A DNA stretch of 64,000 bases from Bdellovibrionales bacterium (GTDB taxonomy: Bacteria; Bdellovibrionota; Bdellovibrionia; Bdellovibrionales; UBA1609): NCBI GenBank assembly GCA_965203095.1, contig OZ241877.1, positions 1,568,001 through 1,632,000 on the forward strand, written 5' to 3'. The notes under the pieces were generated by a model, which had not been told where the DNA came from, did not search any database, and was given only the letters and a program-made list of their open reading frames with translations. A program made the position numbers and the translations under genes. Below are positions 1-64,000 of the stretch, one piece after another. The first letter of the stretch is position 1. Each line of letters starts with the position of its first letter.

Positions 1-2
1 TT

Positions 3-902
3 TTGCCCTTGTCTCTTTTTTTAGGAGATGTCCAATCTTTAAATGATCGATGGTTCTCCTCAATTTATATTGGTTTGACTTTGTTTTTTATTTTTGGCTT
101 TGGTTATTTGTTGAACTTTTTTTTACAGTTCACCAAAAAGGCTCAGCCTGCCGAAGGGCCAAAGGATACACTTGGGGGCATGGCCCTTTCCTCCGGCCTA
201 TCTTTGGCTTTGGTTAGAAAGCTAAAGCCGGTGGTCAACTCCCTACTCAAGTATTTTCCGGAAAATGTTAAGGCTAATGCCCCCTCACATTCTGTTCCGT
301 CTCAAATTTTTCCTCCACAAAAGGGTCGGCAGGAGTTAAACAATATGCGAAAATTCCTATTGGATTTTATTGAATACGCTGAGCCAGAGACAGAATCTCT
401 TTTAGAAGACAAGGTGGATTTAAACAGGCTTTTACAAGGGCTTTTAGATGAGTTGAACTCTCACCCCCATCGGCCGGAAAATTTAAAGCAAAAAATAAAC
501 TGCCCAGTGGATTTTAAAGTTAAAGGCTCTTCAGAACATTTAAAAAAAGGCTTTAAACATATTATTGTCAACTCTTTTGAAGCTTTAAAAAATCAGAATC
601 AAGCCCATATTCATATCCGAGGCTATTGGACAAAAGATGGGGCGGTTGTGGAGTTTTTAGATAATGGCCATGGTATTGAACCAGAGGATATAAAAAAGCT
701 TTTTGATCCTCTTTTTAGTAAAAGATTTGGTTTGAGGGGCTTGGGCCTGGCTTACACTCAAAAGATCCTTAAGGCCCATAAGGCGAGTTTGCATATTGAG
801 AATTTGAAGAAAGGCTTAAAAGTTTCTGTCAAATTTCCTTTAATTTCTGGTTTTTATCCCACTCCTGCTGGTAAATCTCGAAAAAAAGTCACAGCGGCCT
901 AA
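3..902 (+). CDS. Sensor histidine kinase-like protein, 5'-truncated by window edge (TM helix + HATPase_c)
   Basis: N-box-like HIIVNSFEA, G1 FLDNGHGI, F-box LFDPLFS, G2 GLGLAYTQKILKAH; no obvious H-box His. Confidence 0.75.
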   Translation: MPLSLFLGDVQSLNDRWFSSIYIGLTLFFIFGFGYLLNFFLQFTKKAQPAEGPKDTLGGMALSSGLSLALVRKLKPVVNSLLKYFPENVKANAPSHSVPSQIFPPQKGRQELNNMRKFLLDFIEYAEPETESLLEDKVDLNRLLQGLLDELNSHPHRPENLKQKINCPVDFKVKGSSEHLKKGFKHIIVNSFEALKNQNQAHIHIRGYWTKDGAVVEFLDNGHGIEPEDIKKLFDPLFSKRFGLRGLGLAYTQKILKAHKASLHIENLKKGLKVSVKFPLISGFYPTPAGKSRKKVTAA

Positions 903-908
903 TGAAGG

Positions 909-1232
909 TTAAACTCCAAAGGAGACACCGCAACCGCAAGTGTCTTTGGCATTGGGGTTGGAAAAAATAAAACCCTTCCCGTTAAGCCCGCCTTCATAGT
1001 CTAAAGTCATGCCCATAATGTAAAGGAGGCTTTTCCCTTCTATTACTATGGGGACGCCACCCGACTTAAAAAATTTATCCATTGGTGTTTTTTTGTCGTC
1101 AAAATCCAATTTGTAGGAAAAACCGGAACAGCCCCCCTCTTTTATAGATATCCTTAAGGCTTTTTCCGGTGCCTTTTCCTTTTTTTTGAGGTAATTGATA
1201 TGCTCTATAGCTTGGCTTGAAATTTTTATCAT
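909..1232 (-). CDS. iscA: Fe-S cluster assembly A-type carrier (IscA/HesB family)
   Basis: GGCSGFSY and C-terminal TCGCGVSF motifs. Confidence 0.92.
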   Translation of the reverse strand: MIKISSQAIEHINYLKKKEKAPEKALRISIKEGGCSGFSYKLDFDDKKTPMDKFFKSGGVPIVIEGKSLLYIMGMTLDYEGGLNGKGFIFSNPNAKDTCGCGVSFGV

Positions 1233-1272
1233 AAGTTCATTTTAGCTTGTTTTTTTAAAAAATCAAGTTTTT

Positions 1273-2148
1273 TTACCAACCTTTTTTAGCAGGGGAAAAA
1301 AGGGCTATTTGAGGGCCTATGTGAACTTCAAGCTCCCCCCCCGGCATGCGGACAAAAACAGTTTTGAGTTTTTTGAGAGCTTTCCTTTTGTGGAGATAGA
1401 CAAAAGCCACGGACAAAGCCCCTGTGCCACAGGCCATAGTGAAATCCTCAACCCCTCTCTCATAAGTGATGGCTTTTAACTGCCCTTGTTTTTCCACTTG
1501 AAAAAAAGAAACATTCATCCCCTGAGAACTCTTAGGATGTTGAAAACGAAGTTTTTGTGCCAGAGTTTTAAGTGTTTTTTTATCGAAGACAAGCTCCCCC
1601 TTTGTGGAGCATTCTATTACCCCATGAGGAGCACCAGGGGAGATCAAACTGAAAGTGATTTTTTGCCCTTGGAACTCATGTTGAAAGTCCCCCAGCACAA
1701 GAGGAATATTTTTGAGCCTTATCCCATAGTGCCCTTGTTGGTTTTTTATGGGTTGAACAATCTCTTTTCCCATCTGAAAAGTGTTTAAGGATAGGCCCAA
1801 CTCAAAGGAATAGTTGGAAATGCAACAAGTGGCATTCCCGCACATTTCTGCCGAAGATCCGTCTTTGTTGTAAAAATCACAAATCCAAGAAAAAACTTTT
1901 TTTGTTGTGGGGCGAATCACAACAAGACCATCAGTTAGAAAAAGATCTTTTTTAGAAAGCAGAGTTTTTAAAAACTTTTTTTTAAATGAAAGGTTTTTTT
2001 GGGACAAACTCAAAAAATCCTTAAAACTTTTGTTTGTTTTAAAAGTATGATTTGACCAAGCCGAGGGGGGGCTGTTCCCAAACCATCTTTTGTCCACTAA
2101 CAAAAAGCGATTGCCAGCTGAAGATATTTTTAAAATATGATTATTCAT
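1273..2148 (-). CDS. dapF: Diaminopimelate epimerase
   Basis: GNRF, NKDGSSAEMCGNA, GAPH, ERGVEDFTMACGTGA with both catalytic Cys. Confidence 0.9.
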   Translation of the reverse strand: MNNHILKISSAGNRFLLVDKRWFGNSPPSAWSNHTFKTNKSFKDFLSLSQKNLSFKKKFLKTLLSKKDLFLTDGLVVIRPTTKKVFSWICDFYNKDGSSAEMCGNATCCISNYSFELGLSLNTFQMGKEIVQPIKNQQGHYGIRLKNIPLVLGDFQHEFQGQKITFSLISPGAPHGVIECSTKGELVFDKKTLKTLAQKLRFQHPKSSQGMNVSFFQVEKQGQLKAITYERGVEDFTMACGTGALSVAFVYLHKRKALKKLKTVFVRMPGGELEVHIGPQIALFSPAKKGW

Positions 2149-2180
2149 AACTTTCCCTTTTTAATAGATCATCCAAAGTT

Positions 2181-2251
2181 TTTTGCCCAAAGTCCGTCCC
2201 ATTTCGGTATTACAATACCTTGGACCATCACCGGACAAACTTTGGGCAAAA
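2181..2251. repeat. Cargo hairpin of dispersed MITE-like family (terminal repeats not recognisable)
   Basis: TTTTGCCCAAAG...CATTTCGGTATTACAATACCTTGGACCATC...CTTTGGGCAAAA; 3' flank resembles copies at 37.9 and 54.0 kb. Confidence 0.85.
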
Positions 2252-2375
2252 GCCATTGAAAAGCCTGTCCGTAATAAAAGCAAAGGGCAATAATCCATAC
2301 CCCAACCCTGGACTTCTTTATGTAATGATTCATAGGCCCTTTTTTAAAGTTGAGAAATTTCATTAAAATTCCGGC

Positions 2376-3218
2376 TCAGTTTTTGAACAGATCTCTTAGT
2401 TTTTCCCCTAAAATGTTCACACAAAAAATCAAAATCAAAATGCCAATGCCTGGGAAGCTGGCGAGCCACCAAGCACTTTCTAAGTGAGACCGGCCATCGG
2501 CAATCATCACCCCCCACTCGGCTAAGGGGGGTTTAGCCCCTAAGCCCAAAAAACTTAAAGCCGCCACACTTAAAATCCCTTCACTAAAAATCAAAAGGGA
2601 TTGTGCCATAATTTCCCCAATACTGTTAGGCAAAATATGGCGAAAAAACAGTTGAAAAGGATGAGAACCAAAAAGCCTTCCGGCCTCCACATATTTTTTG
2701 TTTTGCCCCCTTAAAACCAAACTTCTAATAAGGCGAATCATTGAGGGCAGGCACATAATGCCCGCGGCGATACAGGCGTTTAAAAGCCCCGGACCAAAAA
2801 TCGCTACAGCCACAATAGCTAAAAGAAGGCCGGGAAAAGACATTAAAATATCCACAGCCCCCACTACCCAAGGGTCCAGCCGAGGATAAAGGCCGGAAAG
2901 TGTGCCCAAAAGAAGTCCAAATACAAGAGCAAAACTCAAGACCAGCCCTCCGGCCAGGAAAGAGATTTTTCCTCCAAAAATCAAACGAGATAGAAAATCA
3001 CGACCCAAATCATCAGTTCCTAAAGGAAACTGAGCTTGAGCACCTTCCATCCAAAAAGGGGGCAGATTTAAAAACTCCTCATAAACCTGTTCCGGGGGGT
3101 GAGTTAAAAACAAAGGGGCAAACAAGGAGCCAAATAACAAAACCAATAGGAGGCTTAGGCAAAACAAGGCTGTTTTGTCCCTTTTTATGAGTTGAAGTAT
3201 TTTGATAGCCGTTTTCAT
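2376..3218 (-). CDS. dppC: Dipeptide/oligopeptide ABC transporter permease
   Basis: PLGTDDLGRDFLSRLIFG, YVEAGRLFG (EAA loop), LSFLGLG, PPLAEWG. Confidence 0.9.
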   Translation of the reverse strand: MKTAIKILQLIKRDKTALFCLSLLLVLLFGSLFAPLFLTHPPEQVYEEFLNLPPFWMEGAQAQFPLGTDDLGRDFLSRLIFGGKISFLAGGLVLSFALVFGLLLGTLSGLYPRLDPWVVGAVDILMSFPGLLLAIVAVAIFGPGLLNACIAAGIMCLPSMIRLIRSLVLRGQNKKYVEAGRLFGSHPFQLFFRHILPNSIGEIMAQSLLIFSEGILSVAALSFLGLGAKPPLAEWGVMIADGRSHLESAWWLASFPGIGILILIFCVNILGEKLRDLFKN

Positions 3219-3229
3219 AAGTCTCTTTA

Positions 3230-4267
3230 TTAGATTTTTAAAACCCCCTCTCTTAAAAATCCCGATCGGATTTGTGGGTCCGCTTTAGCGTAAGCTATAT
3301 CCACACAAATATTGATTCCTACAATAATAAAAGCCATAAGAAGAGAACCGCTGGTAATTACCGGGTAATCTCTGGCAAATAGCCCTTGGACAAACCATTG
3401 CCCAATCCCTGGCCAGGCGAAAATGCTTTCGGTTAAAATCGCCCCAGTAAGTAAAGAGCCAGCCAACCAGCCGATAATAGTGATAATGGGGATCAGGGCA
3501 TTAGAGAACACATGGCGAAAAAACACCGTGTAAAGGCTCAAGCCTTTGGCCTTAGCTGTCCGAATAAAGTCTTTTCCTAAAACATCCCCGGCACTGACTC
3601 TTGTAATGCGGACAATAAAAGCCAGAGGAATAGTGCCCAAAGTGAGACCGGGGAGGATAAGATGCCTCAAACTGCTTAAAAAAACTTTAATAGGTTCTTC
3701 AGAAAACCAGGCATCTATAAGATAAAAGCCTGTAATGGAGTTTATATCGTATAAGGGGCTTAAGCGACCGGAAACAGGAGTCCATCCCAAGGTCACAGAA
3801 AACAAAAGAATAAGCATAAGTGCCCACCAAAAAATAGACATGGAAAAGCCAAAAAGTGAAAAACCAATGATCAGTTTGTCAAAAAAACGATTGCGGGTTA
3901 AAGCGGAAAACAAGCCCAAAGGAATACCTAAAAGGCTGGCCCATAGTATTGCTATAAGCGAAAGCTCCACTGTAGCCGGAAAGTAGGAAAAAAACTCTTT
4001 AAGCACCGGCTCAGTTGTGACGATGGAGTGCCCTAAATCCCCCCGGCTCAAAGATTTCAAGAATAATAAGTATTGTAAATAAAGGGGTTTATCTAAACCT
4101 AATGATCGATTCAGCTCTTCGACAGCAGTTTTATCTGCCCCTCTTTCGCCTAAAAGCTGTTGGACGGGGTCGCCCGGGATCAGCCTTAGGGCAAAAAATG
4201 AAATGAGGCTGACACCAATCAATGTTGGCAAAGCCTGAATGCATCTTCGTCCAATAAAAAAAATCAT
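3230..4267 (-). CDS. dppB: Dipeptide/oligopeptide ABC transporter permease
   Basis: IPGDPV, GLDKPLYLQY, DFIRTAKAKGL, ESIFAWPGIG, RDYPV. Confidence 0.92.
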   Translation of the reverse strand: MIFFIGRRCIQALPTLIGVSLISFFALRLIPGDPVQQLLGERGADKTAVEELNRSLGLDKPLYLQYLLFLKSLSRGDLGHSIVTTEPVLKEFFSYFPATVELSLIAILWASLLGIPLGLFSALTRNRFFDKLIIGFSLFGFSMSIFWWALMLILLFSVTLGWTPVSGRLSPLYDINSITGFYLIDAWFSEEPIKVFLSSLRHLILPGLTLGTIPLAFIVRITRVSAGDVLGKDFIRTAKAKGLSLYTVFFRHVFSNALIPIITIIGWLAGSLLTGAILTESIFAWPGIGQWFVQGLFARDYPVITSGSLLMAFIIVGINICVDIAYAKADPQIRSGFLREGVLKI

Positions 4268-4600
4268 GCTCTTAAATCATAATGAGAGAGTGAGTTTTTA
4301 AAGTTTTCCCGCTTTAAATTCTATTTGTCAATAGCGGAAGTGAGGGTTATGAGCTTTGAATGGGCTATTGGGGAGGCTTTGCTAAAAGATCTTCTAAACT
4401 TTTTCGCTCTCGTCTTGAGCGGGAATGGCTTGGGTTATAATTTCAGGGATAGTTATTTTTTCTTCCATGAGTTGAGGGGCTGACTTTGTAATTTAAGAAA
4501 AAAGGTGATACACTTTTTTGATATTGGTTTGATTTGAGGTTTCAGGTTCAAATAGAGGGGAAAAGCATATTTTTCAAACAAAACCAGTATAACTTTTAAA

Positions 4601-6652
4601 ATGCAGTTTAAAGACAAAATCAGAAATATTGGGATTATGGCCCATATTGACGCGGGGAAAACCACCTTGAGCGAAAGGATCTTGTTTTACACTGGCCTTA
4701 GCCGGAAAATGGGTGAAGTGCATGAGGGCACAACTGTAATGGATTGGATGGAGCAAGAGCAGGAAAGAGGTATTACCATTAGCTCTGCGGCCACTGCTTG
4801 TTTTTGGGAAGATGTTTATATCAATCTGATCGACACTCCTGGCCATGTGGATTTCACTATTGAAGTGGAGCGATCTTTAAGGGTTTTGGATGGGGCGGTG
4901 GCAGTTTTTGATTCGGCTCACGGTGTGGAGCCTCAATCGGAAACCGTGTGGAGGCAGGCAGATAACTATAATGTCCCTCGGATTTGTTTTTTAAATAAAA
5001 TGGATCGGGTGGGGGCGGATTTTTCATTTAGTTTAAAGGACATTAGTAAAAAACTCAGCATGATTCCAGTAGCTGTTCAATGGCCTGTTTACATAAAGGA
5101 GGAGTTTAAAGGGGTTTTGGATTTAGTTCAACAAAAAATGTTGCTTTGGGATCAAGATGAGATGGGCGAAAAATTTTCTACTCAGGATATTCCTCCGGAG
5201 CGGATGGATACAGCTCTCCAGCAGAGGGAACTTTTAATTAGCCAGTTGGCTGAGGGAGATCCTGCACTTATGGAAAAATATCTTCGGAATGAGGATTTAT
5301 CTGTGAGGGATATCCGCACCTCCCTTAGAAGTCAAACTTTGAGCCGGCGAATCACCCCTGTATTATGTGGTTCTGCTTTTAAAAATAAGGCGGTTCAACC
5401 TCTTTTATCCGCCATTCAGTATTATTTGCCTTCCCCCTTAGATATTCCTCCGGCAATAGCCAGAGACTTTAAAGGCCGGACAAAACTTTGTGAGGCTAAG
5501 GACGAAGAGCCTTTATCAGCACTGGTTTTTAAAATTGCTTTTGATGCTTTTGCTGGGGCTTTAACTTATATCCGAGTGTATTCTGGTGTCTTAAAAACAG
5601 GTCAGACTGTTTATAATTCAAGGCAAAAAAAGATAGAGAGAATCCATAAAATTTTAAAAATGCATTCCAATTCCAAAAGGGAACTGTCGGAGTTGCGGGC
5701 AGGGGATATATGTGCTGTGCCAGGCCTTAAATGGACACAAACAGGGGATAGCCTCTGTTTTAAAGAGCAGAATTTATCTTTAGAAAGGCTGACTTTTCCT
5801 GAGCCGGTTTTGTCCGTTGCGATAGAGCCGAAATCGGCACAAGATCAAGCAAAAATTGAGGAAGCCTTAATTAAGTTAAAAAGGGAGGATCCCTCTTGCC
5901 AGACAAAAAAAGATCCTGAAACAGGGCAAATCCTTTTAATGGGCATGGGGGAGCTTCACATTGAGATTTTATTGGACCGGTTGTTAAAGGATTATAAACT
6001 ATCGGCCCGTGTGGGTAAGCCTCAGGTTTCTTTTAGGGAGACTCCTAAGGCCTCTTGGCAAGGATCTGGAGTTTTTGATCAGGAGATACAAAACCGCCGT
6101 CATTTTGCTAAAATATCTATAAAGATAGAGCCTTTAGAGCAGGGAAAAGGCTTTATTTTAGACAAAGGCCCTTTAAGCCTCTCTTCTCCCGAAATTCTCT
6201 CCGCCATTGAAGAGGGTTTCCAGCAGGGGCTTTCCTCCGGTCCCCTTATGGCCTATCCTATGAGGGATTTAAAGCTTTCTCTATTAAGTTTAGAGTATAA
6301 GGAGGAGGACATAAGCCTTTTGGCCATTCGCTCTTGCTGTTATCAGACTTTTTACAAAGGAATCAGGGAAGTGGGAAGTGAGCTTTTAGAGCCGGTTTTC
6401 CGCTTAAAATTGACCAGTCCAGAGGAGTTTGCGGGGGCCATTGTGAATGACTTGAATGCTCGCCGGGGTCAGGTGGAGGCTATGGAAAAACAAGAAAATT
6501 TAAAAATAATTTCTGCCATTGTGCCTTTGACAGAGCTTTTTGGCTATGCGACAAAGATGAGATCTTTAAGTCAGGGTCGGGCCAGTTTGTCTATGGAAAT
6601 GCAAGGCTATAGCCTTTTGCCAGACAAGGAAAAGCAAAAACTTCTCATTTAG
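4601..6652 (+). CDS. fusA: Elongation factor G family GTPase, probably EF-G2-type paralog (not in str operon)
   Basis: [43 protein letters not shown]-like domain V. Confidence 0.93.
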
Positions 6653-6728
6653 CCCTTTGTGAAAAAGCCCACATGATAAGGGGTTTGACAAATTTGCAAA
6701 AATGTCAATAAAAATTTGACAAAAGCTA

Positions 6729-7094
6729 TTGGCTGGTTTTAGAATGTTGGCATTAAGGAGTTTGGAGGCTATGCAGAGCCTGATAGAGATTATGAACACT
6801 TATCATGTTAAATTTCAATCTCAGTCATTTAAGTTAATGACCCAGCATGATCAAAGGGACTTTCAGATATTGAAGTCAGAGGTGGAAAGCAAATTAGATG
6901 AGGTTCAAAGCTCTCACAAACAGATTTCTATTGAAAAGGCCTTGTTTTTAACCTGTCTTCTATTGGCGGAAGATAAATTTCTTCTCAAAAAGGCCTTGGA
7001 TAAAAATATCAACAGTTTGGAATCTCAAGCTCGCAGTATCTTAAACGATCTCGAATCCTCCTCTAAAGGCAAAAGGCTCTCATTTGAATCTTAA
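6729..7094 (+). CDS. zapA: Cell division protein ZapA-like (true start probably ATG 6771 or 6792)
   Basis: Size, KALFLTCLLLAED helix plus coiled coil, conserved position before ygfA-rny. Confidence 0.7.
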   Translation: MAGFRMLALRSLEAMQSLIEIMNTYHVKFQSQSFKLMTQHDQRDFQILKSEVESKLDEVQSSHKQISIEKALFLTCLLLAEDKFLLKKALDKNINSLESQARSILNDLESSSKGKRLSFES

Positions 7095-7149
7095 AGTTTT
7101 TTAAGACTTAAGCTTTTGCTTTGCTCCTCAATAAAAAGGGGTTTTTGTT

Positions 7150-7845
7150 GTGTCGAGGAGCTTTAGTCATCGGAATGTTTTTCCTTCTTATTCCACTGCC
7201 CGTTCTTTAAAAAGTTCTTCTCTTCGGTCTTTTTATAAAAAAGAGATCGATTGTTTGCCTCTTTCGGTCAAAAAGCAAAAGCAGGAACAAATTGTGGCCT
7301 TCCTTCGCCAACTGCTTTTTTTTAAAAAAATCAAATTCATGGCTTTTTATAAAGCTATGAAGGACGAGCCTGATCTTTCCTCTTTTTACAAGCTTTGTAA
7401 AGGCAAAGCCTGTTTTCCAGTGTTGAGGGAAGATGGCCTGTTAGATTTTTACAAAAGCCAAGGGCCTTGGCACTCCTCTCCTTGGGCTTTTATTCAGCCT
7501 GTTCCCATAAAGAGAAATCAAATCCCTACAGATCAAATCTCTGTTTTTTTTATCCCTGGTCGAGTTTTTGATCGAAGAGGGGGGCGACTCGGCCGGGGCC
7601 GAGGCTGTTATGACAAAAGCCTTGCGGGGTTGAGAAAAGTCCAATCAAAGGCTCATCTTCCCTCAGTTTTGTTTGTGGGAATAGCCTTTTTTGAGCAGGT
7701 TCAAAACGAGCCTTTAAATTTGTTTAAACATGATATTTTAATGGATATTTTAGTGACTGATCGATTTGTCCTCCAGCCTTTTCACAATCGGCAAAAGGAC
7801 CGGTCAAGCCTAATGAACAGGAAACATCTCACACATGATAAATAA
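7150..7845 (+). CDS. ygfA: 5-formyltetrahydrofolate cyclo-ligase
   Basis: FIPGRVFDRRGGRLGRGRGCYDK; HDILMDILVT. Confidence 0.9.
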   Translation: MSRSFSHRNVFPSYSTARSLKSSSLRSFYKKEIDCLPLSVKKQKQEQIVAFLRQLLFFKKIKFMAFYKAMKDEPDLSSFYKLCKGKACFPVLREDGLLDFYKSQGPWHSSPWAFIQPVPIKRNQIPTDQISVFFIPGRVFDRRGGRLGRGRGCYDKSLAGLRKVQSKAHLPSVLFVGIAFFEQVQNEPLNLFKHDILMDILVTDRFVLQPFHNRQKDRSSLMNRKHLTHDK

Positions 7846-7857
7846 GGAGGATCTACT

Positions 7858-9441
7858 ATGAACAGCATTTTTATAGAGGCTTTAGCCCTGTTTATATCCG
7901 GTCTCTTTTTTGGATCGGTTATTTTTCTGATTTATTCTAAATGGACATCTCGAAAAAGGGAACGCAACTTAAAAAGGGAAGCGGATCTGATTTTGAATCG
8001 GGCCAAGTCCCAAGCGGGAAAGGTGGAAAGAGCTATTAGGCAAAACGCCAAAGATTGGGAGGAAAAGGAAACAAAAAGAGTGGAGCGGGAAATCAAACAG
8101 TCAAAAGAAAAGCTCAAAACTCAGGAATATCAGTTGAGGAAACGGCGAGATCAAATGGAATCAGAGTTTCAAATAAAAGCCGATCAGTTGAAAAGATCCC
8201 AAGCCCATCTTCAAAGGGAAAAGGAGCTTATGGAGATAGAGCAAAAGCAAATCCAAAATCTTAAGGAAAGAGTTCAGCAAGAGAAAGAAGAGTCTGACCG
8301 CTCTGTGGAAAGGTTGGCCACTATGACAAAAGAAGAGGCAAAAAACTATCTTAAAAAAACTTTTGAGGCTGAAGTCCGAAGGGATATTAGTCAAAAGCTT
8401 GTAAAAATGGAAGAAGAGATGACTAAAGATCATGAAAGAAAGGCCAAACTGCTTTTGGCCCAAGCTATGGCTCGTTATTCTGCAGAAGTGACAGCAGAAA
8501 GAACTGTGGAGACTTTGCCCATTGTAGGTTCTTTCACCAAAGGGAAAATTATTGGGCGTGAGGGGCGAAACATTCGATCCTTAGAGGCCACTTGTGGTGT
8601 GGATTTGCTTATTGGAGAGGGCCAGGAGATCGTCACAATCTCTTGCTTTGATCCGGTCCGCCGGGCCATTGCCAGAAAAGCCATCGAAAAGCTTATGGAA
8701 GAAGGCCGTGTTCACCCGGCTTTTATTGAAGAGGTTGTAGATAAGATCCGAAAGGAGATATTTTCTGAAATGATGGAGGAGGGCAAAAAACTTTGTTTTG
8801 ATATGGGAATACACGATATTAGCCCGGAGATCATTAAAATTTTAGGTCAACTTAAGTATCGGTTTATTGAGGGGCAAAACCTTTTAAAATACTCTGAGGA
8901 AATGGCCTATATTGCCTCTTTACTTGCAGGAGAGTTAGCTTTAGATAAAAAAACCGCTTGCCGGGCGGGCCTTTTAAGTGCAGTGGGCTTAGGGGTGCCT
9001 CATTTTATGGAGGGAAGCTACTCTTTTGTAGGGGCACAATTTTGCCGGAAACAGGGTGAAGAAGAGGAGATATGCCAGGCTATTCTCTGTCATGACGGCA
9101 AAAAGCCAGCTCATAGCCTTTTAGATCATGTTTTACAATGTGCTTACAATTTATCTCGTTCCCGATCTGGAGCTAAGCGGTCTCTTTTAGATAGCTACAT
9201 TCATCGTTTAAAAGAGTTGGAGTCTTTGGCCAATAGTTTTGACGGGGTGAAAAGGAGTTTTGCCATTCAGGCCGGTAAGGAGATTCGCGTTCTTGTAGAC
9301 ACATTTAAAGTGGTGGATGATGATCAGATGTCCATGCTGAGTTGGGACATTGCAGAAAAAATAAAACGGGAATTAAAAATGAGTGGAGAAGTGAAGGTGA
9401 GCTTGATTCGTGAATATCGGATTGTAGAGCATGCTCGTTGA
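7858..9441 (+). CDS. rny: Ribonuclease Y homolog with degenerate HD catalytic motifs
   Basis: N-terminal TM, coiled coil, KH motif KGKIIGREGRNIR, FDPVRR, AIQAGKEIRV; RBS AGGAGG. Confidence 0.9.
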   Translation: MNSIFIEALALFISGLFFGSVIFLIYSKWTSRKRERNLKREADLILNRAKSQAGKVERAIRQNAKDWEEKETKRVEREIKQSKEKLKTQEYQLRKRRDQMESEFQIKADQLKRSQAHLQREKELMEIEQKQIQNLKERVQQEKEESDRSVERLATMTKEEAKNYLKKTFEAEVRRDISQKLVKMEEEMTKDHERKAKLLLAQAMARYSAEVTAERTVETLPIVGSFTKGKIIGREGRNIRSLEATCGVDLLIGEGQEIVTISCFDPVRRAIARKAIEKLMEEGRVHPAFIEEVVDKIRKEIFSEMMEEGKKLCFDMGIHDISPEIIKILGQLKYRFIEGQNLLKYSEEMAYIASLLAGELALDKKTACRAGLLSAVGLGVPHFMEGSYSFVGAQFCRKQGEEEEICQAILCHDGKKPAHSLLDHVLQCAYNLSRSRSGAKRSLLDSYIHRLKELESLANSFDGVKRSFAIQAGKEIRVLVDTFKVVDDDQMSMLSWDIAEKIKRELKMSGEVKVSLIREYRIVEHAR

Positions 9442-10170
9442 TTGGCTGTAAAAAACCGGGAGAGCTGGCCTGTGAAAGCCTCTTTTATTTTGATATTTTT
9501 AATTTTATTTTTTGCTTTAAGCCTTATTGTTTTTGGACAGAGGGGCAAAGCTTTTCCCGGGGACAGAGCACCTTTTTATTTTGCTCCTCCGGAAGTGATA
9601 CGGTATTTTTCTTTTGGTTTTTCTGAAATTTATGCAGACATTTTATGGATGCGATTGATTCAAGATATTGATTTTTGCAGTTCTGAAAAGGGTATCCCCA
9701 TTTATGACGGAAAAACAAAATACCAGTGCGACAAAGGTTGGTCTTTTAAAATGACCTCAGCCATTATTGAGTTGGCCCCTCGGTTTTTACGCCCTTATGA
9801 GATTTCAGGTTCTATAATGAGTGTTGTCATGGGAGATCAAAAAGGGGCTAAAGCCATTTATGATAAAGCGGTTCAACAATTCCCTGACAACTGGAAAATC
9901 CATTTTAGTGCCGGATCTCATTATCTTTTAGAACTTGGGGAAGAGGAGAAGGCTGTCCCGCTTTTGATCCGTTCAGCTGATTTGGGCGGGCCTTATTGGC
10001 TTTATGGTTTAGCGGCCAAAGTTTATGGGGAAATGGGGAAGTTGCTTTTGGCCAGGGAAGTTCTCATATCGGCTATGGAGAAAGATATTAAAGGGACATA
10101 TAAAAAAACTATGGAGTTGAGGTTAGAAGAAGTAGAGCAAAAAATAGAAAAACTGAGAAACACCCGTTAG
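9442..10170 (+). CDS. Membrane-anchored TPR-like helical protein
   Basis: N-terminal hydrophobic segment; helical repeats (AKAIYDKAVQQFPDNW). Confidence 0.55.
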   Translation: MAVKNRESWPVKASFILIFLILFFALSLIVFGQRGKAFPGDRAPFYFAPPEVIRYFSFGFSEIYADILWMRLIQDIDFCSSEKGIPIYDGKTKYQCDKGWSFKMTSAIIELAPRFLRPYEISGSIMSVVMGDQKGAKAIYDKAVQQFPDNWKIHFSAGSHYLLELGEEEKAVPLLIRSADLGGPYWLYGLAAKVYGEMGKLLLAREVLISAMEKDIKGTYKKTMELRLEEVEQKIEKLRNTR

Positions 10171-10174
10171 CCTG

Positions 10175-11788
10175 TTGGAGTCCATGTCTAGAAGTTCAGT
10201 TCCTGTTTTTTTGAAATTTGTTTTGGCATTGGGTTTATTTTTACCTGGTTTAAGTGACTCTGAGAAACCTTCTACCAGTCCAGAAAGTCATATTCAAAGA
10301 AGGCTGGGGGAGAGAAAAGAAAAGCAAGAGGAAAAACAAAGGATAAACCAACATTGGCCGGACTACTCCGCCTGTCAAGATATGGATGAGCAACCGATCC
10401 CTTTAGAAGAGAGACTTATTTTTAAAACAGAGGCGGGTTTTTGTGAGGATTGCCAGATTAGGGGCCAATCCACATCTAATCCACAAGCCCCTTTTGAGGA
10501 GGTAGTGGCACAAAGCCAAAAAAATTTGCGGGCTGATTTTGAGAAAAAATTAAAAAACCGGGCTGTAGGCTTAATTGAAAGCAAGATCTTTCAAATTCAG
10601 GCTCTTCGTGCCTGCCTTACAGAAGATAAAAACTGGTTGTCTCAAAAAATGAGTGGTCTTTCGTCCCATAGTTTTTCCCGACCACTTTGGTCCAAGATAA
10701 AAAACAGGGATTCCTCTTTTTTAGAGTCTGCCTGCAAAAAAAGAAAAGAAAAACTTTTAAAGAAAATCCAAAACAGCTGGTCAGATATGCGTGTTAGTTT
10801 GGCCCTTTCAAATCCCTCTACACAAGTTCCAATGAATTATGCACTGAATAGGATGTCGCAGGATTCATTTTCTGTGGAAAAAAGTGCCAGCGACACATTT
10901 TTTGAACATTTTATAAATGAAGAGATTTATTTAGATGAAAGCCCTGCTCATCCTATATCTGGTTTCAGTTCTATGCCTCAGTTAAACAAGGAGGAAAAGA
11001 ACCGGGCACGCAATCTTTACTTTAAAGCTTTAACTGAGCCTTCTTTAGAAAGCCATAGCCCCTCTGAGTTTAAAAGCCGGATCCTCAACAGCTTTAAAAG
11101 CCCCTCAAGTGCTAAAGCCTCTGTCAAAAAACAGTTGAGTAAAGGAGATATGGCTCTCTTATTGGAGGCCGTTGGAAAGCTAAAGGAGGATAGTGAGCAG
11201 AGATATTTTCAAATTACCAGTGAAATGCCGGTTTTAACCTATCTTGAAAACGACCATCCCACAGCAGAGGATCTGGATCAGGCTTATGGAAAAATGCAAG
11301 AGAATTTGGAGGATTTTTTAAAAGAGCTGGATGATATGCCTCTTTTGCTTTCCTTTAGACCTTTGGTGGAGGAGTTGTTGAAAGAAAATCCACAATACTG
11401 CTTAGTGGCAGAGCGTGCTCGTATTCAGATGGAAAAAAATGAGAACCTGAAAGATAACCTGCTTTTAGGATCCATGTTTATCGCTATGGCACCTTGTTTT
11501 ATGGCTGGGCCGATCTCTATTGCTGTTTGCCTGACGGCAGAGTTGGGACTTGGCTTTTTAGATGTGCATTATGCCTCAGTGGCAAAAGATCACTCCTTAG
11601 GCCGAGCTTTAGCGGGAAAGCAGTTTGAAAAAATCTCTGAACTGAAGAGCCGGGACAAAGAGTTGGAGTTAAGCCAGATATTTCTTCCTTTGATATTTTT
11701 AGAGGTGGGAGTTGTTTCAAGAGCCGTCAAACAGTCACGAAAAAAGCTTAGAGGTTCTACTTCTAAAAAAAGGCCGAAAGGTCATTAA
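10175..11788 (+). CDS. Hypothetical secreted/membrane protein
   Basis: 537-aa ORF, signal-like N-terminus, CxxC, hydrophobic segments near C-terminus. Confidence 0.6.
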   Translation: MESMSRSSVPVFLKFVLALGLFLPGLSDSEKPSTSPESHIQRRLGERKEKQEEKQRINQHWPDYSACQDMDEQPIPLEERLIFKTEAGFCEDCQIRGQSTSNPQAPFEEVVAQSQKNLRADFEKKLKNRAVGLIESKIFQIQALRACLTEDKNWLSQKMSGLSSHSFSRPLWSKIKNRDSSFLESACKKRKEKLLKKIQNSWSDMRVSLALSNPSTQVPMNYALNRMSQDSFSVEKSASDTFFEHFINEEIYLDESPAHPISGFSSMPQLNKEEKNRARNLYFKALTEPSLESHSPSEFKSRILNSFKSPSSAKASVKKQLSKGDMALLLEAVGKLKEDSEQRYFQITSEMPVLTYLENDHPTAEDLDQAYGKMQENLEDFLKELDDMPLLLSFRPLVEELLKENPQYCLVAERARIQMEKNENLKDNLLLGSMFIAMAPCFMAGPISIAVCLTAELGLGFLDVHYASVAKDHSLGRALAGKQFEKISELKSRDKELELSQIFLPLIFLEVGVVSRAVKQSRKKLRGSTSKKRPKGH

Positions 11789-11791
11789 TTC

Positions 11792-11838
11792 GTGGCCCGT
11801 GAAAAAGCCTTGTCCAAATCCGGAGTATCTTTGGGCAA
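11792..11838. mobile_element. Truncated MITE copy (left terminal repeat + core-deleted hairpin)
   Basis: GTGGCCCGTGAAAAA then TTGTCCAAA...TTTGGGCAA. Confidence 0.6.
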
Positions 11839-11932
11839 TGTTCGCTCTCATTCAGGACGGAATATCTCAAATCCAAATAAATTTATGGACTTTTTATTCC
11901 CCTTGGCTATAATAAAGCTTTAGGAGGACAAA

Positions 11933-12607
11933 ATGAGTTTATCTGATAGACAAAAAATAGACGAGATTTGGAGCATACTGAAAGAGACAGCTCGGAGTCA
12001 AAAAGAGTTTAATCAGCAGATGAAGGAGCGTCAGAGGGAGACGGATCGGCGGATGAAACTACAAAAAGAAGAGGCGGATCGGCAAGAAAAGAAGCGTCAA
12101 AAAGAGTTTAATCAGCAAGTGAAGGAAAGGCGAGAAGAGTTTGATCGGCATAAAAAAGAAACGGATCGTCGGATAAGAAAGTTAGATAATCTTTTCACTT
12201 CTCAATGGGGTCGCCTTATGGAAAGCCTTGTGGAAGGGGATTTGATTAAAATTTTAGGGGAAAGAGGCATTAAGGTAGAAAACACTTATACCAACCTTAA
12301 AAAAGAGTATGGGGAAGATCAATACGAATATGACATTATCGCGGCCAATGGGGAGGAAGTAGTGGTGGTTGAGGTTAAAACCACTTTGAGGGTCAAATAT
12401 GTCAAGGCTTTTTTAGAGGATGTGCAAAAATTCACTACTCGGCGAAAGGTTTATAAGGGTTTGACGATTTATGGTGCCGTGGCTTTTTTGAGGTCAGAGG
12501 AGGCGGCCAGCCGGTATGCTCAATCTCAAGGTCTATTTGTGATACGGGCGACGGGGTCCAGTGCCAGCATAATCAACAAAGCCACTTTTAAACCCAAGCT
12601 TTTTTAA
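11933..12607 (+). CDS. Coiled-coil + PD-(D/E)xK nuclease-fold protein (DUF3782-like)
   Basis: Q/E/K/R-rich heptads then WGRLMESLV...EYDIIAANGEEVVVVEVKTTL; TATAAT at 11908 and AGGAGG RBS. Confidence 0.75.
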   Translation: MSLSDRQKIDEIWSILKETARSQKEFNQQMKERQRETDRRMKLQKEEADRQEKKRQKEFNQQVKERREEFDRHKKETDRRIRKLDNLFTSQWGRLMESLVEGDLIKILGERGIKVENTYTNLKKEYGEDQYEYDIIAANGEEVVVVEVKTTLRVKYVKAFLEDVQKFTTRRKVYKGLTIYGAVAFLRSEEAASRYAQSQGLFVIRATGSSASIINKATFKPKLF

Positions 12608-12614
12608 TTCAAAA

Positions 12615-12638
12615 GGGGACTTTTTTATCTTCGTCCCC
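12615..12638 (+). terminator. Possible terminator hairpin
   Basis: GGGGAC...GTCCCC stem just after stop codon; weak U-tail. Confidence 0.35.
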
Positions 12639-12724
12639 ACAAAAACTTTGGTTTAAAATTAAGCCTTGACAGTTTGGTTCTATGTGGGTAGCTTGTGTCT
12701 GTTTTTTTTAAAAGGAGAGTTTTT

Positions 12725-13450
12725 GTGTTTGCTATTGTTCGTGTAGGCAGTCAGCAGTTTAAAGTCCAAGCTGGAGACTATATCCGCACTCCTTTTCAAA
12801 ATCATTTGGAAAAAGAGGAGATAGATCTACCTGTTGTGGCTTTCCGTTCTGAAAAGGCTTTTTTATTTGATTCTGCCGGTTTAAAAGGTGCTCAGGCAAG
12901 GGCTATGGTGGTTCGTCAGTTTTTGGGCAAAAAGGTCCTTGTTTTTAAGAAAAAAAGACGCAAGGGCTATCGCCGGACAAGAGGGCACAGGCAAAAAATC
13001 ACTGAGTTAAAAATTATAAAATTGTGCTCTCCAGAGGGGCAGATCTCTCAAGTTGAGAGCACTTCTAAAACCTCTGTTAAGAAGGCGAAAGCTGAGGGAG
13101 CTTCTAAAAAAGCATCTGTTAAGAAGGTGCAGGCTGAGGGAGCTTCTAAGAAAGCATCTGTTAAGAAGGTGCAGGCTGAGGGAGCTTCTAAAAAAGCATC
13201 TGTTAAGAAGGTGCAGGCTGAGGGAGCTTCTAAGAAAGCATCTGTTAAGAAGGTGCAGGCTGAGGGAGCTTCTAAGAAAGCATCTGTTAAGAAGGTGCAG
13301 GCTGAGGGAGCTTCTAAAAAAGCTCCTGTTAAGAAGGTGCAGGCTGAGGGAGCTTCTAAAAAAGCTCCTGTTAAGAAGGCGAAAGCTCAAAAAAAGTCAG
13401 CAGGTAAAACGGCAAAAACTTCGTCTAACAAAACCAATAAAAAGCTTTAA
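12725..13450 (+). CDS. rplU: 50S ribosomal protein L21 with long Lys/Ala-rich C-terminal repeat extension (GTG start after AAGGAG)
   Basis: FAIVRVGSQQFKVQAGD, VFKKKRRKGYRRTRGHRQ; directly upstream of rpmA. Confidence 0.93.
   Translation: MFAIVRVGSQQFKVQAGDYIRTPFQNHLEKEEIDLPVVAFRSEKAFLFDSAGLKGAQARAMVVRQFLGKKVLVFKKKRRKGYRRTRGHRQKITELKIIKLCSPEGQISQVESTSKTSVKKAKAEGASKKASVKKVQAEGASKKASVKKVQAEGASKKASVKKVQAEGASKKASVKKVQAEGASKKASVKKVQAEGASKKAPVKKVQAEGASKKAPVKKAKAQKKSAGKTAKTSSNKTNKKL
13091..13384 (+). repeat. 7 x 42-bp coding tandem repeat (AEGASKKA[S/P]VKKVQ)
   Basis: Units start at 13091, 13133, 13175, 13217, 13259, 13301, 13343. Confidence 0.95.
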
Positions 13451-13491
13451 AAGGCGAAAAAACTATATCATTGAACAGGAGGAGATAAGCT

Positions 13492-13755
13492 ATGGCGTCA
13501 AAAAAAGCTTCAGGAAGTAGTAGGAATGGAAGAGATAGTCAAAGCCAGAGGTTGGGCCTTAAGCTTTTTGGAGGGCAAAAGGCAAGGCCTGGTGCCATTA
13601 TTGTTCGTCAAAGGGGTTCTGTATTTCTTCCGGGAAAAAATGTGAGTGCAGGTCGCGACTTCAGTCTGTTTGCCCGTATTGAAGGGCATGTGAAGTTTGA
13701 AAGACTGAACCGGAAAAAAATTAAAGTCAGTGTTTATGCCCGTTCGCCATCCTGA
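13492..13755 (+). CDS. rpmA: 50S ribosomal protein L27
   Basis: [23 protein letters not shown]. Confidence 0.97.
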
Positions 13756-13774
13756 GTTGGTTTTTTAAAGTTCT

Positions 13775-14782
13775 ATGTTTCATTATAGGGATCGCTTGTC
13801 CTTAGAGCTTTCCAGCGGAGATGGCGGAGATGGACTTTTAAGTTTTTTTCGATCTACAAAATCACCCCGTGGAGGGCCGGACGGCGGAGATGGCGGAAAT
13901 GGCGGAGCTTTAATTTTTGCTGTTTCCTCAAAAGTCAGCAGTTTAGATCATTTAAGAAAAAAGACAAAATACAGTGCAGAGACCGGGAACCCCGGAGGAA
14001 AACAGCTAAAAAAAGGCCGAAAGGGAAAAGATCTGGTTTTAAATTTGCCCATAGGGACGCTCATTCGAAATGACAAAGGGCAGATTCTTAAAGATTTCAT
14101 AAAAGCTCAAAAAGAGATTTTTTTAAAAGGAGGTTCCGGGGGGCATGGCAATGCTTTTTTTAAAACCAGCTCTTGTCAAGCTCCTGGGATAACTCAAAAG
14201 GGACAAAAAGGCCAAAGCCAGAAAGTGATTTTAGAGTATAAACCTTTGATTTATATAGCCATTGTGGGAAAAACCAACGCGGGAAAAAGCTCTTTTTTTA
14301 ACCTTGCCACCAGCTCTCAATCCAAAGAGGCCCCTTACCCTTACACCACTCTTGTTCCGCATATTGGGCAAATAAAAAATGCTCGCGAAAAGCCCCTAAT
14401 CATCATGGACATCCCCGGAATAGAAAAGGGAGCGAGTCAAAGTGAGATAAAAGGTTTATCTTTTTTAAGAACTGTCCAAAGGGCTGAAATTTTATTGCAG
14501 TTTATCGATGGTTCATTCCAACCCTTAAAAGATAAAGAAGAGATGGAAATGGAGTTTAAGGCTTTTGATAAAAGTCAAACTGATAACTATTTCAAGCCTT
14601 TGAGCCGGAAAAAAATATTTTTTATTTTATCTAAAACCGATCAATTAAAAAGCTCTAAATTAAAAAAACTCATGAGGCTAATCTCTCTTGAAAAAGATCA
14701 AAAAATTTTTCCCTTGTCTAACAAAAGCAAATTAGGCTTAAAAGCTATTTTACAAGCAATAAGAAAAGAGGTAAAACCATGA
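13775..14782 (+). CDS. obgE: Obg/CgtA GTPase
   Basis: GGPDGGDGGNGG, GKTNAGKSS, YPYTTLVP, DIPG; synteny with rpmA. Confidence 0.93.
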   Translation: MFHYRDRLSLELSSGDGGDGLLSFFRSTKSPRGGPDGGDGGNGGALIFAVSSKVSSLDHLRKKTKYSAETGNPGGKQLKKGRKGKDLVLNLPIGTLIRNDKGQILKDFIKAQKEIFLKGGSGGHGNAFFKTSSCQAPGITQKGQKGQSQKVILEYKPLIYIAIVGKTNAGKSSFFNLATSSQSKEAPYPYTTLVPHIGQIKNAREKPLIIMDIPGIEKGASQSEIKGLSFLRTVQRAEILLQFIDGSFQPLKDKEEMEMEFKAFDKSQTDNYFKPLSRKKIFFILSKTDQLKSSKLKKLMRLISLEKDQKIFPLSNKSKLGLKAILQAIRKEVKP

Positions 14783-14843
14783 CAAGTATCCAAACCAACA
14801 TAAAACCAGTTTTAGGGAGGTTTTTTAAGATGATGGTGATGAT

Positions 14844-15515
14844 TTGAGAAAAAAGATTTTAAAAATAAGAACTGGTATTATGGGTGGAAGTTTTAGCCCC
14901 TTCCACATGGCCCATTTAAACAGTCTTCTCACTGTGAGAAAACAACTCAGCCTGCAAAACATTGTTTTGGTTCCTTCCTTCCGGACCCCTCTTAAAGATG
15001 AGAAAGAGGAAATTAGCCCTCTTCACCGTGAAAGTATGCTCAAGAGGCTTTTAAGGGAATATCCCTTTATGTCAGTCGATAACCAGGAAATTTTGAGAGC
15101 GGGCCTCAGCTACACCTATAAAACCATATCTCAACTTTTTAAAGAAAGACCTAAAGAAGAGCTATTTTTTATTATGGGTTTGGATCCATTTTATATTTTT
15201 GACCGGTGGAAAAATTTTAAAGAAATTTTACAAAAAACTCATTTGGTTGTCACCAGCCGTCCTGGGTTTTCCTTTCCTCAAAAAGCAAAAGATTTTCCTA
15301 ATGGCCTGATCCCTCTCATTAAAAAAAGATGGCAGAACCGATGGACTTTAAAAGAGACTACAAAAAAAATTTATTTTTGCCATTTAAAAGATATGGATAT
15401 ATCTTCGTCTGACATCAAACAACAACTGAAAGAGGGGAGAAGTATGAGCCACTTTTTGCCTCAAGCAGTGGATGAATACATTAAGGAAAATCAGATTTTG
15501 TCCGGTCCCTCGTGA
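14844..15515 (+). CDS. nadD: Nicotinate-nucleotide adenylyltransferase
   Basis: GGSFSPFHMAH (HxGH-like), SYTYKT, FIMGLD, DISSSDIK. Confidence 0.92.
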   Translation: MRKKILKIRTGIMGGSFSPFHMAHLNSLLTVRKQLSLQNIVLVPSFRTPLKDEKEEISPLHRESMLKRLLREYPFMSVDNQEILRAGLSYTYKTISQLFKERPKEELFFIMGLDPFYIFDRWKNFKEILQKTHLVVTSRPGFSFPQKAKDFPNGLIPLIKKRWQNRWTLKETTKKIYFCHLKDMDISSSDIKQQLKEGRSMSHFLPQAVDEYIKENQILSGPS

Positions 15516-15545
15516 AAAAGTCTACATTTAATAGATCACATAACA
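15505..15545. mobile_element. MITE terminal fragment overlapping the nadD stop and next ORF start
   Basis: GTCCCTCGTGAAAAAGTCTACATTTAATAGATCACATAA is the reverse complement of the right arm of copies at 19.9 and 29.85 kb. Confidence 0.75.
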
Positions 15546-16210
15546 ACTTGTTAGGGACAAAACAGCTTGAACTCTCACCGTCAGTAAAAGCAGTGGCTTT
15601 AAAAGCCAAAAAAGCCCTCAGTGCTTTAGGAAGAGAAAATGCTTATATCCATGTCATGCCTTTTTCAACTAAAACAGAAGGGGAGAGAAAAAGGCTGAGG
15701 CAAAGGCTTGTCCGAGAAATAAAAAATTCTTTGGATTTTAAAAACATTAAAAAGAAGTTTGACTGGGACCTGTTTGACTGGGGTCCGCTTTTAAAACCCG
15801 GCTCTAAAGCTCAAAGCCTTTTTGCCACCATATCCATATCCCATTGCGAAGGCTTTGGGGCCTTTGTGTTTGTTTTTGAAAAAAATCTCTCTATAGGTTG
15901 GGATCTGGAAAAAAAGAATCGAATTACAGAAAAAATAGTGGGACGTATTTCTTCAGAAAAGGAACTTAAATCTTCTCCTTCCCCCCCTCTACTTTGGACA
16001 GCAAAAGAGGCGGTTTTTAAATGTTTTTCAAATAGTCAGAGCTTTCTCCTTTTAAGCGATGGATTGATCTCTCATTGGATAAAGGATAAGGAGTTTTATT
16101 TTTTTAAAGGTCGTTCTAAAAAAACAGACAAAGAGGCTCTCGGAGTCGCCTGCTTTATTAATAACTTGGTTTTAGCCTATGCGGAAAGTTCTCCTTTGTT
16201 TAAATCTTAA
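15512..16210 (+). CDS. 4'-phosphopantetheinyl transferase-like (true start possibly ATG ~15656)
   Basis: SISHC, IGWDLEKK, WTAKEAVFK motifs. Confidence 0.8.
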   Translation: MKKSTFNRSHNNLLGTKQLELSPSVKAVALKAKKALSALGRENAYIHVMPFSTKTEGERKRLRQRLVREIKNSLDFKNIKKKFDWDLFDWGPLLKPGSKAQSLFATISISHCEGFGAFVFVFEKNLSIGWDLEKKNRITEKIVGRISSEKELKSSPSPPLLWTAKEAVFKCFSNSQSFLLLSDGLISHWIKDKEFYFFKGRSKKTDKEALGVACFINNLVLAYAESSPLFKS

Positions 16211-16297
16211 GACTATCGCCTAAATTCTCAAATGGATTATGGGCTAAAAGCCCCTTCACAGTTATGACTTTGAGTGCTCTGATTGAGAAAAGTTTTT

Positions 16298-17872
16298 TTA
16301 TTTAGAAAGGGAGAGCTTATGAAATCGCTCTGAGCCGAAAGGTTTTATTTGATAACCTTTGAGCTTTGTGGACATGGCCGCGTATCTGTGAGCTTGAGCT
16401 AAGGGGATAAAAGGGAGTTCTTGAATAAAAAGAACCTGAGCCTTTTTATAAAGTGCTACTGCCTTTTTCCTATTGGATTGGGCTATAGCTTTTTGAACTA
16501 AAAGATCATATTTTTTATTGCACCATCGGGCTAAGTTAGCCCCACTAACAATAGAATCGCAACTCAAAAGGATCTGCAAAAAATTGCTGGGGTCGGGAAT
16601 ATCTGCCGACCAGCCCATCTGAATCATGTCATGCTCTCCTTTAGAGCTTTTAGCAATGTAAGTGGCCCAGTCGTAAGTCATTAGCTCTGCTGTAATTCCC
16701 ACTTTTTTTAAATCGGCTTGCATAAGCTCACCCATTTTTTTCCCGTTGGGATTGTAAGGCCGTGATATAGGAAGGGTCCAAAGTTTAATGGATAAGCCCT
16801 TCTCAAAACCAGCTTCTTTTAAAAGGCTTTTGGCTTTTTCCGGATTGTATTCCGGAAGTTTGATTTCATGGTTATGCCCCCATAAAGTGGAGGGCACAGG
16901 GCTTTCTAAAGTGTTTGCCATACCTTTGTAAATGGCTGTGATATAAAAAGGACGATGGAGTGCATGGGCTATGGCTTGCCGGACTTTTTTATTATTAAAA
17001 GGGGCTTTAGAGTTATTCATGGCCAAATAGGCTAAATTGTAAGACTTCCCCTCAAGGACACGAATGTTTTTATGCTTTTTCATAAGAGGAATATCTGTTG
17101 GTTGTGGTTTAGCTGAAAAATGGCATTCTTCCCTTTTTAATTTTTGAAAGCGAACACTGGGGTCAGGTGTAATAGAGAAAACAATCTTCTTTAACTGGGC
17201 CGGACCTAAATAATAGTTATCATTTCTTTTATAGCGGATGAGATTCCCCTTAATGTATTTTTCCAAAATAAAAGGGCCTGTTCCCACCGGTTCAAAATCT
17301 ATTTTTCCCGCCTGATTTTTTTTTAAGAGAAAATCGCCATACTCCTTAGAAAGGATAACGGCAAACTCCATAGCCATTAGATAGGGGAATGTATTGAGAG
17401 GTTTTTTTAAAGTAAACCGCACTGTGTGATCATTTATTTTTGTTATTTTAGAAATTTGATTTTGTAAATCTAAAGAATAAAAAAATTTGTAACTGGCACT
17501 ATTCACATTGTGGAATGGATGAGATTTGTTTTTTTGCCTTTGAAAGGAGAATAATACATCCTCTGCGTTCAAAGGGCGGGAAGGCTTAAAGCCTTTTGTT
17601 GGGTAAAAAAGCACATCTTTTCTTAAATGGAAAGTCCAGGTTTTTTTATCCTTAGAGAGGGTCCATTTTTCAGCCAGGCCAGGGAGGAGTTTATCACCCT
17701 TCGGGCTAAACTCTATCAGACGGCTATAAAGTAAATTACTGGCGTCAAAAGCGGCACCACTGATGGATAACTGTGGGTTGAAGTAATCCGGCGAGGCTTC
17801 AGAGCAATAGATCAAGGTGCTTGCTAAAGAGGGCAAATTCCAAAAAAATAAAATAAAGAGGATTATTTTCAC
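16298..17872 (-). CDS. dppA: Dipeptide ABC transporter substrate-binding protein
   Basis: Signal peptide, LIYCSEASPDYFNPQ, PVGTGPF, RPYNPNGKKM. Confidence 0.93.
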   Translation of the reverse strand: MKIILFILFFWNLPSLASTLIYCSEASPDYFNPQLSISGAAFDASNLLYSRLIEFSPKGDKLLPGLAEKWTLSKDKKTWTFHLRKDVLFYPTKGFKPSRPLNAEDVLFSFQRQKNKSHPFHNVNSASYKFFYSLDLQNQISKITKINDHTVRFTLKKPLNTFPYLMAMEFAVILSKEYGDFLLKKNQAGKIDFEPVGTGPFILEKYIKGNLIRYKRNDNYYLGPAQLKKIVFSITPDPSVRFQKLKREECHFSAKPQPTDIPLMKKHKNIRVLEGKSYNLAYLAMNNSKAPFNNKKVRQAIAHALHRPFYITAIYKGMANTLESPVPSTLWGHNHEIKLPEYNPEKAKSLLKEAGFEKGLSIKLWTLPISRPYNPNGKKMGELMQADLKKVGITAELMTYDWATYIAKSSKGEHDMIQMGWSADIPDPSNFLQILLSCDSIVSGANLARWCNKKYDLLVQKAIAQSNRKKAVALYKKAQVLFIQELPFIPLAQAHRYAAMSTKLKGYQIKPFGSERFHKLSLSK

Positions 17873-17961
17873 GATAAAACTTTTATCTCAATTTATTTGC
17901 TATTTCAAGCTATCTTATAAAAAAACTGATGATTTTTCATAAACTCCAATAAGCTCTGTTT

Positions 17962-18663
17962 TTATAGGCTTTCTTTAAGATGAGCCGACCAATCCACTGG
18001 CTCTATTCCCTTAGATTTTAAAAACTGATTAGATTTTGAAAAATGCCGGCAAGAAAAAAAACCCCTGTCAGCTGAAAAAGGAGAAGGATGAGAGGCTTTT
18101 AAAACACAGTGTTTTGAAACATCTACAATAGCTCCTTTTTCTCCAGCAAATCGACCCCAAAGGAGGAAAACCAAATTTTCTCTCTCAGAGTTCAAGAGCT
18201 GGATGATTTTGTCAGTAAAAAGCTCCCAACCTTTGCCCTTGTGGGAACCAGCCCTTCCTGCCTCTACCGTGAGGGAGTTGTTTAAAAGCAAAACCCCTTG
18301 CCGGCACCAACTGGCCAAAAAACCATGTTCAGCTATGGGAATGCCTAAATCCTGTTTAAGCTCTTTATAAATATTTTCAAGAGAAGGGGGAATGGGGCGA
18401 CCTTTTTGAACAGAAAAACAAAGCCCGTGAGCTTGCCCCGGGCCATGATAAGGATCTTGCCCTAAGATCACCACTTTGACTTTTTCAAAAGGAGTCAGTT
18501 GTAAGGCTAAAAAATACTCACTGCCTTTAGGGTATATTGTTTTCCCATGCTTTTTTTCCTCAAGTAAAAAAGTTTTGAGATTTTTCATGTAGTCTTTTTG
18601 AAATTCCGGCAAAAGCCGATCTCTCCATGAAGGGTCTAACTGAATTTGTGTTTGAGTTTCCAT
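17962..18663 (-). CDS. ung: Uracil-DNA glycosylase family 1
   Basis: GQDPYH, HGLCFSV, PPSL, HPSPFS. Confidence 0.97.
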   Translation of the reverse strand: METQTQIQLDPSWRDRLLPEFQKDYMKNLKTFLLEEKKHGKTIYPKGSEYFLALQLTPFEKVKVVILGQDPYHGPGQAHGLCFSVQKGRPIPPSLENIYKELKQDLGIPIAEHGFLASWCRQGVLLLNNSLTVEAGRAGSHKGKGWELFTDKIIQLLNSERENLVFLLWGRFAGEKGAIVDVSKHCVLKASHPSPFSADRGFFSCRHFSKSNQFLKSKGIEPVDWSAHLKESL

Positions 18664-18675
18664 AATGATTTTAAT

Positions 18676-18744
18676 TACTGGTTTTGTTTGAATTTTCCGG
18701 TCAAAACAGAGTCCAGAAGGCAGGAATTTTCAAAAAAATCAGTA
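18676..18744. repeat. Second short dispersed inverted-repeat element (family 2)
   Basis: TACTGGTTTTGTTTGAA...TTCAAAAAAATCAGTA; related to 34763-34822 and 49953-50033. Confidence 0.6.
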
Positions 18745-18859
18745 TAAGTAGATTATTATAAGTAAAAGCTTTTGGAGCAAGTTTTTTTTTGGATTTTTTC
18801 TTATGTTATTTGTGAAAGGGCCGTTTTTTAAAGCTGTGAGCTTTTAAGTGACTAATTTA

Positions 18860-19012
18860 GTTGTCCGTGAAAAACCTTTGTTTTTTAACTTTTTTTGTCC
18901 AAAGGACCATTCCATTTCGGGACGGCAATACCTTGGACCCTCATGGAATGGCCTTTGGACAAAAGCAGGAAAAAGAGGACGAGGCTTTTTGTCCAGCTTT
19001 TTCACGGACGAC
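18860..19012. mobile_element. Full-length 153-bp MITE-like element
   Basis: Terminal repeats GTTGTCCGTGAAAAA / TTTTTCACGGACGAC, internal hairpin 18893-18964; near-exact reverse complement of 51511-51663. Confidence 0.9.
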
Positions 19013-19039
19013 TATTTAGATACCCATGAACCTAATATT

Positions 19040-19645
19040 TCAGCCTATCAGTCTCTTTTTTAAAGAGACAAAAGGGCTATTTTTAACATAAAACCTTAAA
19101 AACCAAAAAGAGGAATCTTTATGTTGAGGGAGGCCCACCCGGCAATCTGTTTCTACATTTCTCTCTTTTTCACCTTTAGAAATATAAAGTTCTCCTTTTT
19201 GAAACAGGATTTTTGCGTTTAAAGATTTTGTGATATTGAAGGCTTGGCAAAGCTTTCCCGGTCCGGAACAGAGCTTTTCGATCTTTTCTTGTTGACGGTT
19301 GTTTTGCATTTTTAAAAGCCCCTTTAGAGGTTGAACCGCACGAATCAAAACGGCTTCTGGTTCTTCTGCCTTAGCGGTGACCACATTAAAGCAGTGATAC
19401 ATTCCATAAGTGAAATAAATGTAGCTGTAGCCACCGGGAAGATACATGGTTTTGGTTCGCTTTGTTCGTAAGCCTTTAAAGCTGTGGCAGGAGGGATCTT
19501 TTATTCCCAGGTAAGCCTCTGTCTCTACAATTCGTCCAACAAGTTTTTGCCCTCCATGCAGATTTCTCAGCAGGAAACAGCCCAAAAGATCTTCCGCCAC
19601 CCGGACAGTGTCCCTCATAAAAAAACTTTGTTTTAAGGGGTGCAT
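19040..19645 (-). CDS. mpg: 3-methyladenine DNA glycosylase (MPG/AAG family)
   Basis: GRIVETEAY, YIYFTYGMYHCFNVV, AVLIRA, GPGKLCQA. Confidence 0.93.
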   Translation of the reverse strand: MHPLKQSFFMRDTVRVAEDLLGCFLLRNLHGGQKLVGRIVETEAYLGIKDPSCHSFKGLRTKRTKTMYLPGGYSYIYFTYGMYHCFNVVTAKAEEPEAVLIRAVQPLKGLLKMQNNRQQEKIEKLCSGPGKLCQAFNITKSLNAKILFQKGELYISKGEKERNVETDCRVGLPQHKDSSFWFLRFYVKNSPFVSLKKRLIG

Positions 19646-19793
19646 ATTTTTAATAAAATTTTGCCTTTTTCTCTTTTAAAAAACAAGTCAAAAGGAAAGA
19701 GAACATTGGTATTTTTCCAATAAAAGCTTGACATATTCTAAATAAAAAGGACTCATAATAAAAAATTGTGAGTTTTCAGATAGTTTTGTATTA

Positions 19794-19926
19794 GTGGCCT
19801 GTGAAAAACCTCTGTCCTTTGTCGCATAAGCAAAAGCCAGCGGTGAGGGTCCAAGGTATTGCCGTCCTGAACAAGCTGGACTTTTACTTATGCGATCTAT
19901 TAAATGTAGACTTTTTCACTGACGAC
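19794..19926. mobile_element. MITE-like element
   Basis: GTGGCCTGTGAAAAA...TTTTTCACTGACGAC then TATTTA; core GAGGGTCCAAGGTATTGCCGTCC in a different stem (GCATAAGCAAAAGCCAGC / GCTGGACTTTTACTTATGC). Confidence 0.88.
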
Positions 19927-20028
19927 TATTTATAATGTGTGGCGGGGCTTTTAGGATGTGTTAAAATGAATTGCTCTTCCCTTGTTTTTTGAAAATTTCA
20001 AATGGAGATATTTTTGTAAAATTGGATT

Positions 20029-21399
20029 TTGCCGTTTATGAAAAATGCTTATTGGCTGATTTTATTTTTTAGTTTTCCCGCTTTCTCTAAGGTGTTCATC
20101 AATATTGGTGCTCCTGCCCGAGTCCAAAAAAACCTTATTGCCATTTCTCCTTTTGTTTTAAAGAATCTCAGTTCTGATCAGGATAAGTTGGGGGAGGAGG
20201 GGGAACGGATGTCTTCTCAATTTCGTCAAAACTTAGAATTTTCTGCTTACTTTAATATTTTATCTCCTAAAGCCTTTATAGAGAACCCCGCTTTAAAGGA
20301 GCCGGTCCCTTATCCTAAAAACTCTAAAGGTTTTCGTTGGCAAAATTGGAAGCTTACCGGAACGGATTTTCTCTTTTTTGCCAACTATTCCATCAATGGG
20401 GATAGGCTTTCGCTATCCGCTTTTTTTTATAATGTTCATTCACAAAAAAAAGTTTTTAAAAAGGATTACCATGGGCTTTTGAGCCAATCTCATCAAATAG
20501 TGGATCGTTTGTCTAATGACATTATTTATAGCCTGAGTGGGAAAAAGGGCATATTTGAGACAAAAATTTTAAGTGTTCGAAGTTTGAGTGGATCTAAAAA
20601 AGAGCTTTTTGTTATGGATTGGAACGGGCAAAATAAAAAAAGGCTGACTTACCATCGCTCTATTGTTTTGTCTCCCGCTTGGTCGCCTAATGGAAGAAAA
20701 GTGGCTTATAGTGCTTTTGTTTATAACAAAAAACTCAGGAAGAGGGTGGCAGGGCTTTTTCTTTATGATTTTAAAAGAAATAAAATTCAGTTGTTATCTG
20801 CTAAGGAGGGATCGAGTTTGGGATCTGATTTTTTCCCCAACGGGCGACAAATGTTAGTGACTTCAAGTTCTGGCCGAGGACTGCTGGATATTTTTGTTTT
20901 GAATTTGAAATCTTTATCCTTCCAACCTTTAACACATGGTCCACCAGGGGTTATCAATGTAGAGCCTCGTATTCACCCTCGGACAAGGGAAATTGTTTTT
21001 TCCTCTGACAGAGGAGGGAAAACCATGATTTATCTTATGAATCACCAAGGGAAAAAGCTCAGGCAAATCACTTTTGCCGGGCATTATAACTCCACTCCCG
21101 ATTGGCAGGCAGAAAAAGGCAGTGTGATTTTCTCTGGTTTGTCTAAAGGGCGAATGGATCTTTTTCGAATCTCTTCTAAAGGAAAATTAAAGCGACTCAC
21201 CAGGTTAAAAAAAAGAAATGGGGGCTGGGCCAACTCTGAATCTCCAAGCATTTCACCAGATGGTCGTTTTGTTGTTTTTAGTAGTGATGTTTCAGGAACT
21301 TATCAACTTTATGTAATGAGCTTAAATGATCTCTCTATTGAAAGAATCACCTTTGATCGCTATCATTACAAATCTCCTAAATGGTCACCTTATCTTTAA
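20029..21399 (+). CDS. tolB: Tol-Pal beta-propeller protein TolB
   Basis: TolB_N-like region, GKKGIFETKI, PD40 repeats (SPAWSPNG, SPSISPDG, SPKWSPY). Confidence 0.88.
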   Translation: MPFMKNAYWLILFFSFPAFSKVFINIGAPARVQKNLIAISPFVLKNLSSDQDKLGEEGERMSSQFRQNLEFSAYFNILSPKAFIENPALKEPVPYPKNSKGFRWQNWKLTGTDFLFFANYSINGDRLSLSAFFYNVHSQKKVFKKDYHGLLSQSHQIVDRLSNDIIYSLSGKKGIFETKILSVRSLSGSKKELFVMDWNGQNKKRLTYHRSIVLSPAWSPNGRKVAYSAFVYNKKLRKRVAGLFLYDFKRNKIQLLSAKEGSSLGSDFFPNGRQMLVTSSSGRGLLDIFVLNLKSLSFQPLTHGPPGVINVEPRIHPRTREIVFSSDRGGKTMIYLMNHQGKKLRQITFAGHYNSTPDWQAEKGSVIFSGLSKGRMDLFRISSKGKLKRLTRLKKRNGGWANSESPSISPDGRFVVFSSDVSGTYQLYVMSLNDLSIERITFDRYHYKSPKWSPYL

Positions 21400-21436
21400 T
21401 CTATTTTAGTTCAAGAGTATTTTAGTTCCCTGTGGG

Positions 21437-22669
21437 TCAGACTTTTTCAGGATCGATCAAATAGGATTTAAAAAAAGGTGAAAAAAGTTTTTGGAAAAGT
21501 TTTTTTTGGCCAAAAATCACGAACAAGGATGCACTAATAATAGAAATCAAAATAATGTAAAAAATCAGGTTTTGAATAAACTCTCCATGGGGATAGCCTT
21601 TTTGCAAAGGCAAAGTGGCCAGCACAGCACAGGCTAAGCCCCTTGGCCCCATGCCTGTAGCCACAAGAGCATCAAAGTAAGGGTATTTTTTTGCCGAAAA
21701 AACCAATCGGACAGCCACATAGCGAGTGAGTAGCATAAGAACAGTCAACAAAACCGCGAGGACAAGAATGTTGGTAGAGGAAAACTGAAAGAGCATTCCC
21801 AAGTAGAGAAAGAAAAAAGTCCGTAGTAAAAATGAGATTTCTTTTAAAAGTGACATTTCGTTTTCTGTAACAGGTTTTAGATTAAACAAACCACTCAAAT
21901 AATTTGGTAAAAGGTTTAAGTTGGCTAAGGCAAAACCAAAAGCCAAAATGCCTATCGGCCCGTTAAGATCAAATAGCTCGATACAGCCAAAGGTGAGAAG
22001 TGACCATGCCTCTGTGGAAAAAGGCATATCAAATAATTTTAAAAGTGTTTTTCTAAAAAAAGACCAAAGAAGGGCAGATCCCAAGCCTAAGCCGATAGAA
22101 ATAAAAGGTGTAGCTCCAAAACTTAAAATAAAGGCAGAGGCATTATAATTTTTGCTGAGGACACTTTCTAAAACCGCTAAAAAAGCCACAATGGCCAAAA
22201 CATCAGTGAAAGCGGATTCTAAAGATAAAAGTGTTTTTGTATTCTCTTTGAGATTTAAAGGTTTGACCATAGGGAAGACTATAGCCGAAGAGGTGCTTCC
22301 AATACCTAAGCCAATCAGCAAAGCTGTGGGGAAACTAAAAAAAGGGGTCATGAAGGCACAAGTTAGCCCAGCAATCAGCACAAAAGAGAGAAGGGAGAGT
22401 GAAAGTGCCGGCAAACTGGATTTTAAAAGAGATCGAGCATTAAGGTGCAAGCCTCCTTCGTAAAGAATAATAATTAAGGTGACTGTGGCCAAAACCACAC
22501 CCACCTGGCCTATATGTTGTTGGGTGATGACATTTAAGCCGGAGGGGCCAATGGCAAAACCGGCAATAATTAAAATCAAGAGATCAGGGATTTTTGTTTT
22601 TACAAAAACCCATTGCAAAAAATGACCTATAAAAAAAAGACCAGCTAAGCCAAGGATGGCTTTTTCCAT
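21437..22669 (-). CDS. Cation:proton antiporter (CPA1-like)
   Basis: ~12 TM segments, LYEGGL, LESAFTD, GPRGLACAVLA. Confidence 0.85.
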   Translation of the reverse strand: MEKAILGLAGLFFIGHFLQWVFVKTKIPDLLILIIAGFAIGPSGLNVITQQHIGQVGVVLATVTLIIILYEGGLHLNARSLLKSSLPALSLSLLSFVLIAGLTCAFMTPFFSFPTALLIGLGIGSTSSAIVFPMVKPLNLKENTKTLLSLESAFTDVLAIVAFLAVLESVLSKNYNASAFILSFGATPFISIGLGLGSALLWSFFRKTLLKLFDMPFSTEAWSLLTFGCIELFDLNGPIGILAFGFALANLNLLPNYLSGLFNLKPVTENEMSLLKEISFLLRTFFFLYLGMLFQFSSTNILVLAVLLTVLMLLTRYVAVRLVFSAKKYPYFDALVATGMGPRGLACAVLATLPLQKGYPHGEFIQNLIFYIILISIISASLFVIFGQKKLFQKLFSPFFKSYLIDPEKV

Positions 22670-22716
22670 AAAAACCCTTTTTGTTGGTTTCTATTTATTG
22701 ATAAATATTTTTAAGT

Positions 22717-25089
22717 TTATTCATCTTGAACAGGGTCGATAGACATTCTATCCACATCTCTTAACTCCTCTTTGTAATTAGGACAACGGCGATCCGTAAT
22801 CTTAAACGGAGTGTGTTCCTTAAGCTTGCTTAAATCCAAACCTCTGGCCTCCCAATCCACCTCCGGCAAATCCTTCCTACACTCAACAAGCTTCCTCTTA
22901 CAAACCACCTCCCTCACCAAATACTCATGTAATGTCAATATATTCGCCTTTGGCTGAATGTTCATAGGAATACAATCCCTCAACCTCAAAGGTGGAGGAA
23001 AAGGAAACTCCTTACCACCGGTCACATCCTCATAAGTCCGATCCACAAACCTCCAAACATCATCACGACGCTCCACTGCCTTCTCCTTCGCCGCAGAAAT
23101 CGCACTCTTAAAATCCTCAATCCTATCAGGAGCCTCATCTATCCACCTGTTAAACTTCTCCGATATATTCTCATTCGCTATTCTTCTCCTCCGCTCCTTC
23201 GCTTGCCTCTCAAGCCTCCGAGCCGTAGCCCCCTTAACCAAAGGATTCACACTCCTCGTCCCTTGAGCCCAACCACCTAAAGGATCAAACCTCTTAGCCC
23301 TTTGCTCTCGAGCATACTCCTTAATATTCTTAATATCCTCCGGATGATAAATCTTAAGTTGCTCCTCTGTTAAAACCCCTTCTTCCAACAACAAAGCAAT
23401 CTCCTCATCATGCTCTTTACTATTAGAACCCTCAACAGTATTCTCCTGAACAACAGGACCAGAAGGCAAAGCACCTGAAGCAGAAACTGAACTCGGATAT
23501 CTGTTATTAGAATTATCCGTTCCTGAAGAAGTATCCTCTCCTCCTGAAGAACCTGGAGTAGTAGAAGTAGGAAGATTATTGGCCTGAGTAAAAGAACCTC
23601 CCCCTAAGGCCGAACAAGATTGCTGGAATATACCACCCACCTTAGCTAACCTCATAGACTCTGAAGTTTTTAAATCATTATAGGGTTTATCACAAGCCGA
23701 CAAAAAAGGACTTTTTGACGATGACAAAGCCTCTGATGATAGGGCCAAGCTAATATCCTTCCTATCAGACAAAGGCCAAACTTGTGCCACTGCCTTACTG
23801 AACTCAAGCCTCAGTTTTTTTAAAGGTTGTTCACATTGGGAGCTACTTTGTTGATAAGCTCTCCCAGAGCTACTTACAAGCTCTCCTTCGTGCATAGCCA
23901 TAGCCTCCACACTATGAAGGGCAAAACAAGAAAGAAAATCTCTTTTAAAATCTTCTAACTCGGACAAACAGTTTTCAGCACATTTATCGGTAGAATCCTT
24001 GCATATATCATTTAACTGAGACAAAATACCAGACTTTGACCTTTGAAATGCAGGGCTATTTGCTTGGCACATATTACCACTGCCAGCAGTGTTTCCCGCA
24101 GTATTGTTTCCAGCAGATAAAAAAGGTTGGACTTGGGAATTGTATTTACTCATCACTTCCTCATTGGAAAAATACTCACAACCCGCCCCAGCACAACAAC
24201 TCTCCACCTCTTTTGTTTGAGATAGGCAGGTTTTAAATAAAGAGTTTTCTGAGTTAAGATTTATTTTAGATGATAGAGTAGCAATACAAGATCCTTGAGG
24301 GTCCCGGCAGGATTGTTCTGCTTTTTTATACAAATCATCTAAAGATTCAAAAAAGGATGTGAATTTTTCTTGCTGTTCAAAACAGCCGGCTTGTTTTAAC
24401 TCGGACAATTTGGAACCGAAGTCACGAAGTGAGGCTTGGCCTGGATAACGGCTTGTTCTTCCATGCCCATAAAAGGCTCCCTGGGCTTTTTCGACACATT
24501 CAGCATAAAATTTATCCCATTCTGAAAAAGGTGGCCATAAATTTTGAAGAGCTGATGGAGCTGTCATATCTGCTCGCACTTCAGAAACAGATTTAAACCT
24601 TTGGATAGAGGGACTCATTGCCAACTGATAAATATTGTTGAAACTATCAAAAATAGTTCCAGCACAGCTGTTTCTGGAATTGCGGATGCTTCGCTCCGAT
24701 GTTTTTTGGTTCTCCACAGATCTTGCCTTATTGTAATTCAACATAGCTGTTCTAAAAGAATTGTAATCATTTGAACAGGCTTTTTGAAAGGCCACACTTG
24801 CTGGAAGCTGACCATTAAAATAATAACTGGATCGCCCCGCTTGAGGATGGGCAATTTGACCAAAATGTTGGCTCAACTCATCATCCACAAAACTTTGGTA
24901 TTGATTGCTTATATTATGACTACTTGTTGCGGGAACTTGCTCAGTGTCTTCACCAGATTTAAGGGCATTACTGGCCCAAAAAGAAAGGCCCCCAATCCCC
25001 ATCAAAATAAGGGGTAATAAAAATATGGTTTTTTTTATATTGAGTTTCATGTTTTCCTCCCTGTTTTTATGTCTTGAAGTCATTTTCAA
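22717..25089 (-). CDS. Large Cys-rich secreted hypothetical protein with Ser/Thr/Gly linker and distinct C-terminal region (start probably ATG ~25050)
   Basis: 790-aa ORF, signal peptide KKTIFLLPLILMGIGG, many Cys, low-complexity linker. Confidence 0.7.
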   Translation of the reverse strand: MKMTSRHKNREENMKLNIKKTIFLLPLILMGIGGLSFWASNALKSGEDTEQVPATSSHNISNQYQSFVDDELSQHFGQIAHPQAGRSSYYFNGQLPASVAFQKACSNDYNSFRTAMLNYNKARSVENQKTSERSIRNSRNSCAGTIFDSFNNIYQLAMSPSIQRFKSVSEVRADMTAPSALQNLWPPFSEWDKFYAECVEKAQGAFYGHGRTSRYPGQASLRDFGSKLSELKQAGCFEQQEKFTSFFESLDDLYKKAEQSCRDPQGSCIATLSSKINLNSENSLFKTCLSQTKEVESCCAGAGCEYFSNEEVMSKYNSQVQPFLSAGNNTAGNTAGSGNMCQANSPAFQRSKSGILSQLNDICKDSTDKCAENCLSELEDFKRDFLSCFALHSVEAMAMHEGELVSSSGRAYQQSSSQCEQPLKKLRLEFSKAVAQVWPLSDRKDISLALSSEALSSSKSPFLSACDKPYNDLKTSESMRLAKVGGIFQQSCSALGGGSFTQANNLPTSTTPGSSGGEDTSSGTDNSNNRYPSSVSASGALPSGPVVQENTVEGSNSKEHDEEIALLLEEGVLTEEQLKIYHPEDIKNIKEYAREQRAKRFDPLGGWAQGTRSVNPLVKGATARRLERQAKERRRRIANENISEKFNRWIDEAPDRIEDFKSAISAAKEKAVERRDDVWRFVDRTYEDVTGGKEFPFPPPLRLRDCIPMNIQPKANILTLHEYLVREVVCKRKLVECRKDLPEVDWEARGLDLSKLKEHTPFKITDRRCPNYKEELRDVDRMSIDPVQDE

Positions 25090-25245
25090 CCACCTCTTTG
25101 AGATTTACTTAAGACTTAAACCGCCTTACATCCTAACAACTTACCAAAAAAAATCAAAGCTTTTTTTAAGTTTTTTTAAAAAAAAATCAAATCTGACAGG
25201 AGACTTTTCCCGTAGACTTTGCTAAAAAGCATTATTTTTTGGTTT

Positions 25246-25348
25246 CTTTGCCCAAAGACCACAGCATTTCGGGACGGCAATACCTTGGACCCTCATGCTG
25301 TGGCTTTGGGCAAAAGAAGTTTAGAGGCTGTTTTTTCACAAACAAGTA
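25246..25348. mobile_element. Partial MITE-like element with intact cargo hairpin
   Basis: TTTGCCCAAAG-A-CCACAGCAT-core-ATGCTGTGG-CTTTGGGCAAA; degenerate right end TTTTTCACAAACAAG then TATTTA. Confidence 0.85.
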
Positions 25349-25427
25349 TTTAATTAAAAAACTGTTCAATCTTTAAACAGTTTTTTTAAAAAAACAGGTT
25401 TTGTTTAAAGGTTCAGCAAGTTAAAAC

Positions 25428-25456
25428 TTGACTTTTAGCTTGTTTTTAGTTATAAA
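25428..25456 (+). promoter_or_regulatory. Sigma70-type promoter, duplicated upstream of the second paralog
   Basis: TTGACT-17 bp-TATAAA then AAGGAGG RBS; -35 box lies inside a 9-bp inverted repeat. Confidence 0.7.
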
Positions 25457-25491
25457 TGTTTCATATTGAGGCATAAAAATAAGGAGGATTT

Positions 25492-26451
25492 ATGTTTTTA
25501 AAGCTCTTAACCTTGATGATGATGGTTTTTACTTTAAATGCTTATGCAAACCCAGCCTGTCGGGAATGGGAGGAAGAATATCATTATTCTCCAGATTATC
25601 TCCCGGATGTTATGGGTTATGCCCGTTGCCTTATCTTTAACGGGGATAAAGAAAAGGCTTTGGCTTTTATCCAACAGCTTGACAGACAAGGTTATATTCC
25701 TGGGGTTTTTTATATGGCCAAATACATTCAGCACCAATGGAATTATGGAACAAGGGATTATGATCGTTTAGATGAAATTATAATGGCTTATCTCCGGGTA
25801 ATCTCTTTAATTGAAGGGGCTTATGACTATCCCCAATTTAATGGCCAAAATTTTGATGGTGCTCTGCTCTGGTATGAGCAAACAGACAGTATGGAGCTGA
25901 ACTCCCATTATCAGGTTCCTATGACTTACTTTCATAAATTTACACAAGGAGCTATCGGCATTTATAATTTATATTTAATGCAATCTCCTAATTATAGTGG
26001 AGAGAGGGATTTAAACACTTACCCCACTTACAATTTATATACTGAGGACAGTTTGGAAAAAACCATTGAGCATGCCAACCGTTGCCTTTCCCTACCGATG
26101 AAAGATTATTTTATAGAGGAGGTCTATAGGTTTTATCAATCGGCTTGTCAGGTATTAAAAGATTCTGCCCAAGCCCTTCTGCCATTAGAGGGGGAAAGGC
26201 TGTCCCTTTTAAACAAAAGATCTTGCAGGAGTGCTTTGCCGAATTGTCAAGAGTATAATGACTTGGCTGATAGGGAAATGATTCCAATTATTGATAAAGT
26301 TTTTGATGAGTTAGATGTAATATTTGATGAGTTAAATCTATTTTTAGAAAAGAAGGGTGCTTGCTTAGAGGCAGAACTTGAAAGAAGACAAAGGCTATTT
26401 GATGAGAAGGGAATAATCCTAACTGATGAATTTACTTGTGATATATCATAG
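25492..26451 (+). CDS. Secreted helical (Sel1/TPR-like) hypothetical protein, paralog 1
   Basis: Signal peptide ending AYA, strong RBS, near-identical to 26569-27540 over ~245 aa. Confidence 0.8.
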   Translation: MFLKLLTLMMMVFTLNAYANPACREWEEEYHYSPDYLPDVMGYARCLIFNGDKEKALAFIQQLDRQGYIPGVFYMAKYIQHQWNYGTRDYDRLDEIIMAYLRVISLIEGAYDYPQFNGQNFDGALLWYEQTDSMELNSHYQVPMTYFHKFTQGAIGIYNLYLMQSPNYSGERDLNTYPTYNLYTEDSLEKTIEHANRCLSLPMKDYFIEEVYRFYQSACQVLKDSAQALLPLEGERLSLLNKRSCRSALPNCQEYNDLADREMIPIIDKVFDELDVIFDELNLFLEKKGACLEAELERRQRLFDEKGIILTDEFTCDIS

Positions 26452-26568
26452 AAATTCGTTTTTTTAAAAAATAAGTTTTGTTTAAAGGTTCAGTAGGCTA
26501 AAACTTGACTTTTAGCTTGTTTTTAGTTATAAATGTTTCATATTGAGGCATAAAAATAAGGAGGATTT

Positions 26569-27540
26569 ATGTTTTTAAAGCTCTTAACCTTGATGATGAT
26601 GGTTTTTACTTTAAATGCTTATGCAAACCCAGCCTGTCGGGAATGGGAGGAAGAATATCATTATTCTCCAGATTATCTCCCGGATGTTATGGGTTATGCC
26701 CGTTGCCTTATCTTTAACGGGGATAAAGAAAAGGCTTTGGCTTTTATCCAACAGCTTGACAGACAAGGTTATATTCCTGGGGTTTTTTATATGGCCAAAT
26801 ACATTCATAACGAATGGAATTATGGAACAAGGGATTATGATCGTTTAGATGAAATTATAATGGCTTATCTCCGGGTAATATCTTTAATTGAAGGGACTTT
26901 TGACTACCCCCGATTTAATGGCCAAAATTTTGATGGTGCTCTGCTCTGGTATGAGCAAACAGACAGTATGGAGCTGAACTCCCATTATCAGGTTCCTATG
27001 ACTTACTTTCATAAATTTACACAAGGAGCTATCGGCATTTATAATTTATATTTAATGCAATCTCCTAATTATAGTGGAGAGAGGGATTTAAACACTTACC
27101 CCACTTACAATTTATATACTGAGGACAGTTTGGAAAAAACCATTGAGCATGCCAACCGTTGCCTTTCCCTACCGATGAAAGATTATTTTATAGAGGAAGC
27201 CTACCGGTTTTATCAATCAGCCTGTCAGGTGTTAAAAGATTCCGCCCAAGCCCTTTTGCCATTAGAGGGGGAAAGGTTATCTCTTTTGAACAAAAGATCT
27301 TGCAGGGATACTTTGCCGAATTGTCAAGAGTATGATGAATTGGTTAAAGAGAAAATGTTTCCGATTATTGGAGAAACTCATGATGAGTTGGATATAATAT
27401 TTGACGATCTGAATCGCTTTTTTGAAGAGAAGGATGCCCGTGATGCAGAGATAAGCAGAAAATTTCAGGAAGAACTGGACGCTGTCACTTCAGATGAGGA
27501 ACACCTTGAACTTTTACGAAAATATAACCTGATTGATTAA
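26569..27540 (+). CDS. Secreted helical (Sel1/TPR-like) hypothetical protein, paralog 2
   Basis: Tandem duplicate including promoter; divergent C-terminal ~75 aa. Confidence 0.8.
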   Translation: MFLKLLTLMMMVFTLNAYANPACREWEEEYHYSPDYLPDVMGYARCLIFNGDKEKALAFIQQLDRQGYIPGVFYMAKYIHNEWNYGTRDYDRLDEIIMAYLRVISLIEGTFDYPRFNGQNFDGALLWYEQTDSMELNSHYQVPMTYFHKFTQGAIGIYNLYLMQSPNYSGERDLNTYPTYNLYTEDSLEKTIEHANRCLSLPMKDYFIEEAYRFYQSACQVLKDSAQALLPLEGERLSLLNKRSCRDTLPNCQEYDELVKEKMFPIIGETHDELDIIFDDLNRFFEEKDARDAEISRKFQEELDAVTSDEEHLELLRKYNLID

Positions 27541-27580
27541 ATTATTTTGATATTGAGAAACTTGGCTTTCCTGCCTCAAC

Positions 27581-27646
27581 TTTTTTTAAAAAATTAAGTT
27601 TTGTTTAAAGGTTCAGTAGGCTAAAACTTGACTTTTAGCCTGTTTT
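27581..27646 (+). repeat. Third, truncated copy of the upstream direct repeat (others ~25381-25491, ~26459-26568)
   Basis: GTTTTGTTTAAAGGTTCAGTAGGCTAAAACTTGACTTTTAGC shared. Confidence 0.85.
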
Positions 27647-27791
27647 TATAGTGTTTCCAGTAAGAACAGGAGTTTGGAGGCTTGCTTTTCCTGTCATACA
27701 AGCCAGCTGAAGTTGGAACCATGAATCTTTTTTAAAATGGCCATATCTAAAAAATTGACTTTTTTTAAGTTTTTTGTCATTTTTTCCCTGT

Positions 27792-28979
27792 ATGGAAATA
27801 AAATTTTTAAGGGATTTTGATTTTAAAGACAAAAATGTTTTTATGAGAGTGGATTTTAATGTCCCTTTAGAAAAAGGACAAATCATTGACTCCCATCGCA
27901 TTGAAAAAAGCTGGCCCAGCATTCAGTTTATTTTAGAAAGAGGTGGGCGGTTGTTATTGGCCTCTCATTTGGCTCGCCCCGGAGGTCAAAAAGTTCCTCA
28001 TCTTTCTTTAAAACCTGTGGCTCAGCTATTGAGTGAGAAAAAAAATCTGGAAGTTTTATTTGTGGAAGAACCGGAAAGCTCTGCCCCTCGGAGGCTTTTT
28101 CCCAGTTTAAAAAGTCATCAGGTGCTTTTGCTGGAAAATTTGAGATTTCACCCCGGTGAGGAAAGCTCTGACCCTCTTTTTGCAAAGCAACTGGCCAGTT
28201 ATACGGACATTTATATCAATGAGGCCTTTAGTCTCTCTCATAGGGAAAATACCAGTGTCACCCTCTTGCCCGCCCGGTTATCTCACAAGGGAATGGGGAT
28301 AATGTTTGAAAGGGAAATTCAGCATTTGGATCCCATCCGAAGGGGCCAGGCAAAAAAGCCTTTTTTGGTCATATCTGGAGGAAGCAAGTTGAAAGATAAA
28401 ATCCCCTTGTTAGAGACTTTAGTGGATTCAGCAGATGAATTTCTTATTGGAGGCTTAATGGCTTACACTTTTTTAAAGGCTTTAAAGCAACCCGTAGGTT
28501 CCACTTTTGTAGAAAAGAACTGCTTTTGTCAGGTTATTGATTTTATGGATCGAGTAAAGGGTAGGGGAAAGAGTTTTTTTCTTCCAATAGATCATGTTGT
28601 GGAATATAAAGGCCAGGTGAAAACTTTAAATGATTTTAAAGCCAGGCCAGAGGCTGTGGGTCGGGATATAGGGCCTGAAACCTTAAAGCTTTTTCAAAAA
28701 AGAATCCAAAGGGCAGGCTCTATTTTTTGGAATGGGCCTTTGGGCCTTTTTGAAAAAAAAGAGTTTCGAAAAGGCACTCAGTCTCTCCTTCAGTCAGTTG
28801 CAAATCACTCCTCAGCTTATCGCTTAGTGGGGGGTGGCCATTCGGCTCTATTTGCAAGGGATTTTGAGTCGGAATTGGATCATATTTCCACAGGTGGCGG
28901 GGCCAGCCTTTCTTATTTGCAGGGGAAAAGTTTACCCGGGATAAAAAGCTTGCTCCCTGAATCAATAAGAGGCCAATAA
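27792..28979 (+). CDS. pgk: Phosphoglycerate kinase
   Basis: RVDFNVP, LLENLRF, DIGPET, WNGPLG, HISTGGGASL. Confidence 0.95.
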   Translation: MEIKFLRDFDFKDKNVFMRVDFNVPLEKGQIIDSHRIEKSWPSIQFILERGGRLLLASHLARPGGQKVPHLSLKPVAQLLSEKKNLEVLFVEEPESSAPRRLFPSLKSHQVLLLENLRFHPGEESSDPLFAKQLASYTDIYINEAFSLSHRENTSVTLLPARLSHKGMGIMFEREIQHLDPIRRGQAKKPFLVISGGSKLKDKIPLLETLVDSADEFLIGGLMAYTFLKALKQPVGSTFVEKNCFCQVIDFMDRVKGRGKSFFLPIDHVVEYKGQVKTLNDFKARPEAVGRDIGPETLKLFQKRIQRAGSIFWNGPLGLFEKKEFRKGTQSLLQSVANHSSAYRLVGGGHSALFARDFESELDHISTGGGASLSYLQGKSLPGIKSLLPESIRGQ

Positions 28980-28984
28980 ATAAA

Positions 28985-29725
28985 ATGATTGTTGCCGCAA
29001 ATTGGAAAATGAGTATGGGGTTTAAAAAGGCTCTGGAGTTTTTGTCTCGTTTTAGCCAACTCACAAAGGGCCAAGCGAGGGAAGGTTTTATTTTTTTCCC
29101 CCCTATCTGTTTGTCTGCTCTATTTCAAAAAAGGAATTTTTATTGGGGTGGGCAAAATATTCACTATCAAAAACAAGGGGCTTGGACAGGGGAGACCTCA
29201 GCTCAAACTTTAAAGGAAATGGGAGCTTGTTTTTGCCTTCTTGGGCACAGTGAGCGTCGCCAAGCTTTTAGGGAGTCCCATAGTGATTTGGAAAAAAAGT
29301 TTCTCCTTTTACAGGAGCTGGCTTTAATTCCAGTTTTATGTGTTGGCGAAGATCTAAAAAATCGAAAAAACAAAGAAAAGGTTTTAAAAAAACAGCTTTC
29401 CATAATCAAAAACTTTATGAAAAACAAAAAAGCTTTTCCCACTGGCCCCAGCCTGGCTTTTAAAGCTCTCTCTTTAATTGTGGCTTATGAGCCGGTTTGG
29501 GCGATAGGCTCTAACAAAAGCCCATCTTGCCAAGAGATAGATGAGACCACTCAGTTTATAAAAGAATATATCCCCTGGCCCTCCGCTCAGGTTTTTTACG
29601 GAGGGAGCCTCAATGTAAAAAAAGCTCAAGATTTTTCAAAAAATTCTTTAGTTGATGGTTTTTTGGTGGGCCGGGCCTCTTTAGATCCTGATGAGTTGTT
29701 TAATATATATGCCTGTTTTGTTTGA
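28985..29725 (+). CDS. tpiA: Triosephosphate isomerase
   Basis: ANWKM, GHSERR, AYEPVWAIG, YGGS, DGFLVG. Confidence 0.95.
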   Translation: MIVAANWKMSMGFKKALEFLSRFSQLTKGQAREGFIFFPPICLSALFQKRNFYWGGQNIHYQKQGAWTGETSAQTLKEMGACFCLLGHSERRQAFRESHSDLEKKFLLLQELALIPVLCVGEDLKNRKNKEKVLKKQLSIIKNFMKNKKAFPTGPSLAFKALSLIVAYEPVWAIGSNKSPSCQEIDETTQFIKEYIPWPSAQVFYGGSLNVKKAQDFSKNSLVDGFLVGRASLDPDELFNIYACFV

Positions 29726-29734
29726 CACTACTTA

Positions 29735-29870
29735 GTCGCCCGTGAAAAACCTTTGTTTTTTAACTTCTTTTGCCCAAAGCCACAGGGTGAGGGTCCAAGG
29801 TATTGCCGTCCCAAATAAGCTGGACTTTTGCTTATATGATCTATTAAATGTAGACTTTTTCACGAGCGAC
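29735..29870. mobile_element. MITE-like element with perfect 6-bp target-site duplication TACTTA; chimeric arms
   Basis: TACTTA|GTCGCCCGTGAAAAA...TTTTTCACGAGCGAC|TACTTA. Confidence 0.92.
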
Positions 29871-29894
29871 TACTTATAAAAAAAGGCGATAAAA

Positions 29895-30926
29895 ATGTAT
29901 AATTTTTTTTTAGGAAACAAGCAACTCAACTTTTCTGACATTCAGAAGGCAGAAAGTCGTATCTATCCTTTGGTTAAAAAGACAGGGCTTTGCCGTTCGG
30001 ATCATTTTAGCCAGAAATTGGGTAGAAATCTTTTTTTCAAATGGGAGACAGAGCAGAAGATCAAAAGCTTTAAAATTCGTGGGGCTTTAAATAAAATTCT
30101 CTCTCTAACAGAGGAGGAGAGGGATAGAGGCTTGATCACAGCCTCTGCTGGAAATCATGCTCAAGGGGTAGCCCTTTCTGCCCATCATCTCAAAATTAAG
30201 GCTCGTGTAGTGATGATGGAAAGGGCCTCTCAAGTGAAGGTGGAGGCGGTTAAAAATTGGAATGCGGAAGTGATTTTAAAGGGGAAAAACTATGATGAAA
30301 GCTACAAATACGCCCAATCCATTGCCGGAGATTCTGTTTTCATTCATCCTTTTGCCGATCCTTATATTATAGCGGGACAGGGCACTGTGGGAACTGAGAT
30401 TTTTAAAGATCTACCGGATATTCACTCTGTTGTGGTCTCTGTGGGTGGAGGGGGTTTGCTCTCTGGGCTGTCTTTAGCTATTAAAAATTTAAAGCCTTCT
30501 GTTAAAATTTATGGGGTGGTTTGGGAGGGAACACCGGATTTTTGCCAAAGGCTCAATCAGATAAAAAAGGGCCGACCCTGCCTTTGCCAGCCCTCCTTCC
30601 CTCTTCAGGATGGAAAAAGCGGTTTGACTGACGGCATTGCTGTTAAAAAAAGTTCAAGGGAAATAGGGAATTTAATCTCTCCCTTTGTGGAGGAAATGGT
30701 TTGTGTGAGTGAGGAGGAGATTTCAAGATCAGTTTTAGAACTGCTACAACAGGAGAAAAGGCTGGTGGAAGGCTCCGGTGTAGCGGGTTTAGCGGGCCTG
30801 TTAAAATGTAGCTCAAAATGGGATTTAGGCCAAAACTGTTGCGTTGTTATATCTGGTGCCAATATTGATCAAGAGGTTTTAGCTCAAATAAAGAGGCATT
30901 ATGGGCCGGATTTTGGGCAGAAATAA
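29895..30926 (+). CDS. Threonine/serine dehydratase (PLP-dependent, no ACT domain)
   Basis: SFKIRGA, ASAGNHAQGVA, IAGQGTVG, VGGGGLLSG, SGANID. Confidence 0.92.
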   Translation: MYNFFLGNKQLNFSDIQKAESRIYPLVKKTGLCRSDHFSQKLGRNLFFKWETEQKIKSFKIRGALNKILSLTEEERDRGLITASAGNHAQGVALSAHHLKIKARVVMMERASQVKVEAVKNWNAEVILKGKNYDESYKYAQSIAGDSVFIHPFADPYIIAGQGTVGTEIFKDLPDIHSVVVSVGGGGLLSGLSLAIKNLKPSVKIYGVVWEGTPDFCQRLNQIKKGRPCLCQPSFPLQDGKSGLTDGIAVKKSSREIGNLISPFVEEMVCVSEEEISRSVLELLQQEKRLVEGSGVAGLAGLLKCSSKWDLGQNCCVVISGANIDQEVLAQIKRHYGPDFGQK

Positions 30927-31035
30927 CAAAAAGACTGGGAGGCTTGCTATAAAAAAGCCTCTCTTAAAATACCCCTTTAAAATACCCCTGGGCCAACAAA
31001 TCAAGGCCAACAAACCAACAATTTTGTTTAAAAGA

Positions 31036-31112
31036 TGGAGCGGGAGACGGGGGTCGAACCCGCAACCCTCAGCTTGGAAGGCTGATGCTCTAGCCAATTG
31101 AACTACTCCCGC
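31036..31112 (-). tRNA. tRNA-Gly (anticodon TCC)
   Basis: Reverse complement GCGGGAG...CAGCCTTCCAAGCTG...GGTTCGACCCC...CTCCCGCTCCA cloverleaf with CCA. Confidence 0.96.
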
Positions 31113-31174
31113 TAAATTTCTATCATAAAGGATAGATCTGTCTTTTTCAAGTGGATTCCTATTCACATAATGGC

Positions 31175-32899
31175 TTAAATCCTTCTTTTATTTGAAGGGG
31201 ATAGGCTCTGTGATTTTTTGTTGTGGCTCCAAGGCCCTTTTCTCCTCCAGAAAAAAGTTTTTTGAAAAAGATCTAAAAACTCAAAAGCCATTTCCTCTTT
31301 AAATCCCCAACCGGAAAGGAGATAAAGCCCTCCCCCTCCCACTAAAAGGACCGGAAAAAGCATAAAGGGCCAAGGGGCTGGTAAAAATAAAGACAAAAAG
31401 CCTTCCAAAATAGGGAATAAAGCCAAACAAATCCCTAATAAAAATAGACCCGGCAGGCTTTTTAACAATGTGCTAACTATGGCTTTCCACTTTAAATCTC
31501 CTATCAGATGGAGTAAAAAGCCTGTTAAAAAAAAGAAATAAAGCATTGAAGACAAAGCTCCCGCCCCCACAAGGCCCTTTAAGCCATATAATGTGCTTAA
31601 AATTTGAGCAAAGATTGTGTGGGAACAGACAAGGCCCAAGGCACAAAAAGCCACAAACCAATTTTTATTTAAAGCAAAAAAGCCAGAGGACAATATGTGG
31701 GACAGGGAGGAAAATATTAAAACCACACTGTAAATTCTCAAAACATCAGAAGTGTTGGCAATGGCCTCTGTGTCAAACTTCCCTCTTCCAAAGATCAGTT
31801 GGACTAAAGGTTCTGCCGAAATAAAAAAAATCAGAGCACAGGGCAAAATCAAGAAAAGTGATAGCCTCAAATAAAAACTGATAGTGTTTTTAAAGTCTAC
31901 AATCTGGTTTTTAGCAAAGAGGCGAGCCAGCTCTGGGATAAGGGCTGTTCCAATACTGACAGCGATTAGAGCACGGGGAAATTCCAATAGGCGATCCCCA
32001 TAATAAATATAAGAGGGAGCACCCTCTTGCAAACGGCCAGCAAAATAGACATTGATAAGACTAATTAAAGACAGACCAGAGAGGGCTAAAAGCCCGGGCA
32101 AAAATCGCCTTCCCACATGAAGGACAGAGGGGTCATAACGGAAAGTCCACCGGGGGATCAAATTAAGCCTTTTCAGTTCATAAATGACGGGAAGCAGTTG
32201 TAGCAGGCCACCTAAGATTACTGCCCAGCCCAAAGATAATGCAGGGAAGGGCCACCAAGACTCTGGGGTCCAAGAAAAGGCAATAAGGCTTAAATTTAAA
32301 AAGGCAGGGGCTATTGCTGGTAGAAAAAACCTTCCAAAAACCTGAATTGTTGATGTGAAATAGGAATAGAGGCTCACAAAAAACAAATAAGAAAAAACCA
32401 AACGGCCAACAAGAATAGTTTTTTGTAGTTTTCCCTCAATTTGGTCGTAAGCCGAACCGGCAAAAAATAAATTCATAATGTCTTCCATAAAATACATTCC
32501 TAAAAGACTGAGAGTGCCGGACAGGCAAAAGATCAAGCTGAAAAGATAGGAGTTGAGATTTTTTGCCTTGTTTTTCCCTTCTGGTTTTTGTAAGAGTTCG
32601 GCTAAAGCCGGCGTCACACTGCTTGTAAAAGAGCCTTCCCCTATAAGTTTTCTAAAAAAATTAGGGAATCGGAAGGCAACAAAAAATATGTCTGTTTCTG
32701 TTTTTGAAAAAAAACCAGCAATGCAGAGATCTCTTAAAAAGCCTGAAATCCGACTGATAAGGATGCCTAAGGACATCCGGCCGGCCGGCTGGCTAACATT
32801 GTTGTTTTGTTTATTTTGATTTTTCAAAAAAACCTCAGTTGGACCCTCAGTCGGACGGGGAATTTCACAAAACTTTGCCCTTAAGCTTATTAAAAACAA
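31175..32899 (-). CDS. murJ: Lipid II flippase MurJ/MviN (start uncertain)
   Basis: SRISGFLRD, AFRFPNFFRKLIGEGS, YYGDRLLEFP, GRGKFD. Confidence 0.93.
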   Translation of the reverse strand: MFLISLRAKFCEIPRPTEGPTEVFLKNQNKQNNNVSQPAGRMSLGILISRISGFLRDLCIAGFFSKTETDIFFVAFRFPNFFRKLIGEGSFTSSVTPALAELLQKPEGKNKAKNLNSYLFSLIFCLSGTLSLLGMYFMEDIMNLFFAGSAYDQIEGKLQKTILVGRLVFSYLFFVSLYSYFTSTIQVFGRFFLPAIAPAFLNLSLIAFSWTPESWWPFPALSLGWAVILGGLLQLLPVIYELKRLNLIPRWTFRYDPSVLHVGRRFLPGLLALSGLSLISLINVYFAGRLQEGAPSYIYYGDRLLEFPRALIAVSIGTALIPELARLFAKNQIVDFKNTISFYLRLSLFLILPCALIFFISAEPLVQLIFGRGKFDTEAIANTSDVLRIYSVVLIFSSLSHILSSGFFALNKNWFVAFCALGLVCSHTIFAQILSTLYGLKGLVGAGALSSMLYFFFLTGFLLHLIGDLKWKAIVSTLLKSLPGLFLLGICLALFPILEGFLSLFLPAPWPFMLFPVLLVGGGGLYLLSGWGFKEEMAFEFLDLFQKTFFWRRKGPWSHNKKSQSLSPSNKRRI

Positions 32900-32932
32900 A
32901 AGTATAAAGCAGGTCGGTATTTTTGTCTAATC

Positions 32933-34132
32933 TCAAAGTTGGAAAAGGGATCTGATTTTTAACAATGAATCTAAAGCAGAACAAGGGGAAGGGCCCAGGG
33001 AGTTGATATGCCCCATTTTTCTGTTTTTCTGGTTCAAAACCTTCCCATACCAATAGAGATAGATATTTTTTTTAAGCTCAAAAGGAATGGAGAAGTTGGG
33101 CTGGAGGTAGTGTTTTTTCCCTTTGTGCCAGAAAAAGGGTCGAGCCTCTTGTTCCCCTAAGAGATTTAACATGGCAAAGCCTTTACTTATGATTTTAGGC
33201 TGGCTCAAAGGGTGCTCATTTATGGCTTTCAGATGGGCACTGAATTGATCTTCACTCAAACTGTCCAAGGAATAATGGCCAGTGTTATGGACCCGCGGGG
33301 CCAGTTCATTAACCATAAGCCTTTCTCCTATGTCAAAAAGCTCAAAAGCCATAAGCCCTTGGTATTTTATTTCGTTTAAAAAAATCTTAACTTGTTTTTT
33401 CAAAGAGGCCCATTTTTTGTGATGGGCTGGGCCTTTAATCCAAAGGCAGATGGATTTTTTTTGCCAGCTCTCCACTAAGGGGAAAAAAACCAGCTGAGTT
33501 TTTTTACTGCGGACAGCCAGAAAGGCCAATTCCCTTTTAAAGGGGACAAACTTTTCAGCAATAAAAGCACCAGAGGGAAGATGGCTTATTTGAGCTTTTT
33601 TTTTGATTATAAAAGTCCCTTTGCCGTCATAAGCCCCCATTCGCTTTTTTAAAACAAAAGGCCCCCACTGGCCCCATAAATCAGTGAGTTTTTTTTGGCT
33701 CAGGGGGGTGAGATCCACTTTAATAAAATCTGCTGTGGGGATCTTATATTTTTTGAGAAGTTTTTTTTGTGTCCACCGATCTTGAATAAGGGACAAAACT
33801 TTTAAAGAGGGAGCAAATAAGGGCTTTTGACTTCTTATATTTTTTAAAGCTTTTTTCATGTTAGCAGTGGGAAAAAACTCACTTTCAAAAGTGACAACAT
33901 CTACAAGTGAAAAAAATTTTTGGAGGTCTTTGATTTTTAAAGGATCTCCTGGAATCCAAAAAGGATAGCCCTGAGCCGCCGGATCTTTTTTTGACGGGGA
34001 AAGGACAAAAGCCTTAACCCCCATATCTTTTGCTTTTAAACTGAGGAGCTGGGCCAACTGCCCTCCGCCTAAAATGCCAATAGTCGGATCTTTTTTGAAA
34101 GCATGATTTTTTAAATCATCTTGTTTTTGCAT
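32933..34132 (-). CDS. purK: N5-carboxyaminoimidazole ribonucleotide synthase
   Basis: GILGGGQLA, YDGKG, NELAPRVHNTGH, RKMGH. Confidence 0.93.
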   Translation of the reverse strand: MQKQDDLKNHAFKKDPTIGILGGGQLAQLLSLKAKDMGVKAFVLSPSKKDPAAQGYPFWIPGDPLKIKDLQKFFSLVDVVTFESEFFPTANMKKALKNIRSQKPLFAPSLKVLSLIQDRWTQKKLLKKYKIPTADFIKVDLTPLSQKKLTDLWGQWGPFVLKKRMGAYDGKGTFIIKKKAQISHLPSGAFIAEKFVPFKRELAFLAVRSKKTQLVFFPLVESWQKKSICLWIKGPAHHKKWASLKKQVKIFLNEIKYQGLMAFELFDIGERLMVNELAPRVHNTGHYSLDSLSEDQFSAHLKAINEHPLSQPKIISKGFAMLNLLGEQEARPFFWHKGKKHYLQPNFSIPFELKKNIYLYWYGKVLNQKNRKMGHINSLGPSPCSALDSLLKIRSLFQL

Positions 34133-34188
34133 TTCTGTTTAAGCCCCTTATTATTATTCAAGAAGGATTTTGAGATAATAGCTGGCCA

Positions 34189-34482
34189 TTAGATGGAAGA
34201 ATCTTCGTTTTCTGCTTGCAGGAGAGCGTCTAACTGCTTTTTTTTATCTAACTCCATCATGTCAGAACAACCCCCGATAAACTGCCCGTTAATGAAAATT
34301 TGTGGCACAGTCCTCATTCCAGTTTTGTCCATCAATGACTTTAACTCCTCCAGCTTGTCATCCATTAAAAACTCTTGAAAGGCCATTCCCTTTTGTTTGA
34401 GAAGTTGTTTGGCCAAATCACAGGCCGGACAATAGGTTTTAGTGTAAATTTTGACAATAGCCATTTCTTTGTATCCACTCAC
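34189..34482 (-). CDS. grxC: Glutaredoxin 3-like
   Basis: CPAC active site, TVPQIFI, IGGC. Confidence 0.9.
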   Translation of the reverse strand: MSGYKEMAIVKIYTKTYCPACDLAKQLLKQKGMAFQEFLMDDKLEELKSLMDKTGMRTVPQIFINGQFIGGCSDMMELDKKKQLDALLQAENEDSSI

Positions 34483-34612
34483 TCTTTATGAGGCTTGGTT
34501 GAAACTTCTATCATATCCATAACCATTCCTTAAGCTTTATTATTGGCCATTGGCAGGAAAAAATCAAGTTTTTTAAAAAAGCCTTTAAAATAAAGGGTTT
34601 TTATGAAAATAA

Positions 34613-34676
34613 AGGTTCATGACACTTTAAGCTATGTTTGATATTAGCTAAAGTGTTGAAATGAATAGAAAAAACA
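34613..34676. repeat. 64-bp module, exact reverse complement of 37991-38054
   Basis: AGGTTCATGACACTTTAAGCTATGTTTGATATTAGCTAAAGTGTTGAAATGAATAGAAAAAACA. Confidence 0.9.
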
Positions 34677-34762
34677 GTTTATTATGAGACCTTAAAGATT
34701 TTTTAAGTTTTTTTAAGTTTGCTTTCTGTCTTGCTTTATGAAATTTTAGAGGAGCTTAAGTT

Positions 34763-34822
34763 AACTGAATTTTCTGGTCAAAGCTGAGCAGAAAAGACAG
34801 GAATTTTCAAACAAAATCAGTA
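34763..34822. repeat. Family-2 element abutting the RBS of the next gene
   Basis: TGAATTTTCTGGTCAAA...CAGGAATTTTCAAACAAAATCAGTA, similar to 18676-18744. Confidence 0.6.
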
Positions 34823-34833
34823 AAGGAGGTTTT

Positions 34834-35493
34834 ATGAAAATTCTATTTTTATTATCCTTGTTTTTAAATGGAAGTCCATCTGTCGCGTCTGGCAATAATG
34901 TTGAAGAGTTGGCTTCTCCCAGTATTTTTTTGAATGCAGAATTGTCGTCTCCATATATCTTGCAGGCAGGAACGAACCAAACTATTCCCTCATTGATAGT
35001 CCAAGTTTTTGGAGAAGGCCCTTGTGCTATTACTTTAGATAGAGAGACTTTAGCTCGTTCAGCTATTGATCCAAAAGAATTGAAATCAGCTTTATTTTCA
35101 AGATCTCAAACTGAACATTTGGAAATTCCAGCAAATTCAAATTTTTCAGAATTTAAAATTTGCTCAAAAGAAACCACAAGCAAAACACTATCCTTTTTAA
35201 CTTCAGTTCAGCAACCTGTTGAAATATCAGCTCTTCCTTCTTTAGCTATTTTTGGGATATCATATTATGCTTTTTGTTCTGCTTTGGGTTTTGGTATCGA
35301 TAAGGCAAAGATTATTCAAAAAGATTGTGGAGCTGTTGCTTCTTATGAGTGTGAAGAAGTTTCTGGATCAGAAGTTGTAGCTGTTGTAGGCTTGATAGCC
35401 TGTGCCCCGGTAAGTGGTATAAATAAAATGCTTCGCTGGGTTATTTTGGGCGATAGAGAGGGTTGGAGCCCTTATTACCTACGAGGGGAATGA
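34834..35493 (+). CDS. Hypothetical secreted/membrane protein
   Basis: AAGGAGG RBS, signal-like N-terminus, hydrophobic Cys-containing C-terminal half. Confidence 0.65.
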   Translation: MKILFLLSLFLNGSPSVASGNNVEELASPSIFLNAELSSPYILQAGTNQTIPSLIVQVFGEGPCAITLDRETLARSAIDPKELKSALFSRSQTEHLEIPANSNFSEFKICSKETTSKTLSFLTSVQQPVEISALPSLAIFGISYYAFCSALGFGIDKAKIIQKDCGAVASYECEEVSGSEVVAVVGLIACAPVSGINKMLRWVILGDREGWSPYYLRGE

Positions 35494-35583
35494 GCTTGCT
35501 GAGCCTGAACCTTAAGTTTTTAAGATACTGTGTGGTGAAGGATATAGACAGAGATAATTCACCTATTCCTAAAATAATAAATT

Positions 35584-37494
35584 TTATTTGAGATAGGTGG
35601 ATCGAGAAAGGTTTTCTTCAAACTTTTCCATCAATAATCCCGCTGTTTGGCGGGAAAGTCGCCCTTGGTTAACACTATTTTCAGTTTGATCATGCATTTT
35701 ATCCATAATTTGTCTTTTGTGGAACTCCACATATTCCAAAACCTCTGATATGGAATCCGCCTCCACCCTGTGCTCCACAACATATTGCCCCTCCCCTTTG
35801 ATCCGAATATGAACAGCATTTGTATCTCCAAAAAGATTGTGCAGATCTCCTAATATTTCTTGATAGGCCCCTGTCAAAAAGATCCCTAAAAGATAAAGCT
35901 CTCCTGTTTTAAATTCATGAACAGGTAAAAAAGGTTGAACCTCCCAAGTGGAATAATCAATAATTTTTGAAATTTGCCCGTCTGAGTCGCAAGTGAGATC
36001 CACTAAACGGGCTTGCCGATCGGGTTTTTCATCTAAACGGTGAATGGGCAAAACAGGAAAAGTGTAAGACAAAGCCCAAGAATCCGGCAAACTCTGGAAG
36101 ACAGAAAAGTTGCAAAAATAAGTGTCCACAAGCTGGTTTTTTAAAGTAATAAAAATATCTTCATAATCCAGTTGATTTTCAGTTAAGTCTTTTAATTTTT
36201 TAATGGACTTCCAATAAATATTTTCTGCCTCGGCCCTATCCTTAAGAGAGAGCCGGCCATAGAGAAAGATTTGAGTCATTTCCTTTTTCTTCTCTATCAG
36301 ATCGTTAAAAGACTCGTTGTAAGAGATTTTAGGAATGTTTTGATAAATATCATAAAGATCTTTTAAAAAAGTAGGGCTGTTTTCCTGAACAAGGATATTT
36401 TTATTCGTCACGACAGAGTTTTTATCCAAAACATTAAAAACCAAGAGAGAGCTTTGGGCCACTAAAAACCGGCCGGACTCTGAGATGATATGCGGATGGG
36501 GGATTTTTTTAGAGATAGATTGAAGGGCAAAAACAATATCGTTGGCATATTCTTGAATATCATAGTTTGTGGAGCTTTTAGTTGTCCCGGAGCCGTCATA
36601 ATCCACAGCCAGCCCCCCCCCTACATCTACATATTTGATAGGGCAGTCCATAAGATACAGTTCAGACACAATGCGAGCACATTCCTTAATAGCAGATTTA
36701 ATAGGGTGAATAGAGGGGATTTGAGATCCAATATGAAAATGAGCCAACTGGACACAGTCTAAAAAACCCTCTTTTTTTATTCGCTCTACTGTGCTCACCA
36801 ACTGTTGTGCGTTCAAGCCAAACTTGGAATCCCCTCCAGAGCTTTTCCCCCAAAAGCCTTCAGACTGAGTATGAAGTTTCAAGCGGAAGCCTATGCGGGG
36901 TTTGACCTGCAACTTCCGGGACATTTCCAAAATAAGATCCCATTCTTTTTCCCGCTCTATCACAATAAAAATATTTCTCCCTGTTTTTTGAGAGAGAAGG
37001 GCCATCTCTATATAAGATCTGTCTTTAAAACCATTGCATATAATCAAGCCTTCCGGGTTGTTCATAAAGGCCAAAGCGATCAACAGCTCCGGCTTGCTTC
37101 CGGCCTCCAGGCCAAAGTTGTAGTCTTTCCCCGTTTGAACAATATCTTCTATAATATGTTTTTGCTGATTCACTTTAATAGGGAAAACCCCATAATAGCG
37201 ACCCCGGTAGCCTTGCTCTTTAATGGCTTTGTTAAAGCAGGAGCAAATTTTATTCATTTGAGAGTGAATAATATCAGGGAATCTCAACAAAAGGGGAAAG
37301 GGGATGGATCGCTCTTTAAAAGAGCTGAGCATTTCAAAAAGATCTAAGGATGGCCCTGTCTGGCCTTTAGGTTGAACCTGAACATGGCCTTTGCTGTTAA
37401 TGCTGAAGTAGCCGTTCCCCCAAAAATCTATTCCATAAAGAGCGGAACTTTGAGCCGGCCCCCATGGTTTTTTGTTCATTGGATTTTTATTCAT
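35584..37494 (-). CDS. speA: Biosynthetic arginine decarboxylase
   Basis: FPIKVNQ, GLEAGSKPEL, HFHIGSQI, DVGGGL, DLTCDSDG, GAYQEILG. Confidence 0.96.
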   Translation of the reverse strand: MNKNPMNKKPWGPAQSSALYGIDFWGNGYFSINSKGHVQVQPKGQTGPSLDLFEMLSSFKERSIPFPLLLRFPDIIHSQMNKICSCFNKAIKEQGYRGRYYGVFPIKVNQQKHIIEDIVQTGKDYNFGLEAGSKPELLIALAFMNNPEGLIICNGFKDRSYIEMALLSQKTGRNIFIVIEREKEWDLILEMSRKLQVKPRIGFRLKLHTQSEGFWGKSSGGDSKFGLNAQQLVSTVERIKKEGFLDCVQLAHFHIGSQIPSIHPIKSAIKECARIVSELYLMDCPIKYVDVGGGLAVDYDGSGTTKSSTNYDIQEYANDIVFALQSISKKIPHPHIISESGRFLVAQSSLLVFNVLDKNSVVTNKNILVQENSPTFLKDLYDIYQNIPKISYNESFNDLIEKKKEMTQIFLYGRLSLKDRAEAENIYWKSIKKLKDLTENQLDYEDIFITLKNQLVDTYFCNFSVFQSLPDSWALSYTFPVLPIHRLDEKPDRQARLVDLTCDSDGQISKIIDYSTWEVQPFLPVHEFKTGELYLLGIFLTGAYQEILGDLHNLFGDTNAVHIRIKGEGQYVVEHRVEADSISEVLEYVEFHKRQIMDKMHDQTENSVNQGRLSRQTAGLLMEKFEENLSRSTYLK

Positions 37495-37523
37495 CTTCTG
37501 CCCCTCCTTAAAGTTTTTTTGTT

Positions 37524-37613
37524 TGGCGGAGAGAGAGGGATTCGAACCCCCGAGACGGTGACCCGCCTACACGCTTTCCAAGCGTGCGCCTTCAGCCACT
37601 CGGCCATCTCTCC
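37524..37613 (-). tRNA. tRNA-Ser (anticodon GGA)
   Basis: Reverse complement GGAGAGATGGCCGAGTGG...CACGCTTGGAAAGCGTG, long variable arm, GGTTCGAATCCC, 3' CCA. Confidence 0.96.
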
Positions 37614-37706
37614 GTTTTTAGTCAAAAATAACATTCTGCCTTTAAAGAGTTTTTTTAAATATTTTCGTGATTTTTAAAAAAGCCCCCCATAATCTCACTA
37701 TACTGA

Positions 37707-37965
37707 GTTGCCCCTGGAAAAGTCTACATTTAATAGATCGCATAAGCAAAAATTCACTGGACTTTTCAGTTCTCACCTTGAGCAGGAATCCAGTTAGATA
37801 AAGCAAAGGTTATTCTTAGTTTCTTTGCCTAAAGGTCCGTCCCATTTCGGGACGGGGAATACCTTGGACCCTTATGGGACGGCCTTTAGGCAAAAGTCAT
37901 TGAAAAGTCTGCCCCTATAAAAACAGGGAATGAGAAGGGCTAACTGAGGCTTTTTCACGGGGGAC
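37707..37965. mobile_element. Composite 259-bp MITE-like element
   Basis: GTTGCCCCTGGAAAA...TTTTTCACGGGGGAC; hairpin 37824-37894; followed by TAAATA and a second element. Confidence 0.85.
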
Positions 37966-37971
37966 TAAATA

Positions 37972-38125
37972 GTTATCCGTGAAAAACCTTTGTTTTTTCT
38001 ATTCATTTCAACACTTTAGCTAATATCAAACATAGCTTAAAGTGTCATGAACCTAACTTTTTTTGTCCAAAGGACCATTCCATTTCGGTATAACAATACC
38101 TTGGATCCTCACCGAGGGCTTTGGT
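37972..38125. mobile_element. Adjacent MITE-like element with nested 64-bp module; right end not recognisable
   Basis: GTTATCCGTGAAAAACCTTTG..., insert 37991-38054, core CATTTCGGTATAACAATACCTTGGATCCTC. Confidence 0.8.
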
Positions 38126-38314
38126 TCTATGCTGAATTTTAAAAAACTGTCTCATTAAAGACGGGACTAAAAGCTTAAAACACACTTAAAGTTGAGTTTT
38201 AGGCAAGTTTTGGGCAAAAAAACAAAAAAATATAGACAAAAAGAAGAAAAACTGATTGAATTGCTTTGAACTTTCAAACCATACAGATTATGTTTTTTAT
38301 TAAAATTTTTTTCA

Positions 38315-38335
38315 CCCCCCCCCCCCCCCCCCCCC
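38315..38335. repeat. C21 homopolymer 27 bp upstream of the protease gene
   Basis: 21 consecutive C. Confidence 0.9.
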
Positions 38336-38362
38336 ATAAGTCTGGGTAAACAATCTTATAAA

Positions 38363-39241
38363 TTGAAAAATCCATTTTTTAGAGTTTTTTTCATCTTGTT
38401 GGTTTTTTTTGTTTTTTCTTTAAATAAATCTTTGGCTTTAACGGAAGAGCTGGTAGAACCTCCAGATTTTGGTGAAAAAGGTCCTCCAGCTAAAGGAATC
38501 ATTTTGGCCTTTAAACATTGGCCCCTCAGTAAAGAGGAATCCAAAGCCATTTTAAAAAAAGCCAATGCCTTAGAGTTAAGCAAAATTAACGAATACTCTA
38601 TTTTTAAATCTTATGTTTTTGAATGGGCGGAGTGGAAAAATGCGGAACAGGCCATCAGGGCTTGTGAGGGCTTTGCTGACTTTTCTAACATTTTAGATTA
38701 TTGCGAACCGGACTTTTTGCTCTCTCCCGCTACAGGTTTGTTGAGGAAAAAAGCCAAAAAAAATCTGCATAAAGAAAGAGAAAGAAGAGGCTTTGGCCCT
38801 GATACGGAACCGACTCCCGGAGTCAAATTGGCTCCTCCGCCGGTCTCCTCAGGTTCTGGCAATATTGTTTCTTGCAATATTGTCCCCACTCAACTGAAGT
38901 TGAAGGGAGGAGCACTTTCCGATTACTGGGCACAGGAGATGGTGGGGGCCGACCTCATGAAGGAAAGGCTGAAAAAAGCCCCTTCAATGAAGAAACATTT
39001 GGTGGCTGTTTTTGACAGCCCTTATAGCTACCGGCATGACATTGCCACCAAAAATATTATTTCCGGAAAAGGGAGACAGGCCACATTGCCAGATATAGGC
39101 AAAAGCATGACGGTTTTTGATTCTTCTCTTCCCTCTTATAATATGGATAACAGCCATTATTTAAATAGAGTCGCCAATGAAAAATGTGCTGATAAAAAAA
39201 AGCAAAAAGAGAAAACATCATTCTCTTCCACAAATTCTTAG
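38363..39241 (+). CDS. S8 subtilase N-terminal subunit: signal peptide, prodomain, catalytic Asp and His
   Basis: Signal ending SLA; YCEPD prodomain end; [27 protein letters not shown]. Confidence 0.7.
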   Translation: MKNPFFRVFFILLVFFVFSLNKSLALTEELVEPPDFGEKGPPAKGIILAFKHWPLSKEESKAILKKANALELSKINEYSIFKSYVFEWAEWKNAEQAIRACEGFADFSNILDYCEPDFLLSPATGLLRKKAKKNLHKERERRGFGPDTEPTPGVKLAPPPVSSGSGNIVSCNIVPTQLKLKGGALSDYWAQEMVGADLMKERLKKAPSMKKHLVAVFDSPYSYRHDIATKNIISGKGRQATLPDIGKSMTVFDSSLPSYNMDNSHYLNRVANEKCADKKKQKEKTSFSSTNS

Positions 39242-39276
39242 ATGAGGGAGATAATTTTATTTGAATAGGGTTTTTT

Positions 39277-40803
39277 ATGAAAACAATTTTCCTATTAGCT
39301 TTTATGTTGGTGTTTTTTCCAGAGATTTCTGAATCTGGTGGTCTTAAAAAAAAACTTATAAAAAAATCCACCCCAAAAACACCAGCCCCTCCGGCTATTG
39401 AGACTCCTACTGAATCCCACATAAGAATCAGTGACGATCCTTATGAGCAATGCAAAGCCACAGTTCTTCCCTCTTTTATTAATTTTTCTATGGGGTGGGG
39501 TGATCCCAAATACAAAGTCAAATTTGGCCCCTTTAAAACTAAAATAGATGCTGGTTTGGCTTCATATAGGGCTTTTGATTCTCTCTCCCCTCCGGCAGTG
39601 ATGGTGGCCGCGGCGGAAAACTCTCATCCTAAGCCTCTGGACCCTCTCAAAGTTAAAGCCTCAAAAGACAAAAACTTTAATATGATCCTTGTTGGAAACT
39701 TAGGCCCATCAGGCCATAAATGGCCTGATTCTCAAGAGGGGGAGGAGGTGCATATTTCAGCCCCTTCAGCCAACTTCCTCACATCTTCCAATAATGATGG
39801 GCATTACCGTAGGTTTGGTGGAACCAGTGGGGCCGCACCTTTGGTGACAGGTGCCCTGGCGGGTTTTGAGTGGCTATCGGGCTATCATCCCACAGCTGAA
39901 GAGTCCAAAATCCTTTTGGAAAAAACAGCCATAAAAACCCCTATATCCCTAAAAAAACCCAGGAAAAACGGGGCGGGAATGCTCAACTCCTACAAAATGG
40001 CTATGGTGGGAGAGGAGCTTAAAAGGCTTTGTGGGAAAAACATTTCCTGCTTTAAACAAAATATTAAAAATCCAGCCATTTATAAATTTCCTGAAGATCC
40101 CTCTTTAACAGCGGATGTCCAGCAGGCTTTTCCGGAATGCAGTCAGGAATGTGGAGGCACAGAGGAATCTTGCAAAAACAAAGCCGAAGTTTTTAAAAGG
40201 CTCCGGAAGGAAAGCCTCCTCAACCCCTCTAACAGGGTGGCTTACAGGCAGTTAGCCTGTATTTACAAAAACAGTGGTTTGAGGAAAAATGCCCAAGGTG
40301 CCTTCAATACCTATAAAGCTTTAACCCCAGATGGTCCCGCTTGCCAACAAGATGCCCACTGTATATTGGTTCCGGATTGCCCTCGTTCCCATAGTTTTGG
40401 TCTTGACTCCAGCTCTCAACATTTCTCAGAAGCTGAAGGATCTGGAGTTGTCATGTCAAAAGGAGCATTAAAAGATGTCACAAAAACAAATGTTAATCGC
40501 CCTCCCTTTCGCTCTATGACAAAGGCTCAGGCGGAAACTTATAAACTGGCGAATTGCTCTCGAGAGCAGTTATGCCAATACCCACCCGATATCCATGGTG
40601 GGCCACATAAAAAAAAGGTAGAGGGTAAGACTTACATTAGCGAGTGTGTCAATTCCTCTTGTGTTGTGACGGAAGAAATCCCAGCCAAGCTAAAGCCTTC
40701 AACCACGCCAGCTGAGTCTAGCCCAGCTAATCCTCAAGGATCCTCATCACCTGCTGAGGGGTCCTCACAGCCAGCCTCTAATGGTTCCAATGGCCAAAGA
40801 TAG
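39277..40803 (+). CDS. S8 subtilase C-terminal subunit: own signal peptide, oxyanion Asn, catalytic Ser, Cys-rich tail
   Basis: MKTIFLLAFMLVFF; INFSMG; VAAAEN; ISAPS; FGGTSGAAPLVTG. Confidence 0.85.
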   Translation: MKTIFLLAFMLVFFPEISESGGLKKKLIKKSTPKTPAPPAIETPTESHIRISDDPYEQCKATVLPSFINFSMGWGDPKYKVKFGPFKTKIDAGLASYRAFDSLSPPAVMVAAAENSHPKPLDPLKVKASKDKNFNMILVGNLGPSGHKWPDSQEGEEVHISAPSANFLTSSNNDGHYRRFGGTSGAAPLVTGALAGFEWLSGYHPTAEESKILLEKTAIKTPISLKKPRKNGAGMLNSYKMAMVGEELKRLCGKNISCFKQNIKNPAIYKFPEDPSLTADVQQAFPECSQECGGTEESCKNKAEVFKRLRKESLLNPSNRVAYRQLACIYKNSGLRKNAQGAFNTYKALTPDGPACQQDAHCILVPDCPRSHSFGLDSSSQHFSEAEGSGVVMSKGALKDVTKTNVNRPPFRSMTKAQAETYKLANCSREQLCQYPPDIHGGPHKKKVEGKTYISECVNSSCVVTEEIPAKLKPSTTPAESSPANPQGSSSPAEGSSQPASNGSNGQR

Positions 40804-40856
40804 CTTAATCACATAAACTCAAACAAATTTTGTCAGCAAAATCATGAACATTTACA

Positions 40857-41075
40857 GTTCCCGTGAAAACGGGAATCCATAGTCGTTCCCGTGAAAACGG
40901 GAATCCATAGTCGTTCCCGTGAAAACGGGAATCCATAGTCGTTCCCGTGAAAACGGGAATCCATAGTCGTTCCCGTGAAAACGGGAATCCATAGTCGTTC
41001 CCGTGAAAACGGGAATCCATAGTCGTTCCCGTGAAAACGGGAATCCATAGTCGTTCCCGTGAAAACGGGAATCCA
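40857..41075. repeat. Tandem array of 28-bp dRS3/REP-like palindromes (7 full + 1 partial)
   Basis: Identical unit GTTCCCGTGAAAACGGGAATCCATAGTC. Confidence 0.95.
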
Positions 41076-41129
41076 GAAATCTCTGTTCTTTCCGTAAAAC
41101 GAGACCAAAAACACTATTCTCTAAGTTTC

Positions 41130-41198
41130 TTTGTCCAAAGCCCGCCCCATTTCGGGACGGCAATACCTTGGACCCTCATGGGGCGGGCTTTGGACAAA
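41130..41198. repeat. Cargo hairpin of MITE family
   Basis: TTTGTCCAAAG-CCCGCCCCAT-core-ATGGGGCGGG-CTTTGGACAAA. Confidence 0.9.
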
Positions 41199-41235
41199 AG
41201 TAGTCAAGAGGATGCTTTTTTAGATCGAATTTTTA

Positions 41236-41318
41236 GTTTCTCGTGAAAAGGCTAAAAAATGATTCTGTCAGCAAAATCATGAACACATACAGGAATGACT
41301 TGCTTTTTCACGGGCAAC
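41236..41318. mobile_element. Minimal 83-bp MITE-like element without hairpin
   Basis: GTTTCTCGTGAAAA...TTTTTCACGGGCAAC then TACTTA. Confidence 0.7.
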
Positions 41319-41561
41319 TACTTATACAGTATCAGTATCTCAACAAAAAAGATGGAAAACTCCAACCTATCAGTTGACTATCCCCATTTATTAGGGAGAG
41401 ATTAAGGGATATATGTCCTATTTTAAAATTTTTTTAAAATCTTGGTTTTTTATCCGCTCTATAATTTGGTCTTATCCATTGGTAAAAGCTCACATCATCA
41501 CCGGCTTTTATCTCCAAAATAGAGCAAAGGGCAGAATTTGAACCATCGGTAGGCTATATTT

Positions 41562-42875
41562 ATGAAAAAAACAAAATCTTTAAATATCTTTAAAAATATT
41601 TTTAAGTCTTACTTCAGCACAGAGGCGGTCAGTAGTCTGGTTTTGCTATTTTTTGCCGGTTTGGCCTTGTTTTTAGCCAACTCGGAATGGCGGGAGTTTT
41701 ACAAAACCCTGGTGCACTATCCTCTGTCTTTCCATTTAGGAAATTTTGCTATCAAAACCAACTTCCACAGCATCATCAATGAAGGTTTAATGTCCCTTTT
41801 CTTTTTTGTTGTGGGTATGGAGATCAAAAGGGAGTTTATGGAAGGGGAGCTTTCCTCTGGCAAAAAAGCCGTTTTCCCTTTATTAGCCGCTGTGGGGGGA
41901 AGTTTGGTTCCCGCCCTTATCTTCTATTTTTGCAATCAAAACCTCCCTACAGAAAAAGGCTGGGGAATCCCCATGGCTACAGATATTGCCTTTGCTGTGG
42001 GCGTGATGAGTCTTCTCAGCCATAAGGTCCCCTTTGCTTTAAAAATCTTTTTGCTCTCTGTGGCTATTATTGACGACATCATTGCTGTTCTTGTAATTGC
42101 CCTTTTTTACAGCCAAAGTATATCGGGGCCTTTTTTAGCCCTCAGCTCTGCAATCTGTTTTGGAGTTTTTTTGTATTTCAAAATGCGGTTAAACAATGGC
42201 CTGCTTTTAACCGCCTTAGCCATTGGCCTGTGGGTTTGCTTACACAACAGTGGTATTCACACCACCTTAAGCGGGGTGATCCTCGGTTGCCTTATCCCCT
42301 TTAAAAACCGATGGACAGAGCAACAGGCATTGAGTGCGGCCACAAAAAGCCTCTCTAAAAAAGAAAAAAGCTCTTTTTCTGAATTAAAAAATATCAAGAA
42401 CATACTTATTGAGACCAAGTCCCCCCTTCAAAGGTTAATATCCCTTTATCACCCTTATGTGAGCTATATCATTATTCCTCTTTTTGCCTTTGCCAATGCG
42501 GGAATTGAGCTGAGTGGCATAGATTTTCTCAAATGGGGGCAAAGCCCTGTATCTTACGGGGTTCTGATAGGGCTTTGTTTGGGCAAACCTTTGGGTATTA
42601 CTTTGTTTTCCTATTTGGCCTGCGTTATGAAGCTTTCAGAACGGCCACAAAATGTGTCTTGGGTGCAAATTATTTCCACAGGTTTTTTAGCGGGTATAGG
42701 TTTTACTATGTCTTTATTTATTTTGAACCTTTGCTTCAGCCCTTCGGCTCCGGCCTATATGAATGCCAAAATCAGTATTCTCACGGCCTCTTCCCTCTCT
42801 GCCTTTTTAGGACTTGTGCTTTTAGCGATGGGTAAAACCATCTCTCTCAACCAAAGGAAAAAGCCAGTCTCCTGA
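41562..42875 (+). CDS. nhaA: Na+/H+ antiporter NhaA
   Basis: INEGLMSLFFF, GWGIPMATDIAFA, AIIDD, GKPLGI, GIGFTMSLFI. Confidence 0.96.
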   Translation: MKKTKSLNIFKNIFKSYFSTEAVSSLVLLFFAGLALFLANSEWREFYKTLVHYPLSFHLGNFAIKTNFHSIINEGLMSLFFFVVGMEIKREFMEGELSSGKKAVFPLLAAVGGSLVPALIFYFCNQNLPTEKGWGIPMATDIAFAVGVMSLLSHKVPFALKIFLLSVAIIDDIIAVLVIALFYSQSISGPFLALSSAICFGVFLYFKMRLNNGLLLTALAIGLWVCLHNSGIHTTLSGVILGCLIPFKNRWTEQQALSAATKSLSKKEKSSFSELKNIKNILIETKSPLQRLISLYHPYVSYIIIPLFAFANAGIELSGIDFLKWGQSPVSYGVLIGLCLGKPLGITLFSYLACVMKLSERPQNVSWVQIISTGFLAGIGFTMSLFILNLCFSPSAPAYMNAKISILTASSLSAFLGLVLLAMGKTISLNQRKKPVS

Positions 42876-42942
42876 TAAGATTCCCAACTTGGGATCAAAA
42901 ATCATTAAAGTTTTATTGCTTTTGAGCCGATACTGTTCATGT

Positions 42943-43944
42943 ATGTTTTTGATATTAATTTTAAAATCCGTTTTTTTTATCAGCTCAGTTTTTGCTAACA
43001 CAATGATAGAGCTGGGGGCCACTACGGGCATTGCCAATAGCCTTTCTCAACCTGCGGTCCATCAGCCCACAACAGCTATAAAAAAAGCTCAACAGGCGGT
43101 GCAAAAGTATGAAAAGGCTCAGCAAAATCGTTTGCCTCAGTCCAGTTCTTCTTCTCAGTTAGAGCCTAATGTGCCATCAGGGCCTTTGCCAATAGCTGGA
43201 GTAGCCAACATGTCAAGTGAAACAGGAGAAAAGGCCAAAGCCCCAGGCTCTGCCGTTGTGGGAGATAGTCCGGCACAAAATGAAGTGCCAAGGTCTGCCG
43301 TTGTGGGGGAGGGTCCGTCACAAAATGAGGTGCCAAAGTCTGCCGTTATGGGAGATAGTCCGTCACAAAATGAAGTGCCAAGGTCTGCCGTTGTGGGAGA
43401 TAGTCCGGCACAAAATGAAGTATCAAAATCTGCTGTTATGGGGGATAGTCCAGCACAAGCTGAGGTGCCAAAGTCTGCCGTTGTGGGAGATAGTCCGGCA
43501 CAAAATGAGGTGCCAAGGTCTGCTGTTATGGAAAGAGGTCCAGCACAAGCTGAGGTGCCAAGGTCTGCCGTTGTGGGAGATAGTCCTTCACAAAATGAAG
43601 ATCCCAGTGAAAACCCTCTGATAAAAGAAGAGGAATCAGCTAAATCGGAAATATTTTTTACTGAGGAGCCAACGGATGTAGAAGAATCCTCTTTAGATGA
43701 ATCTCAAAAAGAGGAGCAGGACCAACTGGCCCATCGGTTAAAGCAAAACAAGGCAGAAGAAGCCAATCCTGTAGACTATAAAGCAGATGTGCAGATTTTT
43801 TATAAAAGAAAGTGCCAAAACAATCAGAAAAACTGCAACAGAGGGCCTATCTTTACCAATATAAAAAGTGTGATTTTTAATTATAATCGCACTCAGGAAA
43901 GGAACTTAGCTCAGGCAAAAAAGAAGAAAAAAGCAAATCAGTAA
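42943..43944 (+). CDS. Secreted acidic low-complexity protein with 15-aa repeats (ORF track start 42889)
   Basis: Signal MFLILILKSVFFISSVFA; 8 x SAVVGDSPAQNEVPR-like units. Confidence 0.7.
   Translation: MFLILILKSVFFISSVFANTMIELGATTGIANSLSQPAVHQPTTAIKKAQQAVQKYEKAQQNRLPQSSSSSQLEPNVPSGPLPIAGVANMSSETGEKAKAPGSAVVGDSPAQNEVPRSAVVGEGPSQNEVPKSAVMGDSPSQNEVPRSAVVGDSPAQNEVSKSAVMGDSPAQAEVPKSAVVGDSPAQNEVPRSAVMERGPAQAEVPRSAVVGDSPSQNEDPSENPLIKEEESAKSEIFFTEEPTDVEESSLDESQKEEQDQLAHRLKQNKAEEANPVDYKADVQIFYKRKCQNNQKNCNRGPIFTNIKSVIFNYNRTQERNLAQAKKKKKANQ
43249..43608 (+). repeat. 8 x 45-bp imperfect coding tandem repeat
   Basis: TCTGCCGTTGTGGGAGATAGTCCGGCACAAAATGAAGTGCCAAGG consensus. Confidence 0.92.
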
Positions 43945-45050
43945 ATTGAGCGGGTATTACTCAAGTCAAAATCTTTTTTAATTTCCGGTATTTTTTTAGG
44001 AAGAGTTTTCATTGTATTCAACCAAAGCTCCGGTGTCTCCATACAGAGGAAGATAGGCCACTTAGAAGAATACTTTTGGAATCGGTTTTTGACATATTCA
44101 AACATTTCCTGGCGAACTTCTTGATCATAGCGGAGCTTTCCATCAGCTGAGCGAAAAAACTCTCCCCTACAAATCAGGCTTTTCATCCCAAACCTTTGCC
44201 TCATAATGGCTTTTTGCTTGGGCGAAAACCGCAAAGCACCCAGAGATATATGCTGTAGCTCCTTAGGTTGGAATTGGCTTGCGATCTGATCCACCAGTGC
44301 CCCGTAATGCTTTTTCCATTCCGGAAAACGGATTAAAGGGTCAATATGAAAGGAGATTTTAAAGCCTTTGTTCTTCAGTTTCCGGCCAGCAGATAATCTT
44401 TGTTTAAGGGAGCTGGTGCCATGCTCTTCTTTTTGAACAATAAACTCTGGATTGACAGACCAACTCACCACCACATTTCCTGCATGTGGGCTGTTTTCAA
44501 AATTTTTTATGTTATCGGATTTGGTTTTAAATTCTAACAGCCAGTGAGGGCAATTTTTAAAAAAATCAATAAGCTTTGTGGAATAAAGGCTCAGGTCGTC
44601 CAAACTGAGGCTATCGGTTTGCTCCCCAGTGCCTATGCGAATGTAAGTGTGGCCTTGTTTTTTTCTCAGCTCCCTCAGTTCTTGAAAGGCTTTTTCAATA
44701 TTGGTATAAATGACAACTGCTGGTAAATTGATAAAGGATTGAAGGAAGCAATAAGAGCAGTCCATCTCGCAGTTTTGCCCTAAGTTGAGAACAAAGTAAT
44801 TGCAACACATTAGCTTGGGTTTGGCCCCGGGGCATCTTTTAAAAAAAGAACCTTTAAATTCTTTTAGAAAAAGCGTTTTTTTAGCCTTCCTCCAATTTTT
44901 TGCGGGAATAGCCCCTACTTTAAAAAAATCTTCTGAAACGATTTGAATTTTGTTTTTAGGAAAAATCTTTAAAGCCCTTTTCGCCACAGCACTTTTTCGG
45001 GCTGTTTTAGAAATATAAACTTTGTCAAAAATTTTTAAATGTTTCGTCAT
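43938..45050 (-). CDS. Spore photoproduct lyase-like radical SAM protein
   Basis: CEMDCSYCFLQ CxxxCxxC, EFKTKSDN, SWSVNP, FHIDP, FLCME. Confidence 0.85.
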   Translation of the reverse strand: MTKHLKIFDKVYISKTARKSAVAKRALKIFPKNKIQIVSEDFFKVGAIPAKNWRKAKKTLFLKEFKGSFFKRCPGAKPKLMCCNYFVLNLGQNCEMDCSYCFLQSFINLPAVVIYTNIEKAFQELRELRKKQGHTYIRIGTGEQTDSLSLDDLSLYSTKLIDFFKNCPHWLLEFKTKSDNIKNFENSPHAGNVVVSWSVNPEFIVQKEEHGTSSLKQRLSAGRKLKNKGFKISFHIDPLIRFPEWKKHYGALVDQIASQFQPKELQHISLGALRFSPKQKAIMRQRFGMKSLICRGEFFRSADGKLRYDQEVRQEMFEYVKNRFQKYSSKWPIFLCMETPELWLNTMKTLPKKIPEIKKDFDLSNTRSIY

Positions 45051-45055
45051 AATAT

Positions 45056-47344
45056 TTAAGGGCAGGTAATAAGGGAATTGCCGGTGTCTTTATCTTTTAA
45101 AGGTTCAGGTAGCTTGTTAGTATCTAAAGCATCTAAGCTGGCCGGCCTTTGCGGAGGCTTAGCCGTTTGCAGTAGGGAGGAGAGCTGAACTCCAAACTCT
45201 TTCATTCTCTCACCAAAATGATTATCACAGAGATCCACCTCATAGCCCATTGCTTTTTTTGTATTCATCAAGTTCACAAATCTTCTCATGGATGCAGGAA
45301 CAGGTTTTTGAATTCCGTTTTCGCAATTAGCACCCCCATAGTTTGTTTTACTATTACTGTCATTGACAGCAATAAAGGCGATGGTTTTTTGAGGGTTGCG
45401 ATTAAGCTTCGAACTGCTAAATAAGAAATCTATCATTCCTTGGTGGTTGTTATCATAATCGTCTTCATCCGTTAAAAAATACAGGGCCAAAACTGCCTGG
45501 GATCTAAAAAATCCTGGGAGACTGCTTTTAATTCTCATAACAGGTCGAAAAAGTCGTTCATCCTGTGAGCCTTCAGTTCCGGCATTCTTAATTGCTTTCT
45601 TTAATCTGTCCTGGATTTGTGTAATGCTGGCCTTTCGCCCCCGGCAATTGGGTTTATTGCACAAAAAACTTCCCGATAAAAGATTTTTATTATCTGTGGT
45701 GACTACAGCAATATGGGTATCCACTTCATCATTTAAAAACTCTTCAAAAAACTGGATTAAATTTTTGGCCAAGTTTTCTTGTTCATGTTTCATACTTCTA
45801 GAATTGTCTATCACAAAAACCATATCCAATTTTGCTGACCTATCCTCAGCTTGGCAAAAAAGGCTTTTGTCTGTCACTTCAAAGCGACCAGTTTTTGAAT
45901 TGCAAACAGCAGTGTAAATGGTAGGGGATCTGCCATTAAAATCATACATAAATCTTAAAGGAGCACCATGGGCCACTCTTGTTCCAATCTGATGTTTATA
46001 AATCTCTTTAATATGTATGCTTTTGTTGGGAATAGGCCCTTCACCGTCCGAACTAATGCCCGGAGTAAGAGTAATATTTCCACCAGAACTGCAAGAAAAT
46101 TTATTAGAGGGATATTCAGGAACACATCTATTGTTGCTTTTTTTCACCCGGCCCCAAACATTTTTTGTCTCTCCAGTTAAAGGGGCTTTATCGCATGTTG
46201 CACCCATAATATGCCATTTACCAGAGTAATCACAAAGGGCGTATATAGAGAGATAGCCAAAATGATTTCCTTTTATGGAAACTTCTTTGGGCCTTGCGAA
46301 AGTATCTCCATAATCTCCCTCTGGAAGGGAAATTCTTCCAGAAATCTCCGCCCGCCCTTTCCCCTGACATATAGCCTGCATATCAGGAGAGTAGCTCCCC
46401 ACTGGATCCTCATTTTTATCTTTTTTGCAATAGGGTTTCAGATCAATAGAGCATTTGGGATGAGATAAAACTTCGGCCTGGCACCAACTTTTTTTGTTTT
46501 TTCTGCATTTCACTGTTTGCCCCTGTTTGCTCCCTCCAGAGCAATCCTTGTTTGAGGAAAGCGATCGATACTTCTCATCCCCTGTGGAATAAACCGAATC
46601 CGCACAGGAGTTATAACACCAAAGGCTATTGTTCCAATCCCCTTTATGGCAGTAAGTGTGAGACAAACAAGAAAGACTTCGCCCATCGTCATAAGAGTTT
46701 AAAGTGAGAGTTTTATAGCTTTTTCCATGGGGGCCAGGGTTTTCAATTAAGCTGGAAGTAATAGGGTTGAGACTGGACTGATCATAAGTGAGAATATGCT
46801 TAACCCCTCCTTTGCAAATTTGGGTGGATTCTGAACTTTTAAGGCAGTTGGAGATTTTTCCTTGGTTATCCCTTACAACTTCTATATAAGAGCTTTTTTC
46901 CCTTTTTTGCAAATCCCCTTGGACCTTAGCACTTAAAGTCCATTGGATGTGGGCCAGATCCATATTGTTTTTCAAAGGGAAAAAGGAGACTTCAATATCC
47001 CCGTTAAGATTTTGTTTCCAATCTTTAAAAAGGCCCTTGGCTTTTGATGGGGCATGGAGGTCCAAATCAATGCTCAATTCCGCTCCAGGGATTCCGGAAG
47101 ATTCTGCTTTTTTCATGGTCTCGGCACAAAAGTCTGGGTTTTTAAAAAACTTTTCTATAAAATGGCTGGTTTCCTCTTGAGATATATAGCCCTCTGAGTG
47201 CTGAATGGTTTTTAAATAAAGGTGAAGGTAGCCTAAGGACATAAAAGCCACAACAGAGGCCACCACAGTGCCCACTATCAACTCTATAAGAGAGAAACCA
47301 CTTTCTTTTTTTAAGGGTAATGGCATGAGGTTTTTAAACTCCAA
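45056..47344 (-). CDS. Prepilin-type protein fused to a Cys-rich region and vWA domain
   Basis: G|FSLIELIV class III signal; DMVFVIDNSRSM MIDAS; AVVTTD; LTDEDD. Confidence 0.85.
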   Translation of the reverse strand: MEFKNLMPLPLKKESGFSLIELIVGTVVASVVAFMSLGYLHLYLKTIQHSEGYISQEETSHFIEKFFKNPDFCAETMKKAESSGIPGAELSIDLDLHAPSKAKGLFKDWKQNLNGDIEVSFFPLKNNMDLAHIQWTLSAKVQGDLQKREKSSYIEVVRDNQGKISNCLKSSESTQICKGGVKHILTYDQSSLNPITSSLIENPGPHGKSYKTLTLNSYDDGRSLSCLSHTYCHKGDWNNSLWCYNSCADSVYSTGDEKYRSLSSNKDCSGGSKQGQTVKCRKNKKSWCQAEVLSHPKCSIDLKPYCKKDKNEDPVGSYSPDMQAICQGKGRAEISGRISLPEGDYGDTFARPKEVSIKGNHFGYLSIYALCDYSGKWHIMGATCDKAPLTGETKNVWGRVKKSNNRCVPEYPSNKFSCSSGGNITLTPGISSDGEGPIPNKSIHIKEIYKHQIGTRVAHGAPLRFMYDFNGRSPTIYTAVCNSKTGRFEVTDKSLFCQAEDRSAKLDMVFVIDNSRSMKHEQENLAKNLIQFFEEFLNDEVDTHIAVVTTDNKNLLSGSFLCNKPNCRGRKASITQIQDRLKKAIKNAGTEGSQDERLFRPVMRIKSSLPGFFRSQAVLALYFLTDEDDYDNNHQGMIDFLFSSSKLNRNPQKTIAFIAVNDSNSKTNYGGANCENGIQKPVPASMRRFVNLMNTKKAMGYEVDLCDNHFGERMKEFGVQLSSLLQTAKPPQRPASLDALDTNKLPEPLKDKDTGNSLITCP

Positions 47345-48189
47345 TTGTATTCAAAGTCACAAATCCCGATGGCTTTTGCAACAGTCTTTTCCCCCTGGCA
47401 ATCGCTTTGCACTCGGGTTTTTTCAGGATCTTCTCTGGTTTCGGTCAAGCCAACCTGCTCCGGATCTCCTGGGCGGGCTTTTTCAGTATAATCTTTTCCC
47501 ACTTTAAATTTTCCTCCATGTTTTTGCGGGTCAAGAGTTAAATTATAAATGTATCTGCAACAGATCACTGTGATATTTTGTTTTTCACAGTTCAGTTTTT
47601 GAGTTTGTTCTTCAGAAGTGGAGCAGGTTTGGATTCGCCCTGATTTTTTTGCGATATAAATAGGGGCATAGATAAAAAACTGCTCTTTTCCTTTTGAAAA
47701 ATGCATTCGCATTGTGGCCACACTGTGGAACAAACCAGATTTTTGAGGGTGCTCCTCTCGGTCTAAAGAGAGGTTTTTAACCGCTTGGCTTTTGTAATCC
47801 TTATAGTTTTCAGGAGGTTGTTCTATGATTTTTATGGCTTTAACTCTGAGATTGGTTTTTTCATAAAAGCCTGATTTTTTATAAAAATCCTTATCGCTAA
47901 CTGAAAGATCAAGAATAGTTTTCCCGTCAAAACCTTTAATTAAAGTCACATCTTGATTTGTGTTTTTAAAAGTGTTCCGGCAAGCCTTTTCATTCAGTAA
48001 GCTATTCAAAATGATTTGCTTGAGTTTTCCTTGGCTGAGCTGTTGTTTTCGGGTTTTTTCCATCTCCATAAAAGAGTTAATGTTTTTGTGCAGGTTTAAA
48101 AGTAAAAATTCTACAAACAGGGCTACAAGTAAGACTGACAAAATAGTAAAAACTCCCTTTTCTGATTTTATCAAGCTTTTCATAAACAT
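47311..48189 (-). CDS. Pilin-like protein lacking Glu5 (PilX/GspK-like)
   Basis: SEKG|VFTILSVLLVALF in pilin operon. Confidence 0.6.
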   Translation of the reverse strand: MFMKSLIKSEKGVFTILSVLLVALFVEFLLLNLHKNINSFMEMEKTRKQQLSQGKLKQIILNSLLNEKACRNTFKNTNQDVTLIKGFDGKTILDLSVSDKDFYKKSGFYEKTNLRVKAIKIIEQPPENYKDYKSQAVKNLSLDREEHPQKSGLFHSVATMRMHFSKGKEQFFIYAPIYIAKKSGRIQTCSTSEEQTQKLNCEKQNITVICCRYIYNLTLDPQKHGGKFKVGKDYTEKARPGDPEQVGLTETREDPEKTRVQSDCQGEKTVAKAIGICDFEYNWSLKTSCHYP

Positions 48190-48204
48190 TTTTACCTCTA
48201 CTCA

Positions 48205-49164
48205 CTACGGAGTTGTGGAGCCTCTTTCTAAACAGATCAGGCTCTCTTGCCAAACGCCATCTCGGCAGTAAAAATTAAAGTTGCAGGCACAAAAATCTGT
48301 GACCCGCTCATACTGAAGAGTTTCTCCTGAAAGGCCTTTTTCCAAAGAGATTGAGATAGAGGGTGGGTTTAAAGGGTTGAGGCTTTTATCTGTGCAACTG
48401 ATCACAACAGTTTTATTTTTATCAGGTTTTCTTACTGTCATAAAAACTTTTTTTGTTTCTGCCAAGCAGGCGGGAGGTGTTAAGTGACAGCCTGCAATGA
48501 CTCCGTTTTTTAAAACTGTATAAATTTTAAGAGTTCTTTCAAACTCCCCTTTGTGGCTGTCTTTTAAATCTTCCATCCTTTCAGATACTCTTTTGCTTTT
48601 GGCCGGAGTTTTTTTTGATCTTCGAGAGTAAAAAATGATTTTAAGCCGGGCATGAGAATCAAAAACAGGGTCCTTTTCTAAACTCATGGATTTGATGGAA
48701 ATGTGGGAATCTTTTAAAACGGTATCCACGGGTTCATATTTGCTGGCCCCATAAGTTTTTTGAGAGACCTGATCTTTAACCGCATATAGGATATGGTATT
48801 CGTAAATGGGTTTTCCCTGAGCGTCTATTTTTCCCCGATGAGTCACAGGATCTATAAGGGGCCGGCGGATTTTAATTTCCGGAGCACTGTTGTCTGTTCT
48901 CTTAATGCCGGTATCTGCTGTGTTGACATATTGAGAATCTAATTTATCGCCTATAAGGCTATCACAATTCCCGTAAGACAAAATGCGATGGACACGATTA
49001 AAGTGCTGATCGATAATTCGAGAATCCATTACATATTGCAAACTGGAAATATGTCGGGCGGAGCGGGCAGTAATAGCAATAATTAAGCTCATAAGGGCTA
49101 AGCCTCCAAGGGCCTCAACGATTGACATTCCTGAAGAGTTTGAAATGTGGCTTGGCTTTTCCAT
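48205..49164 (-). CDS. Minor type IV pilin/pseudopilin-like protein
   Basis: SG|MSIVEALGGLALMSLII. Confidence 0.72.
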   Translation of the reverse strand: MEKPSHISNSSGMSIVEALGGLALMSLIIAITARSARHISSLQYVMDSRIIDQHFNRVHRILSYGNCDSLIGDKLDSQYVNTADTGIKRTDNSAPEIKIRRPLIDPVTHRGKIDAQGKPIYEYHILYAVKDQVSQKTYGASKYEPVDTVLKDSHISIKSMSLEKDPVFDSHARLKIIFYSRRSKKTPAKSKRVSERMEDLKDSHKGEFERTLKIYTVLKNGVIAGCHLTPPACLAETKKVFMTVRKPDKNKTVVISCTDKSLNPLNPPSISISLEKGLSGETLQYERVTDFCACNFNFYCRDGVWQESLICLERGSTTP

Positions 49165-49176
49165 AATCTATTTGCC

Positions 49177-49683
49177 CTATTGAGAAATGCAATCCGCACT
49201 TTCTGTTTTTGAGCAGTCACTTTGATTGTCCTTAAGCTTTTGCATGCAATTTTGCTCGTTAATAGTGAAATTGGGCAGTGTATTGTTTTGATTTGCTGTG
49301 CCCGCTTTGAAGGAATTATTAGCAGAGTCCACAGTGCAAGAGGATCCCAGTGGCATGTTGACAGTAGCCCCTTTGCTACTGTTGTGAAAGCCCAACTTGT
49401 AGTTTTTAGAATCCCACTTAAAGCCTATATCATCTACAGAGGCAGAGTAATGCCCGTTTTCTATTAAAAAACTTTGTTCCTGCCGGTAAAAATCGGACAA
49501 GCCGTATTTGGCTTCCAAGATTTTAGCAGAACCTTTTATAAAGCCATAGCGAGGCACAGCTATAGCCGATAAGATAATAATGATCACTATTACCACCAAC
49601 ACTTCCACAAGAGAAAAACCCTGCCTTTTGCGGTATTGGTTCTTATTTTGGTGGGCTACTTTTTGAATTTTTTTATTGAACAT
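49177..49683 (-). CDS. Type IV pilin
   Basis: QG|FSLVEVLVVIVIIIILSAIAVPRY; EAKYGL. Confidence 0.9.
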   Translation of the reverse strand: MFNKKIQKVAHQNKNQYRKRQGFSLVEVLVVIVIIIILSAIAVPRYGFIKGSAKILEAKYGLSDFYRQEQSFLIENGHYSASVDDIGFKWDSKNYKLGFHNSSKGATVNMPLGSSCTVDSANNSFKAGTANQNNTLPNFTINEQNCMQKLKDNQSDCSKTESADCISQ

Positions 49684-49756
49684 GGCTTGTCCTCAGTTTT
49701 TATTAGCCCTCATATTGTTTGCAGAAGAACCTCCGTTTTCACAAAAACTGGCTTTC

Positions 49757-49912
49757 CTGGATTCCCGTTTTCACGGGAGCTAAAAAGCCTCGTCTTCTTT
49801 TTCCTGCTTTTGTCCAAAGGCCATTCGGTGATGGTCCAAGGTATTGTTATACCGAAATGGAATGGTCCTTTGGACAAAAAAAGTTAAAAAACAAAGGTTT
49901 TTCACGGACAAC
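49757..49912. mobile_element. MITE-like element (reverse orientation) whose left end is a dRS3/REP-like palindrome
   Basis: CTGGATTCCCGTTTTCACGGGAGC, hairpin 49808-49879, TTTTTCACGGACAAC then TAATTA. Confidence 0.85.
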
Positions 49913-50192
49913 TAATTATTATTTTGCCATAATTTTTCAAATTTTCAAGTTTTACTGATTTTATGGGCTGTTTTCATGCAGGAATACGGGAATATACGGG
50001 AATATATACGGGAATAAAGGGGCTTTTTCAGTAAGATCATTTCAAACGGACAAAACTAACAGATAAAAAGATTCCCGTAAAAGGCAGAACAGACGGGCTT
50101 TTTCAAGACTTTGGCCCGTCCCTTTTTTGAATAGATGCTCAATTTATGCAAAAAAAATTGATTTTATTGTGATTTTCTTATAAACTCTGTTT

Positions 50193-50615
50193 ATGAACAA
50201 GAAATTTGAGCACAAACTTCTAACAGGTAGAGATCATAAAGGCTTTTCATTAGTGGAGTTGCTTGTGGTGATAGCCATTATTGGGATTTTGATCGCTATC
50301 GGAATCCCCGCTTATAAAAATTACAAACAAAATGCTCAAAAAGAAGCGGATGAAGGCACTCTTAGAAATTTAAACAATGCGGCTCTTGTGTTGGACGCTA
50401 CAGAACAAAGTATTACTGCTATGTCTTTAGCCAAAGCAGTTAAAAATGTGGATCAAGGAGACATTAGCCAAGTGGGCTGGAGGAAAAACAGTGAGACATG
50501 GTGCATTCAATACACTAACCCTAAGACTCAGAAAAAAAACTGTGTCAATGAAGAGGGGACTGTGGATACTGGTAAAACAACATGTAATACATCGCATCCT
50601 TATAATTGCCATTGA
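50193..50615 (+). CDS. Type IV pilin (major-pilin size)
   Basis: [26 protein letters not shown]; four C-terminal Cys. Confidence 0.9.
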
Positions 50616-50634
50616 TAAAGAGTTTCCTCAATTT

Positions 50635-51138
50635 TTAATCTCTCCATAACTTTTCCGGACCTTCACTTGTTTTTTTGGCGATAGAATGCAGTTGTTGTAT
50701 TTTTTGTTTCAACTCCCTCAATGAAAAGCTGTGGAATTGAACAAAAAGCCCAGCTCTGTCATTTTGGCGGATCCACTGGATTTTTATGGAGGAAGAAGCA
50801 CTCAGCCGGCGGGCTATTTTCGCCCGTTTTTCATCCCTTCCATTGATTTCCGCCTGCCTTAATTTTTTTAAGCCTTTAATCAGCAAAGAGGCTTTTTTCT
50901 CTTTTAATAAGGAAGGCTCAACCCCATGGCCCATCAAAAGCCACTCTCCGCCCAGGTCTAAAATTTGCACTCCTTCAGAATGAGAGGGCCTTTGCTGGGC
51001 TATCCATTCCAACAAAGGTTCAAAGGTTTTTGGTTTTTGAAATTCTGTTAAAATCTCTAACTCTTTTGGGCTGAGTTTTTTGTCCTTAACCCATTTTTGA
51101 AAATCAGGAAACTGATTGAGGATGAATGATAGTTCCAT
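50635..51138 (-). CDS. Hypothetical protein downstream of secG
   Basis: 167-aa ORF, ATG start 9 bp after secG stop. Confidence 0.6.
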   Translation of the reverse strand: MELSFILNQFPDFQKWVKDKKLSPKELEILTEFQKPKTFEPLLEWIAQQRPSHSEGVQILDLGGEWLLMGHGVEPSLLKEKKASLLIKGLKKLRQAEINGRDEKRAKIARRLSASSSIKIQWIRQNDRAGLFVQFHSFSLRELKQKIQQLHSIAKKTSEGPEKLWRD

Positions 51139-51147
51139 TAGGGCTTA

Positions 51148-51444
51148 TTATTCGCTTTTTTCCGGCAAAACCTGTTCTTTTTGAGAAGGCTCAGGGGCCA
51201 TTAATTGGCTGTCTTTTTGTGAGCTGATATAGGACAGGTAAAAAGAGGAACAGGCAAACAAAATGGCCAGCCATTTTGTGGCTTTTACTAAAAAAGGGGA
51301 AGCCCCTTCTGAACCGAAAAAAGATCGACTTCCTGCTCCACCCCCTAAGCTCCCTAAAACCCCACCTTTAGGATCCTGGAGCAAAATGAACAAGACAACA
51401 AAAATGCAAGTGAGGGCATGAACAATAGAGATAAAATAAACCAT
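51148..51444 (-). CDS. secG: Preprotein translocase subunit SecG
   Basis: Two TM, ILLQDPKGG, GGGAGSRSFFGSEGA, KATKWLA. Confidence 0.92.
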   Translation of the reverse strand: MVYFISIVHALTCIFVVLFILLQDPKGGVLGSLGGGAGSRSFFGSEGASPFLVKATKWLAILFACSSFYLSYISSQKDSQLMAPEPSQKEQVLPEKSE

Positions 51445-51510
51445 AACTTTACTCGTATAATAAGATCAGCAGTTTGAAAAGGATTTTTTTAACAAGGGAT
51501 ATTTTATTTA

Positions 51511-51663
51511 GTCCTCCGTGAAAAAGCTGAACAAAAAGCCTCGTCCTCTTTTTCCTGCTTTTGTCCAAAGGCCATTCCATGAGGGTCCAAGGTATTGCCG
51601 TCCCGAAATGGAATGGTCCTTTGGACAAAAAAAGTTAAAAAACAAAGGTTTTTCACGGACAAC
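51511..51663. mobile_element. Full-length 153-bp MITE-like element with perfect target-site duplication TATTTA
   Basis: TATTTA|GTCCTCCGTGAAAAA...TTTTTCACGGACAAC|TATTTA. Confidence 0.92.
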
Positions 51664-51666
51664 TAT

Positions 51667-52848
51667 TTATTGTTTCCCCCGGTGCAACTCAAAGAACAGG
51701 AACTGGGTCTTTTGCTTTTTGTCGTTAAAATTATTATCACTCACTAAAACCATAAGTTGCTTTTTGGGCTTTTTATGGGGGCTTAAGGAAGGCTTTTTGT
51801 CAACAGCTAATGCCCATCTCTTTTTCACTGGCAAAAAAGGACCTAAGGCCAAACCCTCTAAATTGTCCACTAAGATCTGTTGTTGAGAGGAATCCCACAA
51901 GAGTTTTTTAGAGCAAGGTTTAAAACCTTTTTTAAGTTGAATATGAGCTTGGATCCGGCTGGCTTTCCGGCAGTCAGTGAGAAAAATATAAGCCCTATTG
52001 GCCATCCCATTGTTTGATTTTTTGTAAAAAACCCTCTCTAAACTGATAAAAACTTTAGGGGATAGCCATTGTAAAGCGGTCAGCCCGCCCTCTTGGCCAT
52101 TGTGCAGGGCATAAGCATATTGTTCGCGGAGTTTTTTGCTTTTGATGTCAAAAGCACTCAGCCGGACAAAAGATTTTTGTTTAAAGATGGAATCTTGTTT
52201 GAGAGGAATTTCAGTCGCGGTCCAAAGGCTGTTGGAATTTTTGTCCAAAGTGAGGGATTCAAAACCTTTGTTGGCCACCTGTCCAAAAAAAGGAGGTTGT
52301 GGGTTTTTCCCAGGGGCCCAAAACACAGGAGGAACAGGCCAGGCCTCTTTTAAAACAGCAGACTGATCAAAGGTGAAAATTTGAGTAGGCTCATGGACAT
52401 TATAAATTTGTTGCCCCTCTGAGGCGATAAAAAAAACACTGTCGCTGTAAATCACTAAGGCTTCTGGGTCCATATTTCTTGTCAATCGGTCATGCTCTAA
52501 GTTTTTGAGAAAGACCTGCTCTTTAATGCTCAGCCGGTAATGGGGTTGAGTGCTCAGGCTCAGCTTATAATAGCGATGGTTGGTTTTATCATCGGAAAGG
52601 GCATAAAAATAACCTGAAGAAGGATGAAAAATCAGCCCACTTAAGCCCCCCACCTTTAAACCTTCAAATTTTTTGTTTTTTTCAAAAACTTGTAGATCTT
52701 TAAATTCAACAGAAATGTCAGGAACCTTTGATGATAAAAGAGAGCAGTTGGCAAGGGCCAAAAAAAACAGAATCCCTAATAAAATCCCCAGGGCTTTCTT
52801 TAACATAATCTCTTTAAGACAGGGGAAAGCTCTATTTGTCAATCCCAA
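51667..52848 (-). CDS. Phytase-like/esterase-like beta-propeller lipoprotein (start probably ATG ~52806)
   Basis: Lipobox LANC, GGLSGL, ALSDD, DPEAL, NKGFESL, DNLEGL, VSDNNF. Confidence 0.82.
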   Translation of the reverse strand: MGLTNRAFPCLKEIMLKKALGILLGILFFLALANCSLLSSKVPDISVEFKDLQVFEKNKKFEGLKVGGLSGLIFHPSSGYFYALSDDKTNHRYYKLSLSTQPHYRLSIKEQVFLKNLEHDRLTRNMDPEALVIYSDSVFFIASEGQQIYNVHEPTQIFTFDQSAVLKEAWPVPPVFWAPGKNPQPPFFGQVANKGFESLTLDKNSNSLWTATEIPLKQDSIFKQKSFVRLSAFDIKSKKLREQYAYALHNGQEGGLTALQWLSPKVFISLERVFYKKSNNGMANRAYIFLTDCRKASRIQAHIQLKKGFKPCSKKLLWDSSQQQILVDNLEGLALGPFLPVKKRWALAVDKKPSLSPHKKPKKQLMVLVSDNNFNDKKQKTQFLFFELHRGKQ

Positions 52849-52969
52849 AATAGTTTTTTGTAAAAAATTTTATGGGGATCCCATTCGAACACTCTCAAAT
52901 CGCCGGCTATCGGCACTTTGCCCTTAACCTTAAGGTAAAACATTAAAAAAACAGCCTTATTTTGTCAAA

Positions 52970-53890
52970 ATGCTTTGCTATATCATAATGGGTATGGAAT
53001 GGGCTGATTATCTCTCTCTTCTCACTTGGCAAAATTGTCCCATAAGGGCAAAAGATTTTGCCCGGATAGAGGTAGCGACTTCGGAGCTTCAAACTCCTGA
53101 GAATTTTACTGATGTGCTCTCTTCCTTAGAGGCTAAAGAGTATGTGAGTCACAACAGGCTTTGGTGGAAAAAGGCAGAAAAGGATTACAAATATTGCCAA
53201 AACCGAAACTACCAACTGCTCCATCCCGGAAAAAAAGCCTACCCCCGCCAGCTCATTTCTTTTTTTGACTCTCCCCCTATTTTTTGCTTTTTAGGAGAAT
53301 GGCCCTCAAAAGAGATGGACACTCCGATCACTTTTGTAGGGAGCCGGCAGGCCGATCATCAGGTTTTCCACTGGATGGATTTTTATTTGCCCTCACTGCT
53401 TAAAGAAAAGCAGATTTGTGTTTTGAGTGGAGGGGCCAGAGGCGTTGATCAAAAAGCCCATGCTGTGGCCATCCGATCCCAAAGCCCCACTTTGTGTTTT
53501 CTCCCCTGTGGTTTGGATCATCTTTACCCGGAAAGTTTGAACCGGTTGAAGAGAGGGATTTTAAACTGCGGAGGGGCTTTTGTCTCCAGCTGGCCCCCTT
53601 GGGAAAAAATGCAAAAGCCTTACTTTCATATTAGAAATGGCTATATGTCTGCTCTCTCCTCTTTAGTGGTCATACTTCAGGCTCAGCTCCGGAGTGGGAC
53701 TATGCTCACGGCCAAAAAATCCTTAGATTATGGAATCCCTTTAGCTGTTTTGCCAGGGCCAGCCCTTTCTGCCCACTGGACAGGGAATTTGCAACTATTG
53801 TATGACGGAGCTTATTTGATAAGGGACAACATTGATCTCTCCCTTTTGATTTCGGCTATCAACAGCCAAAAAGTGGACTTAAGTCACTAA
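52970..53890 (+). CDS. dprA: DNA-processing protein DprA/Smf
   Basis: FVGSR, LSGGARGVDQKAH, FHIRN, RSGTMLTA. Confidence 0.9.
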   Translation: MLCYIIMGMEWADYLSLLTWQNCPIRAKDFARIEVATSELQTPENFTDVLSSLEAKEYVSHNRLWWKKAEKDYKYCQNRNYQLLHPGKKAYPRQLISFFDSPPIFCFLGEWPSKEMDTPITFVGSRQADHQVFHWMDFYLPSLLKEKQICVLSGGARGVDQKAHAVAIRSQSPTLCFLPCGLDHLYPESLNRLKRGILNCGGAFVSSWPPWEKMQKPYFHIRNGYMSALSSLVVILQAQLRSGTMLTAKKSLDYGIPLAVLPGPALSAHWTGNLQLLYDGAYLIRDNIDLSLLISAINSQKVDLSH

Positions 53891-53902
53891 TGAACTAATG
53901 TG

Positions 53903-54087
53903 GTCGCTCGTGAAAAAGCTCTGTAATTTACAAGGGACTCTTCAGTTTCTTTGCCTAAAGGTCCGTCCCATTTCGGGACGGGAATACCTTGGACCATCAC
54001 CGGACGGCCTTTAGGCAAAAGTGATTGAAAAGCCTGACCCTGTAAAAGTAGAGAATGAGAAGGACTAACTGAGGCTTTTTCACGGAC
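53903..54087. mobile_element. MITE-like element between convergent dprA and alaS
   Basis: GTCGCTCGTGAAAAA...TTTTTCACGGAC; hairpin 53950-54019; right half close to 37815-37965. Confidence 0.88.
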
Positions 54088-54135
54088 TATTAATAGGTAG
54101 ACACAGCTACAATCAAAAAACAGACTTTTAACTTT

Positions 54136-57100
54136 TTAACAAAAATTTTGCAGGAGCAGTTTTTCCACTTGAGAAAAAGCAGACCTATCGCTTATAGAAC
54201 CCCCTGCAAAAGAGCTTTTACCTCCCCCTTGGCCTTTGCATAGAGGAGCTATTTTATTTTTCAAAATCTCACCGGCAGAACAATTTTTAGAAAAAGCTTT
54301 TTGGACATTTACTATTACTGGATATTTTCCTTCCCCTTCCCCTAACAAAACAACAAGCCCTGGACCTATTTGAGATAAGAGGAAATCAGATATATCTGCC
54401 AGGAGCTTTCTATCCGCCACAGGTAAAGAGAGAACAAGCAATTGCCCTTTTAAACCCTTAACTTCACAACCTTTTGCCCGGACTTCTAACTCCTCTTTTG
54501 TCAGTTTCAAACTTTTTATTTTTTCCAACAGAGTTATAAAATTTTTAACTTCCCCCTCTTTGGCTTTTATTGAGTTTAAAACAGAGGGCCCCTTTTTAAA
54601 AGCCTTATAAAAATCTTTATCCTCCATTAAATCTTCTTTAATATCAGGAGGGTTGAGTTTAAAGTGCTCTCTTAATTCTAAAACCTGTTTTGCTAAAGGG
54701 TGAAAAGTGCTTTTCACTTCCTCCTTTTTATCCGGTAAATTGGCAGGGCTGGGTTGAGGCTTTTCCTTCCCTAAACAAACAATTTTTTTGCGTAAAAGTT
54801 TTAACTCCTTTTCCCGATCTTCCATCCAATTTAAAAAAAGATTTTGCTTTTCAATAAAGCCTTCCCAACAAGATTCCTTTTTTTTAAAATGAGGGAGAGG
54901 AATTTTTAAATAACTCCTCAAGCTCTTATTTTCATCAATTAAAAATTCCTCCCAAGCATTAGCTAAAGAGCTGGTCCAAGCTATAATCCGCCTCACACCA
55001 GCCTGAACTCCTCTTTCGCTAATGATTTTAAAATCCTCAATCTCCTCAGTGTTTTGAACATGAATCCCCCCACAAAGCTCTTTTGAACTTTTTGTTCCAA
55101 TACTCACTACTCGGACATTTTCAGAATAATTTTCCCCTTTCAAATACAAAAACCCCTCCTCTTTGGCCTGTTCTAATTTTTTATGACTGACTGACAGATC
55201 TTCTTTTGATAAAATACTTTGCCGGACCAGTTCCTCCACTTGATGAATTTGTTTTTTGTTGAGAGCTTTTTTATAGGTAAAATCAAATCGCAGGCGAAAG
55301 GGCTGAATGAGTGATCCGGCCTGACGGACGGACTCCCCCAGGTTTTTTCGCAAAGCTGAGTGCAAAAGATGCGTGGTGGTATGGCTGGCTTTAATGCCTT
55401 TTCTAAAATTTTTGTTCACTTCCGCAATACAATTTTGCCCTAACCTCAAATCCTTTAGAGCCTGAACTTCATGAATAATGATTTCCCCTATTTTTTGGCA
55501 ATCCAAAACTTGAGCTATACTATCGCCTATAAGCTCTTCTGGATTCCCGCTTTCGTGGGAGCTAAAAAGTCCGGGGGACTTTTTAGCAAAATTCGCAGGA
55601 TCAGTTGACTTCTTTTCAGCAAACTGACTTGCGTCTTCAAAGAAAAAACCTCTATCTCCTACCGGCCCTCCCCCCTCAGGATAAAAACAGGTTTTATCTA
55701 AAACGACATGCCCCTTAGAGCCTTTAGGAATGCAGGAAGAATCCCAATCCGGCCCATGCCCTGTTCCTAAATGGGGAACTGGACTGCCTTCAGACAAACG
55801 AGCAGATGGTTTTTTTATAGATAAAACGGCAAGAATTTTCCCTCTCTCTTTTTCTTTTTTATAGCCGGTAAACTCTGTTGCCGGAGAACCTGCCTTTTGG
55901 CCTATGGTTTTTGGGTATCTGGATTCCTGCTTTCGCAGGAATGACTGATTAGCTGAAGAACCTGCTTTTTGGGCTATGATTTTTAGCCCTTCCTTTTTAA
56001 AATCCTCCCAAAGTATTCCCACCAAGCCCTTGGCCAGTGATTGGCCAACTTCTTTTTTATATTCCGCCATCTCCTCTTCCGTAGGAACAGCCCAACCCTG
56101 CTCTTCAGCCATAAGGCGAGTCAGATCTATGGGAAGTCCATAAGTGCTATACAGATCCCAAACCCTCTCTTTAGGAATTTTTTTAGCTGGCAAAAAGGAG
56201 AGCATTTTCTCAAACTCTTTTTTGCCCTCTTTTAAAGTGCTAAAAAATTGCCCGGCCTCCTCTTCAATGACTTGATCTATTTCCCCCATATCATTTTTGA
56301 GTTGGGGATAAATGCCTAATTCTTCCACTTTGCAGGGCAAGGGCTTAGGAGGAATCTCCGACATAATTTTTACAACTTCTCTAACTCCTATTTTTAAAAG
56401 ATTTTTCTTGGGATTTAATTTTTGGCTATAATAAAAAGCCCTCCGGAGAATTTTCCGGAGGACATACTCCGCAGTATCCCCTCCCGGTAAAACTCCCTCA
56501 GCAATTAAAAAAGCCACAGCCCGGCTATGATCCGCCACCACACGAAAAGCTTTTTGGATGGGAGTTTGAGCCTTTTCCTCAAAGTCATATTTTTTAAAAG
56601 AAGAAGCTTTTTCTAAAGCCAAAATTATTTTTGAAAAAAGATCAGTATGGTAATTGCTTTTTTTGTTTTGAAGAATGGCAGAAAGTCGCTCCAAACCCAT
56701 CCCCGTATCTACAGATGGGCGAGAAAGCTTTTTCCTCTCCCCCTCTTTGTTGTCATAAAACTCCATAAAAACCAAATTCCAAATTTCTATCAGTTGGTGA
56801 GTAGGGGGTCGTTTTTCTTCTCCGGAATAATAATGAATCTCCGAACAGTATCCACAGGGGCCAGAGTCCCCCATCTGCCAAAAATTATCTTTATCACTTA
56901 GGAGATAAATTTTATTTTCAGGAATTTTTTGTTTCCATATTGCATAAGACTCCGGATCCTCTTTATGAACTGTCACCCATAAATGGTCCGGAGATAGGCC
57001 CAACTCCTCTGTCAAAAAGGCCCAGGCCCCATTTATAGCTGATGGCTTAAAATAGCCACCAAAGGAAAAATTGCCCATCATTTCAAAAAAAGTGTGGTGC

Positions 57101-57351
57101 CAGGGGGTCTCACCCACTTGCTGAAGATCATTATGTTTGCCACCCGCTCTCAAACATTTTTGAATGCTGACTACATTTTCTGCCGGAGGGGGTTCTAAAC
57201 CTAAAAAAACATTTTTAAACTGATTCATTCCCGCATTCACAAACAGAAGAGAAGGGTCATTATTCGGGATGAGGGAAGAACTGAGCTGGACCTTATGCCC
57301 TCGATTTTTAAAAAAATGGATAAACTTTTTTCGGATCTCAAAATGGGTCAT
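54136..57351 (-). CDS. alaS: Alanine--tRNA ligase with several insertions (ORF track extends to 57417)
   Basis: LLFVNAGMNQFK, HHTFFEMMGNFSFG, DTGMGLER, HTTTHLLH, ELCGGIHV, GQGGG. Confidence 0.96.
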   Translation of the reverse strand: MTHFEIRKKFIHFFKNRGHKVQLSSSLIPNNDPSLLFVNAGMNQFKNVFLGLEPPPAENVVSIQKCLRAGGKHNDLQQVGETPWHHTFFEMMGNFSFGGYFKPSAINGAWAFLTEELGLSPDHLWVTVHKEDPESYAIWKQKIPENKIYLLSDKDNFWQMGDSGPCGYCSEIHYYSGEEKRPPTHQLIEIWNLVFMEFYDNKEGERKKLSRPSVDTGMGLERLSAILQNKKSNYHTDLFSKIILALEKASSFKKYDFEEKAQTPIQKAFRVVADHSRAVAFLIAEGVLPGGDTAEYVLRKILRRAFYYSQKLNPKKNLLKIGVREVVKIMSEIPPKPLPCKVEELGIYPQLKNDMGEIDQVIEEEAGQFFSTLKEGKKEFEKMLSFLPAKKIPKERVWDLYSTYGLPIDLTRLMAEEQGWAVPTEEEMAEYKKEVGQSLAKGLVGILWEDFKKEGLKIIAQKAGSSANQSFLRKQESRYPKTIGQKAGSPATEFTGYKKEKERGKILAVLSIKKPSARLSEGSPVPHLGTGHGPDWDSSCIPKGSKGHVVLDKTCFYPEGGGPVGDRGFFFEDASQFAEKKSTDPANFAKKSPGLFSSHESGNPEELIGDSIAQVLDCQKIGEIIIHEVQALKDLRLGQNCIAEVNKNFRKGIKASHTTTHLLHSALRKNLGESVRQAGSLIQPFRLRFDFTYKKALNKKQIHQVEELVRQSILSKEDLSVSHKKLEQAKEEGFLYLKGENYSENVRVVSIGTKSSKELCGGIHVQNTEEIEDFKIISERGVQAGVRRIIAWTSSLANAWEEFLIDENKSLRSYLKIPLPHFKKKESCWEGFIEKQNLFLNWMEDREKELKLLRKKIVCLGKEKPQPSPANLPDKKEEVKSTFHPLAKQVLELREHFKLNPPDIKEDLMEDKDFYKAFKKGPSVLNSIKAKEGEVKNFITLLEKIKSLKLTKEELEVRAKGCEVKGLKGQLLVLSLPVADRKLLADISDFLLSQIGPGLVVLLGEGEGKYPVIVNVQKAFSKNCSAGEILKNKIAPLCKGQGGGKSSFAGGSISDRSAFSQVEKLLLQNFC
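55539..55569. repeat. dRS3/REP-like palindrome in frame inside alaS (LFSSHESGNP)
   Basis: CTGGATTCCCGCTTTCGTGGGAGCTAAAAAG, 28/31 identical to intergenic 49757-49787. Confidence 0.85.
55919..55945. repeat. dRS3/REP-like palindrome in frame inside alaS (SFLRKQESR)
   Basis: CTGGATTCCTGCTTTCGCAGGAATGAC between imperfect direct repeats at 55885 and 55957. Confidence 0.85.
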
Positions 57352-57449
57352 GCCCTTTTCTATTTGGACCATTTTTTGCCTTATGTCACTGTTTTTTTGC
57401 TTAAAAACACCAAACAAATGCTGGTCTTTAGTTTATAAAACCTTGAATT

Positions 57450-60023
57450 ATGAAAAAGTTAAGGGTAATAATGTCTCTTATGCCAAAGGCCAAACTCCTT
57501 ATTGTGGAATCTCCTACAAAAGCCAAAACCATTAGTCGCTTTTTAGGCTCTAACTACAAAGTAAGCTCCTGTATGGGGCATATTCGGGACTTGCCAGAAT
57601 CAGCAAAAGACATTCCAGCAAAATACAAAAAAGAACCTTGGAAAAATTTAGGGGTCAATACTGAGAAAAACTTTGAGCCGATCTACTGCATTCCCAAATC
57701 CAAAACGGCTATTGTCAAATCCTTAAAAGAGCAGATCAAAAAAGCGGGAGAGCTGATCCTGGCAACAGATGAAGATCGGGAAGGCGAGAGTATTAGCTGG
57801 CATCTTTATCAAATTTTAAAACCTAAAATCCCTGTCAAAAGGATTGTTTTTCATGAAATCACAAAAACAGCCATCCAGTCCGCTTTAAAAAACTATCGTC
57901 AAATTGATGAAGGGCTGGTTCAAGCTCAAGAGGCCCGAAGGGTTTTAGATCGCTTAGTGGGCTACAGCCTCTCCCCTCTTTTATGGAAAAAGATCACTAC
58001 CGGATTATCCGCCGGAAGAGTGCAGTCTGTAGCGGTTAAGCTCATTAGTGATCGGGAAATAGATAGGATGAATTTTGTTAAAACCTCCCATTTTGGCATA
58101 GAGGGGCTTTTGCAAAAATCACAAAAAGGAAAGGGCAAAAGCCAACAATTCCCCTCCCATCTCCACTCCTACGAATCCAAAAAAATAGCAGTGGGAAAGG
58201 ATTTTGATAGCCTCGGCCGGTTGAAAGACAAAAAACTCCTCCATTTTAAAGAAAAACAGGCGGGAGATCTGGTCCAAAAACTGAAAAAGGCAAAATGGAT
58301 TGTGGAAAAGGTGGAAAAAAGACATATTTCCCGATCCCCTAAGCCCCCCTTTATTACATCTACCCTTCAACAAGAAGGGGGAAGAAAGCTCAACCTCTCC
58401 CCTAAACAAACTATGGCCTCAGCTCAAAAACTTTACGAACAGGGTTTGATTACTTATATGAGAACCGACTCTACCAGCCTTTCCCCCACAGCGATAAAGG
58501 GGATTCGAACAGCCATATCTAAAATTTACGGGAAAAAAGAGCTGGTGGAAAAAACCCGTATCTATAAAACCAAAACCAAGGGGGCTCAAGAGGCTCATGA
58601 AGCCATCCGCCCCGCAGGAACCCACTTTAAAAGTCCGGAAAAAACAGGTTTGGCAGGTAATGAGCTAAAACTTTACCAATTGATTTGGCAGAGGTCTCTG
58701 GCTTGCCAGATGAAAAACTGTGAACAAGAGCAAACTCAAATTCAAATCAAGGCGGGGTCGGCTCTGTTTTTTTCCTCTGGTTTGAGGATAATTTCTCCTG
58801 GATTTTACAAGCTTTATAAAGATCAAGATGAAGGGACCGGGGCTTTTCTTCCCGCTTTAAAAAAAGGAGATCTTCTAAAGTGCCTTAAAGTGGAGAGCAA
58901 AGCAAAGGAGAGCCAGCCTCCCCCTCGCTATAACGAAGCCTCTCTCATTCAAAAATTGGAAAAAGAGGGGATTGGTCGCCCCTCCACTTATGCCCCTATT
59001 ATCTCCACAATTCAGGATCGGGGCTATATCCAAAAACAAAACAAAAACCTGGCCCCTACCTTTACGGCCTTGGCAGTGACAAGGCTTTTAAACCAACATT
59101 TGCCAGATTATGTGGATCTGGCTTTCAGCTCTAAAATGGAAAAAGCCTTAGACGATATGGCCATAGGTAAGGTGAAATACATAAAATATTTAAACTCCAT
59201 TTATAAAGGGAAAGCGGGTTTAAAAAACCAAGTGGCGAGTTGTGAAAAATCTATAGATGGCTCAAAATCCCGAACTTTGAACTTTCCTCTTTTCAAAAAT
59301 ATCAATTTTCATGTGGGACGCTTTGGGGCTTACATCAGCCAAAAAAAAGGGGGGAAAGAGATCAAGTCCTCTCTTCCAAAGGATCTGTTCCTCTCAGACA
59401 TCACTTTGGACAAGATAGAGGAAATTCTTAAAACAGAAAAAAGAAAAGATCAGGTTTTTGGAGTGGATCCCAAAACAAAAAAGAAAATTTTTATAAAAAC
59501 CGGACCTTTCGGTCCTTATTTAGAGTTAGGGGATGGGCTGAAGCGAGTCTCTATACCTAAGTTCCTGCCTTTAGATAGTTTTAATATGGAACAGGCCCTC
59601 CAACTTTTAGAACTTCCCAAAGTTCTTGGAACTCATCCTAAAACAAAAAAAGAAATCAAAAAAAGCATTGGTAGATACGGCCCTTATATAGTGCATGATG
59701 GGGATTTTCGATCCATTCCCAACAGTGAGATTTTGTCCTTAGGTTTTAAAGAGGCTGTAAAAATTCTCTCACAGGAAAAAAAGAGCCGAAGGAAATCCTC
59801 AAAAAAAACCATTAAACAATTCACTCATAATAAGGACAGTTTGCAAATTTTAGAGGGCTACTCCCCTTACATTCGTTTTAAAAACAAAAATTATAGCCTT
59901 CCCAAAGGGACAGATCCTTTAAAACTCAGCCTTAAGGAGGCTCTTCAGATTATAAGCAAAAAAGGGGATTCTAAGAAGAAACCCACTCGCCGGAAAAAAA
60001 GATCAGGCAAAAAACGGAAATAA
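57450..60023 (+). CDS. topA: DNA topoisomerase I with C-terminal GxxGPY repeats and Lys-rich tail (start probably 57471/57480)
   Basis: LIVESPTKAKTI, ATDEDREGE, SAGRVQS, ITYMRTD, QEAHEAIRP, GIGRPSTY. Confidence 0.97.
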   Translation: MKKLRVIMSLMPKAKLLIVESPTKAKTISRFLGSNYKVSSCMGHIRDLPESAKDIPAKYKKEPWKNLGVNTEKNFEPIYCIPKSKTAIVKSLKEQIKKAGELILATDEDREGESISWHLYQILKPKIPVKRIVFHEITKTAIQSALKNYRQIDEGLVQAQEARRVLDRLVGYSLSPLLWKKITTGLSAGRVQSVAVKLISDREIDRMNFVKTSHFGIEGLLQKSQKGKGKSQQFPSHLHSYESKKIAVGKDFDSLGRLKDKKLLHFKEKQAGDLVQKLKKAKWIVEKVEKRHISRSPKPPFITSTLQQEGGRKLNLSPKQTMASAQKLYEQGLITYMRTDSTSLSPTAIKGIRTAISKIYGKKELVEKTRIYKTKTKGAQEAHEAIRPAGTHFKSPEKTGLAGNELKLYQLIWQRSLACQMKNCEQEQTQIQIKAGSALFFSSGLRIISPGFYKLYKDQDEGTGAFLPALKKGDLLKCLKVESKAKESQPPPRYNEASLIQKLEKEGIGRPSTYAPIISTIQDRGYIQKQNKNLAPTFTALAVTRLLNQHLPDYVDLAFSSKMEKALDDMAIGKVKYIKYLNSIYKGKAGLKNQVASCEKSIDGSKSRTLNFPLFKNINFHVGRFGAYISQKKGGKEIKSSLPKDLFLSDITLDKIEEILKTEKRKDQVFGVDPKTKKKIFIKTGPFGPYLELGDGLKRVSIPKFLPLDSFNMEQALQLLELPKVLGTHPKTKKEIKKSIGRYGPYIVHDGDFRSIPNSEILSLGFKEAVKILSQEKKSRRKSSKKTIKQFTHNKDSLQILEGYSPYIRFKNKNYSLPKGTDPLKLSLKEALQIISKKGDSKKKPTRRKKRSGKKRK

Positions 60024-60029
60024 AAAAAG

Positions 60030-61409
60030 TTAATTTTGAAATGAATAAATATTCCGGAGAGCGAGAAGTTGGCTCAACTCATCTAAAGCGGTTTGACTTT
60101 CCCTCATAAGATCGGGGTCTAAAAGATCTTGGGGCTGGATCCGGTCCCTGTAGTGTTTTTTGATCCAGCTTTTAATTTGTTCATAAAGTTTTTGGCTCAA
60201 ACAAACTCCTTTAGGGATGGTCATGGCCTCCTTTTCCGTTAAAACCACTCTGAATCTCAAACAGGCCGGCCCACCGCCATTTTTCATGCTCTGCCGGAGG
60301 GGGCTAAAAGCAATTTCCTTAATGGGGCTGTTTTGGCTCAAATAATGAAGATAGCCTCTCACTTGCTCATCTTTTTGGCACTCTGTGGGGGCGAGCAAAA
60401 ACCACTCCCCTTTTTTTAAACACAGTAATTGTGAGTTGAACAAGTAGGAGCTGATGGCCCGGTGTAAAGGAATATCTTGTTCCCGAACTTTAATTTTTAA
60501 TAAGGGGACATCTAATTTTTCTTCTATCTCTTGTAAAACTTTTTGTGTTTTGAGAAAGGCTTTTTCATGAAAAAATATTAAATTCTGATCCGCCACACAA
60601 AGCACATCATTATGAAAAGCCCCGGCATCGATGGCTTGAGGATTCTGTGTGGCAAAAACTGTTTTGTCCGGTCTCAACTTATGACGAAAGGCCGTGATCT
60701 TAAAGGCCATTTCACTTTGCCGGGCCGGAAATTTTGTTGAAGAATGAGAACCTTCTCGCCCATAAACAAAAAACTCCACCCCCTTTGCAGAATAACTGGC
60801 ACAAAAGCGACTGTGATTGGCTGAGCCTTCGTCTGAAAAGAGGGGCACAGTGGGCAAAGGGGGATGATGAACAAAAAGGGAAGGCTCTTTAAATATTTTT
60901 TTTAAAATTAAAGCGGTGGCTTTAGTTTCTAAAAAACGGTGCAGGCTGGTTTGCAAGTTGGCTGGAGTGAAATGGGCTTTTTGATCCTCTGTGTCGGCAC
61001 TGGGTGAGAAAAGAGCACTATTGGCTGTCCACATACTTGAGGCAGAATAACAGCTGGCCAAAAGAGAGGGGGAAAAAGACCAAGCTGAGCTGAGAATTTT
61101 TTGGACAGAACCGGTAAAACCCAATTTTTTTAAAAAAAGCAGGTTGGGCCTTTCTTGTGGGGGCAAAAGGGCCTGCTTAAAACCTTTATCCATAAGAAAC
61201 TTCATCTTCTGCAAGCCCTCTAAGGCCCCTGCCTGAGGGTTGGATATTTTGTGCTTGTTTTCCATAGAGGCCCTGTTCCCAAAAGAAAGCCCCGCATAAT
61301 TGTGCGTCGGGCCGGGAAGGCCATCAAAATTGTATTCTAAGGCTCTATGATTTTTAATTTCTTTCAAGATCGGGAATTTGAACGCGTCCGGAAATCTCTT
61401 GTTCGCCAT
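60030..61409 (-). CDS. astB: N-succinylarginine dihydrolase (start uncertain: ATG 61409 or TTG 61367)
   Basis: EYNFDGLPGPTHNYAGLS, SASSMWTAN, DEGSANH, FHNDV, SMKNGGGPACLR. Confidence 0.93.
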   Translation of the reverse strand: MANKRFPDAFKFPILKEIKNHRALEYNFDGLPGPTHNYAGLSFGNRASMENKHKISNPQAGALEGLQKMKFLMDKGFKQALLPPQERPNLLFLKKLGFTGSVQKILSSAWSFSPSLLASCYSASSMWTANSALFSPSADTEDQKAHFTPANLQTSLHRFLETKATALILKKIFKEPSLFVHHPPLPTVPLFSDEGSANHSRFCASYSAKGVEFFVYGREGSHSSTKFPARQSEMAFKITAFRHKLRPDKTVFATQNPQAIDAGAFHNDVLCVADQNLIFFHEKAFLKTQKVLQEIEEKLDVPLLKIKVREQDIPLHRAISSYLFNSQLLCLKKGEWFLLAPTECQKDEQVRGYLHYLSQNSPIKEIAFSPLRQSMKNGGGPACLRFRVVLTEKEAMTIPKGVCLSQKLYEQIKSWIKKHYRDRIQPQDLLDPDLMRESQTALDELSQLLALRNIYSFQN

Positions 61410-61899
61410 AGACTTCAGTATTGCCAAAGACTTTAGCCCATTCAAACACTTGAGCTTGATCAAAAATTTTAGCCTCTCCATAAATATTGGCCCGATCAAA
61501 TACTTTGGCCTGGCCATAAATTTTGGCTTGCTCATAAATTACAGGCCAGCCATAAACTTCAGCCTGAGCAAAAACCATAGCCTCTCCGTAAATGATAGCC
61601 CAGCCGGAAATTTGAGCTTCTCCATAAATTTGTGCATTGCCGGAAATTCGACCTCCGGAAACTTTGGCATTGCCAAAAACTTTGGCCTGACCTTTCACCA
61701 CGGAATCGCCCGTCACATTGGCTTTATCGCAAACTTGAGCTGATGGTCCTACATAAACCGATTCTTCAACAAAGGCGGTATCCGCTACAAAACCTCCGCC
61801 GTAAACATGAGCTGAGCCTTCAGCCCCATTGCAGGGAATAGCGGATTTTGCTGAAAAAGCCCAACTGCTGATAAAAATAAAAAATAGTGTTTTCATCAT
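61354..61899 (-). CDS. Secreted hexapeptide-repeat (left-handed beta-helix) protein
   Basis: AAGGAG RBS, signal MMKTLFFIFISSWAFSA, repeated A-x-[VI]-[YF]-G-x units. Confidence 0.8.
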   Translation of the reverse strand: MMKTLFFIFISSWAFSAKSAIPCNGAEGSAHVYGGGFVADTAFVEESVYVGPSAQVCDKANVTGDSVVKGQAKVFGNAKVSGGRISGNAQIYGEAQISGWAIIYGEAMVFAQAEVYGWPVIYEQAKIYGQAKVFDRANIYGEAKIFDQAQVFEWAKVFGNTEVYGEQEISGRVQIPDLERN

Positions 61900-61997
61900 T
61901 CGACTCCTTATTTTTGTTAGGATTATACTGAACTTCTCCCTAACTTCAAGAAAAATTAGGTTCATGACACCTGGAGAGGGGTATTTTATTAAAAAAT

Positions 61998-63518
61998 TTA
62001 CTCCCATTCAATAGTTCCGGGGGGTTTGCTGGTAATGTCATAAAGAACACGGTTAATCCCTCGGACTTCATTGGCTATCCGGCGGGAAAGCCCTCTCAAA
62101 AAATCATCTGGAAAAGCAAACCAATCCGCTGTCATGCCGTCTGAAGAAAGCACGGCTCGAATGGCCAAACTTCTCTCATAAGTCCGATGATCCCCTTGAA
62201 CACCCACAGTTCGCAAAGGGAGCAAAACACAAAAAGCCTGCCAAATTTTATCATAGAGATCATGTTTTTTAAGTTCTTCCATATATATAGCATCGGCCTG
62301 CCTCAAGATTTTCAAAAACTCTGGCTCCACAGGGCCTAAACAACGAATGGATAGGCCCGGCCCGGGAAAAGGATGACGGTTTAAAATTTCTTTTGGCAGG
62401 TTTAAAGATTGGCCCAATTCCCGAACTTCATCCTTAAAAAGCTCTTTTAAAGGTTCTACTAAAATCAGGTCCAGATCCTTTGGTAGTCCGCCCACATTGT
62501 GATGGGATTTAATGCTGAGTTCGCTTTTTGCCGGAGACAGGCTCTCTATCACATCAGGATATAAAGTTCCTTGGGCCAAATATTTGCAAGATTTCATCTC
62601 CTCCTTAAAAATATCTATAAATAGTTGGCCGATAATTTTTCGCTTTTGCTCCGGATCAGAAACAGCTTTTAAGGCATTGAGAAATCTCCCTTCCGCCCGA
62701 ACCGCCTGAACATTTAAACCCATTGAGCTATAATAATTTAAAACCTCCTCATACTCCCCCTCCCTGAGAAGGCCAGTATCCACAAAAACACATTGTGTTC
62801 TCTCCGGGCCTAAGGCCTGAGAGATGAGAACCGCCGTGACTGTGGAATCCACCCCACCACTCAAAGCACAAAATACATTTTCCTTTTTGGGGACTGTCTT
62901 CGTGATTTTTTCTAAAAGCTCCTCTTTAACTGAATGAGCATGCCACTTCCCCTCCCCAGCTTGACAATATTTAAGGGCAAAGGCTTTTAAAAGCTCCTTG
63001 CCCTTTTCTGTATGGCTTACTTCAGGATGAAATTGAAAGGCCAAAAGGCGATCCATAGAAAAGGCGGTAATAAGCCCTTTAGAATCTTTTGCCAACACTT
63101 TAGCAGAAGAGGGTAAGGAATTGATGGAGTCCCCATGACTCATCCAAACTTTTTGCTTTTTGACCCCTGGCAAAAGTTTCTCTTGCCAATAAATAGTGCT
63201 GGAACCATAAGTTCGTTGAGAAGTTTTAGAGAGCTTTCCTCCTTTTTGAAAAGCCACCATCTGCATCCCATAGCAGATGGCCAACACAGGGGCTGTAGCC
63301 AACAATTCCTCTAAGGGGCGGTGGGGGGAAGAAGGATCTAAAACAGAATCAGGCCCTCCGCTAAGGACAATGCCCAAAGGCTTTTTATCCTTAATTTTTT
63401 GCAAGTTTTCATCATAAGGCATTAGCTCAGAGTAATAGCCCATCTCGCGAAAACATCGGGCAATCAGCCAAGTGTATTGGGAACCAAAATCCAAGATAAT
63501 AAAAGGTGGATTTTTCAT
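61998..63518 (-). CDS. guaA: GMP synthase (glutamine-hydrolysing)
   Basis: LDFGSQYT, ICYGMQ, QFHPEV, SGGVDS, IKSHHNVGG, TSKPPGTIEWE. Confidence 0.97.
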   Translation of the reverse strand: MKNPPFIILDFGSQYTWLIARCFREMGYYSELMPYDENLQKIKDKKPLGIVLSGGPDSVLDPSSPHRPLEELLATAPVLAICYGMQMVAFQKGGKLSKTSQRTYGSSTIYWQEKLLPGVKKQKVWMSHGDSINSLPSSAKVLAKDSKGLITAFSMDRLLAFQFHPEVSHTEKGKELLKAFALKYCQAGEGKWHAHSVKEELLEKITKTVPKKENVFCALSGGVDSTVTAVLISQALGPERTQCVFVDTGLLREGEYEEVLNYYSSMGLNVQAVRAEGRFLNALKAVSDPEQKRKIIGQLFIDIFKEEMKSCKYLAQGTLYPDVIESLSPAKSELSIKSHHNVGGLPKDLDLILVEPLKELFKDEVRELGQSLNLPKEILNRHPFPGPGLSIRCLGPVEPEFLKILRQADAIYMEELKKHDLYDKIWQAFCVLLPLRTVGVQGDHRTYERSLAIRAVLSSDGMTADWFAFPDDFLRGLSRRIANEVRGINRVLYDITSKPPGTIEWE

Positions 63519-63855
63519 AACAAAAAATTAGGCCCCGCCCATTATACGGCTTTGTTTCCAGTTTTCATGTCTTTTTTGAACTTTTTTTGTTAAAATCTCT
63601 GTTTTTGTCCTTTTTTTTATTCTAAAATCAACCGATAGGCTTTATATGAAAGCCTATTTGTTTTTTGCCTTTAAAATTTTTGTTTGGTCTTTTGTCCTTT
63701 TTTCACTTTTTATGGTCGGATTTTTTTAAAAAAGCCATTAAATACCCTTAAATTGAATAAATTTTTTTTTCATTTTTCATTCCCTCTTATTTGATCACTT
63801 GTAAAAATTACACAATACTTGACTCTTTTTAAAGCCATAGTGTAAAAGCCTTGCT

Positions 63856-64000
63856 ATGCAAAAAATAATTTATGCATTTATTTTTCTCCCTCTCCTTTTC
63901 CTGTCTAATGATTGCTACGGGTCGGGGAGAAGATCTAAAACACCAATATCAGACACTATTGAAGATGTGGGATCAGAGTTATTGGGTATTGCAGTAACTC
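63856..64000 (+). CDS. Partial ORF with signal peptide, runs off window
   Basis: MQKIIYAFIFLPLLFLS... open to the end of the window. Confidence 0.45.
   Translation, partial: MQKIIYAFIFLPLLFLSNDCYGSGRRSKTPISDTIEDVGSELLGIAVT

Follow-up and report, generated by a model that had tools for sequence, protein, structure and literature searches.

We analysed a window of 64,000 nucleotides, the whole stretch of DNA read here, from a 1.80-Mb genome of two contigs whose relatives are MAGs of the Bdellovibrionales or Oligoflexia. As the preliminary description of this DNA had it, two open reading frames lie 35 bp apart in different frames of the plus strand, to which all coordinates below refer: ORF1 (38363-39241; TTG start, 292 aa) reads as the N half and ORF2 (39277-40803; 508 aa) as the C half of an S8 subtilase. 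ORF1 is composed of a putative signal peptide, a prodomain, a strand and a helix carrying Asp218 and His225, a helix ending in Cys275 and a short tail, and ORF2 of a putative signal peptide, a basic and proline-rich linker, Cys59, the INFS strand, Asn115, Ser184 and a helical, Cys-rich C-terminal region ending in G-Q-R. The 35-bp spacer between them (39242-39276) holds stops on all routes into ORF2. The neighbouring genes, named from their translations, are an arginine-decarboxylase-like gene on the opposite strand and an NhaA-like gene; the pair is otherwise alone between these two, is flanked by repeats and is the only split subtilase pair of the genome. A tract of 21 C (38315-38335) ends 27 nt before the ORF1 start and, by its sequence, is possibly a slipped-strand (phase-variation) element; on contig C1, seven of the nine C/G runs of at least 11 nt read as poly-C and lie 27-182 nt ahead of an ORF. 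A scan for promoters and terminators gave counts at chance level (9 vs 6.9; 6 vs 5.8).

Judged by hydrophobicity, residues 1-25 of ORF1 (38363-38437), which end in S-L-A and form a helix at 5-24 in the model, are a putative Sec signal peptide. The confident domain of the model, residues ~40-120 (38480-38722; pLDDT 96-98), has a ferredoxin-like fold as in I9-type subtilase propeptides, and its match to POIA1 is weak (Z 7.2, rmsd 3.6, 72 aligned) and stands among many unrelated folds. Beyond the prodomain, the model places Asp218, the putative catalytic Asp (39014-39016), at the end of strand 215-218 and His225, the putative catalytic His (39035-39037), at the start of helix 225-233, followed by helix 257-285, the same layout as in the single-chain homolog P0048. 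Both residues are found in 50 of 50 aligned rows and Cys275 (39185-39187), the cysteine on the N side of the split, is kept in all 18 stand-alone N halves. The catalytic half of ORF1 modelled alone was less confident and showed no clear fold match. Complementary Peptidase_S8 HMM matches had been expected on the two ORFs; ORF2 matches and ORF1 does not. The Pfam search of ORF1 gave no Peptidase_S8 match, the PDB sequence search with ORF1 or its 8-row profile gave no S8 match, Foldseek on the ORF1 model gave no match at E <= 0.001, and common ferredoxin-like folds dominated a wide structural search with the same model. S8 profiles miss ORF1 because its odd His context and its Asp-His spacing of 7 residues are family traits; the spacing in subtilisin BPN' is 32 residues. 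The His context, previously called atypical, is the norm within this family.

ORF2 likewise opens with a putative Sec signal peptide, as judged by hydrophobicity (residues 1-20, 39277-39336), ending in S-E-S before G, where the leader of its relatives ends in A-E-[AS]-G. Downstream, Cys59 (39451-39453), the C-half cysteine at the split, and Ser184 (39826-39828), whose GTS motif aligns with that of subtilisin and which is by this alignment the catalytic Ser, are present in 68 of 68 rows, and Asn115 (39619-39621), the putative oxyanion-hole Asn aligning with subtilisin AAGN, in 66 of 68. Peptidase_S8 (Pfam) matches ORF2 residues 70-218 (model 114-273, E 1.2e-8, 35.1 bits vs a cut-off of 21.8), and the C-half profile found 79 PDB sequence matches, the best 60 of which are all subtilases. 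The codons of Asp218, His225 and Ser184 begin where the preliminary description had placed them (39014, 39035 and 39826), the S8 order Asp, His, Asn, Ser holds across ORF1 and ORF2 together, and the cysteine noted beside the break on each chain proved to be conserved on both sides. The proposal of a signal peptide on each ORF agrees with the hydrophobic N-termini (best 9-residue Kyte-Doolittle mean 3.5 in ORF1 and 3.3 in ORF2), and by eye and hydropathy the leaders of both halves have a basic-hydrophobic-small residue layout. A strict cleavage-site pattern occurs in only 11 of 56 stand-alone C halves, and many of these proteins may, from their sequences, be uncleaved anchors. GL[LK][RK]KK segments are present in both chains as described, although beyond the window they were seen only in the nearest relatives.

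Since ORF1 lacks an S8 profile match, its placement in S8 was taken from P0048. Residues 8-276 of ORF1 align with residues 5-283 of this homolog (35% identity, E 5e-52) and residues 45-368 of ORF2 with residues 284-619 (47% identity, E 2e-98), so that the two halves abut on P0048 without overlap and cover it end to end. The P0048 model, built from an 89-row alignment (pLDDT 85.6), superimposes on whole subtilisin (Z 28.0, rmsd 2.4, 233 aligned, model 183-472 to chain 1-275) and, from the prodomain on, on pro-Tk-subtilisin (330 aligned, Z 27.1), and its top fold matches are S8A enzymes. In this model a strand terminates in Asp224 and a helix opens with His232; Cys282 is the last residue of helix 264-282, and Cys298 shortly precedes the INNS strand. 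The relation of ORF1 to S8 is thus upheld through its homology to the N half of single-chain members that model as a full subtilisin. Identity with the sedolisins (S53, Glu-Asp-Ser triad) was rejected, the His being invariant and the top fold matches S8A. Judged from sequence and models, ORF1 and ORF2 taken together show the S8A features of residue order, fold and propeptide that were tested; the usual one-polypeptide catalytic domain is replaced here by two ORFs with a confirmed junction, a domain on one polypeptide being the usual S8 state and not known to be a MEROPS criterion. Alternatively, the two halves could form a subtilisin fold with little or no protease activity and serve in binding or as a scaffold, as might be supposed from an Asp-His segment that is much shorter than that of subtilisin and escapes S8 profiles. 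Pseudoproteases usually lose catalytic positions, whereas Asp218, His225, Asn115, Ser184 and the prodomain all persist, in split as well as single-chain members, to identities as low as 30%, which makes an inactive fold unlikely.

The junction was checked in assembled contigs, rather than raw reads, of four runs: X1 and X3 from one sample, possibly the source sample of the window, X4 from a second sample of the same study, and X5 from a run of another study labelled sponge metagenome. The X4 contig (38605-39346) crosses the junction, spacer included, with 0 differences and 0 gaps, the X1 and X3 contigs cover both genes with 0 substitutions, and the contig alignment of the four runs lists no indel between 37882 and 41140. 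The 280-nt X5 contig (39253-39532) covers the ORF2 start with 2 differences and stops short of the ORF1 stop. An assembly slip at the junction is ruled against, and the earlier argument that the split is not a frameshift artefact holds in the contigs of two samples. A further explanation is that frameshifting or readthrough yields one polypeptide, in which the second leader would be an internal segment. Among 11 loci tested, five can be joined by a single base edit, frameshifts at A runs were seen in these assemblies and recur elsewhere in the family, and an A8 run follows Cys275; nevertheless, the other six loci need two events, fusing ORF1 with ORF2 takes at least 2 base edits, and at the A8 run a shift in either direction leads to a stop codon ahead of ORF2. 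Furthermore, true single-chain relatives have ~10-110 residues between the two cysteines and no hydrophobic stretch there, with the exception of P0142, which carries a leader-like stretch within one frame. Synthesis as one polypeptide is therefore scarcely credible.

The same split point had been sought in related genomes, and it was found. After removal of duplicates between genome searches, 17 loci, counting the one in the window, show the split when read in DNA, and they belong to 14 Bdellovibrionales genomes from three genera; a match at E <= 1e-30 was found in 24 of 109 genomes of the family. At all split loci the break lies between the same two cysteines and the C half has gained a new hydrophobic leader, the N half ending 1 to ~350 residues past its conserved Cys and the C half beginning 45-140 residues before its own, with three of the 17 N halves running off the end of the DNA read. 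At L036 and L037 the halves are coupled by an ATGA overlap, and the N half is frameshifted at two of the 17 loci (L043, L061). When proteins were searched with the C-half profile, 280 matches resulted; among the 120 listed, a motif filter (26 rows dropped, 9 relabelled by hand) distinguished 56 leader-bearing C halves that stand alone from single-chain members, 19 with the cysteine pair and 28 without. The N-half search gave 30 matches, 18 of which, besides that of the window, are stand-alone proteins ending 1-45 residues after the Cys and bearing no Pfam label (0/18); two more short matches lack the Cys and resemble fragments of cysteine-less genes. A scan of metagenome contigs yielded 33 loci, of which five at most were used as outgroup or checked; all are distant (best E 7e-34) and none is a close split locus.

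Selection on both halves was estimated by the Nei-Gojobori method, two of the nine pairs giving no dS for the N half. The dN/dS was ~0.2 in both halves, with values of 0.21 (0.214/1.03) for the N half and 0.17 (0.195/1.12) for the C half of L036/L037, and of 0.20 (0.187/0.92) and 0.12 (0.152/1.23), respectively, for L040/L041; the comparison of the window with L035 (0.49/2.3 for N, 0.45/1.6 for C) is near saturation. These ratios indicate that both halves are under purifying selection, and the relaxed selection that the preliminary description had named as evidence against a split enzyme was not seen. They also bear on the view that the locus is a pseudogene in decay or a product of misassembly, for which the small genomes with several frameshifted copies could be cited. 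Together with the junction identical in contigs of two samples, the common break point in three genera and the new leader on every C half, they leave that view very improbable.

A FastTree phylogeny of the C-terminal core (126 rows, 281 columns; the cysteine column is largely outside the signal but was kept), in which most rows called split are database proteins classed by their N-terminus and not by DNA context, united all 61 split rows with 22 of the 23 single-chain rows that bear the cysteines in one clade with support 99; the exception is a distant row of the outgroup, and none of the 42 cysteine-less rows falls within the clade. Within it the split or single state changes 10 times, with at least 4 changes forced by well-supported branches. 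IQ-TREE on a thinned set of 62 rows, leaving out 6 long branches and 22 near-duplicates, gave 7 changes with at least 3 forced, and the AU test on this set rejected monophyly both of the split rows (p 2.9e-5) and of the single-chain cysteine rows (p 2.0e-5). A single origin of the split being rejected, fission or refusion has recurred. The single-chain P0054, nested among split rows (support 99), keeps the segment IVAYEDPYRQC typical of C-half starts, which suggests a product of refusion. The simplest reading of the cysteine pair is that it would form a loop-closing disulfide, so that the loop can lengthen, break and rejoin. By these sequence comparisons, the split occurs across the family, has recurred and is limited to the clade that carries the cysteine pair, and the locus represents a real, conserved and recurrent fission of a predicted secreted subtilase through its catalytic domain.

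To model the assembled halves, ORF2 residues 50-372 were combined with ORF1 residues 36-280. The complex scored 0.90, the best of 3 controls 0.01, and of 157 solved complexes 116 attain the score mark used, as do 2 of 215 mismatched pairs; since resemblance to solved subtilisins tends to let the two parts of a split gene pass, the model shows fit, not binding. The runs had at least 89% of contacts in common, with a partner pLDDT of at least 83 (63 with ORF2 replaced). The interface comprises residues 58-60, 62-76, 114-116 and 182-185 of ORF2 and residues 111-125 (the prodomain end), 211-219, 224-225 and 274-275 of ORF1, the surest contacts being those of ORF2 67-69 with ORF1 214-216. An interface across the two chains, predicted earlier, is accordingly large in the model and takes in the His, Ser, Asn and both Cys positions, namely His225 and Cys275 of ORF1 and Cys59, Asn115 and Ser184 of ORF2. 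The genome also has 2 Thioredoxin_4 (DsbA-type) and 4 secretin matches over the cut-off, by which disulfide formation and onward export are available and might be used here.

The reading of the locus as a two-gene heterodimeric protease is supported by the lack of an indel, the N-half homology, the shared split point, the dN/dS of ~0.2 and the modelled interface. From sequence and modelling, we consider it probable (roughly 0.78) that ORF1 and ORF2 are two halves of one active S8 subtilase, a heterodimer built after Sec export; its enzymatic activity, disulfide, leader cleavage and substrate are all inferred. With an own export signal and a part of the active site on each gene, the enzyme would need assembly from two exported halves. 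Both genes would be translated from one operon and each half exported by Sec on its own leader. In the periplasm, according to the model, the INFS strand of ORF2 would pair with the VAVFD strand of ORF1 to complete the subtilisin sheet and bring Ser184 and Asn115 to Asp218 and His225. An inter-chain disulfide between Cys275 and Cys59 would then substitute for the lost peptide bond, the equivalent pair closing a short variable loop in single-chain relatives. Judging by the interface and by known subtilases, the ORF1 prodomain would pack across both halves and chaperone their folding, and would be cut off near residues 120-125 in the assembled enzyme. The mature enzyme would act outside the cytoplasm, its substrate being most likely a prey or host protein. 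The gain of the cysteine pair would have been the first evolutionary step, leaving the loop between free to grow, break and rejoin, with fission or refusion occurring several times at one point.

Whether the two halves form a fixed pair was considered separately. C halves might instead combine with N halves encoded by paralogs, or the two halves might be kept in different places until a signal brings them together, the split being a regulatory device and not a neutral break. Several genomes have two split loci together with single-chain copies, many C halves have long leaders with no clear cleavage site, and some N halves (L040, L041, L045, L109) carry extra C-terminal domains of ~70-350 aa. 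Moreover, both halves often share one short C-terminal motif (G-x-[VI]-[QRK], G-Q-R and like). This pattern, chosen after the sequences were seen, occurs in 45 of the 56 C halves classed as split, in 5 of 19 N halves, in 11 of the 19 single-chain members that have the cysteine pair and in none of the 28 cysteine-less members; at L035, L036, L037, L039, L040, L106 and L107 the N half ends like its C half, which is not so for ORF1 of the window. The motif may be a sorting or active-site-binding tail. A genome-wide export signal was rejected, the motif being family-specific, with 10 of 1264 genome ORFs bearing it and no bias to those with a signal. Against interchangeable halves, an N half immediately precedes every one of the 17 leader-bearing C halves read in DNA, the overlapping start and stop codons suggest that the halves are made 1:1, the window genome has one split pair only, and across 14 loci N-half identities vary together with C-half identities (Mantel r 0.85), as shared descent would also predict. 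We therefore regard an unfixed pairing as improbable. More tentatively, and as a possibility that we hold to be a minority one, the split could be a selected control device: a disulfide-stapled AND-gate protease with halves exported, anchored or delivered separately and active only where they meet. It is equally tentative that the meeting place would be, for example, the prey or host, and that halves would be exchanged between paralogs. Were this so, repeated fission and refusion at a cysteine-closed loop would be a natural experiment in the conditional active site.

The proposed two-gene heterodimer resembles subtilisin and other S8A enzymes (BPN', Savinase, pro-Tk-subtilisin) in its catalytic and prodomain fold, as judged from the P0048 model (Z 27-28), and, as far as the available part of the subtilase family survey describes them, in the order of Asp, His, Asn and Ser and in having an N-terminal propeptide and a putative signal peptide (PMC9549277). 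It differs from them in a catalytic domain carried on two genes and broken after the helix preceding the IN-x-S strand, in the Asp-His spacing of 7, in the cysteine pair at the break and in the helical, Cys-rich C-terminal region. Single-chain paralogs in the Bdellovibrionales clade share 35-50% identity, the short Asp-His segment and the prodomain, but are encoded by one gene, with or without the cysteine pair and many with HEAT repeats; the cysteine-less ones were not seen split, either in DNA or in their 42 rows of the tree. In the part of the literature available, the closest precedent for a triad on two chains is SpyCEP/ScpC of Streptococcus pyogenes, which is described as the product of one gene, self-cut after export between Asp and His into chains joined non-covalently (PMC10624844). 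It is alike in an S8 triad spread over two associating polypeptides, and it indicates, within what that source covers, that such a triad can be rebuilt from two chains (PMC10624844). Here, however, there are two genes, two leaders, a break between His and Asn/Ser and a probable disulfide, and with Asp and His on one chain a SpyCEP-type identity was rejected. In the accessible text of the sources, LicP, one of several subtilases with a retained prodomain, keeps only that prodomain as the second chain of the mature complex (PMC6054071) and ASP of Aeromonas sobria has a folding helper, an external chaperone, supplied in trans (PMC9549277); these have the whole triad on one chain, whereas here it is divided. 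Split-Doa10 and the aphid sodium channel are likewise reported as gene fissions giving two genes and one working protein, but they are membrane proteins split between domains or helices, and not a predicted secreted hydrolase cut through its active site. Bdellovibrio bacteriovorus is credited, in the section available, with 15 subtilisin-like genes thought to serve predation (PMC2605481), and these are the basis of our guess of a prey or host substrate. The words "split" and "Bdellovibrio" are both absent from the available part of the family survey (PMC9549277). In the literature searched, with partial coverage, we found no two-gene subtilase and, within the same partial coverage, no earlier account of this split family. 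As the N halves carry no Pfam label and the C halves resemble truncated S8 genes, such pairs would be missed or dismissed as pseudogenes, and annotations are worth re-reading for them.

The usual picture of a subtilase is that of a single-chain zymogen whose prodomain is covalently attached while it folds. Our comparisons suggest that a whole subfamily of uncultured Bdellovibrio-like bacteria tolerates a catalytic domain broken midway, and does so only where a cysteine pair had first been acquired at the break. Conditional (two-component) subtilisins could then be engineered at a split site that nature provides, and the idea that a disulfide permits the fission of a gene could be put to the test.

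In two split loci of the subtilase family, L040 and L041, the N half (3051-4787 and 3002-4741, respectively) continues past the conserved cysteine at the split (Cys275 in ORF1) with a linker rich in Thr and Gly, followed by another domain of ~230 aa, and shares its C-terminal motif with the C half. A small Cys-rich domain is added past this cysteine in the N halves of L045 (4288-4995) and L131 (reverse strand, 1296-2465). The L061 N half (3720-4532) carries a tandem duplication of the prodomain and the L061 C half ends shortly past the catalytic domain. Single-chain members form tandem arrays at L048, L050 and L127, many of them with long HEAT-repeat tails. The genome of the window also carries a conventional S8 gene (L032, contig C1 of G000, 7314-8174; 153 bits), adjoined by a secretin match at 5525-6043.

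Frameshifts were found at an A9-A12 run a short way 5' of the catalytic Asp in eight family members (L043, L045, L052, L127 (twice), L128, L129 and the single-chain paralog of the window's genome, L001:6261-6290), seven of which require the identical shift. Since A/T runs drop steeply with length genome-wide (180 of length 9, 17 of length 10 and none longer), the frameshifts likely reflect under-calling of homopolymers. Slippage-based control is a less likely source.

The split locus itself is surrounded by repeats. Immediately 3' of ORF2 lies a REP-like tandem repeat (40857-41075) with 7.8 exact copies of a 28-bp palindromic unit that has 53 matches genome-wide, and a dispersed, MITE-like inverted-repeat element of 70-80 bp, with 21-43 matches in this genome, flanks the locus on both sides (37818-37895, 38060-38130 and 41125-41200). 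Coding tandem repeats occur elsewhere in the window at 43249-43600 (45 bp, 7.8 copies) and 13073-13379 (42 bp, 7.3 copies). Reading of the translations revealed a cluster of prepilin-like ORFs on the reverse strand (45056-49683), one with a vWA-like C-terminal part; the L001 paralog likewise adjoins a prepilin-like gene.

Ahead of ORF1 lies a poly-C tract (38315-38335), and further tracts are located on C1 at 113725, 191449, 472733, 981082, 1223165 and 1414917, all seven 14-22 nt long. Of the nine C/G runs of at least 11 nt on C1, seven are poly-C positioned 27-182 nt 5' of an ORF, namely ORF1 and six ORFs of ~800-880 aa, five of which share near-identical N-termini. Poly-C is also present upstream of the split loci L039 and L121. 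The tracts are possibly phase-variation elements.
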